From: Vicinamibacteria bacterium
GTDB taxonomy: Bacteria; Acidobacteriota; Vicinamibacteria; Marinacidobacterales; Marinacidobacteraceae
Assembly: GCA_963555995.3 (NCBI GenBank)
Contig: OY821641.1
Span: 311,399-375,398, forward strand
Length of the DNA stretch: 64,000 nucleotides
Reading direction: 5' to 3'
Shown: piece by piece, positions 1-64,000 of the stretch
Layout of the letters: each line of letters opens with the position of its first letter
Position numbering within the stretch: the stretch's first letter is position 1
The notes under the pieces: model-generated
Seen by the model: the letters and a program-made list of their open reading frames with translations, nothing else
Told to the model about the DNA's origin: nothing
The model's database searches: none
Made by a program: the position numbers and the translations under genes

Positions 1-38
1 CGCGACATGCACGCCCCCGGGCCTACCCGCGATTGACC

Positions 39-956
39 CTACTTCCCCAGGCCGTCCCAGATGTCGTTCATGCCGAGCTGGTAGGCGAGCTGGCGCAGCG
101 AGTCCGTGGTCTTCAGGTCGAGGAGGATTCCACGGGTGCGGCGCTGCTCCTCGACGGCGGCGGCCTCCTGCCCCGGATAGCTGATCCGGGCCCGCCGCAG
201 TTGGGAGAGCCGCTCCACCATCCGGTTGCGGAAACCGGCCCAGGGGGCAAAGGCGCGAACCCGGAAGGCGAGGAACAACTGCCCGGTTCCGCCGTGCACC
301 GGTTCGGGCCGGGGCTCGGCGGTGAATTCCGCCGGCAGCGCGGCGCCCCCGAGACTCACCAGGAACTCGAGCGCCAGCGCCAGGTCCCGGTCGCCGCCGT
401 CCGGGAAGCGGAGATTCAGGACGAGCGGATCCGCCGTTTCCGCGGTCGGCACCGCAATTCCGAGCGCGACCGGGTGGGTGGCGGCGGGAGAAGCGCCCGG
501 TTCCGGCAGGCCCGGATCACCGGCGATCGCGATGCCTGCCATCTGGTGGGGCAGCGCGAGAGCGGCGGCGCGTCCCGCCGATCCCAGACGGTTGCCGCGG
601 CGCACCGCAGTGCTGCCGACGCCGTGCCGGTTCGCGCCGCCGATGGCCTCGGTCATCGCCCGCTGGGCGACCGCGGGCCCCGGTCCGTTGTCGCCGTCGA
701 GCACCGCCGTCCCGCCCGAGGAGGCCACCAGCTTCATCTCCGGCGCGGTGTTCACGTGCCGCGTGGAGAGTTTCCGGGCCAGGTCGGGCAGCCAGACCAC
801 CCCGTCGGCGTCCTCCCCGGCGAGGTTGGCCGCCACCATCGCGTCCGCCGTCTGCGACGCCAGTTCCGGCGCCAGCCGAACCCGCTTCAGCGCTTCCCGG
901 ACGAAGAAGTGGAGCTGCCCGTGCCGGACCCGGAGCGGTGCTCCTTCCCCGCTCAC
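39..956 (-). CDS. Ldh_2 family oxidoreductase (malate/L-lactate dehydrogenase family 2-like)
   Basis: The C-terminal 305 aa of the 39..2072 track ORF resemble Ldh_2 proteins ('RHGVGSTAVRRGNRLGSAG', C-terminal 'ISYPGQEAAAVEEQRRTRGILLD'). The GTG start at 956 overlaps the upstream transporter stop (GTGA). The rest of the track ORF is antisense to the transporter and was rejected. Confidence 0.65.
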   Translation of the reverse strand: MSGEGAPLRVRHGQLHFFVREALKRVRLAPELASQTADAMVAANLAGEDADGVVWLPDLARKLSTRHVNTAPEMKLVASSGGTAVLDGDNGPGPAVAQRAMTEAIGGANRHGVGSTAVRRGNRLGSAGRAAALALPHQMAGIAIAGDPGLPEPGASPAATHPVALGIAVPTAETADPLVLNLRFPDGGDRDLALALEFLVSLGGAALPAEFTAEPRPEPVHGGTGQLFLAFRVRAFAPWAGFRNRMVERLSQLRRARISYPGQEAAAVEEQRRTRGILLDLKTTDSLRQLAYQLGMNDIWDGLGK

Positions 957-2254
957 GCGAAGAGCTCCCGCAGCGTCCCGCTCCAGCCCCAGAACAGGAC
1001 GACCACGATGGCCGCCGGGATGACCCAGCGGATCCAGAAGAGCCAGAGACCGCCGAGCGGCTTCGCCGAGCCCCGGCTCGCCTCGGCGAGCGCGCGGCCC
1101 CGCGAGACGAAAAACCCGAGGCCGATCAGGGTAAGCGCCGACCCGATGGGCTGCATGGTCGAGCCCCAGATCAGGTCGCTCCAGCCCAGGTAGTCGGAGC
1201 TGACCATCGAAGGCAGCGCCAGCGGGATCTGGAGGGCGACTGCCGCCGCGACCACCGTCCGCCGGCTCCACCCGGTCCAGGGGACCGCCGAGTTGACGAT
1301 GACTTCGAGGGCGGCGAGGGCCGACAGGAAGGCGGCCAGGAAGAGGGCGAGGAAGAAGACCGGGCCGAAGAACTCGCCGCCGGGCATGGCGGCGAAGACG
1401 CGGGGCAGGGTGAAGAAGACGAGTGGCGGCCCCGAGGCCGGCTCCACCCCGAGGGCGAAGGCCGCCGGCAGCACCGCGAGCCCGCCGAGGATGGCGGCGC
1501 CCGAATCCCCGAAGATCGTCGTGCCGGACAGCCGGCGCAGGTTGGCGTTCGAGGGCAGGTAGCTGCCGTAGGCGAGGAAGAAGGTGCCGCCGAGCGAAAG
1601 GCTGAAGAACGCCTGTCCGAGGGCCGCCAGGAACGTCTCGGCGCTCACGCTGCCGAGGTCGGGCCAGAGGAGGTAGCGGATTCCCTCGGAGGCGCCCGGC
1701 AGCGTGACCGAGCGGACGGCGACCACCACCAGGCCGATGGCGACGAGCGGCATGGCGATCCGCGACAGCCGCTCGACGCCCCGCCGCACCCCGAAGGCGG
1801 CGACCAGGCCCATCGCCCCGAACACGAGCACGGTGAGGCTGAGATTCAGCCCCGTCATGCCGCCGAAGTTCCGGGCGTAGAACGCCTCGGGTTCGACCAC
1901 CACGCCGCCGAGCGCGGCGTAGAACAGGACCTGGGCCACCACCACCGTGTAGTAGGAGCAGGCCATGAACACGGTCAGGAAGAGCAGGCCCCCGATGAAG
2001 CGGCCGCCGGGCATTCCGATGCCGGTGAAGGCGCCGCCGGGACCCGCCCGGGTCAGCCGTCCCAGGCTCCACTCGCCGATCAGCGCCGGAGCGCCGAGCA
2101 GCAGGACGAAGGCGATGTAGATGGCGACGAACGCCCCGCCCCCGTACTGGCCCGCCATGTAGGGGAACCGCCAGATGTTCGCGAGGCCGACGGCGACCCC
2201 GATGAGCGTCATCGCGGTCCCGAAGCGGGTTCCGAAGCGCTCGCCGACGCTCAT
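953..2254 (-). CDS. sodium-dependent transporter, SNF (neurotransmitter:sodium symporter) family
   Basis: N-terminal signature 'GVAVGLANIWRFPYMAGQYGGGAFVAIY', a multi-TM hydrophobic profile, 433 aa. Confidence 0.9.
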   Translation of the reverse strand: MSVGERFGTRFGTAMTLIGVAVGLANIWRFPYMAGQYGGGAFVAIYIAFVLLLGAPALIGEWSLGRLTRAGPGGAFTGIGMPGGRFIGGLLFLTVFMACSYYTVVVAQVLFYAALGGVVVEPEAFYARNFGGMTGLNLSLTVLVFGAMGLVAAFGVRRGVERLSRIAMPLVAIGLVVVAVRSVTLPGASEGIRYLLWPDLGSVSAETFLAALGQAFFSLSLGGTFFLAYGSYLPSNANLRRLSGTTIFGDSGAAILGGLAVLPAAFALGVEPASGPPLVFFTLPRVFAAMPGGEFFGPVFFLALFLAAFLSALAALEVIVNSAVPWTGWSRRTVVAAAVALQIPLALPSMVSSDYLGWSDLIWGSTMQPIGSALTLIGLGFFVSRGRALAEASRGSAKPLGGLWLFWIRWVIPAAIVVVLFWGWSGTLRELFA

Positions 2255-2260
2255 GGCCGC

Positions 2261-2989
2261 TCAGTTCGCACGCAGGTAGTCGCGGGCGTTCAGGGCCTGC
2301 CCGGTCGTGCCTGCCGATTCCGGGGACGCCAGGTGAACGAACACCTCCGCGATCTCTTCCGGCGTCGGGAGGGTCAGCGGATCCTCCGCCGGGTAGGCGG
2401 CGGCGCGCATCGGGGTGCGGGTCGCTCCCGGATTGACGCTGTTCACCCGGACCCCGGTGTCCCCGAGCTCGGCGGCGAGGGTTTGGGTGAAGCCCTCGAG
2501 GCCGAACTTGGACACCGCGTAGGGCCCCCAGTTGGGCTTGCCGATGCGGCCCACGGTCGAGCTGACGTTGATGATGGAGGCGGTCTCCCGTTCGAGGAAG
2601 GCCGGGAGGAGCGGCTTCGTCACGTAGAGCAGGCTCGCGGTGTTGATCCGCAGGGTGTCCGCCCAGACCTTCGGGTCCTGCTCGATGATGGGCCCTCGCA
2701 CGCCCAGGATCGAGGCGTTGTTGACGAGGACCGAAAGGTCGGGGAAGCGGGCGAGCGCGGCATGGACCATCGCCCCGGCCGATTCCGGGTCGCCGACGTC
2801 CGAGGCGGCATAGCCGATCCGCCCCGGGTGAGCCGCTGCGAGTTCGTCGGCGGTCTCGCGGAGGCGGTCCTCACCGCGGGCGGTCAGGAAGACCCGGGCT
2901 CCCTCCCGGAGGAAGACGCGGGCGAGGCCGCGCCCGATCCCGGAGGAGGCGCCGGTGATCAGCGCCGAGATGCCATCGAGCCGTCTCAC
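2261..2989 (-). CDS. SDR family oxidoreductase
   Basis: Rossmann motif 'ALITGASSGIGRG', 'NNAS' and a catalytic 'YAVSKFG' (YxxxK). The GTG start overlaps the ccmD stop (GTGA). Confidence 0.9.
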   Translation of the reverse strand: MRRLDGISALITGASSGIGRGLARVFLREGARVFLTARGEDRLRETADELAAAHPGRIGYAASDVGDPESAGAMVHAALARFPDLSVLVNNASILGVRGPIIEQDPKVWADTLRINTASLLYVTKPLLPAFLERETASIINVSSTVGRIGKPNWGPYAVSKFGLEGFTQTLAAELGDTGVRVNSVNPGATRTPMRAAAYPAEDPLTLPTPEEIAEVFVHLASPESAGTTGQALNARDYLRAN

Positions 2990-3129
2990 GGGTCTCTCGT
3001 CCGCGCCTCTTCGGCCAGCAGGCGCGCGCGTTCGCGGCGGAGCCTGCGTTCGAGCAGCCCGAGCCGGACCACGTACGCCCCGAGCAGCACGAAGAAGGCG
3101 GTGTAGCCGGCGGACAGCCAGTCGTTCAT
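2986..3129 (-). CDS. ccmD: heme exporter protein CcmD (small membrane protein)
   Basis: A 47-aa single-TM peptide ('MNDWLSAGYTAFFVLLGAYVV...') directly after ccmC. Its ATG overlaps the ccmC stop (ATGA). Position and size are typical of CcmD. Confidence 0.6.
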   Translation of the reverse strand: MNDWLSAGYTAFFVLLGAYVVRLGLLERRLRRERARLLAEEARTRDP

Positions 3130-3875
3130 GACGCCGCCGCGAGTCGCCGCGCGCGAAGCGCTTCGACCGCGCGTGTTTCCCGCTCCAGTTCCATCCGCCA
3201 CTGGAAGAGCCAGATGAAGAGGAAGGTGAAGGCGGCGAGGCAGATGAGCAGCGCGACCCACATGTCGGGGTGGAGCCCCGAGTCCGGTCCGCCCATGATG
3301 ACCGGCGCCGGATGCTGGGTGCGCCACCAGCGGATCGAGAAGTAGACGATGGGTACGTCGGCGCCACCGAGGATGCCGAGTACCGCCGCCAGGTTGGCCC
3401 GCCGGGTGGGGTCGTCCACGTAGCCGCGGAGCAGGAGATAGCCGGCGTAGATCAGCCAGAGGACGAAGGCCGTGGTCAGCCGGGCGTCCCACGTCCACCA
3501 GATCCCCCACGCCGGCTTCGCCCAGATGATCCCCATCGCGAGTCCGGTGGTGGCGAACAGCGTGCCGATCTCGGCGGCGGCGAGCGCCGCCATGTCGTAG
3601 CGCGGATTCCGGGTGCGGAGCCAGGCGACGCTCGCCCCGGCGACGAGCAGAAAGGCGGCGAAGGCGAGCCACCACGAGGCGATGTGGAAGTAGAACAGCC
3701 GCTGGAGGTCGCCCATGGTGAGTTCGGTGGGCGCGTAGAAGAAGACCGCCCAACTGGACACCACGAGGCCGAGCGCGGCGGGGATCGCCCATCTGCCGCC
3801 GCGCCGCGGTGCGCCGCCGTTCATGGCTCCCGGGCGGTTGCCGGGTGTCTCGCTGCTCATTCTTTCGGTCGGCAA
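3126..3875 (-). CDS. ccmC: heme exporter protein CcmC
   Basis: Tryptophan-rich WWD motif 'WGIWWTWDARLT' in a multi-TM protein. The exact start is uncertain (alternative Met codons downstream). Confidence 0.9.
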   Translation of the reverse strand: MPTERMSSETPGNRPGAMNGGAPRRGGRWAIPAALGLVVSSWAVFFYAPTELTMGDLQRLFYFHIASWWLAFAAFLLVAGASVAWLRTRNPRYDMAALAAAEIGTLFATTGLAMGIIWAKPAWGIWWTWDARLTTAFVLWLIYAGYLLLRGYVDDPTRRANLAAVLGILGGADVPIVYFSIRWWRTQHPAPVIMGGPDSGLHPDMWVALLICLAAFTFLFIWLFQWRMELERETRAVEALRARRLAAAS

Positions 3876-3907
3876 TCCAGGGAATCGGGCAGGACTATAC
3901 TCGGCGA

Positions 3908-4747
3908 ATGCCTCGCTTCCGCTCCCGTCCGCGCCTCGCCGCCTTGCTGCCGGCCGCCGTTTTCGCGGTCGCCGGGGTGGCGAATGCCCAGGTGCTTCCC
4001 GCCTCCGCCGATACCGCCCGGGACCGGTTGAATTCGTCCCCGCGCCACGGCGAATGGGTCTCGGTGCCCGCGCCGGGCGGGGATGCGGTCGAGTCCTGGA
4101 TCGTCTATCCGGAGCGGTCGGATACCGCGCCGGTGGTCGTGGTCATTCACGAGATCTTCGGTCTCACCGACTGGATTCGGGCGGTCGCGGACGAGATGGC
4201 TTCCCAGGGTTTCATCGCGGTCGCCCCCGACCTGTTGACCGGCAAGGGGCCGGACGGGGGACGGACCGATTCGGTGGATGGCGACGGGGCGCGGGCGCTG
4301 ATCCGGGCGCTCGACCGCGATGAGGTGCACACCCGGCTGAAGGCGGTGGCGGACTGGGCCACCGCGCTTCCCGCCGCCCGCGATGCCTACGGGGTGGTCG
4401 GCTTCTGCTGGGGCGGACGCACGAGCTTCACCTTCGCCACCGCCGATGCCGAACTCGGCGCGGCGGTCGTCTACTACGGGACGTCGCCTGAGAACGAGAC
4501 GCTCGCCGCCGTCGAGGCGCCGGTGCTCGGCCTCTACGGCGAGGACGACGCGCGGGTGAACGAGACGATCCCGCCGGCGCAGAACCGGATGGAGGAGCTC
4601 GGCAAGTCCTTCCAGGTGGAGATCTTCGCCGGGGCGGGACACGGGTTCCTGCGCGCCCAGGAAGGCCGCGAGGGGCGCAACCTGACGGCGTCCTCGCAGG
4701 CGTGGCCGCTCACGGTCCGCTTCTTCCGGGAACATCTCGGTTCCTGA
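3908..4747 (+). CDS. dienelactone hydrolase family protein (secreted)
   Basis: Signal peptide 'MPRFRSRPRLAALLPAAVFAVAGVANAQ'. Family motifs 'VVVIHEIFGL', nucleophile 'GFCWGG', 'GAGHGF'. Confidence 0.85.
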   Translation: MPRFRSRPRLAALLPAAVFAVAGVANAQVLPASADTARDRLNSSPRHGEWVSVPAPGGDAVESWIVYPERSDTAPVVVVIHEIFGLTDWIRAVADEMASQGFIAVAPDLLTGKGPDGGRTDSVDGDGARALIRALDRDEVHTRLKAVADWATALPAARDAYGVVGFCWGGRTSFTFATADAELGAAVVYYGTSPENETLAAVEAPVLGLYGEDDARVNETIPPAQNRMEELGKSFQVEIFAGAGHGFLRAQEGREGRNLTASSQAWPLTVRFFREHLGS

Positions 4748-4788
4748 ACGCGGGATTCGCGCTTGCTGTCAAAGAAAAGGAGGTACTC

Positions 4789-5280
4789 ATGTTCCTGACG
4801 CGTCTGCTGTTACCTGCCGCCATGCTCGCCGGGACCGCCGCGCCCGCCTTCGCGCAGGCTGACGGCGATTTCCGCTGGGTCTTCGTCGGCCAGCGGGACT
4901 ACACCACCGTCGAACACGGCGGTCACTCGTTCACCGCCGGCGGGCTCCACGGCGTCCTGACCGTGCCCTCCGCGGGCCCGGAGAGCCCGTTCACCGAGGA
5001 TGCCCTGCTCCACGGGACCTGCGCCACCTCCATCAAGGTCGAGGAGTCCGGGCTCGAAATCGATTCCCATTGCACGCTCCAGGATGCCGACGAGGACGAG
5101 GTGTATCTGGAGGCCCACCGGGATTCGGGCGATGCCGCGGTCGGGGGCGGCGGACTGGGCGCCTTCGTGTTCACCGGAGGCACGGGGAAGTTCGCCGGGA
5201 TCACCGGAATCGAGTGCCCGTACGAGGTCCACTACCTGGAGGACAACGACACGGTCGTCACCGGCCGCTGCCGGCCCTGA
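4789..5280 (+). CDS. hypothetical secreted protein
   Basis: A strong RBS (aaggagg) lies 6 nt before the ATG. Signal peptide 'MFLTRLLLPAAMLAGTAAPAFAQ'. No recognisable family. Confidence 0.6.
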   Translation: MFLTRLLLPAAMLAGTAAPAFAQADGDFRWVFVGQRDYTTVEHGGHSFTAGGLHGVLTVPSAGPESPFTEDALLHGTCATSIKVEESGLEIDSHCTLQDADEDEVYLEAHRDSGDAAVGGGGLGAFVFTGGTGKFAGITGIECPYEVHYLEDNDTVVTGRCRP

Positions 5281-5307
5281 AGCCGGCGACCCGGTTGCCG
5301 AGCCCGC

Positions 5308-6729
5308 TCAACGGACCAGCGTGAACGCCTTCCGCGTCTCGTACACCTGCTCGCCGTAGAGGACCCGGATTCCGAGTTCGTAGCGCCCCGGCGCGAAGTC
5401 GCGCAATTCGATCTCCGCATTGGCGGCGGCCTGGCGGGTGCTGGTGGGGAGCGCCTCCGGGCGGACGAAACCCGTGTCCCGGCCCTCCCGGCTCAGGGTG
5501 TACTCCGCCACGATCTCCGGCAGCTCGCCGTCGTCCACCCGCTCCCCCGGATAGAAGAAGTAGAAGGCCCCGAGGGTCTCGTCCTGCCGGAAGACCCCCG
5601 TGGAACGGGGCTCGAAGTGGGTGCGGCCGAACTGGAAGGCGCGGCCCGGAACGGCGCCGGTGTACTCCTGCATCGTGGTGTCGCCGTAGAGGACCACCGA
5701 CGAGAAGCCGGGGTCCGCCTCCGGAAAGGCCGGGGTCTCGATTTCCACCTCCGCCGTGCCGTAGGCATCGGACTGCTCGTCCACCACCCCGAGCAGGAGC
5801 CGGTGCGCACCCGGCGGGAGGACGAGCGAGGCTTCGAAGCGCGTCGGTCCTTCGGCGGCCTGGATCGAGGTGTGTGCGGTCTCGAGCCGGTAGGTGGCGG
5901 CCCCGGGGCCTTCCTCTTCGGCCGATGCGGTCTTGGCGAACACGGAAGCGGCCACCTGACCGTCGCTTCCGGGAGCGAGCGCCGCCTCCGGGGTCTCGAA
6001 CAGCATCGCCACGTACGTCGCCCGGTCGTCCACCCGGAAGTAGGCCGGGGTCACCCGGAAGGGAAAACCGCCCGCCGGCGGGGCGCCGCCGCCCATCCGC
6101 GCGAGGACCTGCCGGGCGCGTTCGGATCCCCCGGCGGGGAGGTTCGGGATCACCAGTTGGCCCGCCTCGTCGCGCTCGAACCCGATCTCGGGCCGCGCGA
6201 TGAGCCGGCGGCGCATCTCTTCGAGATCCTCGTCCACCTCGGTCCGGTTCTCGAGCCAGAGCTGGCCGTCCTCGTCACGCAGGTAGAGGGCTTCGAGGGT
6301 GTCTTCGAGTCCGTTCTCCGGTTCGGGAGGAAAGACCCAGAGCAGCCCTTCAGGGGTTTCTTCGGTCGCGGGCCGGGGCAGCACCTGGACGGGCATTCCG
6401 AGGAGTACGAAGACGCGCGCCCGGTCACCCCCGCCGTAACCGCCGTCCTCGGAGAAGTTCGAATCGGCAAGCCGCACCCGCGCCAGGTAGAGGTCGAGGG
6501 TCTCGTTCCGGGGAGTGGACGGGTCCGGGTCCCGGCGCATCCAGAAGAGGCGCCGGAAGGCCCCCCGGTCGCCGTGAGTCACGGCCTGGATGGACGCGCG
6601 CCGTTCGTCCCCGGTCATCAGGAAGGACTCCAGCCAGCCGAGTTCGGTGACGGTGGGGTGGCTTCTCCCCTGGGCGAGAACAGCCGCCGGGACAGTCAAC
6701 AGCAGGACGGCAAGCAGGACAAACGGCAC
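5308..6729 (-). CDS. GWxTD-like domain secreted protein
   Basis: Signal peptide, then 'FWMRRDPDPSTPRNE...YLARVRLADSNF...GGDRARVFVLLGMP', which resembles the GWxTD domain layout (degenerate). Confidence 0.6.
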   Translation of the reverse strand: MPFVLLAVLLLTVPAAVLAQGRSHPTVTELGWLESFLMTGDERRASIQAVTHGDRGAFRRLFWMRRDPDPSTPRNETLDLYLARVRLADSNFSEDGGYGGGDRARVFVLLGMPVQVLPRPATEETPEGLLWVFPPEPENGLEDTLEALYLRDEDGQLWLENRTEVDEDLEEMRRRLIARPEIGFERDEAGQLVIPNLPAGGSERARQVLARMGGGAPPAGGFPFRVTPAYFRVDDRATYVAMLFETPEAALAPGSDGQVAASVFAKTASAEEEGPGAATYRLETAHTSIQAAEGPTRFEASLVLPPGAHRLLLGVVDEQSDAYGTAEVEIETPAFPEADPGFSSVVLYGDTTMQEYTGAVPGRAFQFGRTHFEPRSTGVFRQDETLGAFYFFYPGERVDDGELPEIVAEYTLSREGRDTGFVRPEALPTSTRQAAANAEIELRDFAPGRYELGIRVLYGEQVYETRKAFTLVR

Positions 6730-6829
6730 GACGGAAACCTAGCGCGCGACGGGAGCTGGAACCCCGTCGGCGTCGGGCGGGCTGGTCTGCTACCGGCCGG
6801 CCGGAAGCCTCAATCTGCGAAGGCGCGGA

Positions 6830-7282
6830 TCAGTCCGTTGAAGGGTGCGCGGGGCGCTCCTGGAACTCGAAGTCCTCCTGGCAGCACCAGCAGGGTCCCG
6901 GGAGATGCGAGGTGATGTTGCAGGTGAAGCAGAAGTAGTAGGGCTCGATCGTCTCGCCGTCCTGGACCGTGTAGAGGCGGATGATCTTGCCGAGGCCGTC
7001 CTCCTGCCAGAGCGCAACCTGCAACGGATGCCGGTTCACCCGCTCGTCCGTGAGGATCTCGACCCGCAGGTCCGTCGGGTCCAGCCGGTGGATCGTGCCG
7101 TCCGGCGTCTCGATTCCGAACTCCTCCCCGAAGGAGCAGTCCGTCACCGGTCCTGGTTCACCGTCCTTCAGGCAGACCGGGTGGCCGGAAACGATGACCT
7201 CGCGGCCATCCCGACCCGCCCTCGTGACGGCGGGCGCGGCGATCAGGAGAAGCGCCGCCCGGAGCGCATCGCGTCTTCGCAT
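6830..7282 (-). CDS. hypothetical secreted protein with Cys-rich C-terminus
   Basis: Signal-like N-terminus 'MRRRDALRAALLLIAAPAV'. C-terminal 'YYFCFTCNITSHLPGPCWCC'. The upstream part of the track ORF was rejected. Confidence 0.55.
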   Translation of the reverse strand: MRRRDALRAALLLIAAPAVTRAGRDGREVIVSGHPVCLKDGEPGPVTDCSFGEEFGIETPDGTIHRLDPTDLRVEILTDERVNRHPLQVALWQEDGLGKIIRLYTVQDGETIEPYYFCFTCNITSHLPGPCWCCQEDFEFQERPAHPSTD

Positions 7283-7442
7283 GGGACGGAGGAGATTAGC
7301 AGGGGAACGCCGGTCGTGCCCCCAGTGGACCTTTGGCAGTTCGCGAACGGGCGGCTCACCCGCCCGGCGCCGATGGCGTTCCTGGGCCCAATACGTCGTC
7401 CGGGAGTTCCATAGAATCGGGAAGCGTCTTCCGACGGGAGGA

Positions 7443-8885
7443 ATGACCATGCGGATAAAGGCTCTGCTCTTCGTCCTGCTCTTCGCGGCGGCCCCGGCGG
7501 TCGCCCAGGAGAGCCCCGACTCTCCGGTCCAGGCCGGCATCACCCTGCTGGACACGTGGATCCAGACCCAGATGGAGTTCGGCGGCCTGCCCGGGCTGGT
7601 GATCGGGATCGTCCACGACCAGGAACCGGTGTGGGTGAAGGCTTACGGCCACGCCTCGCTGGATCCTCCGATTCCCATGAGCGAGGACTCCATCTTCCGG
7701 ATCGCCTCCCACTCGAAGCTGTTCACCGCGATCACGGTGATGCGCGCCCGCGACGCCGGAAAGCTCCGCCTCGACGACCCGGTCACCGAGCACCTGCCGT
7801 GGTTCGACATCCACAACCGGCATCCGGAGGCGCGGCCGGTCACCGTCCGCCACCTGCTGACCCACACCGCGGGGCTGCCGCGCGAGTCCATCCATCCCGC
7901 CTGGACCGACTTCGAGTTCCCGGAGGTGGAGGCCCTGCGGGAGACGGTCTCGGATCAGGAGACCACCTACGCCACGGAGACCAAGTGGAAGTACTCGAAC
8001 CTCGGGTTCACGCTCGCCGGCATGGTGGCCGAAGCCGCCGCCGGCGATTCCTTCGCCGACCTCGTGACCGACGGGATCCTGAGACCGCTGGGGATGGACT
8101 CCACCAGCGTCGGCCAGGTCCCGGCAGACCAGCGGGACCGGCTCGCGACCGGCTACGGCCGCCGGATGCCCGATGGCCCGCGCGAGGTCTTCCCCTTCGT
8201 GGACGCCCGGTCGTTCGACCCCGCGACCGGCCTTTCCTCGACGGTCCCCGACATGCTCCGTTTCCTCTCCTGGCAGATGCGGGTCCGCGACCGCCGCAGC
8301 GAAGAGGTCCTCGCCAGCAACACCCTGCTGGAGATGCAGCGGGTCCAGTGGCTCCATACCTCGTGGAACAGCGGCTGGGGCCTCGGTTTCTCGGTGCGCC
8401 ACACCGAAGACCGCGACCTGATCGGCCACGGCGGTGGGTATCCCGGCTACCGCACCCAGACGCAGCTCAGCCCGGAGGAGAAGATCGGCGTCGTCGTCTT
8501 CACGAACGGCGGTGACGGCGACCCCGGCCGCTACCTCAACAAGGCTTTCGAATGGGTCGGCCCCGCCCTTGCCGCAGCCCGCGCCGAAAAGGAGAAACCC
8601 GCGGTCTGGTCCTCCGACTGGGACATCTACCTCGGGACCTACCGGAGGCGCAGCGGGGACACCGCCGTGCTCCGCCAGGAGAACGACCTGGTGATCCTGT
8701 CACCCCTTTCCGAGGATCCGAGCGGTTCGAAGGGGGTGCTGAAGCCGACCGACACCCCCCACGTCTTCCGGCTGGAGAGCGACGGCTTCGGTGCCCACGG
8801 GGAACTCGTGCGCTTCGAGGTGAACGACGCGGGCGAGGTCACCCGGATCTTCGTCGGGGTGAACTACTCGCACCGGGTGCGGTAG
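7443..8885 (+). CDS. serine hydrolase (beta-lactamase/PBP4-like family)
   Basis: Signal peptide 'MTMRIKALLFVLLFAAAPAVAQ'. SxxK motif 'IASHSKLFT'. 'YSNLGF' and 'GHGGGYPGY' motifs. Confidence 0.85.
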   Translation: MTMRIKALLFVLLFAAAPAVAQESPDSPVQAGITLLDTWIQTQMEFGGLPGLVIGIVHDQEPVWVKAYGHASLDPPIPMSEDSIFRIASHSKLFTAITVMRARDAGKLRLDDPVTEHLPWFDIHNRHPEARPVTVRHLLTHTAGLPRESIHPAWTDFEFPEVEALRETVSDQETTYATETKWKYSNLGFTLAGMVAEAAAGDSFADLVTDGILRPLGMDSTSVGQVPADQRDRLATGYGRRMPDGPREVFPFVDARSFDPATGLSSTVPDMLRFLSWQMRVRDRRSEEVLASNTLLEMQRVQWLHTSWNSGWGLGFSVRHTEDRDLIGHGGGYPGYRTQTQLSPEEKIGVVVFTNGGDGDPGRYLNKAFEWVGPALAAARAEKEKPAVWSSDWDIYLGTYRRRSGDTAVLRQENDLVILSPLSEDPSGSKGVLKPTDTPHVFRLESDGFGAHGELVRFEVNDAGEVTRIFVGVNYSHRVR

Positions 8886-8898
8886 GGCAGGGGCCGCC

Positions 8899-8950
8899 AG
8901 CTTGGAACGCCGGTCTCCAGACCGGCACGCGCGGCGCGCCGCGCACGGCG
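8899..8950 (-). repeat. REP-like two-hairpin module (reverse orientation)
   Basis: 'cttggaacgccggtctccagaccggcacgcgcggcgcgccgcgcacg'. H2 is ccggtct/agaccgg, with a shortened GC-rich H1. Confidence 0.85.
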
Positions 8951-9086
8951 CGACCTTGACCTGCGGGACCGTTCTTTGCCTCGGCGTTCACCTCCACGGC
9001 CGAGAGTTTGATCCATGCAAATCGAGATAGTGGAAGCGATCAGCCTTCAAGAGATGGCGGCATTGCTCCGGGACTGGTGATTCGTC

Positions 9087-9668
9087 ATGGCTTCAAGACT
9101 TGACCGGTATTTCCAGCGCACCAGAGAGTGGCCGGAGGAAAAGCGGAAGCTCCGGGCGATCCTGCTGGACTTCCCGCTCACCGAGGAGCTGAAGTGGCGC
9201 CAGCCCTGCTACACGTTTCAGGGAGCGAACGTGGTCATCCTGTCCGGGCTGAAACACACGGTGGACCTCGGTTTCTTCAAGGGCTCCCTGCTGGACAACC
9301 CGCACGGGCTGCTCATTCCGCCGGGGCCGCACTCGCAGGCGTCCCGTCAACTGCGGTTCACGAGCGTCGAGGAGATCGAGGAGAAGGAACCGATCATCCG
9401 GGCCACCATTCAAGACGCCATTGAGGTGGAACGGGCGGGCCTGCGGGTGGACTTCAGGCAGAAGCACGAACTGGAGCTGGTGGCGGAACTCCTCGCGAAG
9501 ATGGAGTCGGACGCCGAATTCAAGGTGGCCTTCGAGGCGCTGACGCCGGGGCGGCAGCGGGGATACAACCTCTTCTTCGGCGCGGCGAAACAGTCGAAGA
9601 CGCGTGCCGCGCGGATCGAGAAGCACGCGGCGCGGATTGTGGAGGGGAAGGGCATGCACGACCGGTAG
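9087..9668 (+). CDS. YdeI/OmpD-associated (DUF1801-type) family protein
   Basis: 'LTEELKWRQPCYTFQGANVVILSGLKHTVDLGFFKG' (DUF1801-like), plus C-terminal 'FEALTPGRQRGYNLFFGAAKQSKTRAARIEK' (YdeI-like). Confidence 0.75.
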   Translation: MASRLDRYFQRTREWPEEKRKLRAILLDFPLTEELKWRQPCYTFQGANVVILSGLKHTVDLGFFKGSLLDNPHGLLIPPGPHSQASRQLRFTSVEEIEEKEPIIRATIQDAIEVERAGLRVDFRQKHELELVAELLAKMESDAEFKVAFEALTPGRQRGYNLFFGAAKQSKTRAARIEKHAARIVEGKGMHDR

Positions 9669-9702
9669 TCCGTCGGGTCTGATGCGGCGGTCTCGCACTT
9701 TG

Positions 9703-9790
9703 CGCGCCGTGAGGCTGGGTGGGGTTACGACGTGCGCGGCGCGGAGCGCCGCGCGTGCCGGTCTGGAGACCGGCGTTCCAAACCGGCGGC
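9703..9790 (+). repeat. REP-like module, long form (forward orientation)
   Basis: 'gccgtgaggctgggtggggttacgacgtgcgcggcgcggagcgccgcgcgtgccggtctggagaccggcgttccaaacc'. H1 is gcgcggcgc-gga-gcgccgcgc. H2 is ccggtct-gg-agaccgg. Confidence 0.9.
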
Positions 9791-9872
9791 GCCATCCGGG
9801 CCTCAGCGGCTGAGCAGGATCCGCGGTATCGCGGAGGCTCGGAAATCAGGACGCGGCGGTAGGCTGCGGGGA

Positions 9873-10370
9873 ATGTCGTACGAAGCCCTGATCGCTCTCC
9901 TCGACTACCACTACTGGGCCCGGGACCGGTTGCTCGCCGCCGTGGCGCGGATCCCTCCCCTCGACTTCCACCGCGACCTGGGCAACAGCTTCGGTTCCAT
10001 CCGTGGCACCCTGGTCCATCTCGTCTCGGCGGAGTGGATCTGGTGCTCGCGCTGGGAGGGGCAGGGGCCGAGCGCGCACCTGGCTCCCGAGGACTTCGGG
10101 ACCGTCCGGGACATCCGGACGCGCTGGGAGGAGGAAGAGCGCCGGATACGAGACTTCGTCCATGGGCTCGGCCCGGACGGAGTCGGCCGCGACCTCGAAT
10201 ACACCCCGCTGGAGGGCGGCTCGACGCGCTCGGTGTTCTGGGCGATGGCGCAGCACGTCGTGAACCACGCCAGCTACCACCGGGGGCAGGTGACGACCAT
10301 GCTCCGCCAGCTCGGCGCGGAGCCGCCGCCGAGTCAGGACCTGATCACGTTCTATCGGGACCGGGGCTGA
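9873..10370 (+). CDS. DinB family protein
   Basis: 'LLDYHYWARDRLL', 'GTLVHLVSAEWIW', 'HVVNHASYHRGQV', a typical DinB/YfiT four-helix His triad pattern. Confidence 0.85.
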   Translation: MSYEALIALLDYHYWARDRLLAAVARIPPLDFHRDLGNSFGSIRGTLVHLVSAEWIWCSRWEGQGPSAHLAPEDFGTVRDIRTRWEEEERRIRDFVHGLGPDGVGRDLEYTPLEGGSTRSVFWAMAQHVVNHASYHRGQVTTMLRQLGAEPPPSQDLITFYRDRG

Positions 10371-10406
10371 AGGGCGTCCCCGCTATCGTTTCGCCGCTTC
10401 GGCACG

Positions 10407-11333
10407 ATGAGAGATTCAAGCGCGGCAGGGATGCGGTGGCGGCGCCGGTTCACGATCCTGACGGCGCTCTCCACCCTCGTGCTCATGGGTTGGGGCGCCT
10501 TCGTGACGAGCATCGAGGCGGGCCTCGCCGTCCCGGACTGGCCGTCGTCCTACGACTCCTACGACCCGTTCAATCCCTGGCCGGGATGGTGGCGGGTCAC
10601 GCCGCTGCTGGCCGAGCACGGACACCGCCTGCTCGGGATGCTGGTCGGATTCCTGACCACCGTCCTCGCCGTCTGGACCTGGTTCACCGAATCCCGCCGC
10701 TGGCTCCGCTGGCTCGCGGTCGGGGCCTTGGCCCTCGTGTCGTTCCAGGGGTTGCTGGGCGGGCTGCGAGTGGTGTGGCTGTCGCTCGATCTGGCCGTCG
10801 TCCACGCCGCGACGGCGCAACTCTTCCTCGGGCTGGTCGTGGCGCTGGCGGCCTTCACCTCGAAGTGGTGGCTGACCCTGGATGCCGCGCGGGACGGTCC
10901 CCGCGACCACCGCCTCTGGCGACTCGCACTCGCCGCCCCCGCCGCCGTCTGGCTCCAAGTCCTCCTGGGCGCCCTGCTTCGCCATCCCGGCACCGGGATC
11001 CATCCGTGGCTCGTTGGCGTTCACATCGCCGGGGCGGTCCTGGTCGCGGCCGTGGTGGCTGCTTTCCTGCTCCGGGTCTGGGACAAGTTTCGGCAGTCGC
11101 GGGTGCTGTACCGGGGGGCCTGGGTCCTCGCCGGCCTCGTGGATGTGCAATTGATCCTTGGCCTGACCGCGTACTTCGTCACCCTCGACGACGCCGGGAT
11201 GCTGCAGCCGAGCACCGTGCAGGTAGTGGTGAACACCGGGCACGCCGTGGTCGGAGCGCTGCTGATGACGGGGGCGGTGCTGGCCGCGCTCGCCACGCAC
11301 CGCTGGGGCCGGAGACCGGTCCCGGCCGGCTGA
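10407..11333 (+). CDS. ctaA: heme A synthase (COX15/CtaA family)
   Basis: Multi-TM protein with 'GAFVTSIEAGLAVPDWPSSY'. It lies directly upstream of ctaB. Confidence 0.85.
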   Translation: MRDSSAAGMRWRRRFTILTALSTLVLMGWGAFVTSIEAGLAVPDWPSSYDSYDPFNPWPGWWRVTPLLAEHGHRLLGMLVGFLTTVLAVWTWFTESRRWLRWLAVGALALVSFQGLLGGLRVVWLSLDLAVVHAATAQLFLGLVVALAAFTSKWWLTLDAARDGPRDHRLWRLALAAPAAVWLQVLLGALLRHPGTGIHPWLVGVHIAGAVLVAAVVAAFLLRVWDKFRQSRVLYRGAWVLAGLVDVQLILGLTAYFVTLDDAGMLQPSTVQVVVNTGHAVVGALLMTGAVLAALATHRWGRRPVPAG

Positions 11334-11336
11334 GCC

Positions 11337-12203
11337 GTGAGACCGAATCTCACCCCCTATCTGGAACTCACGAAGCCCGAGATCGCGCTGGTCGTCGCGT
11401 TGTCGTCGGCGGGAGGTTTCGTGCTGGCGCCCGCGGAGTCCTTCGGCTGGAGCCGGCTGTTGTTGCTCCTCCTCGGCGTCACCCTCGCCAGCGGGGGCGC
11501 CGGCGCTCTGAACCACTGGATCGAGCGGGAGGAGGACGCCGGCATGCGCCGCACGCGGGGGCGTCCGCTGCCGTCGGGGCGCCTCGCGCCGGCGGCGGCG
11601 CTCGTCAGCGGGACCGGGCTCGCGGCGGCGGGGACCGCGGTGCTCGCCCTGGCCGTCAACCCGCTGACCGGGGGCCTGACGCTCATGACCGTGCTCCTCT
11701 ACGTCTTCGCCTACACGCCCCTGAAGCGCCGGACCCACTGGAACACCCTCGTGGGCACCGTCCCCGGCGCCCTGCCGGCGCTCTGCGGCTGGACCGCGGC
11801 CACCGGTTCCGTCGGCTGGGGCGGCATCGCGATGTTCTCGATCCTCGTCGCCTGGCAGATGGCGCACTTCCTGCCGCTCGCCTGGATGTACCGGGAGGAC
11901 TACGGGCAGGGGGGCTTCGTGATGCTCCCGGCGGTGGACCCCGCGGGACGCTCGACGGTGCGGCAGACCCTGTTCTTCGCGGTGCTGCTCGCCGCGCTGA
12001 GCTTGTGGCCCGTCGGGCTGTCGCTGGCGGGATGGATCTACTTCGTCGGCGCCGCCGCGCTCGCGATCTGGTTCATGACGGCGGCGGCCGAGTTCCGCTG
12101 GAGCCGCGGGAAGCCCGACGCGCGCCGGGTGCTGAAGGCGTCCATCGCCTACGTGCCGGCCCTCATCGCGGTGCTGGTGCTGGATCGGGCGATCCTGGGC
12201 TGA
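11337..12203 (+). CDS. ctaB: protoheme IX farnesyltransferase (heme O synthase)
   Basis: UbiA-family motifs 'YLELTKPEIALVV', 'GGAGALNHWIEREEDAGMRRT..RPLPSGR', 'YTPLKRRT'. GTG start. Confidence 0.9.
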   Translation: MRPNLTPYLELTKPEIALVVALSSAGGFVLAPAESFGWSRLLLLLLGVTLASGGAGALNHWIEREEDAGMRRTRGRPLPSGRLAPAAALVSGTGLAAAGTAVLALAVNPLTGGLTLMTVLLYVFAYTPLKRRTHWNTLVGTVPGALPALCGWTAATGSVGWGGIAMFSILVAWQMAHFLPLAWMYREDYGQGGFVMLPAVDPAGRSTVRQTLFFAVLLAALSLWPVGLSLAGWIYFVGAAALAIWFMTAAAEFRWSRGKPDARRVLKASIAYVPALIAVLVLDRAILG

Positions 12204-12209
12204 GCGGAG

Positions 12210-12944
12210 CTACTTCGCTTCCGCCGTCACCGCGTCCGCCATCTCCCCCAGCGTGAAGAAGACGAAGTCGAGCCGCGGCATGGCGGCGACTTTCGCGGTC
12301 GCGCCCCAGTCCCCGCCCTCCGAGAGCCGCTGGCGATCAATCCAGGCGCTCGCGAGGCCGAAGCGGTTCGCGGGGACGTGGTCGTGGTGGAGGCTCTGCG
12401 CGGTGTGGAGGACGTCCCCCCGCTCCAGCCCGAAGTCCGATTTGAGGTGGTCCATCAGGTACTCGAAGTTGGCGTCCGACGGCTTGTAGGAGCCGATGTC
12501 CTCGGCGGTGTAGAGGGCGTCGAACTCGACGCCGAGCGTGCGGGCGGAGGCGGCGATGCCGTCCCGGTGGACGTTCGAGAGGATCACGAGGCGGAAGTGG
12601 CGCTTCAGGACCCCGAGGGCCGCCGCGCTGTCGGGGAACGCGGGCCAGCGGGGCACCGAGTTCCCGAAATCCGCGTCGAGTTCCCCGTCCGTTCGCAGTC
12701 CGAAGCTGCCCGCCAGGTCTCCGTGCACGCGGGCGAGGAGGTCCGGGTAGGCAAGGTCCGGAGTGGCGCGCTCGTGCTGTCCCTCGAAGCGCGCGAAGGC
12801 GCGGAGGGCCTCGTCGCGCGTGAGCCCGATGGCGCCGTTCGACCGGATGACCGGTTGCAGCGCCTCCCAGATCCCACCCTCCCAGTCAATCAGGGTCCCG
12901 TAACAGTCGAAGGTCAGGACCCGGTAGTCGGTCAGGCGCGCCAC
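12210..12944 (-). CDS. haloacid dehalogenase type II-like HAD hydrolase
   Basis: HAD motif I 'LTFDCYGTLIDWE', 'ILSNV', 'GSYKP'. Confidence 0.85.
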   Translation of the reverse strand: MARLTDYRVLTFDCYGTLIDWEGGIWEALQPVIRSNGAIGLTRDEALRAFARFEGQHERATPDLAYPDLLARVHGDLAGSFGLRTDGELDADFGNSVPRWPAFPDSAAALGVLKRHFRLVILSNVHRDGIAASARTLGVEFDALYTAEDIGSYKPSDANFEYLMDHLKSDFGLERGDVLHTAQSLHHDHVPANRFGLASAWIDRQRLSEGGDWGATAKVAAMPRLDFVFFTLGEMADAVTAEAK

Positions 12945-13279
12945 TTCGTCGTCCTTGATGGTTCCTCCGGGGGCCGGGCGCCCGGCGCCGGACCCTTCGT
13001 GTTGAAGGAACGGCGCTCGCTATGGATTCCCGAACGCCGCCGGTGCAGGGATTGTTCCGTTGGAGGCGGAGGCCGCCGCCGGTCAGGGAACAATCCGGCC
13101 CGAAGACCCGCTCAGGAGACGACTCGCCGCGGCAGCGTGGGATCGAGGTGCATGACGGGGTCGTGGACGGAAGCGCCCGAGGTGCGTCGGGAGAGCTTCA
13201 TGCCGCCAACTCTATGGGAGCGAACGGCGGCTCGGGAAACCGAAAGCCCCCTGCACCGGCTCCCTATACTGGGGAGCAG

Positions 13280-13849
13280 ATGACCACGCAACCGGTAATC
13301 GAGACGGAAAGACTGATCCTCCGGCCGTTGACGCTGGAAGACGCGCCGGCGGTCCAGAGGATGTCGAGCTCGGTGGAGATTGCGAAGACGACCCGCCGGA
13401 TTCCCCATCCTTATGAGGACGGGATGGCGGAATGCTGGATCAACACCCATTCGCAAGCGTGGTCCAGCCGAGAGGCCGTGAGCTACGGCATCGTGGTCAG
13501 GGAGAGCGGCGCGCTGTGCGGCGCTGTCTCCGTGAGACTGTGCATGGAGGACAATCGCGGCGAACTGGGGTACTGGATCGGCGAGGAGCACTGGAACCGG
13601 GGTTACGCCACGGAGGCTGCGGCACAGGTCCTCGACTTCTGTTTCGGCCACCTGAACCTGAACAGGGTGTCCGCCGAGTACATGAAGCACAATCCGGCCT
13701 CGGCGCGCGTGCTGGAGAAGTGCGGCATGAAGCACGAAGGCATGTTGCGGCAGCACTACCTCAAGTGGGGTCGGTATGTGGATGCCGGCGTGTTCGGGTT
13801 GCTGGCGGAAGAATGGCGGCAATCCAGAGCACGTGATGAGCAGCCTTAA
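13280..13849 (+). CDS. GNAT family N-acetyltransferase (RimJ/RimL-like)
   Basis: 'IETERLILRPLTLEDA', 'ELGYWIGEEHWNRGYATEA', 'LNRVSAEYMKHNPASARVLEKCGM'. Confidence 0.85.
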   Translation: MTTQPVIETERLILRPLTLEDAPAVQRMSSSVEIAKTTRRIPHPYEDGMAECWINTHSQAWSSREAVSYGIVVRESGALCGAVSVRLCMEDNRGELGYWIGEEHWNRGYATEAAAQVLDFCFGHLNLNRVSAEYMKHNPASARVLEKCGMKHEGMLRQHYLKWGRYVDAGVFGLLAEEWRQSRARDEQP

Positions 13850-13926
13850 CGGCCTGCGGCAAAACCCACGCGGCCCGGTTCTCGCGGTGGGGGTCCCGGC
13901 GCTCACGCGGGCTTCACCACGGGCTG

Positions 13927-15378
13927 TTGAACGGGCTGGCTGCCGGACGTGACCGCTTGCAGGAAACACCCCTGAGCGAGCGCCCGCGACTGCGGCCCGT
14001 CCTCGCGCCGCTCCAGGTCGGGTCGCTGGCGCTCGGCTGCGTCATCGGCTTCGGCTGCTTCATCCTCGCGGGTGACTTCCTCGAGACCGCCGGACCGCTC
14101 GGCGCGGCGCTGGGCATCGCGCTCGGCGGGCTGGCGATGGTCGTGATCGCCCGGAGCTACGGCCTCATGGTCCGCGCCTTTCCGGTGGCGGGGGCCGAGT
14201 TCGCCTACGCCTACCGGGCCGGCGGCCGGCGCCATGCGGTGGTCTGCGGCTGGTTCCTGGCCCTCGGCTACCTGAGCATCGTGCCCCTCAACGCGACCGC
14301 GCTCGCCGTTCTCGGCAAGTTCCTCGCGCCGGAGCTGTTCGCCCGGGGTCATCTCTACACCGTCGCCGGCTTCGACGTGTTCGCCGGGGAGGTCGCTCTC
14401 GCCGCGTTCGCGGTGGTCCTCGTCGGGTTCCTTCACGCCCGGGGCGTGCAGGGGGTCGGGAGGTCCCAGGCGGCCATGACGAGCCTCCTGGTGGCGGCGG
14501 TGGCGCTGGTGGGCATCGGCGCGTTCACCGGCCCCGGCGCCAGCGTGGCCAACTGGCAGCCCTGGTTCGCGCCGGGCCGGCCGGCGTGGGCCGGCGTGCT
14601 GGCGATGCTCGCGATCTCGCCCTGGCTCTACGTCGGCTTCGACACCCTGCCGCAGGCCGCCGAGGAGTTCGCGTTCCCGCCCGGCAAGGCGTTCCGGCTG
14701 ATGGCGGCGGCGATCCTGGCCGGCGCCGGGATGTACGTGGTGGTGCTGCTGGCCACCGGGGTGGTCCTGCCCTGGCGCGAGGTGGTGGCGGGCGAGTCCG
14801 TCTGGGTGACCGGCGCCACGGTGCGGGCCAGCCTGGGAACGGCGGGAGTCGCCGTCCTGAGCGTTGCCGTCGTCACGGCGATCTTCACCGGGATCAACGG
14901 CTTCTTCATGGCGAGCAGCCGCCTCCTGTTCGGCATGGGGCGGGCGCGGCTGCTCCCGGCCTGGTTCGGGCGAATTGATCCCTCCCGCGGCACGCCGCGG
15001 AACGCGTTGCTGTTCACCGGGGCGGCCTCGCTGCTCGCGCCCTGGTTCGGCCGCGAGGTCATCGTCTGGGTGGTGGACATGGCGGCGGTCGGCACCGCCT
15101 GCGGCTACCTGTACACCTGCCTCGCGGCGTTCTCGGTGGCGCGTCGCCGGCACGCGCGGGTGGAAGCGGTGCTCGGCGCGCTCCTCTCGGCCGGGTTCCT
15201 CGTCCTCCTCTGCGTCCCCGGGATGCCCGGCTTCATGGCGCCGCCCTCCTGGGTCGCCCTGGCCGCCTGGATCGCGCTCGGCGCGCTCTTCTACCTGCGG
15301 CGCGCCCGTGAGTTCGCGGCGATCCCCGACGCCGAGCTGGACACGCTGATCCTCGGGGCTTCGCGGGACCGCCCGTAG
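13927..15378 (+). CDS. APC superfamily amino acid/polyamine permease
   Basis: A protein of about 12 TM segments, with N-terminal 'LQVGSLALGCVIGFGCFILAG' typical of APC permeases. Non-ATG start per the ORF track. Confidence 0.8.
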   Translation: MNGLAAGRDRLQETPLSERPRLRPVLAPLQVGSLALGCVIGFGCFILAGDFLETAGPLGAALGIALGGLAMVVIARSYGLMVRAFPVAGAEFAYAYRAGGRRHAVVCGWFLALGYLSIVPLNATALAVLGKFLAPELFARGHLYTVAGFDVFAGEVALAAFAVVLVGFLHARGVQGVGRSQAAMTSLLVAAVALVGIGAFTGPGASVANWQPWFAPGRPAWAGVLAMLAISPWLYVGFDTLPQAAEEFAFPPGKAFRLMAAAILAGAGMYVVVLLATGVVLPWREVVAGESVWVTGATVRASLGTAGVAVLSVAVVTAIFTGINGFFMASSRLLFGMGRARLLPAWFGRIDPSRGTPRNALLFTGAASLLAPWFGREVIVWVVDMAAVGTACGYLYTCLAAFSVARRRHARVEAVLGALLSAGFLVLLCVPGMPGFMAPPSWVALAAWIALGALFYLRRAREFAAIPDAELDTLILGASRDRP

Positions 15379-15435
15379 AAGCGCTCATTCGCAGTCGTAA
15401 TTATCAAAAAACTCGGTTTTTTGTAAACTACACGT

Positions 15436-16590
15436 ATGTCCATCCCCATTCTGCGCTCTTTCTGGGTCAACCGGATCGAGCGCGCGTGGGATTCCCGCAA
15501 TATCGTCTGGCTCTCGGGAGCGCGGCGCCTCGGGAAGACCGTACTCAGCCGGCAACTGCCGGGCGCCCGTTACTTCAACTGCGATCTGCCCTCGGTGCGG
15601 GATCGTCTCGCGGATCCCGAGTCCTTCTTCGTCCATCTTCCTTCCGGCTCCCGGATCGTGCTGGACGAAGTGCATCGCGCCAAGTACCCGGCTGGTCTCC
15701 TGAAGATCGCCGCGGACGCCTGGCCGGATATCCGCGTGCTGGCTACCGGCTCCTCCACGCTCTACGCAAGCCGGCGATTCAGTGACTCGTTGGTGGGGAG
15801 GAAATGGCCGGTTCGCTTTGCTCCGGTCCTGTGGCGCGAGTCCCCCGACTGGACCGGCGCGGCGAATCTGGAGCGGCGGCTCCTGAACGGAGGGTTTCCG
15901 GACCAGATGCTGCTCCCCGCACCCGATCCGCTCTGGTTCGAGGAGTGGATGGACAGCTTCTTCGCGCGGGACATCCTGCCGCTCTTCGACATCCGGAACC
16001 GGGGCGGCTTCCTCCGCGTCGTCGCCTCGGTCTTCGTCCGAAACGGCGAGTTGCTGGACATCTCTGCCGTGGCCCGCGACGCCGGTGTGAGCCGCCCGAC
16101 CGCCGTCCAGTACCTGAATATTCTGGACGACTGCCACCTCACGGTGCGGGTGCCGCCCTACCACGGCGGAGGTCGCCGGGAACTGGTGCGCCGCCCTCGG
16201 GCATATGCGCTGGACACCGGCCTCGTCTGTCATCTGCGGGGGTGGACGAACCTCCGGCCGGCGGACCGTGGTCCGCTCTGGGAGAACCTGGTACTGGACG
16301 AGCTGCTGACCGCCATTCCCCAGAGCCGCGTTCACTACTGGCGCGACGCGGCGGGGCACGAAGTGGATTTCGCCATCGTTGCCGGACGGGACCGGGTGGC
16401 TGCGGTGGAGGCGAAGATCTCGCCGGACGGCTTCAGCCCCAAGGCGCTGGCGAGATTCCGGAAGGCCTATCCCGACGGCCCGAACCTGCTCTGTTGTCCT
16501 CACGTGGACGCGCCGGTCCCGCGGCGGTTGGGAGGTTTCGAGGTCACGCTGTGCGCCCCGGCGCAGGTGGCGGAGCTGATCCGGGAGTAG
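15436..16590 (+). CDS. AAA_14/DUF4143 family ATPase
   Basis: Walker A 'GARRLGKT', Walker B 'IVLDEVH', and a DUF4143-type C-terminus 'YWRDAAGHEVDFAIV...VEAK'. Preceded by a short AT-rich stretch with the dyad 'caaaaaactcggttttttg'. Confidence 0.85.
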   Translation: MSIPILRSFWVNRIERAWDSRNIVWLSGARRLGKTVLSRQLPGARYFNCDLPSVRDRLADPESFFVHLPSGSRIVLDEVHRAKYPAGLLKIAADAWPDIRVLATGSSTLYASRRFSDSLVGRKWPVRFAPVLWRESPDWTGAANLERRLLNGGFPDQMLLPAPDPLWFEEWMDSFFARDILPLFDIRNRGGFLRVVASVFVRNGELLDISAVARDAGVSRPTAVQYLNILDDCHLTVRVPPYHGGGRRELVRRPRAYALDTGLVCHLRGWTNLRPADRGPLWENLVLDELLTAIPQSRVHYWRDAAGHEVDFAIVAGRDRVAAVEAKISPDGFSPKALARFRKAYPDGPNLLCCPHVDAPVPRRLGGFEVTLCAPAQVAELIRE

Positions 16591-16609
16591 TCGTCCCCGG
16601 TTCGGGGGG

Positions 16610-17929
16610 TCAGTTGGCCGTGTCGATGGCCTGGTAGACGAGCGCGCGGAACCTGGCGTGGTCGTCCAGGCCTCCGGCCGGAATCAGCTGCGCGAGGTAG
16701 ACGACGACCAGTTCCTCCTCCGGGTCCACCCAGAAGCTCGAGTGGTAGGCCCCGCCCCAGCCGTACTCGCCGGTCGAACCCGGCGCCCCGCGAGCGCCGA
16801 GGTCGTCCACCACCCGGAACCCGAGCCCGAATCCCACGCCTCGCTCCCGGCCGAACAGCGCGCCGGTATCCGTCACGTTCCGGACGAGCAGTCCGCCGAG
16901 GTGGTCCACCGTCATGAGCTCGACGCTCTTCGGCGAGAGGATGCGCGCACCGTCGAGTTCGCCGCCGTTCAGCATCGCCTGGAGGAAGCGCCCGTAGTCG
17001 GAGGCGGTCGAGAGGAGTCCCGCGCCCCCCGAGAAGCTCGTGCGCGGCCCGTCAAGGTAGGCCCCCTGGCCGACCATGCCGCCCGGATCGGGAGCCCGGG
17101 TCAGGCCGCCCTCGCCGGCCGAGTACACGACCGTGAGGCGGTCCCCCTTTTCGGGCGGCAGGTAGAAGTGGGTGTCCGCCATGCCGAGCGGGTCGAAGAT
17201 CCGGGTCCGGAGAAACTCGTCGAGCGGAACCCCTGAGGCGACCTCCACGACGGCCCCCAGGATGTCGGTCGCGTAGCCGTAGACCCAGCGTTCGCCGGGC
17301 TGGGCATCGAAGGGCAGCGCCGCCATGCGCCGCACCGTTTCGCGGATCGGCTCCTCCCGGTGGGCGAAGTACCAGCCGGTGATCTCCGCTGCCGCCCACG
17401 CCTCGGCGGCTACCCCCCCGCCGTAGCCGATGCCGGCGGTATGGGTGAGCAGGTGCCGGATGGTGACCGGTTGCCGCGCGGGCGCCACGCCGTAGGTCCC
17501 GTCGGGATTGGCGGTCGCAACCGTGGTCTCGAGGTATTCCGGGAGATGGCGGCCGACCGGGTCCGAGATCAGCAGCCGGCCGTCCTCCTGCAGGATCATG
17601 ATGGCCACGCTCACGATCGCCTTGGTCTGGGAAGCGATCCGGAAGATGTCGCCGGTCTCGAGCGGATCGTCCGCCTCCCGGTCCCGGTAGCCGAAGGCCT
17701 TCAGGTACGCGGTCTCCCCCCGATGGGCCACCAGCGCGACGGCCCCGGGCAGGGCGCCGGACTCGACGTACTCCTCGAGCGCGGCGTCGAGCCGGGCCAG
17801 CCGTTCGGGATCGAGTCCGGACGAAGGGCTTTCGGGCGGGGCGACGGCGCAGGAGCCGGCGAGGACGGCGGCAAGGGCGATCCCGGCCGAAGCGAGCCGG
17901 TTGGCGGGGTGGTCTCCGTTGACTCTCAT
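16610..17929 (-). CDS. serine hydrolase (beta-lactamase family)
   Basis: RBS aggagg before the ATG at 17929. Lipoprotein-like signal '..LAGSCA'. SxxK 'IASQTKAI'. 'YGYATDILG'. Confidence 0.85.
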
Positions 17930-18022
17930 GGCCTCCTCCTGACGGAGCGGATCATCGCACCGTCGGTGCGTGCCCGTTCCGGATGCACCTGACAATGCTC
18001 GGCCACAGGCCCAGGCCGCGGT

Positions 18023-18322
18023 CTACGGCGATCTCTCGACCAGTTCGATCCGGAGATCCTTGCCGAGCGCCGCGGCCGCCCGACTCATGGAGAGGAGCGT
18101 CACCGACCTGTTGTCGGGATTGAGGAGCCGGTCGAGGGCTGCGCGGCTGGTCCGCATCCGGGACGCGAGTTCCGAATTCGTAATCCCCTGTTGCTCGATG
18201 GCCTGGCGCATCTGAAGCGCCAGGACACGCTTGACGGCGGCGGCTCGTACTTCCGCGAGCGCGCCGTCCTCTTCGAGGAGTTCGTCGATGGACGAGCCGA
18301 TGTGCGGGTGCTGCCTAGTCAT
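18023..18322 (-). CDS. XRE-type HTH antitoxin (HigA-like)
   Basis: 'GITNSELASRMRTSRAALDRLLNPDN' HTH. It overlaps the upstream toxin gene by 8 nt. Confidence 0.8.
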   Translation of the reverse strand: MTRQHPHIGSSIDELLEEDGALAEVRAAAVKRVLALQMRQAIEQQGITNSELASRMRTSRAALDRLLNPDNRSVTLLSMSRAAAALGKDLRIELVERSP

Positions 18323-18701
18323 TGTCTGGAATCTCTATGGAAGGTGTGAGGTGAGATTTTCGGGTACGGGCGAGACTGAGGTCGCGGGGGGGCGTCCGAT
18401 TCGTCTTCTTGATGAAGCCGTGCCGGAGGATCATCTCGTTTTCGTGAATGCAGAACAGGACTCGGGCAATTCGGTCCCGCAGACTGCTTCTCGTCTCGAA
18501 CAGGCCGTCGCCGAGCGGTCGGCAGACAGGCAATCCAACCGGCCACCCGTATTCCACGGTCTTGAGGTCCGTGCCGATCGTGATTCGATCCTCCTTGGCC
18601 AGCCCCCGAAGCCAGTCTCGAACCGGTTCGACGCCGTTGGCGGACCGGTAGAACCGAGCGGGAATTCGCTTCGGGAGGGACAATTCGCCGGAGTGTATCA
18701 A
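18315..18701 (-). CDS. RelE/HigB-like toxin (Gp49/DUF891-type)
   Basis: 'FYRSANGVEPVRDWLRGL', 'LGDGLFETR', 'ARVLFCIHENEMILRHGFIKKT', typical of phage Gp49-like killer proteins. TTG start. Confidence 0.8.
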   Translation of the reverse strand: MIHSGELSLPKRIPARFYRSANGVEPVRDWLRGLAKEDRITIGTDLKTVEYGWPVGLPVCRPLGDGLFETRSSLRDRIARVLFCIHENEMILRHGFIKKTNRTPPRDLSLARTRKSHLTPSIEIPDND

Positions 18702-18710
18702 TAATGATAC
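18695..18710. promoter_or_regulatory. perfect dyad 'gtatca-ataa-tgatac' overlapping the higB-like start
   Basis: Palindrome read directly from the sequence, in the 62-nt divergent intergenic region. A candidate TA operator. Confidence 0.35.
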
Positions 18711-18763
18711 GACGGGGGGATGGCCGATCGCGCGGAAGGGCTGCGGTATCGTCCGACGCCGTC

Positions 18764-19495
18764 ATGTCCGGCTGGTCGCGAAGGCGGTTCCTGGAGGGCG
18801 GATCGGCGGCGGCAGCGATCTCCGCCGTGTGGGGATGCGCGCTGGAGGAGCGGACCGAGACCTCGCCGGGCGTGATGCAGCCTTCAACCAGCCCGGCGCC
18901 GCCCTCCGGCCCGCGGCGCGCGCTTGCGGAGCCGGGCCCGATGATCCCGCCCTGTCCGGCGATCCTGCTCACCGTGAACGGCCGGCCCGGCGACCCGGAC
19001 GAGATCTCGGTGCTCTGGACGTTCGTCGTGAACGGCGACCCGCCCCAGATCGGGGTGAGCGCGGGCTTCGAGCACCAGGCGCGGGAACTCCTCGACCTCC
19101 ACGACGAGTTCGTGCTGAACGTTCCGGTGGCCTCGATGATCGAGGCGTTCGACACGGTGGACATGAACTCCAGCCGGGTCGCCGACAAGTTCGAGCTCGC
19201 GGGCCTGATCCGGGGCGCGGCGTCTGCGGTCGCGGCCCCCACTGTGGCGGAGTCCCCGATCCACTGCGAGTGCCGGACCATCGCCTCCCTTGAGGTGGCG
19301 CCGGTGCGGAAGCTCTTCATCGCGGAGGTGGTCGCGACGACCGCGATGGAGGGCGCCGTGGACGACGGCGGCCGGCTGATCGTACCCGCCGTGGACTTCT
19401 TCGGGATGACCGCCGGGAGCGGCGAGCACTACACGATGGGCCGCCGGGTGGGGAACATCGGAATGACGGTCGGCCGGTCCGACATCAAGTACTGA
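18764..19495 (+). CDS. flavin reductase-like FMN-binding domain protein with twin-arginine signal
   Basis: 'MSGWSRRRFLEGGSAAAAISAVWGCA' (Tat motif plus a lipobox-like Cys). The flavin reductase-like core includes 'FVLNVP', 'VAESPIHCECR' and 'LFIAEVV'. Confidence 0.75.
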   Translation: MSGWSRRRFLEGGSAAAAISAVWGCALEERTETSPGVMQPSTSPAPPSGPRRALAEPGPMIPPCPAILLTVNGRPGDPDEISVLWTFVVNGDPPQIGVSAGFEHQARELLDLHDEFVLNVPVASMIEAFDTVDMNSSRVADKFELAGLIRGAASAVAAPTVAESPIHCECRTIASLEVAPVRKLFIAEVVATTAMEGAVDDGGRLIVPAVDFFGMTAGSGEHYTMGRRVGNIGMTVGRSDIKY

Positions 19496-19639
19496 CGGCC
19501 CCGCGGGTCAAACCCGCCAGGGAGGAGAAATCCGTGGCTGAAGCGCTCAGGGACGTTCAAAAGGCCAGCGGGATCAACTTTGGGGCCCAGCCCCTGAACA
19601 GTCTGGGCGAAGGGGCAACCAGCGTGGGCTACGCCGCCT

Positions 19640-19808
19640 GCTGGGAGCGCCGGTCTTCAGACCGGCACGCGCCGCGCGACAGCGCAGCGCACGGCACGAC
19701 ACGGGCCGGCGCAGTGGCGCTCTGCTCCCGGTTCATCACCGCAGACAGCGACACGACATCTGCGGGCCTCCGGCCCGCGGTGCTGCTCTGAAGAGCGGCG
19801 CTCTCAGC
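19640..19808. repeat. REPIN-like inverted pair of REP modules (169 bp)
   Basis: Left end 'gctgggagcgccggtcttcagaccggcac', right end 'gtgctgctctgaagagcggcgctctcagc'. The right hairpin keeps its pairing through compensatory changes. Homologous to 35797..35965. Confidence 0.85.
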
Positions 19809-20003
19809 CGTCTTCGCTGTTTCATGCCCGGCGGGGTGGGCAGGAGGACCGATCATGAGGGTATCGCGCGGACTGGAAGCGCAATGTGACTGCCCTCCTT
19901 CCCCGGGTGCGGAGCAACCGTTCGACGAAGTATGGGACGAGGTCGTGTCCTACATGGGCCGGATCGCCAGCGCCGTGCGCGGCACGCCAGCCCCGGAGTT
20001 CCT

Positions 20004-21278
20004 TCAGTACCCCAGCAGGTTCGGCAGGAAGAGCACTACGTCCGGGAGGAAGGCGATGACCAGGGTGAGCGCCAGCATGAGGGCCAGGTAGGGCCAGAGC
20101 GGGCGGGCGACCTTGGCGGGTTCGACCCCTCCCACCGAGCAGGCCACCAGCAGGCTCACCCCCACCGGCGGGAGGAAGACGGAGATCCCCTGGGTCGCCA
20201 CGATGACGGCGCCGAAGTGCACGGGGTCAATCCCGAGCTGGCGTGCGATGGGGAGCAGGATCGGCGTGAGCATGACGACTGCGGGCACGCCCTCGAGGAT
20301 GGCGCCGAGCGGCAGGAACACCAGGATCGTGAGGATCAGGAAGCCGGCCGCGCCGCCGCCGAGTCCCACCACCGAGGAGGCGAGCGCCTGGGGCACTTCC
20401 TCGACGGCGAGGACCCAGCCCAGCAGGCGGGCGGCGCCCACCACGAAGAGCACCATCCCCGAGACGACGGCGGTCTGGACGACCTTGCTCCAGAGTGCCC
20501 GTGCGGTCAGCGACCGGTAGATCGGACCGGCCAGGAGCAACGCGTAGGCGACGGCGACCGCGGCCGCCTCGGTGGGGGTGAAGAGGCCGAAGCGGATGCC
20601 GCCCAGGATGACCACGATCATGAAGAGCGGCAGCACGGCGTCGAATCCCGCGCGCCGGACCTCCGGGAACGACGCGCGCTCGCCGGCCGGCCATCCCTGC
20701 CGCCGCGCCTGCCACCCGATCTGCGCCATCAGGCCCGCGGCGATGAGGAGCGCGGGCGCGATCGAGGCGACGAACAGGGCGCCGATGGAGACGCCCCCGA
20801 TGACGCCGTAGATCACCATCACGATGGCCGGCGGAATGAGGATCCCCATCCCGCAGGCGGCGGACACGATCGCCGTGGAGCGTTCCCGGTTGTATCCGTT
20901 CGCGGTGAGCTGGGGCACCATGATGCCCCCGATGGCGGCCGCGTCCGCGGACGTGGAGCCCGAGACTCCCGAGAAGAACATCTCGGCCAGGATGACCACC
21001 TGCCCGAGCCCCCCGGGGAGGTGTCCGACGAGCGACCGCGCGAGCGTCACCAGCCGGCGGCTGATCCCGCCGACGTCCATCAGGAAGCCCGCCAGGATGA
21101 AGAGCGGTACCGCGAGCATCGGGAAGGAGTCCATCCCCGCGACGATCTGCTGCGGGACGAGGACGAGCGGGAGGTCCGCCGCCACGATGGCGATGACGGC
21201 GGCGGTGGCGAGCGCGAAGCCGATGGGCACGGCGGCCAGCACCAGCGCGCCGAAGGCGCCCAGGAGGAGGCCGCCCAT
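20004..21278 (-). CDS. dctM: TRAP transporter large permease
   Basis: 424-aa multi-TM protein with the typical DctM N-terminus 'MGGLLLGAFGALVLAAVPIGFALA'. 1-nt overlap with the dctQ stop. Confidence 0.9.
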   Translation of the reverse strand: MGGLLLGAFGALVLAAVPIGFALATAAVIAIVAADLPLVLVPQQIVAGMDSFPMLAVPLFILAGFLMDVGGISRRLVTLARSLVGHLPGGLGQVVILAEMFFSGVSGSTSADAAAIGGIMVPQLTANGYNRERSTAIVSAACGMGILIPPAIVMVIYGVIGGVSIGALFVASIAPALLIAAGLMAQIGWQARRQGWPAGERASFPEVRRAGFDAVLPLFMIVVILGGIRFGLFTPTEAAAVAVAYALLLAGPIYRSLTARALWSKVVQTAVVSGMVLFVVGAARLLGWVLAVEEVPQALASSVVGLGGGAAGFLILTILVFLPLGAILEGVPAVVMLTPILLPIARQLGIDPVHFGAVIVATQGISVFLPPVGVSLLVACSVGGVEPAKVARPLWPYLALMLALTLVIAFLPDVVLFLPNLLGY

Positions 21279-21745
21279 CAGCCGCTCTCCTCGCCGCGGC
21301 CCGCTCCCCCGGCCAGCAGGTGGATCGCCATCAGCGCCCCGGAAACCGGCGCCGCGGCATAGACGAGCGCGATCGGCAGGTCCAGCGCCGCGGAGCGCTC
21401 GTCCAGGGTGAGGTCCATGAGGGCGATCCCGGTGCCGATGAGCAGGAGCGCGAACGCCAGCACGACCGCCCAGGCGATCCGCTCCACGGCGCGCCGCGCC
21501 CGCGGGGCCAGCTTCTTCGTGACCTGGTCGAAGCCGAAGTGGGCCCGGTGCTCCACCGCCAGCGAGGCCCCGAGCAGGGACACCCAGATGAAGGCGAAGC
21601 GCGAGAGCTCCTCGCTCCAGGGGTTCGGGGTGGCGAAGAGGTAGCGCATCAGGACCTGGAGGAGGACCACGGCGCAGACGGTGATGACCAAGGTGCCCGC
21701 GGCGCAGGTCTCGAGCGTCACGAGGATCCGGTTGAGTCGCTTCAT
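21278..21745 (-). CDS. dctQ: TRAP transporter small permease
   Basis: 155 aa, 4 TM. Located between dctP and dctM, with ATGA/TGATG overlaps. Confidence 0.85.
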   Translation of the reverse strand: MKRLNRILVTLETCAAGTLVITVCAVVLLQVLMRYLFATPNPWSEELSRFAFIWVSLLGASLAVEHRAHFGFDQVTKKLAPRARRAVERIAWAVVLAFALLLIGTGIALMDLTLDERSAALDLPIALVYAAAPVSGALMAIHLLAGGAGRGEESG

Positions 21746-22863
21746 TCGTTGCGCCGTCCCCGGTTGGGTGGGCGCGAAGCGGGTGTTTGCGTCTGCGAGT
21801 CTCGCGTCGCTTCGCTCCGCGATGCCGGTCTGAAGACCGGCGCTCCCGTGTGTTCCGCCTCCGCCACCAGCCGGGTGATCAACGCCTCGCCGTCCGGCAG
21901 GCGGGCGGCCAACTCATCCCGGATGCGCGGCTTGACGGCCGGGGCGAACGGCGCCAGGTCCGGGCGCGAGATCTCCACGTCGTTCGCACGCATTTCGGAG
22001 ATCGCCTCCGCCTCCATCCGGCGGGCGACCTCGCTCTGATAGGCGAGCGCGTCCGCCGCCGAGCGGTCCACGGTCTCCCGGACGTCCGGCGGCAGCGAGC
22101 GGTAGAACGGCTCGTGCACCAGCAGCGTGATCGGGTTGTAGGTGATGGAGGTGAAGCTGTAGAACTTCGCCACCTCGTAGAGCCGGCTGCTCACGAACCC
22201 GACGGCGTTCGCCTCCCCGCCGTCAATCACGCCCTGCTGGAGCGCCGAATAGACCTCGCCGTAGTTCATCGGCGTCGCCTGGACCCCCAGCGCCGAATAG
22301 GCCGCGAGATACGTCGCGTTCTGGAGGACTCGCAGCTTGAGGCCGGCCAGGTCCCCGGGCGCCTCGACCGATCTCCGCCGGTTGTACACGTGGCGGAACC
22401 CGTAGTCGAGGAACCCGAGCGAGCGGACGCCGGTGCGCTCGAGGAGGAGATCCCGCCACCAGTCCCCGACGGAGCCCTGCATCACCCGGAGCCCGTGGTC
22501 CCGCGTCTCGAAGAGGAACGGGAGGTCGAACACCTGGGTCTCCGGCACCCAGCCGGAGAGCACCGGGGTACCCGTGATCGCCACCTGCACCGCGCCGGCC
22601 TGGATCTGCTCGAAGGCGACCCGCTCGCCGCCGAGCTGTCCCGACGGATAGATGACGACCCGGAAGCGCCCGCCGGTCCGCTCGTCCATGAGGTCCCGGA
22701 AGCGCTCCGCCATGAGGTGGAACTCCGAGCTGGTCGAGAGCACGTGGGAGAAGCGGACGGTCCAGGTGGGCGGATCGGGTCCGGGCCCGCCGCACGACAG
22801 CGCGAGGAGCGCGGATAGCGCCGGACCAGAACCGACACGAGCGAGCGCACCTCGCGCGATCAC
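21742..22863 (-). CDS. dctP: TRAP transporter solute-binding protein (with REP-encoded C-terminal extension)
   Basis: 'IYPSGQLGGERVAFEQIQAGAVQVAITG', 'VFDLPFLF'. The last 40 or so codons run through a REP module at 21823..21847. Confidence 0.85.
   Translation of the reverse strand: MIARGALARVGSGPALSALLALSCGGPGPDPPTWTVRFSHVLSTSSEFHLMAERFRDLMDERTGGRFRVVIYPSGQLGGERVAFEQIQAGAVQVAITGTPVLSGWVPETQVFDLPFLFETRDHGLRVMQGSVGDWWRDLLLERTGVRSLGFLDYGFRHVYNRRRSVEAPGDLAGLKLRVLQNATYLAAYSALGVQATPMNYGEVYSALQQGVIDGGEANAVGFVSSRLYEVAKFYSFTSITYNPITLLVHEPFYRSLPPDVRETVDRSAADALAYQSEVARRMEAEAISEMRANDVEISRPDLAPFAPAVKPRIRDELAARLPDGEALITRLVAEAEHTGAPVFRPASRSEATRDSQTQTPASRPPNRGRRNE
21823..21847 (+). repeat. REP-like H2 module inside the dctP 3' end
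   Basis: 'tgccggtctgaagaccggcgctccc'. Confidence 0.8.
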
Positions 22864-22912
22864 GAGTCGTCGGTTCCTGTTTCGATGTCAACCCCAGGCG
22901 CGTCGAGCACCA

Positions 22913-23143
22913 TCAGAGGGACTCACGGCCTTCCCGAATGATTGCGGCGAGGTCCACGTCCGGTTCGAGGATGGGGCGAGCGCGGATGCGATCCAGCACT
23001 TCCTGCCGGCTCGGGCGCTCCAGATGCGCATGGATCATCCGGAGGAGATAGCCCGACAAGGTGAATCCCTCGGCGGCGGCGCGCGCCTTCAGGGCTCGGT
23101 GGGTCGCCGGCGGGACATTGCGGATCTGGATGTGCCGGTTCAT
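22913..23143 (-). CDS. ribbon-helix-helix antitoxin-like protein (VapB/FitA-like), orphan
   Basis: 'MNRHIQIRNVPPATHRALKARAAAEGFTLSGYLLRMI'. No PIN or other toxin gene follows it (dctP starts 50 nt downstream). Confidence 0.7.
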   Translation of the reverse strand: MNRHIQIRNVPPATHRALKARAAAEGFTLSGYLLRMIHAHLERPSRQEVLDRIRARPILEPDVDLAAIIREGRESL

Positions 23144-23157
23144 TCGGTTTCGGGTGA

Positions 23158-23922
23158 TCAGGCGCCCCAGATCGTCTGGCCGGCGTCTATGAACAGGCTG
23201 GCGCCGGTCACGAGGCGCGCCTCGTCGTTCGACGCGAGGTACACCACGGCCGCCACCAGGTCGTCGGGGACGCCGATCTCCCCGAGCGGGATGCGGGCGA
23301 GCCGGCGCTGCCGGAAGTCGTCCCGGGCGATGTCGGCCCGGTTCATGTCGGTCTCGATCAGGCCCGGAGCGATCGCGTTCACCCGGATCCGATGCGGCGC
23401 GAGTTCCAGCGCGAGCTGCTTGGTCAGCATCTCGACGCCGGCCTTGGATACGCAGTAGTGGGTCAGGTTCGGGGCGGCCACTGCCTGCCCGGCGGAGGAC
23501 ACGTTGACGATGGCGCCCGGCGTCCCGTCCGCGACCATGCGGCGCGCCACCGCCTGGCCGACCAGGAAGTAGCCCTTCAGGTTGACGTCCAGGATGGCGT
23601 CCCACTCCTCCTCGGTGATCTCGAGGAGGGGCGTCCGCTTCAGGACGCCGGCGTTGTTGACCAGGACGTCGAGGCCGCCCAGGAAGCCGTGCGCCTCGGC
23701 GACGATGCGCTCCACGTCCGCCCGGGAGTCGGTGGAGCCCTGGACCGCGCAGGCCCGCCGCCCCAGCGCCTCGATCTCGCGGACGGCGCGCTCGGCGTCC
23801 GCGCGGCTGCCCCGGCAGCCCACCGCCACGTCCGCCCCCTCGCGGGCGAGCCCGAGGGCGATGGCCCGGCCGATGCTGCGAGAGCCGCCGGTGACGAGGG
23901 CGCGCTTGCCTGCGAGACGCAT
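23158..23922 (-). CDS. SDR family oxidoreductase (FabG-like)
   Basis: 'ALVTGGSRSIGRA', 'NNAGV', 'YCVSKAG' (YxxxK), 'PGLIETDM'. Confidence 0.9.
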   Translation of the reverse strand: MRLAGKRALVTGGSRSIGRAIALGLAREGADVAVGCRGSRADAERAVREIEALGRRACAVQGSTDSRADVERIVAEAHGFLGGLDVLVNNAGVLKRTPLLEITEEEWDAILDVNLKGYFLVGQAVARRMVADGTPGAIVNVSSAGQAVAAPNLTHYCVSKAGVEMLTKQLALELAPHRIRVNAIAPGLIETDMNRADIARDDFRQRRLARIPLGEIGVPDDLVAAVVYLASNDEARLVTGASLFIDAGQTIWGA

Positions 23923-24024
23923 GGGGATCGGCGGTCCCGCCGCAGGAGACCGCGAGCGGCCTAACGTAAGCGCCGGGGCCGGGATTTGCAATGCGGCCGC
24001 GCCCTGGCCTCGGCGCGTTCCTCC

Positions 24025-25308
24025 CTACCGTGCCCCGATCGCCGCGAGCCCGGCCTCGAGTCGCCGTTCGGCCTTCGCGTCGCCGGCGAAGCGGAGCAGC
24101 CCGCGCCGGAGCAGCCGCTGCGCTTCGACGGCGTTGCCGCCCTCCCGGAAGACGCGCGCCACCAGCAGATGACGTTCCGGGTCTTCGGGGACCTCGATCA
24201 GGAAGCGCTGGGCGGCCCGCAGCGCCAGCCCGAAGTCCCGGTTCCGGAGCGCGTGGTTCACGAACGCGGCCACCGCGGGGAAATCGCCGGGCCGCAGCTC
24301 GGCCTCGGCGAGCAGCCGCGTGGACTCGGCGTCCATCGCGTTGCGGCGCTCGAACTCGGCGAACAGGGGCGTTGCTTCCTCCGGCCTCCCGGCCCGGCTG
24401 AGCAACTGTGCCAGGCGGAAGCGCGCCTCGTTGAGCGCGCCGTCCGCCAGGAGCGCCCGGCGGAACGCTTCCTCGGCTTCCTGCGTCCGTCCGGCATCCT
24501 GGTGGGCTTGGGCCAGCGCGAGCCGGGCCAGGGCGTTCTCCGGAGTGGCCGCGAGGACCCTTTCAAGGATCGGGAGCGCCTCCGGGGACCGCCCGAGCTT
24601 CACCAGGATCCGGGCCAGCCGCAGCGCCGCCGGCCCGCCGGGGCCGGTCGCATCCACCAGCGGGCGAAGCATCGCGAGCGCCTCGCTCCCCCGGCCGCCA
24701 CTGTCGAGGAGTTCGGCCCGGAGAAGGAGCGCCGCCGGGTTCTCCGGATCGCGGCGCAGCAGCGCGTCCGTCACCGCCGCCGCTTCGTCGAAACGGCTGG
24801 ACCGGGCCAGGATCACGGCCCGGGCGTAGGCCGCGCGCGGGTCCGTGGGGTGGCGTTCGAACCGGGCAAGGGCGCGCTGGTCGGCATGCAGCTCCATGAG
24901 CAGCCAGCCGGCCTCGACGTCCGCCAGCGAGTCTCCCGGCGGCCTCGTCCGCGCGCCCCGGTCGAAAGCTTCCAGCGCGTCGAGCGGGCGGAGACCACGC
25001 CGCAGCAGGACGCCGGCCGCGATCCAGCCGTCGGAACCGAGGTCGCCGGCGTGTTGGAACACGGCCTCGACGACGTGGGGATGCGGCGCGGCGCGGCGGA
25101 CGAGATTCCACAGCACGTTCCGTCCCTCGGAGGACTCCGGATCGGCGGCGAAGCTCTCGACGAGCGGCGGGACCGCCCGCGCGGCCTCTCCGGCGGCCAA
25201 CAGCCGCCGCGCTTCGCCGAGCGGCTGCCCGGCCGAGGACTGCGGACCGAGCGCAACCCCCGCAACCAGCACGAATCCCCATGCCGTCAACCGGGGCGCC
25301 CGACACAT
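24025..25308 (-). CDS. tetratricopeptide (TPR) repeat protein, secreted
   Basis: Signal-like N-terminus 'MCRAPRLTAWGFVLVAGVALG'. Repeated A/L/R-rich 34-aa units ('ALARLALAQAHQDAGRTQEAEEAFRRAL'). The upstream part of the track ORF was rejected. Confidence 0.75.
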   Translation of the reverse strand: MCRAPRLTAWGFVLVAGVALGPQSSAGQPLGEARRLLAAGEAARAVPPLVESFAADPESSEGRNVLWNLVRRAAPHPHVVEAVFQHAGDLGSDGWIAAGVLLRRGLRPLDALEAFDRGARTRPPGDSLADVEAGWLLMELHADQRALARFERHPTDPRAAYARAVILARSSRFDEAAAVTDALLRRDPENPAALLLRAELLDSGGRGSEALAMLRPLVDATGPGGPAALRLARILVKLGRSPEALPILERVLAATPENALARLALAQAHQDAGRTQEAEEAFRRALLADGALNEARFRLAQLLSRAGRPEEATPLFAEFERRNAMDAESTRLLAEAELRPGDFPAVAAFVNHALRNRDFGLALRAAQRFLIEVPEDPERHLLVARVFREGGNAVEAQRLLRRGLLRFAGDAKAERRLEAGLAAIGAR

Positions 25309-25383
25309 TTTGCTCGATGACCGGCCACAGAATACTCTCCGCCGATGCGGGAAGGGCTCGGACCATCTCGGGCAGTTTCGGCC

Positions 25384-26991
25384 ATGAGGCCCGCCGTTCG
25401 CGCGGCCGTCGCCGGCATGCTCGTTTGCCTCTCCGTCCACGCGGCGGCCCAGGAGCAGGAGGCGGCCGGCCCGTCCTTTCCTTCCGATGACCCCGTGCTC
25501 CGGGCGATCTGGGAGGAGGGCGTCGAGCGCTCCCAGGTGATGGAACTCGGCCAGGTGATGATGGACGTGATCGGGCCGCGCCTGACCGGCTCGCCGGGAA
25601 TGGCCGCCGCCAACGACTGGGCGGTCGAGAAGTTCGAGGAGTGGGGCATCGAGGCGTATCAGGAGCAGTACGGGACCTGGCGGGCATGGGAGCGGGGGAT
25701 CAGCCACATTGATCTCGTCGCGCCGCGGGTGCGCACGCTGGAGGGCATGGCGGCCGCCTGGAGCCCGGCCACCGACGGGCCGGTCGAGGCGGGCGTGGTG
25801 ATCCTCGCCGACGCGGACACCCCCGAGGCGTTCGCGGCGTGGCTCCCCGAAGCGCGCGGCAAGTTCGTGCTGGTCTCCCCGCCGGTGGCGAGCTGCCGCC
25901 CGCGGGACAACCTGGAGTGGTTCGCCCGGCCCGAGACGCTCGCCCGCATGGCCGGGGAAGCGGAGCGCCTGGTCGAGGACTGGGGCGACCGCTACGAGAG
26001 CGCGGGCATCGAGGGGCGCCGGCTGCCGGAAGCGCTGGACGCCGCCGGGGCCGCCGGGATCATCCGGTCACAGTGGTCCGAGGGCTGGGGCGTCATCAAG
26101 GTCTTCGGGACCAATCTGGAACGGACCCCGGTGCTGGACCTGAGCTGCGAGGCCTACGGGCTCGTCTTCCGGCTGGCCCAGAACGGCCAGGACCCGGTGC
26201 TGCGGGTGGACGCCCGGGCCGAGTTCCTCGGCGAGACGCCCGTCTTCACGGCCTTCGCGAAGATCCCGGGCGCCGCGGAACCGGAGGAGTTCGTGATCCT
26301 CGGGGGCCACTACGACTCCTGGGACGGCTCGTCCGGGGCGCTCGACAACGGCACCGGCGCGGTCGCCATCATGGAGGCGATGCGCATCCTGAAGGCGGCG
26401 GTCCCGAACCCGCGCCGCACCATCCTCGGCGCGCTCTGGAACGGCGAGGAGCAGGGCCTCAACGGGTCCCGCGCCTTCGTGGAGGACCACCCCGAGATCC
26501 TCGAACGCACCCATACGGTCTTCAACATCGATCACGGGACCGGGCCGGTCACCTTCATCCCGATGCAGGGGTTTTCCGGCGCCGGGGCGCGCTTCAGCGA
26601 GTGGCTGGCGCAGATCCCGAGCGAGCTGTCGGATCTCGTCACCCTCGAGATTCCGGGGATGCCGGAAGCCGGCGGGACGGACCACGCGTCGTTCCTCTGC
26701 GCCGGGGTGCCGGCGTTCAGCTTCCACGTGGGGGACGGCCGGGGGGAGCACCTCCCGATGGGCACGAACCGCTGGGACACGAGCATCTACACCTGGCACA
26801 CCAACCGGGACAGCTTCGACAAGATCGTCTTCGAAGACCTGCGCGACGACGCGCTGATGACCGCGCTGTTCGCCTACCTGGCGTCCGAGGACGCGGAGCC
26901 GATGCCGCGGGACCGGCGGGCGATGCCGGAGGGCGAGGCGTGGCCGGAGTGCCGCCCGCCGGAGCGCAGCTCGGAGGAGGACGGCCGATGA
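25384..26991 (+). CDS. M28 family metallopeptidase (with PA-like insert)
   Basis: Signal peptide. 'GGHYDSWDGSSGALDNGTG', 'WNGEEQGLNGSRAF', 'GTDHASF', typical M28 zinc ligand blocks. Confidence 0.85.
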   Translation: MRPAVRAAVAGMLVCLSVHAAAQEQEAAGPSFPSDDPVLRAIWEEGVERSQVMELGQVMMDVIGPRLTGSPGMAAANDWAVEKFEEWGIEAYQEQYGTWRAWERGISHIDLVAPRVRTLEGMAAAWSPATDGPVEAGVVILADADTPEAFAAWLPEARGKFVLVSPPVASCRPRDNLEWFARPETLARMAGEAERLVEDWGDRYESAGIEGRRLPEALDAAGAAGIIRSQWSEGWGVIKVFGTNLERTPVLDLSCEAYGLVFRLAQNGQDPVLRVDARAEFLGETPVFTAFAKIPGAAEPEEFVILGGHYDSWDGSSGALDNGTGAVAIMEAMRILKAAVPNPRRTILGALWNGEEQGLNGSRAFVEDHPEILERTHTVFNIDHGTGPVTFIPMQGFSGAGARFSEWLAQIPSELSDLVTLEIPGMPEAGGTDHASFLCAGVPAFSFHVGDGRGEHLPMGTNRWDTSIYTWHTNRDSFDKIVFEDLRDDALMTALFAYLASEDAEPMPRDRRAMPEGEAWPECRPPERSSEEDGR

Positions 26992-28589
26992 GAAACCTCG
27001 TCCTCGCCGGCGCGGTCGCCGCCCTGACGGCGCCCGGCGCCGCCCAGCCCGCCGACCCCCTTCGGATCCAGGAGCACGCGCTCCGCAACGGCTTCACGAT
27101 CCTGCTCGCCGAGGACCACCGCCGGCCGCGGGTGGCCGCCAACCTGTGGGTGCGCGTCGGCTCCATGATCGAACCGGTGGGGCAGCACGGCATCGTCCAC
27201 TTCCTCGAGCACGTCATCCATCAGGGGACGACCACCGTCGGCACCCGCGATCTGGCCGCGGAGTTGCCCATCCTCCAGGAGATCCACGACACCGAGCAGG
27301 AGCTCATCGCGCTCCGCAACCGCGAGCGCAACCGGCTCCGGGAGCGGGCCGTCTTCTACGACGAGCTCGACTGGCCGATGACACCCGAGATGGAGGCGCT
27401 GCGGCAGCGGCTCTATGAACTCGAGGACCAGGACGACGAGTACCGCGACTTCTGGACCTCCTACAAGTGGTACATGCAGAGCGGCGGGTACGTGCGCCAC
27501 ACCGACCCGGTGCCGGCCAGCACCGAGCAGGACTACATGGAGATGAACATGGCGCTCCCGCCCGAGCACCTCGAACTCTTCTTCCGGCTCGAGGCGGACC
27601 GGCTGGTCAACGCGGTCCTGCGGGGCTGGGAGTCGCAGCGCTTCACCGTGGTGGAGCAGATCCTCGGGGGCAAGAGCCGGCCGCAGACCCGCTTCAACGA
27701 GTCCATGGACGGCGTCACCGCCCAGATCCACCCGGTCTTCGTCCCCGACGGCGGGCACATCCGCGACTTCGGGAACTTCACCCGGGAGGCCATGCACCGC
27801 ATCTACGACGACTACTTCGTCCCCAACAACGCGACGCTCGTACTGGTGGGCGACGTGACGATGGACGAGGTCCTGCCCTTGGCCGAGCGCTACTTCGGCG
27901 TGCTGCCCCGCGGGCCCGAGCCCCCGCTCGATCTGGACGTCGAGGCCGAGCCGACGCCCACCGGCGCCGTTCGGCTCGACTGGACGGAGCCGCTCTCGCC
28001 GCAGGTCCATCTCCGCTACCGCGTCCCGGGCATGGGCCACCCCGACCGGCCGGTCTTCGATCTCATCGCCGCGCTGCTGAGCGGGCCGCACGGGATGGCC
28101 GGACAGACGCTGGCGGCGCGGGGAGTTTCCGCGTCGGTCGCGGCCGACTTCCGGGTCATCCACACCTACCGCTTCGGCTCGCCCGGGGCGTTCAACCTGG
28201 TGGCGCACGCGGAGCGCGACGGCGACCTCGCGGCGGTCGAGAGCGCGCTGCTGGATTCGGTCGCCGACCTCCGGGAGGGACAGGTGGACGCCGACGCCTT
28301 CGCGCGGGCGAAGAAGCGCCTCCGCGTCGAGTGGGCCGAGCTCCTCGACAACACCCAGGAACTCGCCTTCCTGATCGGCCACCACCACACCATGAACCAC
28401 TGGAGCGTGCTGCCCGACCTCATCGAGGCGCGGGACGCGGCAACGCCCGAGGACATCCAGCGGGTCGCCGCGGCCTACTTCGTCCCCTCCAACCGGGTCA
28501 TCGCGACGGCCCGCGCCGAGCCCCCCGACGACAGCGGTCCGAGCTGGCTCGACTTCGCGTGGTCCAAGCTGCGGGGGCAGGAGCGATGA
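26988..28589 (+). CDS. M16 (pitrilysin/insulinase) family peptidase, catalytic-type
   Basis: Inverted zinc motif HxxEH in 'GIVHFLEHVIHQGT'. The ATG overlaps the M28 stop (ATGA). Confidence 0.85.
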   Translation: MRNLVLAGAVAALTAPGAAQPADPLRIQEHALRNGFTILLAEDHRRPRVAANLWVRVGSMIEPVGQHGIVHFLEHVIHQGTTTVGTRDLAAELPILQEIHDTEQELIALRNRERNRLRERAVFYDELDWPMTPEMEALRQRLYELEDQDDEYRDFWTSYKWYMQSGGYVRHTDPVPASTEQDYMEMNMALPPEHLELFFRLEADRLVNAVLRGWESQRFTVVEQILGGKSRPQTRFNESMDGVTAQIHPVFVPDGGHIRDFGNFTREAMHRIYDDYFVPNNATLVLVGDVTMDEVLPLAERYFGVLPRGPEPPLDLDVEAEPTPTGAVRLDWTEPLSPQVHLRYRVPGMGHPDRPVFDLIAALLSGPHGMAGQTLAARGVSASVAADFRVIHTYRFGSPGAFNLVAHAERDGDLAAVESALLDSVADLREGQVDADAFARAKKRLRVEWAELLDNTQELAFLIGHHHTMNHWSVLPDLIEARDAATPEDIQRVAAAYFVPSNRVIATARAEPPDDSGPSWLDFAWSKLRGQER

Positions 28590-28595
28590 GCGCCG

Positions 28596-28880
28596 GGACC
28601 GCCGGTCTTCAGACCGGCACGCGCGGCGGCTTGGAACGCCGGTCTCCAGACCGGCACGCGCAGCGCTCCGCGCTGCGCACGTCACAACTCCACTCGGAAG
28701 AGGTGGTTCCCGCCTCGGCGCGGAACTCAACGGCGGAGGTGGCACTCACGGCTTGGAACACCGGCCCTCGGCCGGCACGCGGACCGCAGGTCCGCGACGG
28801 CGCTGCGCCACTTTGCCTCACGGGGCGGCCGGCTGGGAGCGCCGGTCTTCAGACCGGCACCGCGACCCGGAGGGCCGCGC
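28596..28880 (-). repeat. cluster of four REP-like modules (all reverse orientation), including about 1.1 copies of the 122-bp long unit
   Basis: H2 cores at about 28601, 28640, 28771 and 28842. Segment 28628..28765 aligns, reverse-complemented, with the 122-bp unit of the 62.8-63.2 kb array. Confidence 0.85.
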
Positions 28881-30343
28881 TCCGAAGCCGGATTGCCCTC
28901 ACGGTCCTGACCACCGCCACCCTCACCCTCACCGCCTGCGACCCCGACAACACCCTCCCCGGCCGCTCGCGCCCCATCTTCGAGCACGACTGGCCGGCCC
29001 CGGCTGAGGCGATGGGCGGGCCTTCCGCGTTCACCCCGCCCGATCCCGCCGAGGCCCTCTTCAAGGCGTCGAGCGGCGTCCGGGCCTACATCGTGCCGGC
29101 GGAAACAGACCCCTTGGTACGCATCACCGTAGCGCTGCCGCTGGGCCGGCTCCACGAAGCCGAGGGCGAGGCCGGCGCCTCGGCGCTCCTGACCCGTCTC
29201 CTCACGACGCGCGGCGCTGCGGGGGCGGGGGACCCGCTTTCGCTCCGCCTCGCCGAATTGGGAACGTCGCTGAGCGTGGTCGAGTCCCTCGACGCCACGC
29301 ACCTCTCCCTGAACGTGCTGCCCGAGGACTGGCGTGCGGGGCTGGAACTGCTCGCGGCGATCGTCCGGAATCCCGACCTCGACGCAGCCGCGATCCGGGG
29401 GTACCGGACAGGCGCCGGCTACGACATGCCCATGGCCGGGATCGTCGGCGCCGGCTACCGTCCCAAGGTCGAGCTGGAGCGGTTCGTTCACGGAGTTCCC
29501 CTGGCGCCGCCGGAGCCCGGGACGAGCCTCTCGCTGGCTGCTGTCCGGGCGCTGGCGGCCCGGAGCCTGACCGCCGACCGCGTGGTGCTCGGGATCGGGG
29601 GGGCTGTTTCCCGCGCCGAAGCGGAGGAGGCGCTGGAGTCGGCGACTGAGGATTGGGTCGCGAGCGGCGAACCGGCGCCGGAGCCCGCCGTGATCGAACC
29701 CGGCGCGCCGCCGAGCCGCTTCCATGCGGTGGACGTCCCGAGCCTGGAGGGCTGGATCGCCATCGGCCGCGTAGTCGGCGCCGTTCCGGAATCGGACCGG
29801 GCCCCGCTGGCCGTACTCAGGTTCATCCTCGCCGAACGCCTGAACATCGCCGCGCGCGAAAGGCGCGGCCTCGCCAACCGGGACGACTTCGAGATCCCCG
29901 AGACGGCGTCCGGAACCGGCCTCCTCCTCGTCCGCACCGGCGGACGTCCGGAAGCGGTCGGCCCCCTCGTCCGCTACAGCCTGGACGAGATCGCGCGGAT
30001 GCACGATCCGGACGAACCCGTCACCGATACCGAAGTCACCCGCGCGCAGGGCTGGCTGCTTGGGGCCGTGTGGCAGCGGTCCCTTGAACTCGCGACCGAT
30101 GCGAGCCGGACGTTCGCCGTTGAGCACGCGCGCCGCGGCGACACGGACCGCCTGATGAACTGGCCCGGGGCCGTCCGGGCCGTGACCGCCGCCGACGTCA
30201 AGCGGATCGCGCAGGAGTACCTGGACCCCGCCGGATTCACGACCGTGGTGGCGGGGCCGCTCGCGGAAATCCGGGCCGCGCGCCACCCACGCTGGCCGGT
30301 GGCGCTGGATGACCTGGAGGCGGAACTCTCAGGCGAGCAGTGA
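28739..30343 (+). CDS. M16 family peptidase-like protein, no HxxEH seen (non-catalytic partner); start uncertain
   Basis: Lipobox-like 'LTLTAC' at about 28930, and M16-like blocks ('VRITVALPLG', 'ALLTRLLTTRG'). The only in-frame canonical start upstream of the signal sequence is a GTG at 28739, inside the REP cluster. Confidence 0.65.
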   Translation: MALTAWNTGPRPARGPQVRDGAAPLCLTGRPAGSAGLQTGTATRRAALRSRIALTVLTTATLTLTACDPDNTLPGRSRPIFEHDWPAPAEAMGGPSAFTPPDPAEALFKASSGVRAYIVPAETDPLVRITVALPLGRLHEAEGEAGASALLTRLLTTRGAAGAGDPLSLRLAELGTSLSVVESLDATHLSLNVLPEDWRAGLELLAAIVRNPDLDAAAIRGYRTGAGYDMPMAGIVGAGYRPKVELERFVHGVPLAPPEPGTSLSLAAVRALAARSLTADRVVLGIGGAVSRAEAEEALESATEDWVASGEPAPEPAVIEPGAPPSRFHAVDVPSLEGWIAIGRVVGAVPESDRAPLAVLRFILAERLNIAARERRGLANRDDFEIPETASGTGLLLVRTGGRPEAVGPLVRYSLDEIARMHDPDEPVTDTEVTRAQGWLLGAVWQRSLELATDASRTFAVEHARRGDTDRLMNWPGAVRAVTAADVKRIAQEYLDPAGFTTVVAGPLAEIRAARHPRWPVALDDLEAELSGEQ

Positions 30344-30368
30344 GGAACTGGTTGGGTGGGGCCGCGCG

Positions 30369-30440
30369 GGTTGGTGGAGTTGCGACGTGCGCGGTGCGGA
30401 GCACCGCGCGTGCCGGTCTGGAGACCGGCGTTCCAAGCCG
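30369..30440 (+). repeat. REP-like module, long form (forward)
   Basis: 'ggttggtggagttgcgacgtgcgcggtgcggagcaccgcgcgtgccggtctggagaccggcgttccaagcc'. H1 carries a compensatory C:G to T:A change. Confidence 0.9.
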
Positions 30441-30471
30441 GCGCGCCAGCCGTGCTGGCCGCAGCCCGGCT

Positions 30472-30792
30472 TCACTCCGTCAGCGGTGAACCTCCGGCAA
30501 GGATGGCCGGAAGGTGGGTCACGTCGGCGACGGTGATCCCCGGCGCCAGCGCCGAAGCGGCCGCCGGACGGCCCAGGACGTAGTGCTCGCCGGGCTTCCA
30601 GGGACCCCCGGCGGCTTCCAGTTCGGCGTTCACCCGTGAGAGGTTCCGCGCTTCCCGCGAGCCCGGATGCTCTTGCCATTTGCACTCCGCGAAGCTCAGC
30701 TTGCCGCCGGACTCCAGGACGAAATCCACCTCGCGGCCCGGGAGGTCCCGGTAGTACCAGAGCCCGACCGGCCGGCCGCCGATCTCACGAAT
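30472..30792 (-). pseudogene. 5'-truncated remnant of a DUF4143-family ATPase gene
   Basis: The open frame encodes only a DUF4143-type C-terminus ('LWYYRDLPGREVDFVLESGGKLSFAECK'). There is no P-loop part, and the frame is closed by a stop at about 30793, where GC drops. Confidence 0.65.
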
Positions 30793-30822
30793 TCAGTTCG
30801 GATCCAACACGGTCCTGGCTTG

Positions 30823-30855
30823 GCGCTAATTCAAGATTCGATTTTGAATTAGCGC
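30823..30855. promoter_or_regulatory. 12-bp perfect inverted repeat 'gcgctaattcaa-N9-ttgaattagcgc' 25 nt upstream of the ATPase gene
   Basis: Read directly from an AT-rich intergenic patch. Could be an operator or a bidirectional hairpin. Confidence 0.35.
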
Positions 30856-30879
30856 ACAAATCGTGTCATCCTGCCCGCA

Positions 30880-32106
30880 ATGATCGAGCGGGATCTCACT
30901 TCGGTCCTCCTGAAGGCGGCTGGCCGTGCGCCGGTGGTGACCCTCACCGGGCCGCGGCAGAGCGGCAAGACGACCCTCTGCCGGGCGCTCTTCGGCGACC
31001 GCCCGTACGCGAGCCTCGAAGCGCCGGATGTCCGCGCCTTCGCCGCCGAAGATCCGCGCGGCTTCCTCGCGCAGTTCCCGGAGGGCGCGGTCTTCGACGA
31101 GATCCAACGGGTTCCCGATCTTCTTTCCCACATCCAGGGCATCGTGGATGACGATCCCGCCCACGGGCGCTGGATCCTGACCGGATCGCAGAACTTCTCG
31201 CTTCGCGGCGCGATCAGCCAATCGCTCGCGGGCCGCACGGACGTGCTGGAACTCCTGACGTTGACCAGGGGCGAGATCCGGCGTTTCCGGAAGTCTCCCG
31301 CGAGTCTCGACGAGGCGCTGCTCACGAGCGGCTTTCCCCGAATCTTCGACCGCGAACTCGAGCCCGCGCCCTGGCTCCGCGCCTACGTGAACACCTACGT
31401 CGAGCGGGACGTCCGCCAACTTCTGGGTGTCGGCGATCTCGTGGCCTTCCAGCGCTTCCTCGAGCTCTGCGCCGGCCGCACCGGACAATTGCTCAACCTC
31501 TCCTCGCTCGCGGGCGACTTCGGCGTCTCGCAGCCGACCGCGAGGGCCTGGCTCTCGGTGCTGGAAGCGAGCTACATCGTGTTCCGCCTGCCGCCGTTTC
31601 ACGCGAACCTGCGCAAGCGCCTCGTGAAGGCGCCGAAGCTCATGTTCCACGACGCCGGGCTCGCCTGCTGGCTCCTCGGAATCCACGAGCCGTACCAACT
31701 CCGCACCCACCCCTTGCGGGGGGCCATCTTCGAGACCTGGGTCGTCTCGGAGGTGATGAAGCTGGTGACGAACCGGGGCGCCGCGACGCGGCGGGACCCC
31801 GGACTCTCGTTCTATCGGGACCGGAGCGGAGCCGAGGTGGACCTGGTGATCGAACGGCCCGACCGCCTCACCCTGCTGGAGTGCAAGTCCGCGGCGACGC
31901 CGTCCGCGGCGCTACTGGCCGGGGCCCGGCGCGTCGCCGGTCACTTCGCGGGGTCGGGGCGGCCGGTTGATCTGGCGGTGGTCTATGGCGGAGACGAGGA
32001 GCAGCGGCGCACCGCCGGCTGGATCGTCCCGTGGCGGAGCGTGGGGGAAGTGGTGTTCCCCGATGGCCAGGGGCCTCCGCCTACCCCGGGACCCAGTACC
32101 AGGTGA
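30880..32106 (+). CDS. AAA_14/DUF4143 family ATPase
   Basis: Walker A 'GPRQSGKTT', Walker B 'AVFDEIQ', and a DUF4143 C-terminus 'FYRDRSGAEVDLVIE...LLECK'. Confidence 0.85.
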   Translation: MIERDLTSVLLKAAGRAPVVTLTGPRQSGKTTLCRALFGDRPYASLEAPDVRAFAAEDPRGFLAQFPEGAVFDEIQRVPDLLSHIQGIVDDDPAHGRWILTGSQNFSLRGAISQSLAGRTDVLELLTLTRGEIRRFRKSPASLDEALLTSGFPRIFDRELEPAPWLRAYVNTYVERDVRQLLGVGDLVAFQRFLELCAGRTGQLLNLSSLAGDFGVSQPTARAWLSVLEASYIVFRLPPFHANLRKRLVKAPKLMFHDAGLACWLLGIHEPYQLRTHPLRGAIFETWVVSEVMKLVTNRGAATRRDPGLSFYRDRSGAEVDLVIERPDRLTLLECKSAATPSAALLAGARRVAGHFAGSGRPVDLAVVYGGDEEQRRTAGWIVPWRSVGEVVFPDGQGPPPTPGPSTR

Positions 32107-34270
32107 GCTTCGCGAGCAGCTCCCGGTAGGACGGCTCGTCGCTGTCCATGCCGAAGGGCTGGCGCTCGTTGTAGACGACGTAGATGTCGCTGCCGGGGCG
32201 GTAGTTCCAGCGGAGCTGGACGTTGCCGGAGAAGTTGCCGTCGTCGTCGTTCCACTGGAGCAGTCCCCGGATGAAGGCGTCCGGCGACAGCGCCAGCAGG
32301 CCGCGCAGCACCACCAGGTTGGTGTTGAAGTCACCGTTCTCCTGCGGCAGCCGGACCTCGCTCCGCGAGTAGTTCACCTGGAGCCGCACGCGGGGATGCG
32401 GGCGGACGGCCACGCCCGGCGAGTACACCTGGAGCCGGCCGTCGAAGAAGCCGTTGTTCATGGCGAACAGGTCGAACGACACCCGGCGGCTCTGCGACGT
32501 GTTGGCCATCATCATGAAATCGGTGGTCGTGTACTGCCCCTCCTCGATTACCACCCCGTCGCGCAGTTCGAACGACTCGCTCAGCCCCTCGATGTTCTGC
32601 GAGACGTTGACGAAGAACTGGCTGCCGTCGTCGAAGAGGAAGAACGGACCGAAGCTAGCGTTCTGGGTCTGGATCGAGCCGTCGGGCTCGGTGATGCGGA
32701 TGATGCCCGGCCCCATGAAGATCTGCCGGATCCCGTAGCGGCCGATCCGGGGGCTCCAGAGTCCGTCCAACCGCACCTTCCGGACCCCGGTGCGGGGCAC
32801 GAAACCCAGTTCCGAGCGGAACCCCTCGCCGATGTCGGTGTAGGTCGCGAACATGTTCCAGCGGTCGTCGCCCACCTGTCCGGTCACCCCGAAGGCGCTT
32901 TCCCGTCCCCGGGCGCCTGGCGTCGCGCTGCGGGCGGCGAACCCGGTGACGGTGGCGGACTCGTTCGGCGCCCAGGCGAAGTCCGCGGCCCCGACCCGGT
33001 GCGAGTCGCCCCCGATTTCCGTCCGGTCGAGCGCCATTACCCCGATGGAGCTGCGCTCCAGCACGTCCCGCCGGAGCCGCAGGGCCGAAAACCCGGTGGC
33101 GGGCGAGACCCCTTCGAACTCCTGCTGGCGGATGTGGAAGGCCCCCACGTCGGTGGCCCCCAGCTTGCCGGTGACGCGCGCCCCGCCGAGGATGGGGATG
33201 ATCTCCCCGTCCTCGGAGAGCCCGATCCGCCGGCTGAAGAAGAGGAACATCTCCGGCGGCTCGAAGGGCCGGGTCGTCTCGCCGACCTGGAAGAGGCCGG
33301 CGTTTTCCAGGAAGAACTCGCGCTGCTCGGGGAAGAAGAGCTCGAAGCGGGTCAGGTTCACCTGCTGCTCGTCGGCCTCCACCTGGGCGAAGTCGGTGTT
33401 CAGGGTCACGTCGAGGTTCAGGTTCGACCCGAGCGAGACCTTGGCGTCGAGCCCCAGGTCGGTGGTCCCGGCCCGTTCCTCGCCCTCGCCGGTGATCCCG
33501 GCGACCCCGAAGGGCTTCAGCTTGATGCGGCCGCCGGGGTTCGCGTGCTCCATCCCGTGCATCACTCCGTAGGCGGAGACCCGCCACATCGCGTTGAAGC
33601 CCCAGTCCACCGAGATCGGGGCCCAGAAGCTGATCTCGCGGGTGCGCGCCACCTGCCGGCCGAAGTTGACCCCGAACTCGGGCGTCCCGCGCGGAAAGCG
33701 GAGCGTCTCGAACGGGATCACCATCTCGGTCGCCCAGCCGTCCGCGGTCCGCCGCGACCCCACCCGCCAGACGCCGTCCCACTCGTTGTTGATCGCGGCG
33801 CCCTCGTTCTGTACGAGGCCGTCCTGCCGGGTCCCCACCGCGTTCGTGCTGAAGAAGACCGCGCTCCGGTGGTCGTGGTAGGGGTCGAGAACGATGAAGA
33901 AGTTGTCGTCGCTCTCGAGGTTGGCGTCGCGCCGGTACTCGCGGGCGACGATCGCCGCCGGGTCGTCGTCCTCCATGCGGGCAGCGACCAGCAGCGCGTC
34001 CCGGGTGTAGGCCACGTACACCTCGGTGGCGTAGGTGGGTTCGGCGCCATCCACCGGCTCGGTCTGGATGAAGCCGTCGGCGACCGCGGCGAGCGCCCAG
34101 ACCTCCTCGTCGAGCCGGCCGTCCGCTACCGGGAGCTCCTCCACGAGCGGCACGTCGAGCACCTGGTCGTGCGTCTCGTCGTGCACCTCCTGGGACGAGG
34201 CGGGGCCGGCGGCCAGCAGCAGGAGCCCGAGGAGCGTTACTCCTCGAGCGCGAACTCGAAGCACATCCAT
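32081..34270 (-). CDS. DUF5916/CBM9-like domain outer-membrane-type protein
   Basis: Signal peptide 'MDVLRVRARGVTLLGLLLLAAGPASSQ'. 'ADGRLDEEVW...FIQTEP..G..PTYATEVYVAYTRDALLVAARMEDDDP', 'DDNFFIVLDPYHDHRSAVFFSTNAVG'. Beta-rich C-terminal part. Confidence 0.75.
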   Translation of the reverse strand: MDVLRVRARGVTLLGLLLLAAGPASSQEVHDETHDQVLDVPLVEELPVADGRLDEEVWALAAVADGFIQTEPVDGAEPTYATEVYVAYTRDALLVAARMEDDDPAAIVAREYRRDANLESDDNFFIVLDPYHDHRSAVFFSTNAVGTRQDGLVQNEGAAINNEWDGVWRVGSRRTADGWATEMVIPFETLRFPRGTPEFGVNFGRQVARTREISFWAPISVDWGFNAMWRVSAYGVMHGMEHANPGGRIKLKPFGVAGITGEGEERAGTTDLGLDAKVSLGSNLNLDVTLNTDFAQVEADEQQVNLTRFELFFPEQREFFLENAGLFQVGETTRPFEPPEMFLFFSRRIGLSEDGEIIPILGGARVTGKLGATDVGAFHIRQQEFEGVSPATGFSALRLRRDVLERSSIGVMALDRTEIGGDSHRVGAADFAWAPNESATVTGFAARSATPGARGRESAFGVTGQVGDDRWNMFATYTDIGEGFRSELGFVPRTGVRKVRLDGLWSPRIGRYGIRQIFMGPGIIRITEPDGSIQTQNASFGPFFLFDDGSQFFVNVSQNIEGLSESFELRDGVVIEEGQYTTTDFMMMANTSQSRRVSFDLFAMNNGFFDGRLQVYSPGVAVRPHPRVRLQVNYSRSEVRLPQENGDFNTNLVVLRGLLALSPDAFIRGLLQWNDDDGNFSGNVQLRWNYRPGSDIYVVYNERQPFGMDSDEPSYRELLAKLTWYWVPG

Positions 34271-34920
34271 GAGACCGAGACGAAGGCCACCGCGGCCAGT
34301 ACCAGGAAACGCGCGGCCTCCCAGACCGGTTCGCCCGCCATCGCGGCCCGCACCCCCGACACCCCGGCGATCAGCAACGGCGCGGAGAGCGGGAACAGCA
34401 GCAGCGGCAGCAATACCTCGCGCACCGGGGTGGCGGCGCAGATGGCCGCCACCGTGGTGCCGAGGGCCATGAAACCGAGGGAGAAGCACAGGAGGATCGC
34501 GCCGAAGAGCAGCAGACCACCTACGGACTGGCCGCCCAAAAGGTTCGCCCGGAAGAAGAGCTCGTAGAGCAGGACCACCGGAATCTGGACGGCGAGCAGC
34601 AGGAGCGTCCCCGAGGCCAGCTTCCCGAAGTAGATCGCCGACCGGTCCACCGGGCCGAGCATGAGTCCGTGGATCGCCATCGCCTCGGTCTCGGGGGCGA
34701 AGCTCCGGTAGAGCCCCAGGGTCCCGGCGAAGAGGAAGGCCGCCTGGAGCACGCCGGGGGCGAGGTCCCGCCGGTCCGCCGAATCGAGCCCGATGGCGAA
34801 GTGCATGACCAGCAGCACGAGCGCGGCGAAGAGCAGCATCGCCGGGAGCCGCTCGCGGGAGCGGGCCTCGCTCAGCAGGTCCTTCCCGGCGATGGCCGCC
34901 GCGGCCGAGAAGGTGGTCAC
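34237..34920 (-). CDS. ccmB: heme exporter protein CcmB
   Basis: 227-aa protein with about 6 TM segments, directly after ccmA (overlapping stop/start). N-terminal '...AGKDLLSEARSRERLPAMLLFA' is typical of CcmB. Confidence 0.85.
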   Translation of the reverse strand: MTTFSAAAAIAGKDLLSEARSRERLPAMLLFAALVLLVMHFAIGLDSADRRDLAPGVLQAAFLFAGTLGLYRSFAPETEAMAIHGLMLGPVDRSAIYFGKLASGTLLLLAVQIPVVLLYELFFRANLLGGQSVGGLLLFGAILLCFSLGFMALGTTVAAICAATPVREVLLPLLLFPLSAPLLIAGVSGVRAAMAGEPVWEAARFLVLAAVAFVSVSWMCFEFALEE

Positions 34921-35633
34921 GAGGCGTCTCCGGCCGGGAGGCCGGCGGCGGCTGTGTCGTAGGTGCGGCGGACGGTTTCGGGGTCGGCGGCCGGATCGTC
35001 GAGGACCACCCGGCCTCGCTGGAGGACCAGCGCCCGGTCGGCGAGTTCGACCGCCCGGCCCACGTCGTGGGTGGCGAAGAGCACCGCCGCGCCGCGCCCG
35101 CGCGCCGCCCGCACCATGCCGGCGAGCCGCTCGCGCGCCGCGCCGTCGAGCCCGGCGAAGGGCTCGTCGAGCAGCAGCAGGTCCGGCTCGTGCAGCAGCG
35201 CCCGCGCGAGCGTCGCCCGCTGCGCCGTTCCCCGCGAGAGGTGCCGCGCCGGGACGCCGGCGACGGCGGCGAGGCCGTGCCGCTCGAGCAGTTCGCCGAT
35301 GTCGGTTCGCGCCCCGTGGAGGCGCCGGTGGAAGCGCAGGTTCTCGGCGACGGTGAGTTCCGGGTAGAGGAGTGACTGGTGGGAGGCGAAGCCGATCCAG
35401 CCGCGCGCCGCCGGAACGGCCTGCTTCAGTTCCACCCCCCGGTAGCGGAGCGCGCCGGACGACGGCCGGGCGAGGGTGGCGGCCATCCGGATCAGGGTCG
35501 TCTTCCCCGCGCCGTTCGGGCCGAGCAGGCCGACGATCTCGCCGGCGGGCACCGTGAGGCTCACCTCGTCCACCACCGGGACCTCCCGGTAGCGCCGGGT
35601 GACGCGCTCGGCCTCGAACAGCGGGGTGGTCAC
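34917..35633 (-). CDS. ccmA: heme ABC exporter ATP-binding protein CcmA
   Basis: Walker A 'GPNGAGKTT', signature 'LSRGTAQR', Walker B 'LLLLDEP'. GTG start chosen at 35633, because the upstream Met of the track ORF lies in a REP. Confidence 0.85.
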   Translation of the reverse strand: MTTPLFEAERVTRRYREVPVVDEVSLTVPAGEIVGLLGPNGAGKTTLIRMAATLARPSSGALRYRGVELKQAVPAARGWIGFASHQSLLYPELTVAENLRFHRRLHGARTDIGELLERHGLAAVAGVPARHLSRGTAQRATLARALLHEPDLLLLDEPFAGLDGAARERLAGMVRAARGRGAAVLFATHDVGRAVELADRALVLQRGRVVLDDPAADPETVRRTYDTAAAGLPAGDAS

Positions 35634-35680
35634 TCTGCAGCCGGTGGCGCCCCGCCGCTCATCAAAATGGCGCAAACGGT

Positions 35681-35738
35681 TTGGAACGCCGGCTTCAGCC
35701 GGCACAGCGGGCCGAAGGCCCGCCGGCTGAAGCCGGCC
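35681..35738. repeat. REP-like variant-3 pair (ccggct/agccgg hairpins flanking a gcgggcc/ggcccgc hairpin)
   Basis: 'ttggaacgccggcttcagccggcacagcgggccgaaggcccgccggctgaagccggcc'. Confidence 0.85.
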
Positions 35739-35796
35739 CAGTTGCTGTGAAAATGCCGTCTCGCCAAGACGTCAGTTAGCGCAAGTTGCGCCGCCG

Positions 35797-35965
35797 GCTG
35801 GGAGCGCCGGTCTTCAGACCGGCACGCGCTGCGCCAGAGCGCAGCGCACCGCACGACGCTGACCTGCGCGGTGGCGTCCTGCTTTCGATGCATCAACGCG
35901 AACGGTGACACGACATCGGCGGGCCTTCGGCCCGCGGTGCCGGTCTGAAGACCGGCGCTCCCAGC
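35797..35965. repeat. REPIN-like inverted pair of REP modules (169 bp)
   Basis: 29-bp terminal inverted repeats 'gctgggagcgccggtcttcagaccggcac' / 'gtgccggtctgaagaccggcgctcccagc'. Same length as, and internally similar to, 19640..19808. Confidence 0.9.
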
Positions 35966-36072
35966 TGTCTCCACCGTTTTCATGCCCGGCGGGGTGTGCA
36001 GGAGGACCGATCGTGGGGGTTGCTGTGAAAGTGCAGCCGTGCGGGTTGGCCAACGGCCGCGATGGCGCCGCC

Positions 36073-36230
36073 GGCTTGGAACGCCGGCTTCAGCCGGCAC
36101 AGCGGCCCGCAGGCGGTTTGTCGCTATCCCGGGTGCATTGGCGTGCGCAGCCGAGCCATCCCGGCGCATGAGGTCCGTCTCGCCGCCCGCCTGCGGCGGG
36201 CTGTGCCGGCTGAAGCCGGCGTTCCAAGCC
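36073..36230. repeat. REPIN-like inverted pair, variant 3 (158 bp)
   Basis: Terminal inverted repeats of about 44 bp: 'ggcttggaacgccggcttcagccggcacagcggcccgcaggcgg' / 'ccgcctgcggcgggctgtgccggctgaagccggcgttccaagcc'. Confidence 0.9.
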
Positions 36231-36247
36231 GGCGGCGCCATCACACG

Positions 36248-37333
36248 CTACCGTCCTCCGCCGAAGGCGCGGTGCAGCAGCCCGAACCCCAGCGCGGCGG
36301 CCATCAGCAGCGCGAGCGCCCACTTGGAGGCGATCGTCGGGTCCGGGAGCCGGCCGATGGTGCCGACGGCGGACCTTTCCTCTTCCGACGGGGCCACGAG
36401 GCCGGGGAGCTGGCGGCCTCCCGGGGTCGTCGCCGCCGGGGGCGGCGTGCCGCCGCTGAAGATCATTCCCACCGGCTCCCCGGCGGCAATGTCGAACTTG
36501 CGCGCCGCGGTGAGGCGGGCCTCCTGGTCGGCGCCCAGGATCTCCCAGCCCGGGGGCGCGCCGGGCGGCAGTTCGAGGGCGATGTCGAGCGGGGAGGCGA
36601 GGAGCAGCACTTCGGGGCTCGCGCGGGGCGCGACGAGCCGGGCCTCGTAGCGTTCCCCTTCGTAGGCGACCGCGTAGGAGAGGACGATCTCGGTCTCGCC
36701 GGGCTTGAAGGCGGTGCGGATGGCGTAGTCGCCCTCGTCGCCGACCGCGAAACTGCTCTGCGGCACCGGCATCCCGGTCTCCCCGGTGGAGCTGACGGTG
36801 GGGAGTTCGAGCAGCAGGTCCTCCGGCGGCAGCCGGAAGCGCAGGGTCTCGTCGTCGTGGATGAAGGTGCGGGGCGGCGCGGTGCGGTTGACCACCACGA
36901 AGATGTGGTCCACCCGGAGCGCGTCCCGCTCGCCTGGCATCCGCCGGTAGAGCGCCCGCCAGGTCGAGAGGCCGATCTCGGGCTCGTTCCACTCCGCGAA
37001 GGGGTCGTAAACGACGATCGCGGCTTCGGTCGTCTCGCCGGGGGTGAGACGGACCGGGGCGTTGTAGTTGACGCCGCGGTAGGTGGCCTGGAGCAGGAAG
37101 GGGCGGATGCCGCCCGCGGCGGCGGGTTCGTCCGGAGCCTCGAGGGTCACCTGGGCCTCGGGGTTCTCGACCTGGTCCATCGGCTCCATCCCCTCGCCGA
37201 GGCGGTAGAGGGTGACGAGGTCCGCGGACGCCGGGCCCTGGGTGGTCCCGTTCACGATGGTGACGCGGACGGGCTGGGCGGCGGCCGCGAGGGGGAGAAG
37301 GAGGGCGGCGAGGAGGAGCAGGGTACGGTTCAC
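36248..37333 (-). CDS. hypothetical secreted protein with C-terminal membrane anchor, in the ccm gene string
   Basis: GTG start overlapping the upstream stop (GTGA). Signal 'VNRTLLLLAALLLPLAAAAQ'. Beta-rich body ('VRVTIVNGTTQG'). C-terminal TM 'WALALLMAAALGFGLL'. Confidence 0.65.
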   Translation of the reverse strand: MNRTLLLLAALLLPLAAAAQPVRVTIVNGTTQGPASADLVTLYRLGEGMEPMDQVENPEAQVTLEAPDEPAAAGGIRPFLLQATYRGVNYNAPVRLTPGETTEAAIVVYDPFAEWNEPEIGLSTWRALYRRMPGERDALRVDHIFVVVNRTAPPRTFIHDDETLRFRLPPEDLLLELPTVSSTGETGMPVPQSSFAVGDEGDYAIRTAFKPGETEIVLSYAVAYEGERYEARLVAPRASPEVLLLASPLDIALELPPGAPPGWEILGADQEARLTAARKFDIAAGEPVGMIFSGGTPPPAATTPGGRQLPGLVAPSEEERSAVGTIGRLPDPTIASKWALALLMAAALGFGLLHRAFGGGR

Positions 37334-37695
37334 GTCTGCGTTCGTCCTCGTTCGGGCTGCTTCCTCTTGCTGGCGTCGGGCGTTTCGCCCCGCGGCGCGG
37401 GGCGATGCCGGTCTGGAGACCGGCGCTCCAACGCATCCAACCGGGCCGTCACTTGGGCGGCCTGGCCAAGCACCTCGGCGCGACTCGCCGCGTGCTCCTC
37501 GGGGGCGATCTTCCCGGCGTCCCTCTCGAAGTCGAGCTCGGCGAGGGTCAGCAGGAGCTGTTCGCGCTTTTCCTGAAGGCGGAGCACGGTACGGTCGGTC
37601 TCGCGGCGTGGCGCGACCTCCGGTCCGGAGAACACCGGCTGGAGCACGAACGCCGTGGCGGCGGCGGCCAGCACCGCGAGCAGGATCAGGGTCAC
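37330..37695 (-). CDS. small single-TM coiled-coil protein (CcmI N-terminal-like), 3' end runs through a REP
   Basis: 'MTLILLAVLAAAATAFVLQPVF' TM, then 'LRLQEKREQLLLTLAELDFERDAGKIAPEEH'. The last 30 or so codons ('LERRSPDRHRPAPRG..') are REP-derived. Confidence 0.55.
   Translation of the reverse strand: MTLILLAVLAAAATAFVLQPVFSGPEVAPRRETDRTVLRLQEKREQLLLTLAELDFERDAGKIAPEEHAASRAEVLGQAAQVTARLDALERRSPDRHRPAPRGETPDASKRKQPERGRTQT
37387..37434 (+). repeat. REP-like module (forward), H1 variant gccccgc-ggc-gcggggc
   Basis: 'gccccgcggcgcggggcgatgccggtctggagaccggcgctccaacgc'. Confidence 0.85.
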
Positions 37696-37713
37696 GCGGT
37701 GGGCGGTCGGGCG

Positions 37714-38199
37714 TCAGCGAATCTGCTCGACGTCGCGCTCGATGCGGGCGAGCACCTCGGGCGAGACCTCGTCGGCGGGGACGGCGGCGGCCGCTCCCGC
37801 CGGGACGGCGTTCCGCCAGCGGCGCAGCATGACGATCGCGAGCACCGCCCCGCCCAGCAGGAACACCCCCGGGAGGATCCATGCCGACAGGTGGAAGCCG
37901 CTGGTGGGCGGCGCCGAGAGGATCACCAGGCCGTAGCGCTCCGCGAACCGGGAGATGATGTCCTCGGCGGCTTCCCCGGCCTGGAGCCGCTCGGCGACCT
38001 CCTCCCGGATGGGCTCCGAGGAGGGGCACCGGTCCATCGCGCACTCGCCGACGATCGCGTTGCAGCCGCCGCACTGGCAGGTGAGGGCGTGGGTCACCCG
38101 CTGGTAGTCGGCCGAGTTGTAGCGCTCCTGGGAGACGACCGGGCCGGCGAGGAGCGCGGCGGCGGCGGCCGCGGCGAGCAGGGAGCGGGCGAAACGCAT
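37714..38199 (-). CDS. ccmH: cytochrome c-type biogenesis protein CcmH
   Basis: Signal peptide, Cys motif 'LTCQCGGC', 'RFAERYGLVILSAPP', C-terminal TM. Confidence 0.8.
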   Translation of the reverse strand: MRFARSLLAAAAAAALLAGPVVSQERYNSADYQRVTHALTCQCGGCNAIVGECAMDRCPSSEPIREEVAERLQAGEAAEDIISRFAERYGLVILSAPPTSGFHLSAWILPGVFLLGGAVLAIVMLRRWRNAVPAGAAAAVPADEVSPEVLARIERDVEQIR

Positions 38200-40208
38200 C
38201 AGACGGCCTCCATGGCGGCGCCGCTCGGGGCCGTGGTGGCGGCCGCCCGGCGGACCGGGGAGCGGTTCGGGAGCAGGGTGAGCACGGTGCCGAGGAACAT
38301 CACCAGCGCCCCGATCCAGACCCAGCGCACCAGCGGGTTGCGGTAGACGTGGACGGTGGCCCGCCCGTCGTCGGTCATGCCCGAGAAGACGAGGTAGATG
38401 TCTTCCTGGAAGGTGGCGTGGCGGCGCACCTCGGAGGTGGCCTGCCCGGTGGCCTTGTCGAGCTGGCGGCGGGGCTGGAAGATGCCGACGGGCTCGTCGT
38501 TCTTCGAGAGGAGGAGCTGCGCGCCGAGCCAGTTGTAGACCGGCGTCTCACCTCCCGGAAGGTCCTGGAGGGTCACCTTCCAGGGTCCGATGCCGGTGCT
38601 CTCGCCGCGGTTCAGGTCGGCGATCACGTCCTTGTTGAAGGCGTTGCCGGCGAACCCGATGAAGAGCAGCACGATCCCGAGGTGGACGACGTAGCCGCCG
38701 TAGCGGCGGTTGTTCCGCTGCACGAGGTCCACGAGCGCGGTCGCGTAGCTGCCGCCCCGGTGGGCGCGCCGGGCGCGCACGCCCCGGTGGAACTCGGAGC
38801 CGATGGTCACCACCACGAAGGCGCTCATCGCGAAGCAGAGGATCGCGTAGGGGTGGCGCATCCCGAAGGCGAAGAGGAGCACGCCGGCGGCGAGTCCGGA
38901 GAGCAGGGGGACGGTGAAGTTCCGCTTGAGGCTGTCCACCGACGAACGCCGCCAGGCGAGGAGCGGCCCCACGCCGGTCATCAGCAGGAGCGCGAGGCCG
39001 AGCGGAACGTTCACCCGGTTGAAGAACGGCGCTCCGACGCTGATCTGCTCGCCCTGCACCGCTTCGGAAAGGACGGGGAAGAGCGTCCCCCAGAGCACCG
39101 CGAAGCAGGCGGCGAGCAGCAGCAGGTTGTTGAACAGGAAGCCCGACTCGCGCGAGACGACCGCTTCCAGCTCGTTTTCGGTGCGGAGGTCCTTGATCCG
39201 GGTGATCAGGAGCGCCGCCGAGAGGATGGCGGCAAAGATGATGAACACCAGGAAGCGCCAGGCGAACTCGGAGGAGGCGAAGGCGTGCACCGAGGAGACG
39301 ATGCCGCTCCGGGTGAGGAAGGTGCCGAAGACGCAGAGCAGGTAGGTCGCGATCACGAGCCCCGCGTTCCAGATCTTCAGCATCCCCTTCCGTTCCTGGA
39401 TCATCACGGAGTGGAGGAAGGCGGTGCCGGTGAGCCAGGGCATGAGCGCGGCGTTCTCGACCGGGTCCCAGCCCCAGTAGCCGCCCCAGCCCAGCTCCAC
39501 GTAGGCCCAGCGGCCGCCGAGCAGGATGCCGCTGCCGAGGAAGAACCAGGCGACGAGCGTCCAGCGGCGGGTGTTGTGGATCCAGGCGGCGTCCAGCCGG
39601 CGGGTCCACAGCGCCGCCACGCAGAACGCGAACGGGATCACGAACCCCACGTAGCCGGTGTAGAGGATCGGCGGGTGGATCGCCATGATCGGGTGCTGGA
39701 GCAGCGGGTTCAGCCCGTTCCCGTCGCGGGGGGTGAACGGGATGGGCCCGGCGGCGGTGATCTCGGCGAGTTGCCCGAACGGGTTGCACACCCAGTAGTT
39801 CATGTAGGCGAAGAACAGGATCACGCCGCCGAGGGTGGCGACCACGTGGGGCATGAGCTCGTCGCGCTTCCGGCCGATGGCGCAGGCCGCCGCGAAGACG
39901 AGCATCAGGAACGTCCAGAAGAGGAGCGATCCGTCGTTCCCGGCCCAGAGCGCCGAGACCTTGTAGTACCAGGGCAGGGCCGCCGCGGAGTAGCTCGCCA
40001 CGTACTCGAAGCGGAAGTCGTCCGCGAGGAAGAGGGCAAGGAGCGCCGCCACCGAGAGCGCCGAGAAGCCTGCCGCGGCGATCAGCGCCCGGCGGGCGCT
40101 GTTCACGAGCTGCGAGGACTGCTTGCTGACCCCGAGGAGCGAGGCGATGACGGCGTAGGCGCACATGACCACCACGGCCATCAGCGAGAAGTTGCCGAGG
40201 TGGTGCAC
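38199..40208 (-). CDS. ccmF: cytochrome c heme lyase subunit CcmF
   Basis: 669-aa polytopic protein with WWD-type 'GWGGYWGWDPVENAALMPWL'. Confidence 0.9.
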   Translation of the reverse strand: MHHLGNFSLMAVVVMCAYAVIASLLGVSKQSSQLVNSARRALIAAAGFSALSVAALLALFLADDFRFEYVASYSAAALPWYYKVSALWAGNDGSLLFWTFLMLVFAAACAIGRKRDELMPHVVATLGGVILFFAYMNYWVCNPFGQLAEITAAGPIPFTPRDGNGLNPLLQHPIMAIHPPILYTGYVGFVIPFAFCVAALWTRRLDAAWIHNTRRWTLVAWFFLGSGILLGGRWAYVELGWGGYWGWDPVENAALMPWLTGTAFLHSVMIQERKGMLKIWNAGLVIATYLLCVFGTFLTRSGIVSSVHAFASSEFAWRFLVFIIFAAILSAALLITRIKDLRTENELEAVVSRESGFLFNNLLLLAACFAVLWGTLFPVLSEAVQGEQISVGAPFFNRVNVPLGLALLLMTGVGPLLAWRRSSVDSLKRNFTVPLLSGLAAGVLLFAFGMRHPYAILCFAMSAFVVVTIGSEFHRGVRARRAHRGGSYATALVDLVQRNNRRYGGYVVHLGIVLLFIGFAGNAFNKDVIADLNRGESTGIGPWKVTLQDLPGGETPVYNWLGAQLLLSKNDEPVGIFQPRRQLDKATGQATSEVRRHATFQEDIYLVFSGMTDDGRATVHVYRNPLVRWVWIGALVMFLGTVLTLLPNRSPVRRAAATTAPSGAAMEAV

Positions 40209-40257
40209 TGCTGGTCCTCGACTCCGGTTCCGCGGTCAGCGGCTCACCGGACGGGCT

Positions 40258-40713
40258 CTAGTCGTCCGTCGCCTGCCGTCCCGCGGGCGGCTTCGCGGCG
40301 GGATCGGTCTTCGTCTCTTCGTAGGCGGCGTCGTACTTGGAGGCGCACTTCGCCTGCACGTGGTTCGCCTCGAAGGAACCGTCCTGGAGGAGGTGTCCCT
40401 CGGCGACCGCCTGCGCCCGGTCCACGAGCGTGTCCGGCAGCGGCTCCCGGCCGGTGTAGAGCACCGCGAGGCGCGAGCCCTCGTGCTCAATCTCGAACCG
40501 GACCTTGCCCTCGCCCTCGGAGGCGATCGTCCCGGGAACCACGTCCCCGGCGACCCGGACCCGCCGGCCCTCGGCGCGCGGCCCCATCGCCCGCAGTTCG
40601 CCGACGGTCTGGTAGTAGGCCTTGCCCTCCTCGACCCCCGTGATCAGGAGGCCGGCCAGCGCCACCAGGAACAGTCCCCCACCCACGAAGAACTTGGCCT
40701 TGCGCACCGCCAT
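40258..40713 (-). CDS. ccmE: heme chaperone CcmE, CxxxY variant
   Basis: N-terminal TM anchor and an OB-fold-like body ('RVRVAGDVVPGTI', 'VLYTGREPLPDTL'). The heme-binding position reads 'AKCASKY' (C123-x3-Y127), not the canonical HxxxY. Confidence 0.85.
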   Translation of the reverse strand: MAVRKAKFFVGGGLFLVALAGLLITGVEEGKAYYQTVGELRAMGPRAEGRRVRVAGDVVPGTIASEGEGKVRFEIEHEGSRLAVLYTGREPLPDTLVDRAQAVAEGHLLQDGSFEANHVQAKCASKYDAAYEETKTDPAAKPPAGRQATDD

Positions 40714-40774
40714 AACGGGACAATCCTACCACCGGCAGGGGCAGGGCGGCCGGACGGGCCGGATCGCGGAGGGC

Positions 40775-40823
40775 CGGGAGCGCCGGTCTTCAGACCGGCA
40801 CGCGGGCCGCAGGCCCGCAGGCG
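40775..40823 (-). repeat. REP-like module (reverse), H1' gcgggcc/ggcccgc
   Basis: 'ccgggagcgccggtcttcagaccggcacgcgggccgcaggcccgcaggcgg'. Confidence 0.85.
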
Positions 40824-40889
40824 GCTCAGCGCCCCTCCCCTATGATCGCGAGCGTCCACTCGCAACCCACTCGCCAACTGGAGGATGTC

Positions 40890-42101
40890 ATGAAGGTCAC
40901 GCGCCGCGAGTTCATCGGCAACGTTTCCGCCGCCGCCGTCGTCGCCCAGCCGGGCACGGCGGGTCCGGCCGCGACCGCCGACGATCCCCTCGGCGTCCGC
41001 GGCGACTTCCCGGTGGTCGAGGAGGGCGTTTATCTCAACTGCGCCTACATCGCCCCGTCGCCGCTCCCGGTCGTCGAAGCCGTCCGGGAGTTCCTCGACG
41101 CGAAGATCCGCAGTCCCCGGAGCCTGGGAGCGATGGTGGACGAGTCCCACGCCGCGCGGCGGAAGTTCGCCCGGCTCATCGGCGCCGGTGAGCATGAGGT
41201 CGCGTTGCTCTACTCCACCAGCGAGGGCGAGAACATCGTGGCCGGGTCGCTCGACCTCCGCCCCGGCGACAACGTCGTGATTGACGATCTTCACTTCCAA
41301 ACCACCTACGTCCTCTACCAGCATCTGGCCGAGACCAGCGGGATCGAGGTCCGCGTGGTGCCGTCGAGCGGCGGCGCCGCGCCGGTGGACGCGTTCGCCG
41401 AGTTCATGGACGATCGCACCCGGCTCGTCTCCGTGGCGTGGGTCTCCAACCAGAACGGGTACCAGCAGGACCTCGCGGCCCTCGCCAGGCTGGCCCACGA
41501 CCGGGGCGCCTACCTCTACGCCGACGCGGTCCAGGGGATCGGCATGCTCGACCTGGACGTGAAAGAGACCGGCATCGACTTGTTCACCACCGGGACCTAC
41601 AAGTGGCTGCTGGCCGGGCACGGCGTGGCGCCGTTCTATGTCCGGGAAGAACTTCTGGATGTTGTGGCGCCGGACCGCTACGGCCATCTCCACGTGGCCG
41701 AGGACCTGGGCGAATACCAATACCGGCTCTACGAGGACGCCCGGAAGTACGAGTACGCAACCCTGGCCTTCGAAGCGGTCTACATGTTGAGCGCGGCGCT
41801 CGACTATCTGCTCCGCATCGGGGTGAAGAACATCGAGCGGCACACGGTGGGTCTGGCGCACCGCCTTCACGAGGGGCTCACCGCCCAGGGTCAGGACGTC
41901 TGGACGCCGCCCGGCAACCGGTCCGCGATCGTCGCCTTCGAGCACCAACGGGACAACGCGATGGTCCGTCGCTCGCTCATGGAGGCGCGCATCAACGTGA
42001 GTCTCCGCGAGGGCGGGGCCCACGTCCGTGCGTCGCCGGCGCTCTTCAACAACGCCGCCGAGATAGACGCGCTACTGGATGTGACGGGGGGCTGGGCGTA
42101 G
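40890..42101 (+). CDS. class V aminotransferase-fold PLP enzyme with twin-arginine signal
   Basis: RBS ggagga. 'MKVTRREFIGNVSAAAVVA' (Tat motif). 'VSVAWVSNQNGY', 'LYADAVQGIG', 'TGTYKWLL' (PLP-Lys region). Confidence 0.8.
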   Translation: MKVTRREFIGNVSAAAVVAQPGTAGPAATADDPLGVRGDFPVVEEGVYLNCAYIAPSPLPVVEAVREFLDAKIRSPRSLGAMVDESHAARRKFARLIGAGEHEVALLYSTSEGENIVAGSLDLRPGDNVVIDDLHFQTTYVLYQHLAETSGIEVRVVPSSGGAAPVDAFAEFMDDRTRLVSVAWVSNQNGYQQDLAALARLAHDRGAYLYADAVQGIGMLDLDVKETGIDLFTTGTYKWLLAGHGVAPFYVREELLDVVAPDRYGHLHVAEDLGEYQYRLYEDARKYEYATLAFEAVYMLSAALDYLLRIGVKNIERHTVGLAHRLHEGLTAQGQDVWTPPGNRSAIVAFEHQRDNAMVRRSLMEARINVSLREGGAHVRASPALFNNAAEIDALLDVTGGWA

Positions 42102-42114
42102 CGGGGCCGCGACC

Positions 42115-42191
42115 GGGACCGCCGGTCTTCAGACCGGCACGCGCAGCGCTCCGCGCCGCGCACGTCGCGACCCCACCCAGCCTTCACGGCC
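42115..42191 (-). repeat. REP-like module, long form (reverse)
   Basis: 'gggaccgccggtcttcagaccggcacgcgcagcgctccgcgccgcgcacgtcgcgaccccacccagccttcacggcc'. Confidence 0.9.
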
Positions 42192-42286
42192 AGACCGCCT
42201 CGGAGCACCGGCCTCCGGCCGCCGCTTCGCTTCGACTTTTCCACATTCGGGTCTCGGGTGGGAAAAATTCGGCCGAATTCTCGTCT

Positions 42287-42784
42287 ATGTCCAGTAGGGA
42301 AGCGGCGCCCTTCGTTTCGCCGCCATCCGCTGGAGGAATCACCGTGGACCGACCAGAAAACAACCCGATAGCCGTGGCTACCCACGAGGTGGCGGCGCCG
42401 CCCTATACTCATCGAAGTGACGGGACGCAGGAAACGATGAACGAGGCGCGGGCGGGAACGGTCGTGACGGATCGGCGACTCTCGCTCGAAAGAGCCCTCG
42501 TGCCAGCGCTCCTGGGCGGGATCTTCGTGATCGCCGGATGGTTCGCCGTCCACGTCTCTGCCCAGACACGCGAGTTGCGGGCGGAAATGGGAGACGTCCG
42601 AAGCGAACTGGGAGAGGTCAAGGGCCGCCTCGACGGGGTGGACCGACGCCTCGACGGGATGGACCGACGCCTCGATGGGATGGACCGACGGATCGAAAGC
42701 CTGCGGGGCGACCTGAACGAGCGGTTGGGGCGCATTGAGGCCCTGCTGATGGAACAGCGCCCTCCGCCGACCTCCGGTCCGTAG
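42287..42784 (+). CDS. hypothetical membrane-anchored coiled-coil protein with heptad (21-nt) repeats
   Basis: TM 'LVPALLGGIFVIAGWFAVHV', then 'GRLDGVDRRLDGMDRRLDGMDRRIESLRGDLNERLGRIEAL'. Start uncertain (alternative Met at about 42436). Confidence 0.55.
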   Translation: MSSREAAPFVSPPSAGGITVDRPENNPIAVATHEVAAPPYTHRSDGTQETMNEARAGTVVTDRRLSLERALVPALLGGIFVIAGWFAVHVSAQTRELRAEMGDVRSELGEVKGRLDGVDRRLDGMDRRLDGMDRRIESLRGDLNERLGRIEALLMEQRPPPTSGP

Positions 42785-42804
42785 GCCCGCCGAGTCACAG
42801 AACG

Positions 42805-42883
42805 GCTTGGAACACGAGTCTCCGACCGGCACGCGCGGCGCTCCGCGCCGCGCACGTCGTGACCCCACCCAGCCTTCACGGCC
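42805..42883 (-). repeat. REP-like module, long form (reverse), degenerate H2
   Basis: 'ggcttggaacacgagtctccgaccggcacgcgcggcgctccgcgccgcgcacgtcgtgaccccacccagccttcacggcc'. Confidence 0.85.
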
Positions 42884-43015
42884 CGGCCGACTCGAACCGG
42901 CCGGACCTCTACCCGCTGCCGCCGGGCCTGTTGTCCGACGAAGAGGTGGCAGCCTTGATGGATGACGCCAAAGGAAACCGGTGAGGATGTAGCTACCTGG
43001 GGCTACAATCGCCGT

Positions 43016-43309
43016 ATGAAAACCGTCGGTATCCGGGTGCTCAAGAACCGGTTGAGCGAGTACGTGCGCATCGTCCAGAACGGGGAACGGGTGACCGTGA
43101 CGAGCCGCGGTGCACCGGTGGTGGACCTCGTTCCGCACGCACCGGACGGGCTTGACCCCGACGACGAACTCCTGCGGCGAGCCCGTGCCGGCAAGGTACG
43201 GCTCGGCCTGCCGAACGTGAAAGCGGTGTACACGCGCCCGCCCGCAAAACGCCGGTTGCCGGATGATGTCGTCGAGGCGCTGCTTGACGAAGTACGGGGC
43301 AACCGGTGA
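43016..43309 (+). CDS. Phd/YefM-like type II antitoxin (VapB position)
   Basis: 'MKTVGIRVLKNRLSEYVRIVQNGERVTVTSRGAPVVDLVP'. Its stop overlaps the PIN gene start. Confidence 0.8.
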   Translation: MKTVGIRVLKNRLSEYVRIVQNGERVTVTSRGAPVVDLVPHAPDGLDPDDELLRRARAGKVRLGLPNVKAVYTRPPAKRRLPDDVVEALLDEVRGNR

Positions 43310-43737
43310 CTCTCTATGCGGAAACGAGCGCGGTCCTCGCGTGGCTCTTCGGAGAAATCCGCGGTCCGGTCGCGCTCGCCGCTCTGAGGAAGAGCGACCG
43401 TGTTTTCGCTTCCGAGCTGACGTTCATCGAAAGCCATCGCGCGATCCACGCTGCCGTCGCGACCGGGAGGCTCGGTCGCGCTCACGGAGACGAGGCCCGG
43501 GAGCAGCTCGAGTCCGAGACGGTTTCCTGGATCGTCCATGACTTCGACGCCGAGATCACTCGCCGAGCGCGACGCGGTTTTCCGCGGGAACCGTTGCGCG
43601 CCCTCGATGCGCTGCACCTGGCCACCGCCATGGAAATCCGGGCGTTTCGCCCGGAGTTGAACCTGTTGTCCTTCGACCGCCGGGTGCGGGAGAACGCCGC
43701 CGCGATGGGGTTCGAGCTGGTGCCGGACGGGATCTGA
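43306..43737 (+). CDS. vapC: PIN-domain toxin (VapC-like)
   Basis: PIN acidic pattern: 'LYAETSAV', 'ASELTFIE', 'LRALDALHLATA', 'LLSFDRR'. GTG start overlapping the antitoxin stop. Confidence 0.8.
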   Translation: MTLYAETSAVLAWLFGEIRGPVALAALRKSDRVFASELTFIESHRAIHAAVATGRLGRAHGDEAREQLESETVSWIVHDFDAEITRRARRGFPREPLRALDALHLATAMEIRAFRPELNLLSFDRRVRENAAAMGFELVPDGI

Positions 43738-43908
43738 TCGACTGGACCACAGAGTTCGGCATCGCGGGCGGCCTGCCGGGACTCGTGCCGATTCCGTGTT
43801 CCAGTGCGATTTGCGTGTCCGGACAAGATGGTGGACACTCCACCGGACAATCTGCGGGACAATACTCAGGACAAACTACGGCCCAACGTTGGCCCGGAGG
43901 GCAGCGCC

Positions 43909-45123
43909 ATGACGACTTCGGGAGAGCGCGAGTACCAGAGGACCCACCCCTGGATCCGCTTCCAGCTCGACCTCCGGAAGGCCGATCCCGGACTCTGGGT
44001 CCTGCTCGGCCAGATCGTCGCCTTTGGCGAGTTCGTGTCCCGGGCGCTGCTGCCTCCGAAGGTGGCTGCGAACCTGGCGCGCCTCTACCTCGCCAAGGGC
44101 GTTCAGGCGACGGTCGCGATCGAGGGCAACACGCTCAGCGAGGAGGAGGTCCTCGCGCAGATTGATGACAGGCTCGAGCTTCCCGCTTCCAGGGAATACC
44201 TGGGCCGGGAAGTCGGGAATGTGGTGGATGCGGCCAACGACATCGTCACGCGCATCCACGGCGGGAACGCCCCGCGGCTCACCGCGGCGTTCGTGGCCGA
44301 CTGCAACGGCCGCATCCTCACCGGGCTTGCCGAAGTGCTCGGGGACGAGGTGGAGCCCGGGCGCATCCGCAAGCACTCCGTCGGCGTAGGCCGCTACCGG
44401 GGGGCGCCCGCCGAGGACTGCGAGTACCTGCTGGACCAACTGGGCGAGTGGTTGGAGGCGATTCCTCAGCTCACGGTCCTCGCCACCGAATCGGACAACC
44501 GCGTCGCAACCGGGGTCCTGCGCGCCGTGCTGGCCCATCTCTACCTTGCCTGGATCCACCCTTTCGGGGATGGCAACGGGAGAACCGCCCGGCTCGTCGA
44601 GCTGTCCCTGCTGGCGCGCGTCCTGCCGTTCCCGTCGACGCAGCTTCTGAGTAACCACTACCACGACACCCGCGCTGCCTACTACCGCGAACTCGACCGC
44701 GCCGGCCAGGCGAACCAGCGGCGCGGCGATGCGATCGGCTTCCTGCGCTACGCCCTCCAGGGACTCTCCGACGGACTCCGGGAGCAGTGCCGGGAGGTGA
44801 CCCGCATTCATCACCGGATCGCTTGGCGTGACTTCGTGTATCGCCGGTTCGACGAGGAAGAGACGTCCTCGGCGGTGCTTCGCCGCCGGCAGCTTCTCCT
44901 CGAGTTGCCGCCCCCCTCGACCCCGGTGTCCAGGGAGCGGATCCCGATCCACAGTCTGAAGCTCGCTCATTCCTATTCCGGCCTGAATCCCAAGACGCTG
45001 GATCGGGATCTGAACTGGTTGATCGAGAAGGGGCTCGTGGTCCGCTCCCCGGACGGCTATGCCGCCAACCGCGGTCTCATGCAGGCGTTCGTGATGCCGG
45101 GTGCACCGGAGGGCGGTACGTAA
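43909..45123 (+). CDS. Fic family protein (class II, intramolecular inhibitory motif)
   Basis: Fic motif 'HPFGDGNGRTAR' and the upstream inhibitory motif 'TVAIEGN' ([ST]xxxE[GN]). The start could also be 43804. Confidence 0.85.
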   Translation: MTTSGEREYQRTHPWIRFQLDLRKADPGLWVLLGQIVAFGEFVSRALLPPKVAANLARLYLAKGVQATVAIEGNTLSEEEVLAQIDDRLELPASREYLGREVGNVVDAANDIVTRIHGGNAPRLTAAFVADCNGRILTGLAEVLGDEVEPGRIRKHSVGVGRYRGAPAEDCEYLLDQLGEWLEAIPQLTVLATESDNRVATGVLRAVLAHLYLAWIHPFGDGNGRTARLVELSLLARVLPFPSTQLLSNHYHDTRAAYYRELDRAGQANQRRGDAIGFLRYALQGLSDGLREQCREVTRIHHRIAWRDFVYRRFDEEETSSAVLRRRQLLLELPPPSTPVSRERIPIHSLKLAHSYSGLNPKTLDRDLNWLIEKGLVVRSPDGYAANRGLMQAFVMPGAPEGGT

Positions 45124-45185
45124 CCGGCATTCCCCGGGACCTTCTTCCACCAGCCCGCTACCGGACCAGGAACGCCCCGCGCTCT

Positions 45186-45395
45186 CACAGGTTCCGCCGC
45201 CGCCGTATCTCGTCCTGACCAGGACCTCCGCAGGTAGGACGACAGCACCGGATCAACCAGCGTCCAGCGCCCGTCGTCGTTCCGGTCCAACATATGTTGG
45301 AACAAGGATCATTGGTCCAACAGATATGGAAGCCACGTCTTCCTCGGGGCGGTGCGCCCGGGGCACGGGGGCGCCATGCCTGCCGGTTGCCCGTC
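45186..45395 (-). pseudogene. internally deleted remnant of the orf110-end/ATPase_2 locus found intact at 56.5-57.8 kb
   Basis: 45223..45286 aligns with 56528..56591 (ATPase 3' end; encodes '[21 protein letters not shown]' versus '[21 protein letters not shown]'). 45287..about 45395 aligns with 57682..about 57790 (ATPase start and upstream region). About 1.09 kb of coding sequence is missing. Confidence 0.8.
45287..45300. promoter_or_regulatory. perfect 14-bp palindrome 'ccaacatatgttgg' (imperfect counterpart 'ccaatacatattgg' at 57682..57695)
   Basis: Read directly. Conserved in both copies of the ATPase upstream region, and followed by 'ttggaacaaggatcattgg(t/tt)c(c)aa'. Confidence 0.35.
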
Positions 45396-45537
45396 CTCGA
45401 TCCGCGGGAAGTCGCCGGGCAGCACGTCCTCGAGCCGGTTGGTCCGCTGCCAGACCGGGAACGCCCCGTGCGCCCTCAGGTCCCGCCGCCGCGACCGCGA
45501 TCGCGCATGGGTGACAATTGCCCGCGGAACCGAGGCA

Positions 45538-47169
45538 ATGTCACCCGCACGACCGAAGAAGGCGAAGCGCGCGGCCAGGACTGCCGGCGGGAGCGCCACC
45601 ACCGGCTACGAGGCCGAACTCTGGGCGATGGCCGACGCGCTGCGCGGCAGCATGGACGCGGCCGAATACAAGCACGTCGTCCTCGGGCTCATCTTCCTGA
45701 AGTACATCTCGGACGCCTTCGAGGAGACGTACGCCCGCCTGGAGGCCGAGAGGGACGAGGGCGCGGACCCGGAAGACCCGGACGAGTACCGCGCTGACAA
45801 CGTCTTCTGGGTGCCCCCGGAGGCCCGCTGGAACCGCCTCCAGGCGCAGGCGAAGCAGGCCACGGTCGGCCGGCTCGTGGACGACGCGATGGCGGGTATC
45901 GAGCGCGACAACCCGGCCCTCAGGGAGGTGCTGCCCAAGGAGTACGCGCGCCCGGCGCTCGACAAGCAGCGGCTCGGCCAGCTCATGGATCTGGTCAGCA
46001 ACATCCGGGTCGGAGACAGGGAAGCCCGCTCCCGGGATGTCCTCGGCCGGGTGTACGAGTACTTCCTCTCCGAGTTCGCGAACGCCGAGGGCAAGAAGGG
46101 CGGCGAGTTCTACACGCCGCGCTGCGTCGTCCGGCTGCTCGTCGAGATGATCGAGCCGTACCAGGGCCGGGTGTACGACCCGTGCTGCGGCTCCTCCGGG
46201 ATGTTCGTCCAGTCCGTCGAGTTCATCGAGGCGCACGCGAGCGGCAACGGGAACGCCCGGACCACGCCCTCGGGGGCCAAGGCGGACATCTCGATCTACG
46301 GTCAGGAGTCCAACTACACGACCTGGCGGCTCGCCCGGATGAACCTGGCCATCCGCGGCATTGGTGGCCAGATCGCCCAGGGCGACACCTTCCACAACGA
46401 CCGGCATCCCGACCTGCGAGCCGACTTCATCCTGGCGAACCCGCCGTTCAACGTGTCCGACTGGGGAGGCGACCGCCTCACCGAGGACCCGCGGTGGGAA
46501 TACGGCGTGCCGCCGAAGGGCAACGCGAACTTCGCGTGGGTGCAGCACATCGTCCACCACCTGGCGCCGACAGGTGTCGCCGGGTTCGTCCTCGCCAACG
46601 GGTCCATGTCCTCGCAGCAGTCCGGGGAAGGGGAGATCCGCAAGAACCTGATCGAAGCGGGTCTCGTGGACTGCATGGTCGCCCTGCCGGGGCAGCTCTT
46701 CTACTCGACCCAGATCCCGGCGTGCCTCTGGTTCCTGTCCCGGCGGCGGTTCGGCGGCGGCCTGCGCGACCGGCGCGGCGAGGTGTTGTTCGTGGACGCC
46801 CGGCGGCTCGGCCGCATGGTGACCCGCCGCCACCGCGAACTGACGGACGCGGAGATCACCCGGATCGCGGACACCTACCACGCCTGGCGCGGCGAGGAAG
46901 GAACGGGCGACTACGAGGACGTCCCGGGCTTCTGCCGGAGCGCCCCGCTCGACGAGGTGCGGAAGCACGGGTACGTGCTGACGCCTGGACGGTACGTGGG
47001 CGCGGAGCCGGAAGAGGACGACGGGGAACCGTTCGAGGCGAAGATGAAGCGGCTCGCCGCGGAGTGGCGGGAACAGCAGGCCGAGGCGGCGCGGCTCGAC
47101 GCGGAGATCGCGGCCAATCTCGCAGCGCTGGGTTTCGGGGACGGTGGTGGCGGCAATTCAGCGACTTGA
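45538..47169 (+). CDS. hsdM: Type I restriction-modification system methyltransferase subunit HsdM
   Basis: HsdM N-terminal block '[32 protein letters not shown]', AdoMet motif '[12 protein letters not shown]', catalytic 'ILANPPFN'. Confidence 0.92.
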
Positions 47170-47430
47170 GATCACAATCCGTGATGTCAAGTCGGGACGG
47201 GCGCCCGTCTCTCCCGCTCCCATTGCTGAACCGGGTGTCTTGATGTTCTCCGGAGTGCTGCGCAGTCCGCGCGCTGTTACGGTTCAGAAGATGCGGAAGG
47301 CGACCCGATTCCACCTCGACAGCTCTGCGGGATTCGGGGAGCTGGTTTCGGGAACGGTCGTCCAGTGTGGGGCTGGTGGTGGCCGCCCCGGCATACAGAC
47401 GCGCCCGATCCCACCGGGGAGTCGCCCGCG

Positions 47431-48729
47431 ATGACGTTCGACGCGGCAGACGTTCGGGAACGAATCCGCCTCGGCGAGGACGCGCGCTGGGAGCTCAAGG
47501 AGGTGGTGTTTCGAGGGAACCGCCTCGTCGGTCCCCGGCCTGACGCGCTTGCGGATGAGTTGGCCGCCTTCGCCAACGGTCGTGGCGGCATTTTGCTCCT
47601 CGGCGTGACCGAGGGTGGCGAGGTCCAGGGAGTCACCCGTACCCAACTCGATGAGCTTGACCGTAACGTCGTGGACCTCTGCCACAACCGGATCACGCCC
47701 CCTATCGAGGTCGATATCCGCCGTTTCCTCATCGAACCCGGGAAACCGGTCCTCTCCGTCGAGGTCGAACCGGGCTACGCCCAGCACGACAGCCCCGGCG
47801 GCGCGTACCAGCGCTTCGGCGGCAGCAAACGGCGGATGTCGCCGGATGAACGGCGTCGGCTCGCCGAGATCCGAAATCAGGCCCCCTTTCGGTGGTTCGA
47901 CAAGCAACCGGTGCCAGGCACCGGACTCGGCAGTCTCGACGACGCGCTTTGGGAACCGATGCTGGACGCTCAGGGACGGCTCGATCCCAGAAGAGGCCTT
48001 GCGAGACTGGCTCTCCTGGCGTCCGAAGCCGAGGCGGCGGCTGAAGCGACCGTCGCCGGCGTTTTGCTGTGCAGCCGCGCGCCGGAGCGATGGCTGCCAA
48101 ACGCCTGCATCACGGCGACTCACTATCGGGGCAAGGACCGCAGTTCCCCGCAGTTGGACGCGCGGGTCATCACGGGGCCGCTCCACCGGCAGGTCGCCGA
48201 CGCCATGACCTTCGTCGAGCGGAACATGCAGGTCGATGCCCACAAGACGTCAGCCCGGATGGATCAGCCCGAATACAGCCTCGAAGCGGTGTTCGAGGCG
48301 CTGGTGAACGCCGTGGCGCACCGCGACTACACGATCCGGGAAAGCCCAATCCGGCTTTCGATGTTCTCGGATCGGTTGGAGATTGCTACTCCGGGTCGGC
48401 TGCCGGGCAGTCTGACCGCCGATACGATGGGCAGCCGTCAGGCAACACGGAATGAAGCCATCGTTTCCATATTGACCGACATCGCGCTGGATGGAGTTTC
48501 CCGCTCGGGCAGCCCAGGTTTCTTGATGACGCGGCGCGGCGTCGGTATTGCCACTATCGCCCATAGAACCCGACGGCTCACGGGCCGGTCGCCCGTATAT
48601 GACGTGTCGGACGATGCCGTTACCCTCACGATTCCGGCGTCTCACCGCACAATGCCGAAGCTCTTCGCGAGAGCTTCCCGGCAAGGACGGGCCGCCGGCG
48701 GAACCGCCGATGCGAGGTTGGCAGGATGA
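47431..48729 (+). CDS. AlbA_2 (Schlafen-like) plus HATPase_c_4 domain protein ('RecG-like' putative DNA-binding/ATPase regulator)
   Basis: N-terminus 'GEDARWELKEVVF...ELAAFANGRGGILLLGV' (AlbA_2). C-terminus 'EALVNAVAHRDY...IRLSMFSDRLEIATPGRLPG' (HATPase_c_4). Its stop overlaps the next start (ATGA). Confidence 0.8.
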   Translation: MTFDAADVRERIRLGEDARWELKEVVFRGNRLVGPRPDALADELAAFANGRGGILLLGVTEGGEVQGVTRTQLDELDRNVVDLCHNRITPPIEVDIRRFLIEPGKPVLSVEVEPGYAQHDSPGGAYQRFGGSKRRMSPDERRRLAEIRNQAPFRWFDKQPVPGTGLGSLDDALWEPMLDAQGRLDPRRGLARLALLASEAEAAAEATVAGVLLCSRAPERWLPNACITATHYRGKDRSSPQLDARVITGPLHRQVADAMTFVERNMQVDAHKTSARMDQPEYSLEAVFEALVNAVAHRDYTIRESPIRLSMFSDRLEIATPGRLPGSLTADTMGSRQATRNEAIVSILTDIALDGVSRSGSPGFLMTRRGVGIATIAHRTRRLTGRSPVYDVSDDAVTLTIPASHRTMPKLFARASRQGRAAGGTADARLAG

Positions 48730-49211
48730 TCGCCGAAAAGGAACCGAGAATTGACTACTCCAGGTTCCAACTCTCCCTCAGACGGCTGGTGGAACAACAT
48801 GACAACCTCTTGGCCGCCGACGATGCGCTTTCGCGGCTGGACCGCGAGGCGCGTACCGAATCGGTGATTCGGCGTTTCAAGATGTGCTACGACTGCCTGT
48901 GGAAGGTCTTGAAGCGCTACCTCATCCAGAATCTCGGACTGGCTGATCCGCCAAATAGTCCTGTCCCGCTCTTCCGTCTGGCCGCGGAGAACGGTGTGTT
49001 CGATTCACCCGTTGAGCAGTGGATGCGGTACGTGGCCGCGCGAGTTGACACTGCCCACCACCACGACGGGGAGAAGGCGAAGCGCTGCCTCGATACCGTG
49101 CCCGAGTTTCTGGACGACGCCATCCATCTCTATGGGACGATAACGGGTGAACCATGGGGCAGCAATCCTGCCGCGCCGTTTGCCGCCGGTAGTGCACCAT
49201 GCTGGACCTGA
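48726..49211 (+). CDS. HEPN domain protein, HI0074 (nucleotidyltransferase substrate-binding) family, paralogue 1
   Basis: 'VIRRFKMCYDCLWKVLKRYL' and an R-x4-H motif 'RVDTAHHHD'. No Tyr two residues after the His. Confidence 0.8.
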   Translation: MIAEKEPRIDYSRFQLSLRRLVEQHDNLLAADDALSRLDREARTESVIRRFKMCYDCLWKVLKRYLIQNLGLADPPNSPVPLFRLAAENGVFDSPVEQWMRYVAARVDTAHHHDGEKAKRCLDTVPEFLDDAIHLYGTITGEPWGSNPAAPFAAGSAPCWT

Positions 49212-49621
49212 CTCCGCTCGACAACGCCATAGCCCAACTCGAAGAGGCGCTCGATTTCCACGGGTCTGACCTTGCTGCCGAGCAGCCGCGACTCCGGCTC
49301 CAGTTGCGCGCGGCCGCGATTCAGGCGTTCGAATTCACGTACGAGCTCTCCTTCAAGATGCTTGGCCGGTATCTGGAGCAAGTTATGCCGAATCCAGCGG
49401 CAGTGGACAAGATGCCGTTCAAGGACCTGATCCGGGAAGCGCTGGGTCGCGGGCTGCTCGCCGCGGACGTAGATGCGTGGGAGCGGTTCCGGAAGTTTCG
49501 GGGAACGACCAGCCACACCTACGACGCCGGAAAGGCACAGGCCATCTTCGAAGGCATTCCGGAGTTTCTGGACGAAGTCCGGTATCTCCGGAAGCGGCTC
49601 CGCACCAACGTGGAAGGGTGA
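49199..49621 (+). CDS. HEPN domain protein, HI0074 family, paralogue 2
   Basis: 'AIQAFEFTYELSFKMLGRYL' and the canonical 'RGTTSHTYD' (R-x4-H-x-Y). It overlaps paralogue 1 by 13 nt. Confidence 0.85.
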   Translation: MLDLTPLDNAIAQLEEALDFHGSDLAAEQPRLRLQLRAAAIQAFEFTYELSFKMLGRYLEQVMPNPAAVDKMPFKDLIREALGRGLLAADVDAWERFRKFRGTTSHTYDAGKAQAIFEGIPEFLDEVRYLRKRLRTNVEG

Positions 49622-51255
49622 TGGCGCCCGCGATTGATCTTCGTCCGGATCACCGGAAGATCGTCGAGGACATCCTGCGCGACCACCTCCCGGATGGCGC
49701 CAAGGTCTGGGTCTTCGGAAGTCGCGCCGAGTGGACCACCAAGGATTCTTCCGACCTGGACCTCGCGCTCGAAGGTGACGGGCCGCTCGATCGCCGGATC
49801 GTGATGGCGCTCGAACTGGCTTTCGAGGAGTCGTTCCTCCCGTTCCGGGTGGACGTGGTGGATCTGGAGCGGGTGCAGGAGCGGTTTAGAGAGATCGTGC
49901 TCCGAAGCCGCGTTGGCCTGTCTTTGCCGAGGGATGGTGAGGCAACGTATACGAATCGAGGCGAGATGGGGTTCTCAGATGCCTTCCTAGTGAATCCAAG
50001 AGTCAAGCTGGAACGAGATGTGGAGTATCCGTTCGTCGAAATGAGTGATCTGATGCCGGGTCTGCGTGCGGCTGTGTCAACGCGGCGTCGTCGGTTTCGC
50101 GGTGGCGGTTCTCGCTTCAGAGCCGGTGACACTTTGATGGCGCGAATAACGCCATGTCTCGAAAACGGCAAGATTGCCCGTTACGTGGCAACACGGAAAG
50201 ACGACGTAGGACATGGTTCGACCGAATTCATTGTCATTCGAGGCCGCCCCGATGTAACGGATACCGAGTTTGCCTTCTATGTGACGCGTTCAGATTCAGT
50301 CCGGGAATACGCGATCTCTCAGATGAGTGGCACATCGGGCCGGCAGCGCGTCCCAGTGGACGCGTTGAACACTCTGATGGTTTCTGTACCAAGCCTTCCT
50401 GAGCAGCGCGCAATCGCGAGCGTTCTCGGGACGCTCGATGACCGCATCGAGCTGAACCGGCGGATGAACGAGATATTGGACGCGATGGCGCGGGCGCTCT
50501 TCAAGTCCTGGTTCGTGGACTTCGATCCTGTACGGTCAAAAATGGAAGGCCGCGACGCGGGTCTGCCGTCCGAGATCGCCGACTTGTTCCCGGACCGGCT
50601 GGTGGAGTCGGAGTTGGGCGAGATTCCCGAGGGATGGGCCGTCATGCCGCTTGCAGAGGTCATGGAAATCAACCCCGTCCGCACACTCAGTAGGGGTCAC
50701 ATCGCGCCCTACCTCGATATGGCAAACATGCCGAGAACGGGTCATGTTCCTCTCAGTATCCGAATGCGGAACTTCGGCTCGGGGACCCGATTTGTGAACG
50801 GCGACACGCTCATGGCGCGGATTACGCCATGCCTTGAGCATGGGAAGACAGCCTATGTGGATTTCCTCCAACACGGTGAAGTCGGATGGGGTTCGACTGA
50901 GTTCATTGTGCTGCGACCGAGGCTGCCAATCCCCGGCGAATATGCCTACTGTCTTGCGAGAAGTTCTCGTCTTCGCGAACACGCGATCGCGAGCATGACG
51001 GGGAGCAGTGGGCGACAGCGAGTTCCGCCGGCCGCGCTTTCCCAGTTCCTGGTGTGTGTGGCAACTCCGGGGATCTATCGCGCGTTTGGCGATTCGGTGA
51101 GCGCGTTGTTCGCCCGTGTGCGAGAAGGGCAGCGTCGTTCGCGTGCCGCGACTTCCCTCCGCGACATGCTCCTGCCCAAGCTCGTGTCCGGCGAAGTCCG
51201 CGTGCCCTCTACTCTGGTCGGGCGCTACAACGACCCCGCAGCGCCTGCGACCTGA
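49621..51255 (+). CDS. hsdS: fusion protein: minimal nucleotidyltransferase (MNT) domain plus Type I specificity subunit HsdS
   Basis: Residues 1-100 carry pol-beta NTase motifs 'VFGSRAEWTTKDSSDLDLAL' and 'FRVDVVDL'. The rest is a two-TRD HsdS ('GDTLMARITPCLENGK', central 'LPEQRAIASVLGTLDDRIELNRRMNEILDAMARALFKSWFVDF', 'GDTLMARITPCLEHGK', 'LRDMLLPKLVSGEV'). There is no stop between the domains. The ATG overlaps the HEPN2 stop (TGATG). Confidence 0.8.
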   Translation: MAPAIDLRPDHRKIVEDILRDHLPDGAKVWVFGSRAEWTTKDSSDLDLALEGDGPLDRRIVMALELAFEESFLPFRVDVVDLERVQERFREIVLRSRVGLSLPRDGEATYTNRGEMGFSDAFLVNPRVKLERDVEYPFVEMSDLMPGLRAAVSTRRRRFRGGGSRFRAGDTLMARITPCLENGKIARYVATRKDDVGHGSTEFIVIRGRPDVTDTEFAFYVTRSDSVREYAISQMSGTSGRQRVPVDALNTLMVSVPSLPEQRAIASVLGTLDDRIELNRRMNEILDAMARALFKSWFVDFDPVRSKMEGRDAGLPSEIADLFPDRLVESELGEIPEGWAVMPLAEVMEINPVRTLSRGHIAPYLDMANMPRTGHVPLSIRMRNFGSGTRFVNGDTLMARITPCLEHGKTAYVDFLQHGEVGWGSTEFIVLRPRLPIPGEYAYCLARSSRLREHAIASMTGSSGRQRVPPAALSQFLVCVATPGIYRAFGDSVSALFARVREGQRRSRAATSLRDMLLPKLVSGEVRVPSTLVGRYNDPAAPAT

Positions 51256-51455
51256 TGTTCGTCGGGCGTGATCCAGGGCGGGAAGCAACACGTGCAGAAT
51301 TTGCACAAGTTCGATTTCGGCACGGGAGGCCCGGATCTCTCCGGGTGCATCCTGGGGGCTGGTTGTCCGACGGGACCTCCGAAGACGGATTGAGACATCT
51401 GTGCGGCTTGTCCCAGAGCACGGCCCAAAAGGTGGGGGCAACTAGTAAGGATTCC

Positions 51456-52978
51456 TTAACAGCCTGTGGTGAAACTCCGCTGGGCGGGATTGAGTGCGCT
51501 GGCGGGGCTTCGTAGAATTTTCGCATGGCTATGGGACGTCGCGGGACGCGGCGGCAAGGGTTGTGGATTGCGACCGGGGCGCTGCCTCGGAGCAAGGGGG
51601 ATCCGTTTTACGAGCGTCTGAATAAGGTTCTCGGGGGGGATCGCTTTGACGAGTATGTGGAGGAGCGGTGTGAGCGTCACTACGCGCCGGACGGTCGTCC
51701 TGGGCTTGCGCCTGGGCGGTATTTCCGCTGCCTTCTGATCGGGTATTTCGAGGGTCTGGACTCGGAGCGATTGATCGCGTGGCGGGTGAACGACTCCCGC
51801 AGCCTGTTGCGGTTCCTGGGTTACGGGCCGGCGGACAGCGGGCCGGATCATTCGACGATTTCGCGGACGCGCCGTCGGGTGAGTGAGGAGACGCACGCGG
51901 AGGTGTTCGGCTGGGTTGTGGAGCGGGTGAAGCGAGCGGGGCTTCTGCGGGGGGATGCGCTGGGGGTGGATACGACGACGCTGATGGCGAACGCCTCGAT
52001 GCGGAAGATCGTGCGACGGGACAGCGGGGAGGGCTACCGGGAGTATGTGAGGAGGTTGATGGAGGAGTCGGGGATCGAGGCTCCGACGTTGGAGGAGTTG
52101 GCGCGCTACGACCGGACGCGGAAGAAGCGGTTGTCGAACGGCGACTGGGCGCATCCGGTGGACCCCGAGGCCCGCATCAGTCGGCTGAAGGATGGCCGGA
52201 CGCGGATGGGGTACAAGGCGGAGCACGCCGTGGACCTGGCGAGTGGCGCGATCGCGGCGGTGACGGTCCAACCCGGGGACCGCGGGGACACCAAGACCCT
52301 GCCGCAGACCCTGGACGAAGCGGAGAAGCATGTGGGGGCCGGGGCGGCGGAGGCTGAAACGCCGGGGAAGCCAACGGCTTGCCGGAAGGAGGGGAAGCCC
52401 CGGTCCTTGGTGTGTGACAAGGGGTATCACAGCGATGCGGTGATCGAGCAGACGCGGGAGCGTGGTTACCGTTCGTACATCGCGGAGCCGAAGCGCGGGC
52501 GTCGTCGCTGGCGGGGTCGAGAGTCCCTGCGTCGCGCGACATACGGCAACCGTCGGCGGGTTCGTGGAAATCGCGGCACCCGGCTGCGAAGACGGCGCCA
52601 CGAACTGACGGAGCGTTCCTTCGCGCACTGCTACGAGACCGGCGGGATGCGCCGGGTGTGGTTGCGGGGCAGTGGGAACATTCGAAAACGTCTGCTGATC
52701 CACACCGCTGGCTTCAATCTGTCGCTGCTCATGCGGCGCCTGACCGGGATCGGGAAACCAAAGGGCCTCCAGAACCGGAACATGGAGGCCATGCAGCGCC
52801 ACTTGTCGCCCGGACGGGCCTCCCTGTGGCGCATCGTGCACCTCTGGCGCCGTTGTCCGACCGCGATCCTCGTTCTCTTGACCGAACCCCCGTCCTGGCC
52901 GTGTCTCCACGAGCAGAAGCTCGACGCTCATTCCCGACGGAATCCGCCGTGAACGCCACTTTCACCACAGGCTGTTAA
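51456..52978 (+). mobile_element. IS5-superfamily (IS1182-like) insertion sequence, 1,523 bp
   Basis: Perfect 19-bp terminal inverted repeats: 'ttaacagcctgtggtgaaa' (51456..51474) and 'tttcaccacaggctgttaa' (52960..52978). The outermost TTAA could instead be a target duplication. One transposase ORF. Confidence 0.85.
51525..52952 (+). CDS. IS5/IS1182-family DDE transposase
   Basis: InsH-type N-terminal domain ('FRCLLIGYFEGLDSERLIAWRVNDSRSLLRFLGY..HSTISRTRRR'). DDE region ('LGVDTTTLMANAS', 'CDKGYHS', 'ERSFAH...RGSGNIRKRLLIHTAGFNL'). Confidence 0.85.
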   Translation: MAMGRRGTRRQGLWIATGALPRSKGDPFYERLNKVLGGDRFDEYVEERCERHYAPDGRPGLAPGRYFRCLLIGYFEGLDSERLIAWRVNDSRSLLRFLGYGPADSGPDHSTISRTRRRVSEETHAEVFGWVVERVKRAGLLRGDALGVDTTTLMANASMRKIVRRDSGEGYREYVRRLMEESGIEAPTLEELARYDRTRKKRLSNGDWAHPVDPEARISRLKDGRTRMGYKAEHAVDLASGAIAAVTVQPGDRGDTKTLPQTLDEAEKHVGAGAAEAETPGKPTACRKEGKPRSLVCDKGYHSDAVIEQTRERGYRSYIAEPKRGRRRWRGRESLRRATYGNRRRVRGNRGTRLRRRRHELTERSFAHCYETGGMRRVWLRGSGNIRKRLLIHTAGFNLSLLMRRLTGIGKPKGLQNRNMEAMQRHLSPGRASLWRIVHLWRRCPTAILVLLTEPPSWPCLHEQKLDAHSRRNPP

Positions 52979-53012
52979 TGGTTCGATCCGAAGGGCGCCG
53001 GACGGTTCGCCC

Positions 53013-56141
<3,129 letters not shown>

Positions 56142-56194
56142 GCGGTTACCAGGCGCAGCTCCCGGGTTCCCCGGTTGCTCTGTAGGAGGTCTTC

Positions 56195-56527
56195 ATGACT
56201 CATAAACCCGATGCCCTTGAACGAGATTTCGACGCCGCGATGATGCAGATCTACTACCGTGCGAAGGACGAGGTGGGATACAACGCGAACCGGTTTCTGC
56301 AAATGCTGCACGACTACGGCGGCGTTGAAACCGCCAGGCGCCTGCTACCGGCCATGTCCGACGGATTCACTGCACTCTACGAACACTGTCGTCTCGACCT
56401 GACCGTCGAGTACCTCGTGCTGCAACCCCGATGGCATCAACTCTTCACGGATGAAGAGCGAGACACGGCGCGTCGCCGTCTCAAGTGCTGCGGGATGGAG
56501 GTTCCGGCCGTATCTCGTTCGGACTAA
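56195..56527 (+). CDS. hypothetical protein (110 aa) downstream of hsdR
   Basis: Protein-like composition ('RFLQMLHDYGGVETARRLL', 'LTVEYLVLQPRWHQLFTDEE'), 53 nt after hsdR. No family recognised. Confidence 0.6.
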   Translation: MTHKPDALERDFDAAMMQIYYRAKDEVGYNANRFLQMLHDYGGVETARRLLPAMSDGFTALYEHCRLDLTVEYLVLQPRWHQLFTDEERDTARRRLKCCGMEVPAVSRSD

Positions 56528-57690
56528 GACCTCCGGAGGTAGGACGCCATCACCGGATCAACCAGCGTCCAGCGGCCGTCGTCATTCCGGTGGATCAGGT
56601 CGTCCTGTTCGAGTACCGCACGGGCGTGATTCCCGGTGGATGCGGGCAGCCTGAGAGTGGACAGGAACCGGTGGGAGCCCGGGTGTTCCACTCCGTCCTC
56701 GGACTGGGCGATGGCCTTGAGCATGGCGCGTTGGCTGGCCGGACGACGGAGCAGGCGGCCGGCGGCGACGCGTCCATCTTCGTCCACGATTCGGGACCAA
56801 TGCGCTTCCACGGATTCGATGCCGGGCGAGCGCTGACCGCCCCAGAGCCGGGCGCAGAGCGCATTCACATAGTAGGGATGCCGTGCCGTGAGCCTGAGGA
56901 CTCGAGCGATCACGTCGTCGGCCACCGGCTGGCCCCAGCGTGTCCGGCTCGCTTCCTGGATGAAGGCCCGGTAGTCAGCCTCCCCGATGCGGTCGAGGGT
57001 GATCTTGCGGCACAGGCGGTACAACGGCCGCTCCTCATCCTCGAACATCCCGGCCAGCAGGCGCCGCTGGCTCCCGGAGAAGAGATAGGTGACATTCCCT
57101 GACCGTTCGACCGCGTGCCGGATGGCGCCTTCGAGGCTGCGCTGCGCGGTCTTGGGGGAAAGCTGCGACAACTGCTGAAACTCGTCGAGCACCAGGACCA
57201 CCCGGCGCCCGACCATCCCGGCGGCCCGGTCGAGGCCGAGCAGCATTTCGGTGATTCCCCGTGTCGGAGGACCCGGCGGCGTGAGGCGGATCTTCAGACC
57301 CATCGCACCGACGGAGAATTCCGGAGAGAGCGCGCGGAACGCGTCGGTGAGCGTTTGACTCGCTTTTCTGCCCTTTGGTGCGATCCGGGCGCTCACGCCT
57401 TCAACTGCCGTTCGCAACCGTCCTTCGAGGTCTTGGCCGTCGTGGGCGACCAGCAGGTCAACGGCGGTGGCGGCGATCTCCGTTCCAGCGAGGTCCTGCA
57501 GCACCTGTTCGATGAGGCTGGTCTTGCCCGTCCGGCGGTGGCCCCAGAGCCAGGTGTGCGTCCCGGAAGCGATGTTGTGGCTGAGTTCGGCGCGCTCCTC
57601 CGTGCGGTTGCAGTGGGCGGCTCCCGTCGCGATTCCGAGCGGGAAGAGGTCCGTTCCGGCTGCCATGTGAGGGATTTTATTCCAATACAT
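56524..57690 (-). CDS. ATPase_2 (archaeal-ATPase/ORC-like) family P-loop NTPase with C-terminal wHTH-like region
   Basis: Walker A 'GHRRTGKTSL', Walker B 'VVLVLDEFQ', C-terminus '[24 protein letters not shown]'. The start may instead be the Met at 57666. Confidence 0.8.
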   Translation of the reverse strand: MYWNKIPHMAAGTDLFPLGIATGAAHCNRTEERAELSHNIASGTHTWLWGHRRTGKTSLIEQVLQDLAGTEIAATAVDLLVAHDGQDLEGRLRTAVEGVSARIAPKGRKASQTLTDAFRALSPEFSVGAMGLKIRLTPPGPPTRGITEMLLGLDRAAGMVGRRVVLVLDEFQQLSQLSPKTAQRSLEGAIRHAVERSGNVTYLFSGSQRRLLAGMFEDEERPLYRLCRKITLDRIGEADYRAFIQEASRTRWGQPVADDVIARVLRLTARHPYYVNALCARLWGGQRSPGIESVEAHWSRIVDEDGRVAAGRLLRRPASQRAMLKAIAQSEDGVEHPGSHRFLSTLRLPASTGNHARAVLEQDDLIHRNDDGRWTLVDPVMASYLRRS

Positions 57691-57807
57691 ATTGGAACAA
57701 GGATCATTGGTTCAACGGATATGGAAGCCGTCCTTCTCGCGACGGTGCGTTGCAGGGCACGGGTTCGCCATCCGTGCCGGTTTGGTGGGGCGCCTCGCGC
57801 CTTCGGC

Positions 57808-57835
57808 GGTGCCGGTCTGGAGACCGGCGGTCCCT
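57808..57835 (+). repeat. REP-like H2 module (forward)
   Basis: 'ggtgccggtctggagaccggcggtccc'. Confidence 0.8.
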
Positions 57836-57855
57836 TCCGATCCGGAACGTCATGC

Positions 57856-59025
57856 TCAGATGACGTTCCGCTCCGGAGCGCCCTTCCCGCCGGTGAACCG
57901 CGCCACGGAGAACGCCTCGATCTCCACCGTCCTGGACTCCCCGTCGGCGATCACCTCGGAGATCGCCCGGCCGACCGCCGGGGCGTGCTGCATTCCGTGG
58001 CCCGAGAACCCGTTCGCCAGCACGAATCGGGGCAGTTCCGGGACCGGACCCAGGATCGCGTTGTGATCCGGGGAAACCTCGTAGAGGCCCGCGTTCAGCG
58101 TCTTCATCACCGTGTCCTCAACTCGCGGTAGCCGTCGGGTCGCGTCCTCCCACACCCCGGCCAGATAGTCGAGATCCGCGGTCTGCGAGAACCCCGGCGG
58201 CTCGTCGGGGTCCGAGTTCCCGATCAGCATCCCGCCGCTGTGGAGGTGCATGTATACCCCCGTACCCCAATCAATGGTCAGCGGCATCCGCTTCGGCCCC
58301 CACGCCAGCGGCTCCGTCGTGAAGAACTGCCTCCGCACGGGCGAGACCGGCACGTCCACCCCGAGCAGCGCGCCCACCTGAGCGGCCCACGGCCCCGCCG
58401 CGTTCACGAGCCACGCGCACTCCCACCGCTCGCCGCCCGCCACGAACGAGAACCCGCCCCCGTCCGCTACCGCCGCCTCCGTCACCTCGCACCCGCGCCG
58501 CAACTCCACACCCCCCCGCCGCGCGAGCGCCGCGTACCCCGCCACCAGCGCCGCCGGGGTCGCCACCCCGTCCTCCGCGCAGAACGTCGCCCCCACCAGG
58601 TCCCGGATCTCGATCCCCGGCAGGATGCGCCGCGCCTCCTCCGGCGTGATGACCTCCACCGGCGCGCCCAGCGCCCGCTGCACCTTCGCCGTCTCGGTGA
58701 ACCGCGCCAGGTCCGCTTCGGAGTCCAGCAGGAACAGGTACCCGTCCTGGGTGAAGTCGGCGTCCACCCCGGTCCGCTCCTTGAAGTTCCGGATCTCCTC
58801 GATGGAATACCGCGAGAGCGCCACGTTCGCAGCGGTCGTGAACTGCAACCGCACCCCGCCGGCGGCCTTGGCGGTCGAACCCGTCCCCAGGGCGTCCTCG
58901 CGCTCGAAGACCACCACCCGGCCTACCTTCCGCTCCGCGAGATGGGCGGCGATGGAGGCGCCGATCACCCCGCCGCCGACGATGGCGACCTCGGCGAAGC
59001 GTTCCCCCGGCATCACGCCCCGCAC
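57856..59025 (-). CDS. FAD-dependent oxidoreductase (DAO family; sarcosine oxidase beta/glycine oxidase-like)
   Basis: Dinucleotide fold 'VAIVGGGVIGASIAAHLA', 'GTGSTAKAAGGVR', C-terminal 'GFSGHGMQHAPAVG'. Confidence 0.85.
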   Translation of the reverse strand: MRGVMPGERFAEVAIVGGGVIGASIAAHLAERKVGRVVVFEREDALGTGSTAKAAGGVRLQFTTAANVALSRYSIEEIRNFKERTGVDADFTQDGYLFLLDSEADLARFTETAKVQRALGAPVEVITPEEARRILPGIEIRDLVGATFCAEDGVATPAALVAGYAALARRGGVELRRGCEVTEAAVADGGGFSFVAGGERWECAWLVNAAGPWAAQVGALLGVDVPVSPVRRQFFTTEPLAWGPKRMPLTIDWGTGVYMHLHSGGMLIGNSDPDEPPGFSQTADLDYLAGVWEDATRRLPRVEDTVMKTLNAGLYEVSPDHNAILGPVPELPRFVLANGFSGHGMQHAPAVGRAISEVIADGESRTVEIEAFSVARFTGGKGAPERNVI

Positions 59026-59097
59026 CCCGAACGGTCTCGGACCGTTCTCTTTTCCGGCATCGGTTTCGGGGCTCGCACCCGATAAAATTACGCCCCC

Positions 59098-60402
<1,305 letters not shown>

Positions 60403-60432
60403 CGGGCTTCGGCCCGGGGACAGACCGTCAAG

Positions 60433-60633
60433 ATGAAGGAAATAGTGGCGGTCATTCTGAATGGGATGTCCCGGATTCCGTTGTCGCCGACGATCTTTGC
60501 GGATGAGGTCAGGAGGTCCGATCGAGACGCCTTCCGAAAGGACCTGGAGAAGCTCGGTCGCGATTTCCGGGTAGCTATGGGGCACGAAGAGGACCGACAG
60601 CCAAAGGGTCGCGTCGTCCGGAACCCTCAGTAA
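60433..60633 (+). CDS. hypothetical small protein (66 aa)
   Basis: ATG-initiated ORF in a visibly lower-GC segment right after gltA. No family recognised. Confidence 0.4.
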   Translation: MKEIVAVILNGMSRIPLSPTIFADEVRRSDRDAFRKDLEKLGRDFRVAMGHEEDRQPKGRVVRNPQ

Positions 60634-60744
60634 GCCACCGAACCCGACCACAGCCGATACGGAGAGCGGCCGGTGCCGGCGGGCGGAAGGCCGGCGGTGG
60701 AGCCACACGGGCGAGCAGCGTTGCGCCCTCCGCTCGCCTCCGGC

Positions 60745-60786
60745 GCGCTGTGCCGACCGGAGGTCGGCGCTCCAAGCCGGCGCGCC
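60745..60786 (+). repeat. REP-like module (forward), H2 variant gccgacc-gga-ggtcggc
   Basis: 'gcgcgctgtgccgaccggaggtcggcgctccaagccggcgcg'. Confidence 0.8.
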
Positions 60787-60868
60787 GTGAAGGAGAACGG
60801 CCCGCTGGAGACGGGGACGTGACTTGCGCGAATCTGTTCGTACCCCACAATCGTTGGCGGTCGGCCCG

Positions 60869-60890
60869 AACACAACGATAACATTGTGTT
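60869..60890. promoter_or_regulatory. dyad 'aacacaa-N8-ttgtgtt' overlapping the start of the HTH gene
   Basis: Read directly. A candidate autoregulatory operator. Confidence 0.35.
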
Positions 60891-61335
60891 AGTGATTACC
60901 AACGAGAGGCAGTACAGGATTACGCGCAAGAGGGCGGTTGGCTTCGCCCGCGTGATCGAGCAGTTCGACACGGGGTCGGACGAGTGCACGGACTTGCATC
61001 CGCGGCTGCTGCGGGCCGAACTGGAAGGCATGAAGAGTCAATTGGCGGAGTTGCGCCAGGAACTTGAGGAGTACGAACAGTTGAAGTCGGCGGATCTGTC
61101 GGTGATTTCGGTGGCGTCGTTCGATGAACTTGCGGGCGGCCTGATCAAGGCCAGGATTGCGGCGGGTCTGAGCCAACGCGGGCTTGCAGAACGGCTGAAT
61201 CTCAAGGAGCAGCAGATTCAGCGGTACGAAGCCGAGGGCTATGCGTCCGCCAGCTTTCGGCGACTGTGTGAGATCGCGCAGGCCTTGGGGATTCGGGTCG
61301 AAAACGAGATGCTCCTTCGCGTTGCGCCGGTGTGA
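60886..61335 (+). CDS. HigA-like XRE-family HTH antitoxin/regulator
   Basis: N-terminus 'ITNERQYRITRKRAVGFARVIEQF' (HigA-type helix), a coiled-coil linker, and the HTH 'GLSQRGLAERLNLKEQQIQRYE'. Confidence 0.75.
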   Translation: MLVITNERQYRITRKRAVGFARVIEQFDTGSDECTDLHPRLLRAELEGMKSQLAELRQELEEYEQLKSADLSVISVASFDELAGGLIKARIAAGLSQRGLAERLNLKEQQIQRYEAEGYASASFRRLCEIAQALGIRVENEMLLRVAPV

Positions 61336-61367
61336 AGGCCCTTACCGGGAGGACTGGCCGGCGCTTC

Positions 61368-61425
61368 CGCGCGCCCGAAGCCGTTGTATCTGGCCTACTG
61401 GGAGCGGCCGGTTCCGGCGGGGTGA
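61368..61425 (+). repeat. 58-bp diverged duplicate of the gltA 3' end (last 18 codons plus stop)
   Basis: 'cgcgcgcccgaagccgttgtatctggcctactgggagcggccggttccggcggggtga' against 60345..60402 'cgcgcggccgaagcagttgtatctggggtacgacgagcggccggtcccggcggggtag'. The frame and the stop position are preserved (ARPKPLYLAYWERPVPAG* versus ARPKQLYLGYDERPVPAG*). Confidence 0.85.
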
Positions 61426-61485
61426 GGCGACCCGCCGCGCGGCGTGGGTTTGACGACGAGGCCACAAAGGGGCTGAATTCGCCGC

Positions 61486-61773
61486 GTGAAGACGGTGGGA
61501 GGACGAACCCTCAGGAAACGGCTCAGCGAATACCTGCGTGCGGCCCAGGATGGCGAGTCCCTCGCGGTGACCCGGCGCGGTGTCGTCGTGGCCCGGTTGG
61601 GTCCTCCCGAAGCCGGTGGCGAGCGTCGGGAGGAAGCACTGCGACCTCAGGCCCGGGCGGGAGACGCCCGCTTGGGGAAGCCCAACCGGCCGGATCTGTA
61701 TTCCCCGCCGCCGGGACTCGTGTCGAGCGAGGAGGTTCGGGCAGCGCTCGATTGGGTCCGAGGCGAAGGTTGA
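61486..61773 (+). CDS. Phd/YefM-like antitoxin, orphan paralogue of 43016..43309
   Basis: 'MKTVGGRTLRKRLSEYLRAAQDGESLAVTRRGVVVARL' against 'MKTVGIRVLKNRLSEYVRIVQNGERVTVTSRGAPVVDL'. No PIN gene follows; a REP module does instead. Confidence 0.7.
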   Translation: MKTVGGRTLRKRLSEYLRAAQDGESLAVTRRGVVVARLGPPEAGGERREEALRPQARAGDARLGKPNRPDLYSPPPGLVSSEEVRAALDWVRGEG

Positions 61774-61792
61774 TCCTCTGAGGAGAGCGCTT

Positions 61793-61840
61793 CGCGGCCC
61801 TGCGGGCCGCGTGCCGGTCTGAAGACCGGCGCTCCCAGCC
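61793..61840 (+). repeat. REP-like module (forward), H1' variant gcggccc-tgc-gggccgc
   Basis: 'cgcggccctgcgggccgcgtgccggtctgaagaccggcgctcccagcc'. Confidence 0.85.
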
Positions 61841-61973
61841 TACGTGCTACCGGTCGGGGCCGGCGTCCCTTCGGCCTTCACGAATCTCCCGAGCCCGGCA
61901 GCACCCCGCGGTGGAAGTCCTGGCACTCCCAGACCGCTACGACGGTCGCTCCAACTCGCGAACGCGCGCCGCC

Positions 61974-62750
61974 TTAGGTGGTCACGCCGTCCAGATCCAC
62001 GATGACGGGTGCGGCTTCGGTTCGGTGGTCTGTGTCCACCCACGCGTCGCGCAAGCAGTCCGCCAGAATCTGGCTGCCGAGAACCAGGTGAAGCCTCGAA
62101 GTGCCTTCCTCGGAGAACTGGAACCCGAAGTTGAAGCCGGCTTTGCCGTCGGGATGGGCTTGGCGGTAGAGGTCCACGAATCCGAGTTCGCAGAGCCGGG
62201 CCAATTCCTGCTGTTCCCGTTGGCTGTACGCGCTTCCCGGCTTGGGACGACGACCGTCCGGCAACACGTTGAAATCTCCACACAACAGGCTCGGCCGCTG
62301 GGCGTAGCCTTCCTTGCGAACGTGGGTCCGCAGGCACTCCAGCCAAGCCACCCGGGTGTTGATGGCCTTCTCGTTGGCGTCCTTGCGGGGGTTTCCGTAC
62401 TTGGCCGGGTTTCCGTACGGGGCGTAGATGGACGAGAACCGTATCTGCCCGATGTCCACCGTGAGCAAGCGGGCCCCGTTTGCTTCCGGACAGGGCAGGC
62501 CGCGGAAGCGGACCACGGGCTTGGGTAACTCCCGCCGGCTTAGCACGGCAACGCCGTAGTCCGTCGGACAGGTCCGACCGAATGCAGCGCTGTGGTAGCC
62601 GGCTTCCTCCAGTGCCTTGGTCGGGAACGCGGTTTCGGGCACGGAGATCTTCTGGAGGGCCACGATGTCGGGCTTCCTGGCCGCGAGCCAGTCCAGGATC
62701 CTGGGAAGGCGCTTTCGGATGCTTCGGACGGATGACGTTGCGATTCGCAT
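61974..62750 (-). CDS. xth: exodeoxyribonuclease III-like (EEP family) nuclease
   Basis: 'KPDIVALQK', 'YGVAVLSR', 'LLCGDFNV', 'SRLHLVL...DHRTEAAPVIVDL', typical EEP catalytic blocks. Confidence 0.8.
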   Translation of the reverse strand: MRIATSSVRSIRKRLPRILDWLAARKPDIVALQKISVPETAFPTKALEEAGYHSAAFGRTCPTDYGVAVLSRRELPKPVVRFRGLPCPEANGARLLTVDIGQIRFSSIYAPYGNPAKYGNPRKDANEKAINTRVAWLECLRTHVRKEGYAQRPSLLCGDFNVLPDGRRPKPGSAYSQREQQELARLCELGFVDLYRQAHPDGKAGFNFGFQFSEEGTSRLHLVLGSQILADCLRDAWVDTDHRTEAAPVIVDLDGVTT

Positions 62751-62830
62751 GGTTTCTTTTCGTCGGGACGCGAACCGTACTTGTGCAGGACGCCAAATGC
62801 TGTCAGGGTTTCAGCCGGACCCTGTCGGAG

Positions 62831-63215
62831 GTTGGCGTTCCAAGCCGTACCTCCCACCTGCGCTCTTGAACTCCACGTTGAGGTGGGAGCCGCCTTGTTC
62901 TGGTGGAGTTGCGACGTGCGCGGCGCGGAGCGCCGCGCGTGCCGGTCTGGAGACCGGCGTTCCAAGCCGTATGTGTCACCTGCGCTCTTGAGCTCCACGT
63001 TGAGGTAGGAGCTGGCTTGTTCGGGTGGGGTTGTGACGTGCGCGGTGCGGAGCGCCGCGCGTGCCGGTCTGGAGACCGGCGTTCCAAGCCGTACGGGCCA
63101 CCGGCGCTCTTGGGTTCCGCGTCGGGGTGGGAGCTGGCTTGTTCGGGTGGGGTTGTGCCGTGCGCGGCGCGGAGCGCCGCGCGTGCCGGTCGGAGACCGG
63201 CGGTCCAAGCCGTTT
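62831..63215 (+). repeat. tandem array, three copies of a 121-122-bp three-hairpin REP unit (BIME-like)
   Basis: The 'cgttccaagccgt' phase marker recurs at 62836, 62958 and 63080 (and as 'cggtccaagccgt' at 63201). Each unit is H0 (e.g. ctcccacct-N21-aggtgggag, 62851..62889), then 'ggtggagttgcgacgt', then H1, then H2. Confidence 0.9.
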
Positions 63216-63246
63216 CCGTGGTCTGGCTGGGTGGAGCGGGCGTCGC

Positions 63247-63293
63247 TGCGGGCCTGCGGCCCGCGTGCCGGTCTGAAGACCGGCGCTCCCGGC
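63247..63293 (+). repeat. REP-like module (forward), H1' gcgggcc-tgc-ggcccgc
   Basis: 'tgcgggcctgcggcccgcgtgccggtctgaagaccggcgctcccggc'. Confidence 0.85.
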
Positions 63294-63295
63294 CC

Positions 63296-64000
63296 TTAGG
63301 CGGCGACGGCGGTTTCGGTGTGGATGGTGGCGAGCAGGTCGCTGATGATGGTGAGGCTTTCGGTGACGACGGCGGGTTCGGCGCCGAAGCCGATGCGGAG
63401 GAAGCCGTCGAGCTCGAAGTGCTGGGCGGGGACCACCAGGAGGCTGCGCTCGATGCGGAGGCGTTCGATGAGGTCCTCGGAGCGGATGGGGTGGTGGTAG
63501 CGGACGGCGGCGATGGCGCCCGCGACCGGTGGGGTCCAGCTCAGGCGGACGGGGTGGTTCTCATGGGAGGCCACCCAGTCGGTCACCATCGGGAGCTGGC
63601 GGCGGATGATGCTGCGGGTGCGCTCCAGGATCTGCGGACGCTTGTCGAGGGCGATCTGGGCGAGGCGGTCGGACATCGCGCTGAGCGCGAGGCTGCTGTA
63701 GTCGCGGTGGCCCCAGAGTTCGGTGGCCTTCTCCTCGGTGGTCACCGTCCAGCCGACCCGGAGGCCGGGGAGGCCGAACGCCTTGGAGAGGCCGGCGTTC
63801 AGGAGGATGCGGTCCGTGCGGCCCCAGAAGGTCGGGCACTCCTCGCCGCTGAGTTCCGCGCCGCGATAGACCTCGTCGGCGAGGAGCCAGGCCCCCGACC
63901 GCTCGGCGGCGGCCACGATCCGGTCCATCTCGGGCTCGGTCAGCACGGCGCCGCTCGGGTTGTTGGGATTGCAGACGAGGATCATCTTGGTCCGGTCGCT
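63296..64000 (-). CDS. class I/II PLP-dependent aminotransferase (partial; N-terminus beyond the window end)
   Basis: 'ILVCNPNNPSGAVL', 'LLADEVY', 'LNAGLSKAFGLPGLRVGW' (PLP-Lys block), 'FLRIGFG'. Confidence 0.85.
   Translation of the reverse strand, partial: SDRTKMILVCNPNNPSGAVLTEPEMDRIVAAAERSGAWLLADEVYRGAELSGEECPTFWGRTDRILLNAGLSKAFGLPGLRVGWTVTTEEKATELWGHRDYSSLALSAMSDRLAQIALDKRPQILERTRSIIRRQLPMVTDWVASHENHPVRLSWTPPVAGAIAAVRYHHPIRSEDLIERLRIERSLLVVPAQHFELDGFLRIGFGAEPAVVTESLTIISDLLATIHTETAVAA

Follow-up and report, generated by a model that had tools for sequence, protein, structure and literature searches.

A minimal nucleotidyltransferase domain fused to the specificity subunit HsdS in a Type I R-M operon

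Why should an antitoxin-type minimal nucleotidyltransferase (MNT) domain, encoded directly downstream of a HEPN gene, be covalently joined to HsdS, the subunit through which a Type I R-M system recognizes DNA, and is such a chimera genuine? HEPN/MNT pairs constitute one of the most abundant TA modules, and a role as second-line suicide effectors has long been proposed for HEPN genes within R-M operons and has rarely been demonstrated. We addressed this question for a locus within a 64-kb stretch of DNA, henceforth the window, to which all coordinates refer.

The fused gene and its operon

The fusion is encoded by one uninterrupted frame of 544 aa that runs on the forward strand from the ATG at 49621 to the stop codon at 51253–51255. 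The TGA (49619–49621) of the upstream HEPN open reading frame (49199–49621) shares one base with this ATG (TGATG), and a Shine-Dalgarno-like sequence, GGAAGGG, lies directly 5' of it. Residues 1–97 (49621–49911; fold at approximately residues 9–97) form the MNT domain, which was recognized in Pfam, NCBIfam, PDB, and Foldseek searches; among the Pfam models, Polbeta (PF18765) matches residues 20–96 (E value 5.9e-9, 36.4 bits vs. a cutoff of 26.9) and NTP_transf_2 matches residues 14–86 (27.7 vs. a cutoff of 21). The motif GSX10DXD is present exactly, as GSRAEWTTKDSSDLD, in residues 33–47 (49717–49761; G33-S34-x10-D45-x-D47), and the third carboxylate is D78 (49852–49854) within VDVVD (residues 77–81; 49849–49863). 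A flexible linker (residues approximately 98–113; 49912–49959) with low pLDDT follows; it corresponds to unconserved, gapped alignment columns, and its length and sequence vary among homologs. The HsdS body (49960–51255) has two TRDs alternating with two conserved helical regions in the order TRD1, central conserved helix, TRD2, and C-terminal conserved helix. Methylase_S from Pfam matches residues 188–284 (33.8 vs. a cutoff of 22), the PADLOC profile Specificity_I matches over residues 242–530 (5.6e-110), and other PADLOC models cover residues 123–350.

An AlphaFold2 model of the fusion (mean pLDDT 90.3) places the MNT fold at residues 9–97 and the start of HsdS at approximately residue 114, with pLDDT below 50 at linker residues 104–111 and with helices at residues 259–299 and 483–523 in the HsdS body. 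In Foldseek searches, the body matched the HsdS structures 7vs4_C, 1yf2, 5ybb_D, 3okg, and 2y7c, and the N-terminal domain matched HI0073 (1no5; TM 0.84–0.86, rmsd 1.4–1.7 Å, 42% identity) as well as the MNT antitoxin 8xeo and MntA 7bxo. HI0073 (1no5) was also recovered in a PDB sequence search with the MNT domain (2.8e-15), and the solved HEPN-MNT complexes 8xeh and 5yep/7aer were matched by both the MNT domain and the product of the upstream gene, HEPN2. The fused domain shares with MntA-type antitoxins the minimal pol-beta NTase fold, GSX10DXD, and the third carboxylate as well as an adjacent cognate HEPN with an RX4HXY motif (RGTTSHTY in HEPN2), but it makes up the N-terminal part of a 544-aa polypeptide and is not a free small protein of less than approximately 150 aa. 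Because it scored 38.2 bits against the NCBIfam MntA_antitoxin equivalog (NF047752), which has a cutoff of 60, we regard it as a relative of the HI0073 type and not as a strict MntA equivalog. The frame, motif, linker, and TGATG overlap described in the original prediction were confirmed by ORF, Pfam, AlphaFold2, and Foldseek analyses, and the domain and structure matches support its claim that an N-terminal antitoxin-type MNT is covalently fused to a full HsdS.

The gene lies in an operon with the order hsdM-(AlbA_2)-HEPN1-HEPN2-[MNT-HsdS]-(IS)-hsdR, all on the forward strand, in which hsdM and hsdR both have full domain sets; most related loci likewise combine hsdS with hsdM and hsdR. hsdM encodes the Type I methyltransferase (45352–47169; Pfam N6_Mtase 4.3e-106, HsdM_N 1.6e-27); its listed start is a GTG, and the true start is probably the ATG at 45538. 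The accessory gene that follows has SLFN/AlbA_2 and HATPase_c_4 domains (47365–48729, probable start at ATG 47431; PF04326 3.5e-16, PF13749 1.7e-14), overlaps the HEPN1 start with its stop codon (ATGA), and recurs in the related operons L005, L014, L011, L023, and L090. Between hsdS and hsdR is an IS element (51456–52978) with perfect 19-bp terminal inverted repeats (51456–51474 and 52960–52978) and a transposase ORF (51525–52952) with DUF772 and DDE_Tnp_1 domains. The hsdR gene for the Type I restriction/translocase subunit (53013–56141) is intact (HSDR_N, SWI2_SNF2, T1R_D3-like, and T1RH-like_C domains, the last at 2.4e-138).

HEPN1 and HEPN2 are single-domain NTase_sub_bind members of 140–161 aa, and both contain RX4H. 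HEPN2 (49199–49621, forward strand; PF08780 101.8 bits, 3.4e-29; TIGR01987 76.6 bits vs. a cutoff of 55.8) is an HI0074-family HEPN with HI0074 as its best PDB match (1jog, 6.7e-22); its RX4HXY motif, RGTTSHTY, occupies residues 101–108 (49499–49522), and it is the predicted RNase toxin cognate to the fused MNT. HEPN1 (48726–49211, forward strand; PF08780 2.2e-16) passes PF08780 (60.4 bits) but fails TIGR01987 (38.9 bits) and was assigned to an "other" class of the NTase_sub_bind family. In its motif, RVDTAHHH (residues 106–113; 49041–49064), R and H are kept and the acceptor Tyr is replaced by His; all seven aligned HEPN1 orthologs, and an extra HEPN1-like copy in locus L006, have R-x4-H-D-Y. 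The 64-kb window encodes a single MNT and none of the class cognate to HEPN1. Of the two HEPN proteins considered in the original prediction, only the proximal HEPN2 is of the same class as the MNT; the distal HEPN1 is of another class and has lost the acceptor Tyr.

Distribution of the fused architecture and its HEPN partner

An exact look-up of the window protein returned no record; the nearest protein was a near-identical copy from another assembly (P0001) with a single difference, G163A, and a copy with 80% identity (P0002) was found in two further samples. All three share the same uninterrupted frame. The N-terminal domain is present in 78 of the 120 best full-length homologs, at 30–84% identity. 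To take a census, we could not rely on a word-index search with the 115-aa MNT domain, which returned only short proteins, missed all fused homologs, and is therefore misleading for this purpose; the census was instead taken from an exhaustive search of representatives. Among the 150 closest MNT cluster representatives out of 1.84 billion clusters, at least 106 contain HsdS sequence (100 by phmmer and six more by a Pfam scan of the 36 unclassified representatives), and only 14 of the 150 best MNT-domain representatives are 150 aa or less. At the level of genome loci, 24 of 80 are fused, and these represent at least nine phyla, namely Chloroflexota, Acidobacteriota, Spirochaetota, Pseudomonadota, Zixibacteria, Poribacteria, Nitrospirota, Nitrospinota, and Gemmatimonadota; a cultured carrier is Zymomonas mobilis ATCC 10988, on plasmid pZMOB01. 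The catalytic motif GSX10DXD is kept in 79 of 80 fused homologs, with G33, S34, R35, D45, and D47 each in 79 and S44 in all 80, and position 78 is D or E in 71. The MNT-HsdS chimera is a genuine and evolutionarily maintained protein that belongs to a large, old family widespread in uncultured bacteria.

These findings dispose of the caveat of a lost stop codon or an assembly error in the original prediction, and the situation in which all close homologs are separate genes and this copy is unique does not apply. That the fusion is a sequencing or assembly artifact, or a private and recent stop-codon loss with a pseudogene-like product, has a negligible probability given that independent assemblies share the frame in one-residue-different and 80%-identity copies, that the same architecture, with its catalytic residues conserved, recurs in more than 100 diverged clusters, and that a RefSeq complete plasmid carries it. 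Two apparent free MNTs were rejected as such: in P0133 (L088), an IS has interrupted a fused gene at its linker, and P0125 is located in a decayed hsd remnant (L089). A triple HEPN-MNT-HsdS fusion of 687 aa (P0064, L006), found on a single contig, has a junction (...GYQPRPNALLPELGRKGNA/MMDGLKD...) that resembles frameshift read-through and is probably an indel artifact.

In a full-text literature search we found no description of an MNT-HsdS fusion, and in this respect the original impression that the architecture is not a described one apparently holds; however, the fusion is already present, unremarked, in RefSeq, where the Z. mobilis protein (WP_014466389.1) is named plainly "restriction endonuclease subunit S," and within the PADLOC S-subunit profile PDLC03138. 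Hundreds of entries under the RefSeq name conceal an NTase domain that is predicted to be active. Separately, some short MNT proteins are mislabeled "S subunit" by transfer from fusions. Zymomonas ZM4 hsdSp (Lal et al. 2021, PMC8432527) was considered as a characterized fused S subunit and rejected; pZM32 of ZM4 encodes a conventional 420-aa HsdS in the gene order R-M-S.

A HEPN gene is located directly 5' of the fusion in all 24 scored fused genome loci, and in all but two of these the HEPN stop and the fusion start overlap by 1–17 nt. In an alignment of the fused loci, all HEPN partners have RX4H and nearly all have the Tyr. Pairwise identities of HEPN and MNT domains are correlated (Spearman 0.77, Mantel p 0.0005), and the corresponding values for the HsdS body are 0.11 with HEPN and 0.10 with MNT. 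Synteny and co-variation identify HEPN2 as the partner cognate to this MNT, as had been proposed for the preceding HEPN. The fused state spans two divergent HEPN/MNT classes.

Separate forms of the same genes also occur. In Acetobacter ascendens (L094, on a plasmid), the gene order HEPN-MNT-hsdS-hsdR is that of the window, MNT directly abuts hsdS, and the two are in frame with only one TAA and 12 nt between them. In Gallionella (L039), a HEPN gene is followed by a stand-alone MNT inside a Type I operon, with an AlbA_2 gene between MNT and hsdS, and L011 has a stand-alone HEPN-MNT pair ahead of a fused one, again within a Type I operon. These arrangements are evolutionary intermediates, and the first two bear out the expectation that the fusion sits where a stand-alone MNT gene would be. 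Because natural split versions exist, as in Acetobacter, the covalent link is not needed for the module to persist, and co-expression could be nearly all that the fusion contributes. Some HsdS proteins have the same TRDs but neither MNT nor HEPN, and the MNT domain is therefore dispensable for R-M function. Unfused HsdS homologs begin at positions that correspond to residue 109 or 116. The internal ATG noted in the original prediction (49966; M116 in MGFSDAFLVNPRV) does exist, with GAGG upstream, and could give a plain HsdS in this organism; however, at the site corresponding to codon 116, most fused homologs have neither a start codon nor a Shine-Dalgarno motif, and internal initiation was rejected as a family feature because GAGG plus ATG at this codon is confined to the window.

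Possible roles of the tethered antitoxin

We consider it reasonably probable (approximately 0.6) that the locus encodes a TA module of the HI0073/HI0074 type (HepT/MntA-like, type VII) with its enzymatic antitoxin attached to HsdS and with a probable function as a restriction-linked abortive-infection back-up. MntA uses GSX10DXD to poly-AMPylate Tyr104 of RX4HXY in HepT, and this Tyr is required for neutralization and not for toxicity (PMC7641770). By homology to the solved HepT/MntA systems, the MNT domain would AMPylate the Tyr of RGTTSHTY in HEPN2, using ATP and its GSX10DXD/D78 site, and would thereby keep off the HEPN dimer, which is expected to act as an RX4H RNase. The antitoxin would be catalytic and not stoichiometric, so that the scarce HsdS subunit could carry it. 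With a disordered tether of approximately 15 residues joining the MNT to a normal two-TRD HsdS, and with HEPN2 translationally coupled upstream, the supply and location of the antitoxin would become those of HsdS and of the M2S1/R2M2S1 complex. If the R-M complex were lost, sequestered, or not replenished, for example, upon phage anti-restriction or host shut-off, fresh HEPN would go unmodified and cleave RNA, analogous to PrrC/EcoprrI. We infer both this trigger and the binding of HEPN to the R-M complex. It is plausible, as first suggested, that toxin control depends on whether the complex is assembled or engaged with DNA. Overall, the interpretation originally offered for the locus is partly supported. 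Speaking against this main reading, HEPN1, which has neither the acceptor Tyr nor a cognate MNT, is not explained by a simple guard model.

More tentatively, and with a likelihood that we put well short of even, the tether may be a sensor wire, such that HEPN dimers dock on the MNT displayed by HsdS and give the Type I enzyme a latent RNase of its own, the conformation or assembly of M2S1/R2M2S1 gates AMPylation, and inhibition of restriction leads to HEPN-mediated abortive infection. Inputs to such gating could be DNA-mimic anti-restriction proteins, proteolysis of HsdS/HsdR in restriction alleviation, or stalled translocation, and the Tyr-less orphan HEPN1 could be un-neutralizable and form heterodimers with HEPN2. 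If true, a guard mechanism that is independent of PrrC and operates through a post-translational mark would be widespread.

The overlapping, translationally coupled genes are also classical traits of TA modules, and a selfish HEPN/MNT cassette that stabilizes the island, with no phage sensing, because the fusion makes it lethal or costly to lose or replace hsdS or the whole R-M operon, is an unlikely explanation though one with several observations behind it: the islands are mobile and mosaic (IS elements, GC3 mosaicism, and plasmids in Zymomonas and Acetobacter), and the module is kept where an IS breaks hsdR (L001–L003). However, HepT-type toxins are silenced by a stable covalent mark, so that post-segregational killing needs de-AMPylation or new toxin synthesis, and the TRDs shuffle freely around the fused MNT (rho 0.10 between MNT and HsdS body), which indicates that hsdS is not frozen by the fusion. 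Stabilization of this kind and the guard model are compatible with each other. We find it more doubtful still that a stop-codon loss simply joined adjacent in-frame genes, leaving the MNT to act as a free MntA and HsdS as a normal S subunit in a linkage without regulatory meaning, possibly with additional plain HsdS from the internal start. The single TAA and 12 nt that separate the Acetobacter genes from a fusion, the disordered and unconserved linker, the common occurrence of unfused HsdS with the same TRDs, and the GAGG-preceded ATG at codon 116 of the window all agree with such a history, but dominance of the fused state among the closest relatives of the MNT (at least 106 of 150), in at least nine phyla and two HEPN/MNT classes, is unexpected for an accident; moreover, several close relatives that look stand-alone are in fact fused genes disrupted by an IS or by decay (L088 and L089), and most fused homologs are devoid of initiation signals at codon 116. 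In the original proposal for HI0073/HI0074, the HEPN protein was reportedly the substrate-binding subunit of an NTase holoenzyme. A DNA-targeted two-component NTase of this type, in which HEPN is not a toxin and HsdS brings the holoenzyme to DNA or to the R-M complex to act on HsdM, HsdR, a phage protein, or nucleic-acid ends (e.g., to tune restriction alleviation), would be in line with the Pfam/NCBIfam name of the HEPN family, "nucleotidyltransferase substrate binding protein," and with a tether that, in the model, sets the NTase beside a DNA-bound machine. It is nevertheless very improbable because the HEPNs conserve the RX4H RNase motif and the acceptor Tyr and because HEPN is the target, not a co-factor, in the homologous TA pairs that have been studied (PMC7641770).

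No genomic evidence to date points more directly to a physical coupling of restriction and toxin control than this large, conserved family, in which the DNA-recognition subunit covalently includes the enzymatic antitoxin. The system is testable in the cultured Z. mobilis carrier, with natural split controls on Acetobacter plasmids. EcoKI retains full activity with an engineered HsdM-HsdS fusion, and N-terminal fusion to HsdS is thus tolerated (PMC6158711); for engineering, the present family indicates that the S subunit accepts folded N-terminal cargo via a flexible linker.

Comparison with known systems

With HepT/MntA of type VII (Shewanella SO_3166/SO_3165 and the HEPN/MNT of A. flos-aquae) and with HI0073/HI0074, the window locus has in common the minimal NTase fold with GSX10DXD, the neighboring RX4HXY HEPN, and overlapping, coupled genes; it differs in that the antitoxin is the N-terminal domain of HsdS and not a free protein of approximately 100–140 aa, in its toxin-first gene order, and in being integral to a Type I R-M operon. 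Stand-alone HEPN-MNT pairs in Type I R-M operons have been noted in comparative genomics (PMC3710099); those on Acetobacter plasmids and in L039 and L011 belong to the same families and are found inside the Type I operon but have no covalent link to HsdS. FhepTA of Shewanella, a fused MNT-HEPN, likewise has an MNT that works inside a larger polypeptide via a short linker, and there the fusion stabilizes an otherwise labile MNT (PMC13000451). However, in FhepTA the MNT is joined to its own toxin, whereas in the window its fusion partner is a DNA-recognition subunit unrelated to it, with the toxin encoded separately. Judged by their entry name only, the PDB entries 9z7q/9z7v/9z7x ("Cmr1-MntA") may have an MntA-type domain fused to a subunit of another nucleic-acid-targeting immune complex, that of type III CRISPR; their sequence match to the window MNT is weak (E value 0.36), they are a lead only, and our full-text literature search found no paper on them. 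PrrC is an established example of an R-M "guardian" RNase (PMC3710099; PMC12707154), and a close parallel is PrrC/EcoprrI (and, conceptually, PARIS), in which a HEPN-superfamily RNase is likewise encoded inside a Type I hsd operon and expected to remain inactive as long as the R-M complex stays whole. In PrrC, an ABC-ATPase-HEPN anticodon nuclease, restraint comes from non-covalent binding to EcoprrI; by contrast, the HEPNs of the window have no PrrC-type ABC-ATPase N-domain, and the locus encodes a small HepT-like RNase whose predicted modifying enzyme is covalently attached to HsdS.

The fused reading frame and its domains

In the window, which has a G+C content of 69%, we found a single open reading frame of 544 codons on the plus strand, from the ATG at 49621 to 51255, and its product carries an MNT (minimal nucleotidyltransferase) domain joined to a two-TRD HsdS as the original prediction had stated. 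Its start lies within the sequence TGATG, in which the TGA (49619–49621) of the preceding HEPN2 ORF (49199–49621) has one base in common with the ATG, confirming the predicted overlap; the sequence GGAAGGG is found just 5' of the ATG. Polbeta (residues 20–96, 5.9e-9) and NTP_transf_2 match the N-terminus and Methylase_S matches the downstream part, each exceeding the curated Pfam cutoff, and the product matches type I specificity models from PADLOC (best 5.6e-110). The catalytic signature proposed earlier is an exact GSX10DXD (G33, S34, D45, and D47), with D78 contributed by VDVVD.

AlphaFold2 modeling with 68 fused homologues gave a mean pLDDT of 90.3 and a structure comprising a compact alpha/beta domain (residues 9–97), a segment in which pLDDT falls below 50 (residues 104–111), and a canonical HsdS part with long helices at 259–299 and 483–523. 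In Foldseek searches, the body matched the solved HsdS subunits 7vs4_C, 1yf2, 5ybb_D, 3okg, and 2y7c, and the N-terminal domain matched HI0073 (1no5; TM 0.86, rmsd 1.4 Å, 42% identity) as well as the MNT/MntA antitoxins 8xeo and 7bxo. Among PDB sequences, too, the window MNT is closest to HI0073 (2.8e-15). Among 80 fused homologues, G33, S34, R35, D45, and D47 are each kept in 79 and S44 in all 80, position 78 is acidic (D or E) in 71, and the linker varies in length and composition. Judged from sequence, the MNT domain of the fusion is under selection as an enzyme.

Spread and origin of the fusion

A near-identical fusion from another assembly differs only by G163A, an 80%-identical fusion is present in two further samples, and the frame is open in all of these. 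The N-terminal domain is present in 78 of the 120 best full-length homologues, at 30–84% identity. To survey the architecture more broadly, the 115-aa MNT domain was searched exhaustively against 1.84 billion cluster representatives, giving 3590 matches at E<=1e-3 and 923 at E<=1e-10. Among the 150 best matches, phmmer identified HsdS sequence in 100, 80 of which are longer than 480 aa, and Pfam identified it in 6 more; only 14 are 150 aa or less, and most of the remaining mid-length matches have the W...L...G start of a TRD and the appearance of truncated gene calls. When one genome per species was scanned, 80 related loci were obtained, 24 of which are fused. These 24 loci are all from MAGs and belong to Dehalococcoidia, Vicinamibacterales, Bryobacterales, Spirochaetia, Alpha-, Beta-, and Gammaproteobacteria, Zixibacteria, Poribacteria, Nitrospirota, Nitrospinaceae, and Gemmatimonadetes. 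A cultured carrier is Zymomonas mobilis ATCC 10988, in which plasmid pZMOB01 encodes an HI0074-family protein (RRNLTSHTY) whose gene overlaps that of a 527-aa "restriction endonuclease subunit S" beginning ...FGSRARWTAKDYSDLDI... and followed by hsdR. Thus, the same architecture recurs in at least 106 of the 150 best MNT representatives and in 24 of the 80 loci, and these homologues together with the open-frame copies rule out the lost stop codon or assembly error that had been raised as a caveat.

Positions 2–90 of the PADLOC S-subunit profile PDLC03138 align to residues 5–94 of the fusion; therefore, the fusion is already hidden inside curated S-subunit sets. Databases contain many fusion sequences, entered simply as "subunit S." JGI labels the MNT-only proteins P0177 and P0216 (102–104 aa) "type I restriction enzyme S subunit," presumably a mis-annotation propagated from MNT-HsdS fusions. 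No account of an MNT-HsdS fusion was found in full-text literature searches, in agreement with the original prediction, which did not recognize a described architecture. Comparative genomics studies have reported that HEPN genes, including MNT-associated families, cluster with R-M operons and that the fusion partners of R-M-associated HEPN domains include nucleases, helicases, and ATPases but no methylases (PMC3710099).

Free MNTs paired with HEPN do occur inside type I operons, as the original prediction noted, namely at L039 (Gallionella) and at L011, where a fused pair is present as well. On Acetobacter ascendens plasmids, the gene for a 100-aa MNT ends with TAA, and 12 nt further on hsdS begins in frame with it; therefore, a single stop codon separates the fusion from a naturally split state. 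Both states persist. Two other apparent free MNTs were rejected, as that at L088 is a fused gene with an IS interrupting its linker and that at L089 is the remnant of a decayed operon. The internal ATG at 49966 (M116), proposed as an alternative HsdS start, matches the start site of unfused homologues (reference positions 109 or 116) and is preceded in the window by GAGG 6–9 nt 5' of the codon; however, most of 29 fused loci have neither a start codon nor a Shine-Dalgarno sequence at the equivalent position. Therefore, production of both the 544-aa fusion and a 429-aa internal-start HsdS is possible for the window copy but is not a property of the family.

HEPN partners and operon context

In all 24 fused loci of the genome scan, a HEPN (NTase_sub_bind) ORF ends at the fusion start, as it does in the look-up loci L001 and L004 (L004 and L008 being the same contig), and with the exception of two loci the overlap is 1–17 nt. 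The closest relatives have a minimal operon, hsdM-HEPN-[MNT-HsdS]-hsdR, in which all genes overlap (L092). The HEPN partners form two classes, both with RX4HXY; HEPN2 is closest to HI0074 (1jog, 6.7e-22) and passes the TIGR01987 threshold. We compared pairwise identities in the window operon, L001, L004, and 23 loci of the genome scan (26 operons in all) and found that HEPN and MNT-domain identities correlate (Spearman 0.77, Mantel p 0.0005), whereas the HsdS body correlates with neither HEPN (0.11) nor the MNT domain (0.10). Therefore, HEPN and MNT co-evolve as a pair around which the TRDs are shuffled, and on these comparisons the upstream HEPN is the partner of the fused MNT. Consistent with such shuffling, codon GC3 within HsdS is low in TRD1 (0.55) and TRD2 (0.65) and 0.84 in the central conserved region. 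GC3 is 0.93 for hsdM, 0.89 for hsdR, and 0.71–0.77 for AlbA_2, HEPN1, HEPN2, and MNT, a mosaic suggesting that neither the TRDs nor the accessory cassette entered together with the hsdM/hsdR backbone.

Compared with the operons most closely related to it, the window operon has gained an AlbA_2/HATPase_c_4 gene, the second HEPN gene (HEPN1), and an IS. The Schlafen/AlbA_2 and HATPase_c_4 gene (47365–48729, plus strand) lies between hsdM and the HEPN genes, its stop overlaps the HEPN1 start, its product matches pAgo-associated PADLOC models (2.1e-17), and it recurs in seven related type I operons (L005, L011, L014, L023, L026, L039, and L090). The IS (51456–52978), which encodes a DUF772/DDE_Tnp_1 transposase (51525–52952) and is bounded by perfect 19-bp terminal inverted repeats (TTAACAGCCTGTGGTGAAA), separates hsdS from hsdR; because these genes overlap in close relatives (L092), hsdR may be transcriptionally uncoupled in the window. 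In relatives from Dehalococcoidia, KwaA, ThsB-like TIR, and 8xMP genes lie between fused hsdS and hsdR (L004, 8638–11184; L005, 10912–12044), and defense gene insertions appear to concentrate at this junction, which received the IS in the window. A Fic/DOC-family gene (43804–45123, plus strand; PADLOC SoFic, 1.8e-43) lies directly 5' of hsdM, and Fic genes are found within the related operons L022, L038, L039, and L050, marking the region as a multi-effector defense island. Direct repeats of 89–90% identity flank the R-M island (45202–45334 versus 56507–56591 and 57681–57729). The right-hand pieces flank an ATPase-like gene (56524–57690, minus strand), spanning its 3' end and the region upstream of it, and the left-hand pieces are contiguous, as though the gene body had been deleted; the repeats may mark island boundaries or insertion history.

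Two related type I operons have an 81-aa ORF directly 5' of HEPN (L006, 4371–4616; L088, 5301–5546), located after an hsdM fragment in L006 and after hsdM in L088. Its conserved pattern is MTV..LI..L...P.D.R.VVNGYE.G.DDLSP.QIS..RIALNTG...; it has no Pfam match, and we noticed no equivalent ORF in the window.

Proposed coupling of toxin control to the R-M complex

We rate the architecture as a HepT/MntA-like module within a type I R-M operon in which the antitoxin has been made part of the specificity subunit. By homology, the target of the fused MNT would be the RX4HXY Tyr of the HEPN RNase, which it would AMPylate. In Shewanella, MntA transfers three AMPs onto Y104 of HepT via GSX10DXD, and mutation of Y104 leaves toxicity unchanged and impairs neutralization (PMC7641770). 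HEPN1 (48726–49211, plus strand), which lies upstream of HEPN2 and belongs to the other HEPN class, carries RVDTAHHH at 49041–49064, in which H-H-H replaces the conserved H-D-Y, thereby keeping the RNase R and H and losing the AMP-acceptor Tyr. R-x4-H-D-Y is present in all seven aligned orthologues and in an extra copy in L006. Genes of the HEPN1 type normally precede their own class of MNT-HsdS, and no MNT of that class was found within the 64-kb window, where the sole MNT belongs to the other class (41–46% identity to MNTs with HEPN1-type genes versus 48–68% to those with HEPN2-type genes). Following the Shewanella precedent, HEPN1 could be toxic yet not neutralizable; its tolerance might reflect heterodimers with HEPN2, decay, or absent expression.

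The catalytic nature of the antitoxin allows it to reside on a low-abundance subunit such as HsdS. R-M function of EcoKI tolerates an N-terminal fusion to HsdS (PMC6158711), and in a fused MNT-HEPN protein the isolated MNT domain is rapidly degraded and fusion stabilizes it (PMC13000451). With the antitoxin tied to HsdS, control of the toxin would depend on how much R-M complex is supplied and possibly also on its state. The fusion might instead be neutral, the HEPN/MNT-HsdS module might serve in addiction, or the NTase might be carried to DNA as part of a DNA-targeted holoenzyme. Our reading is that the tethered antitoxin would couple toxin control to the R-M complex, the same logic as in R-M guardians such as PrrC/EcoprrI (PMC3710099; PMC12707154).
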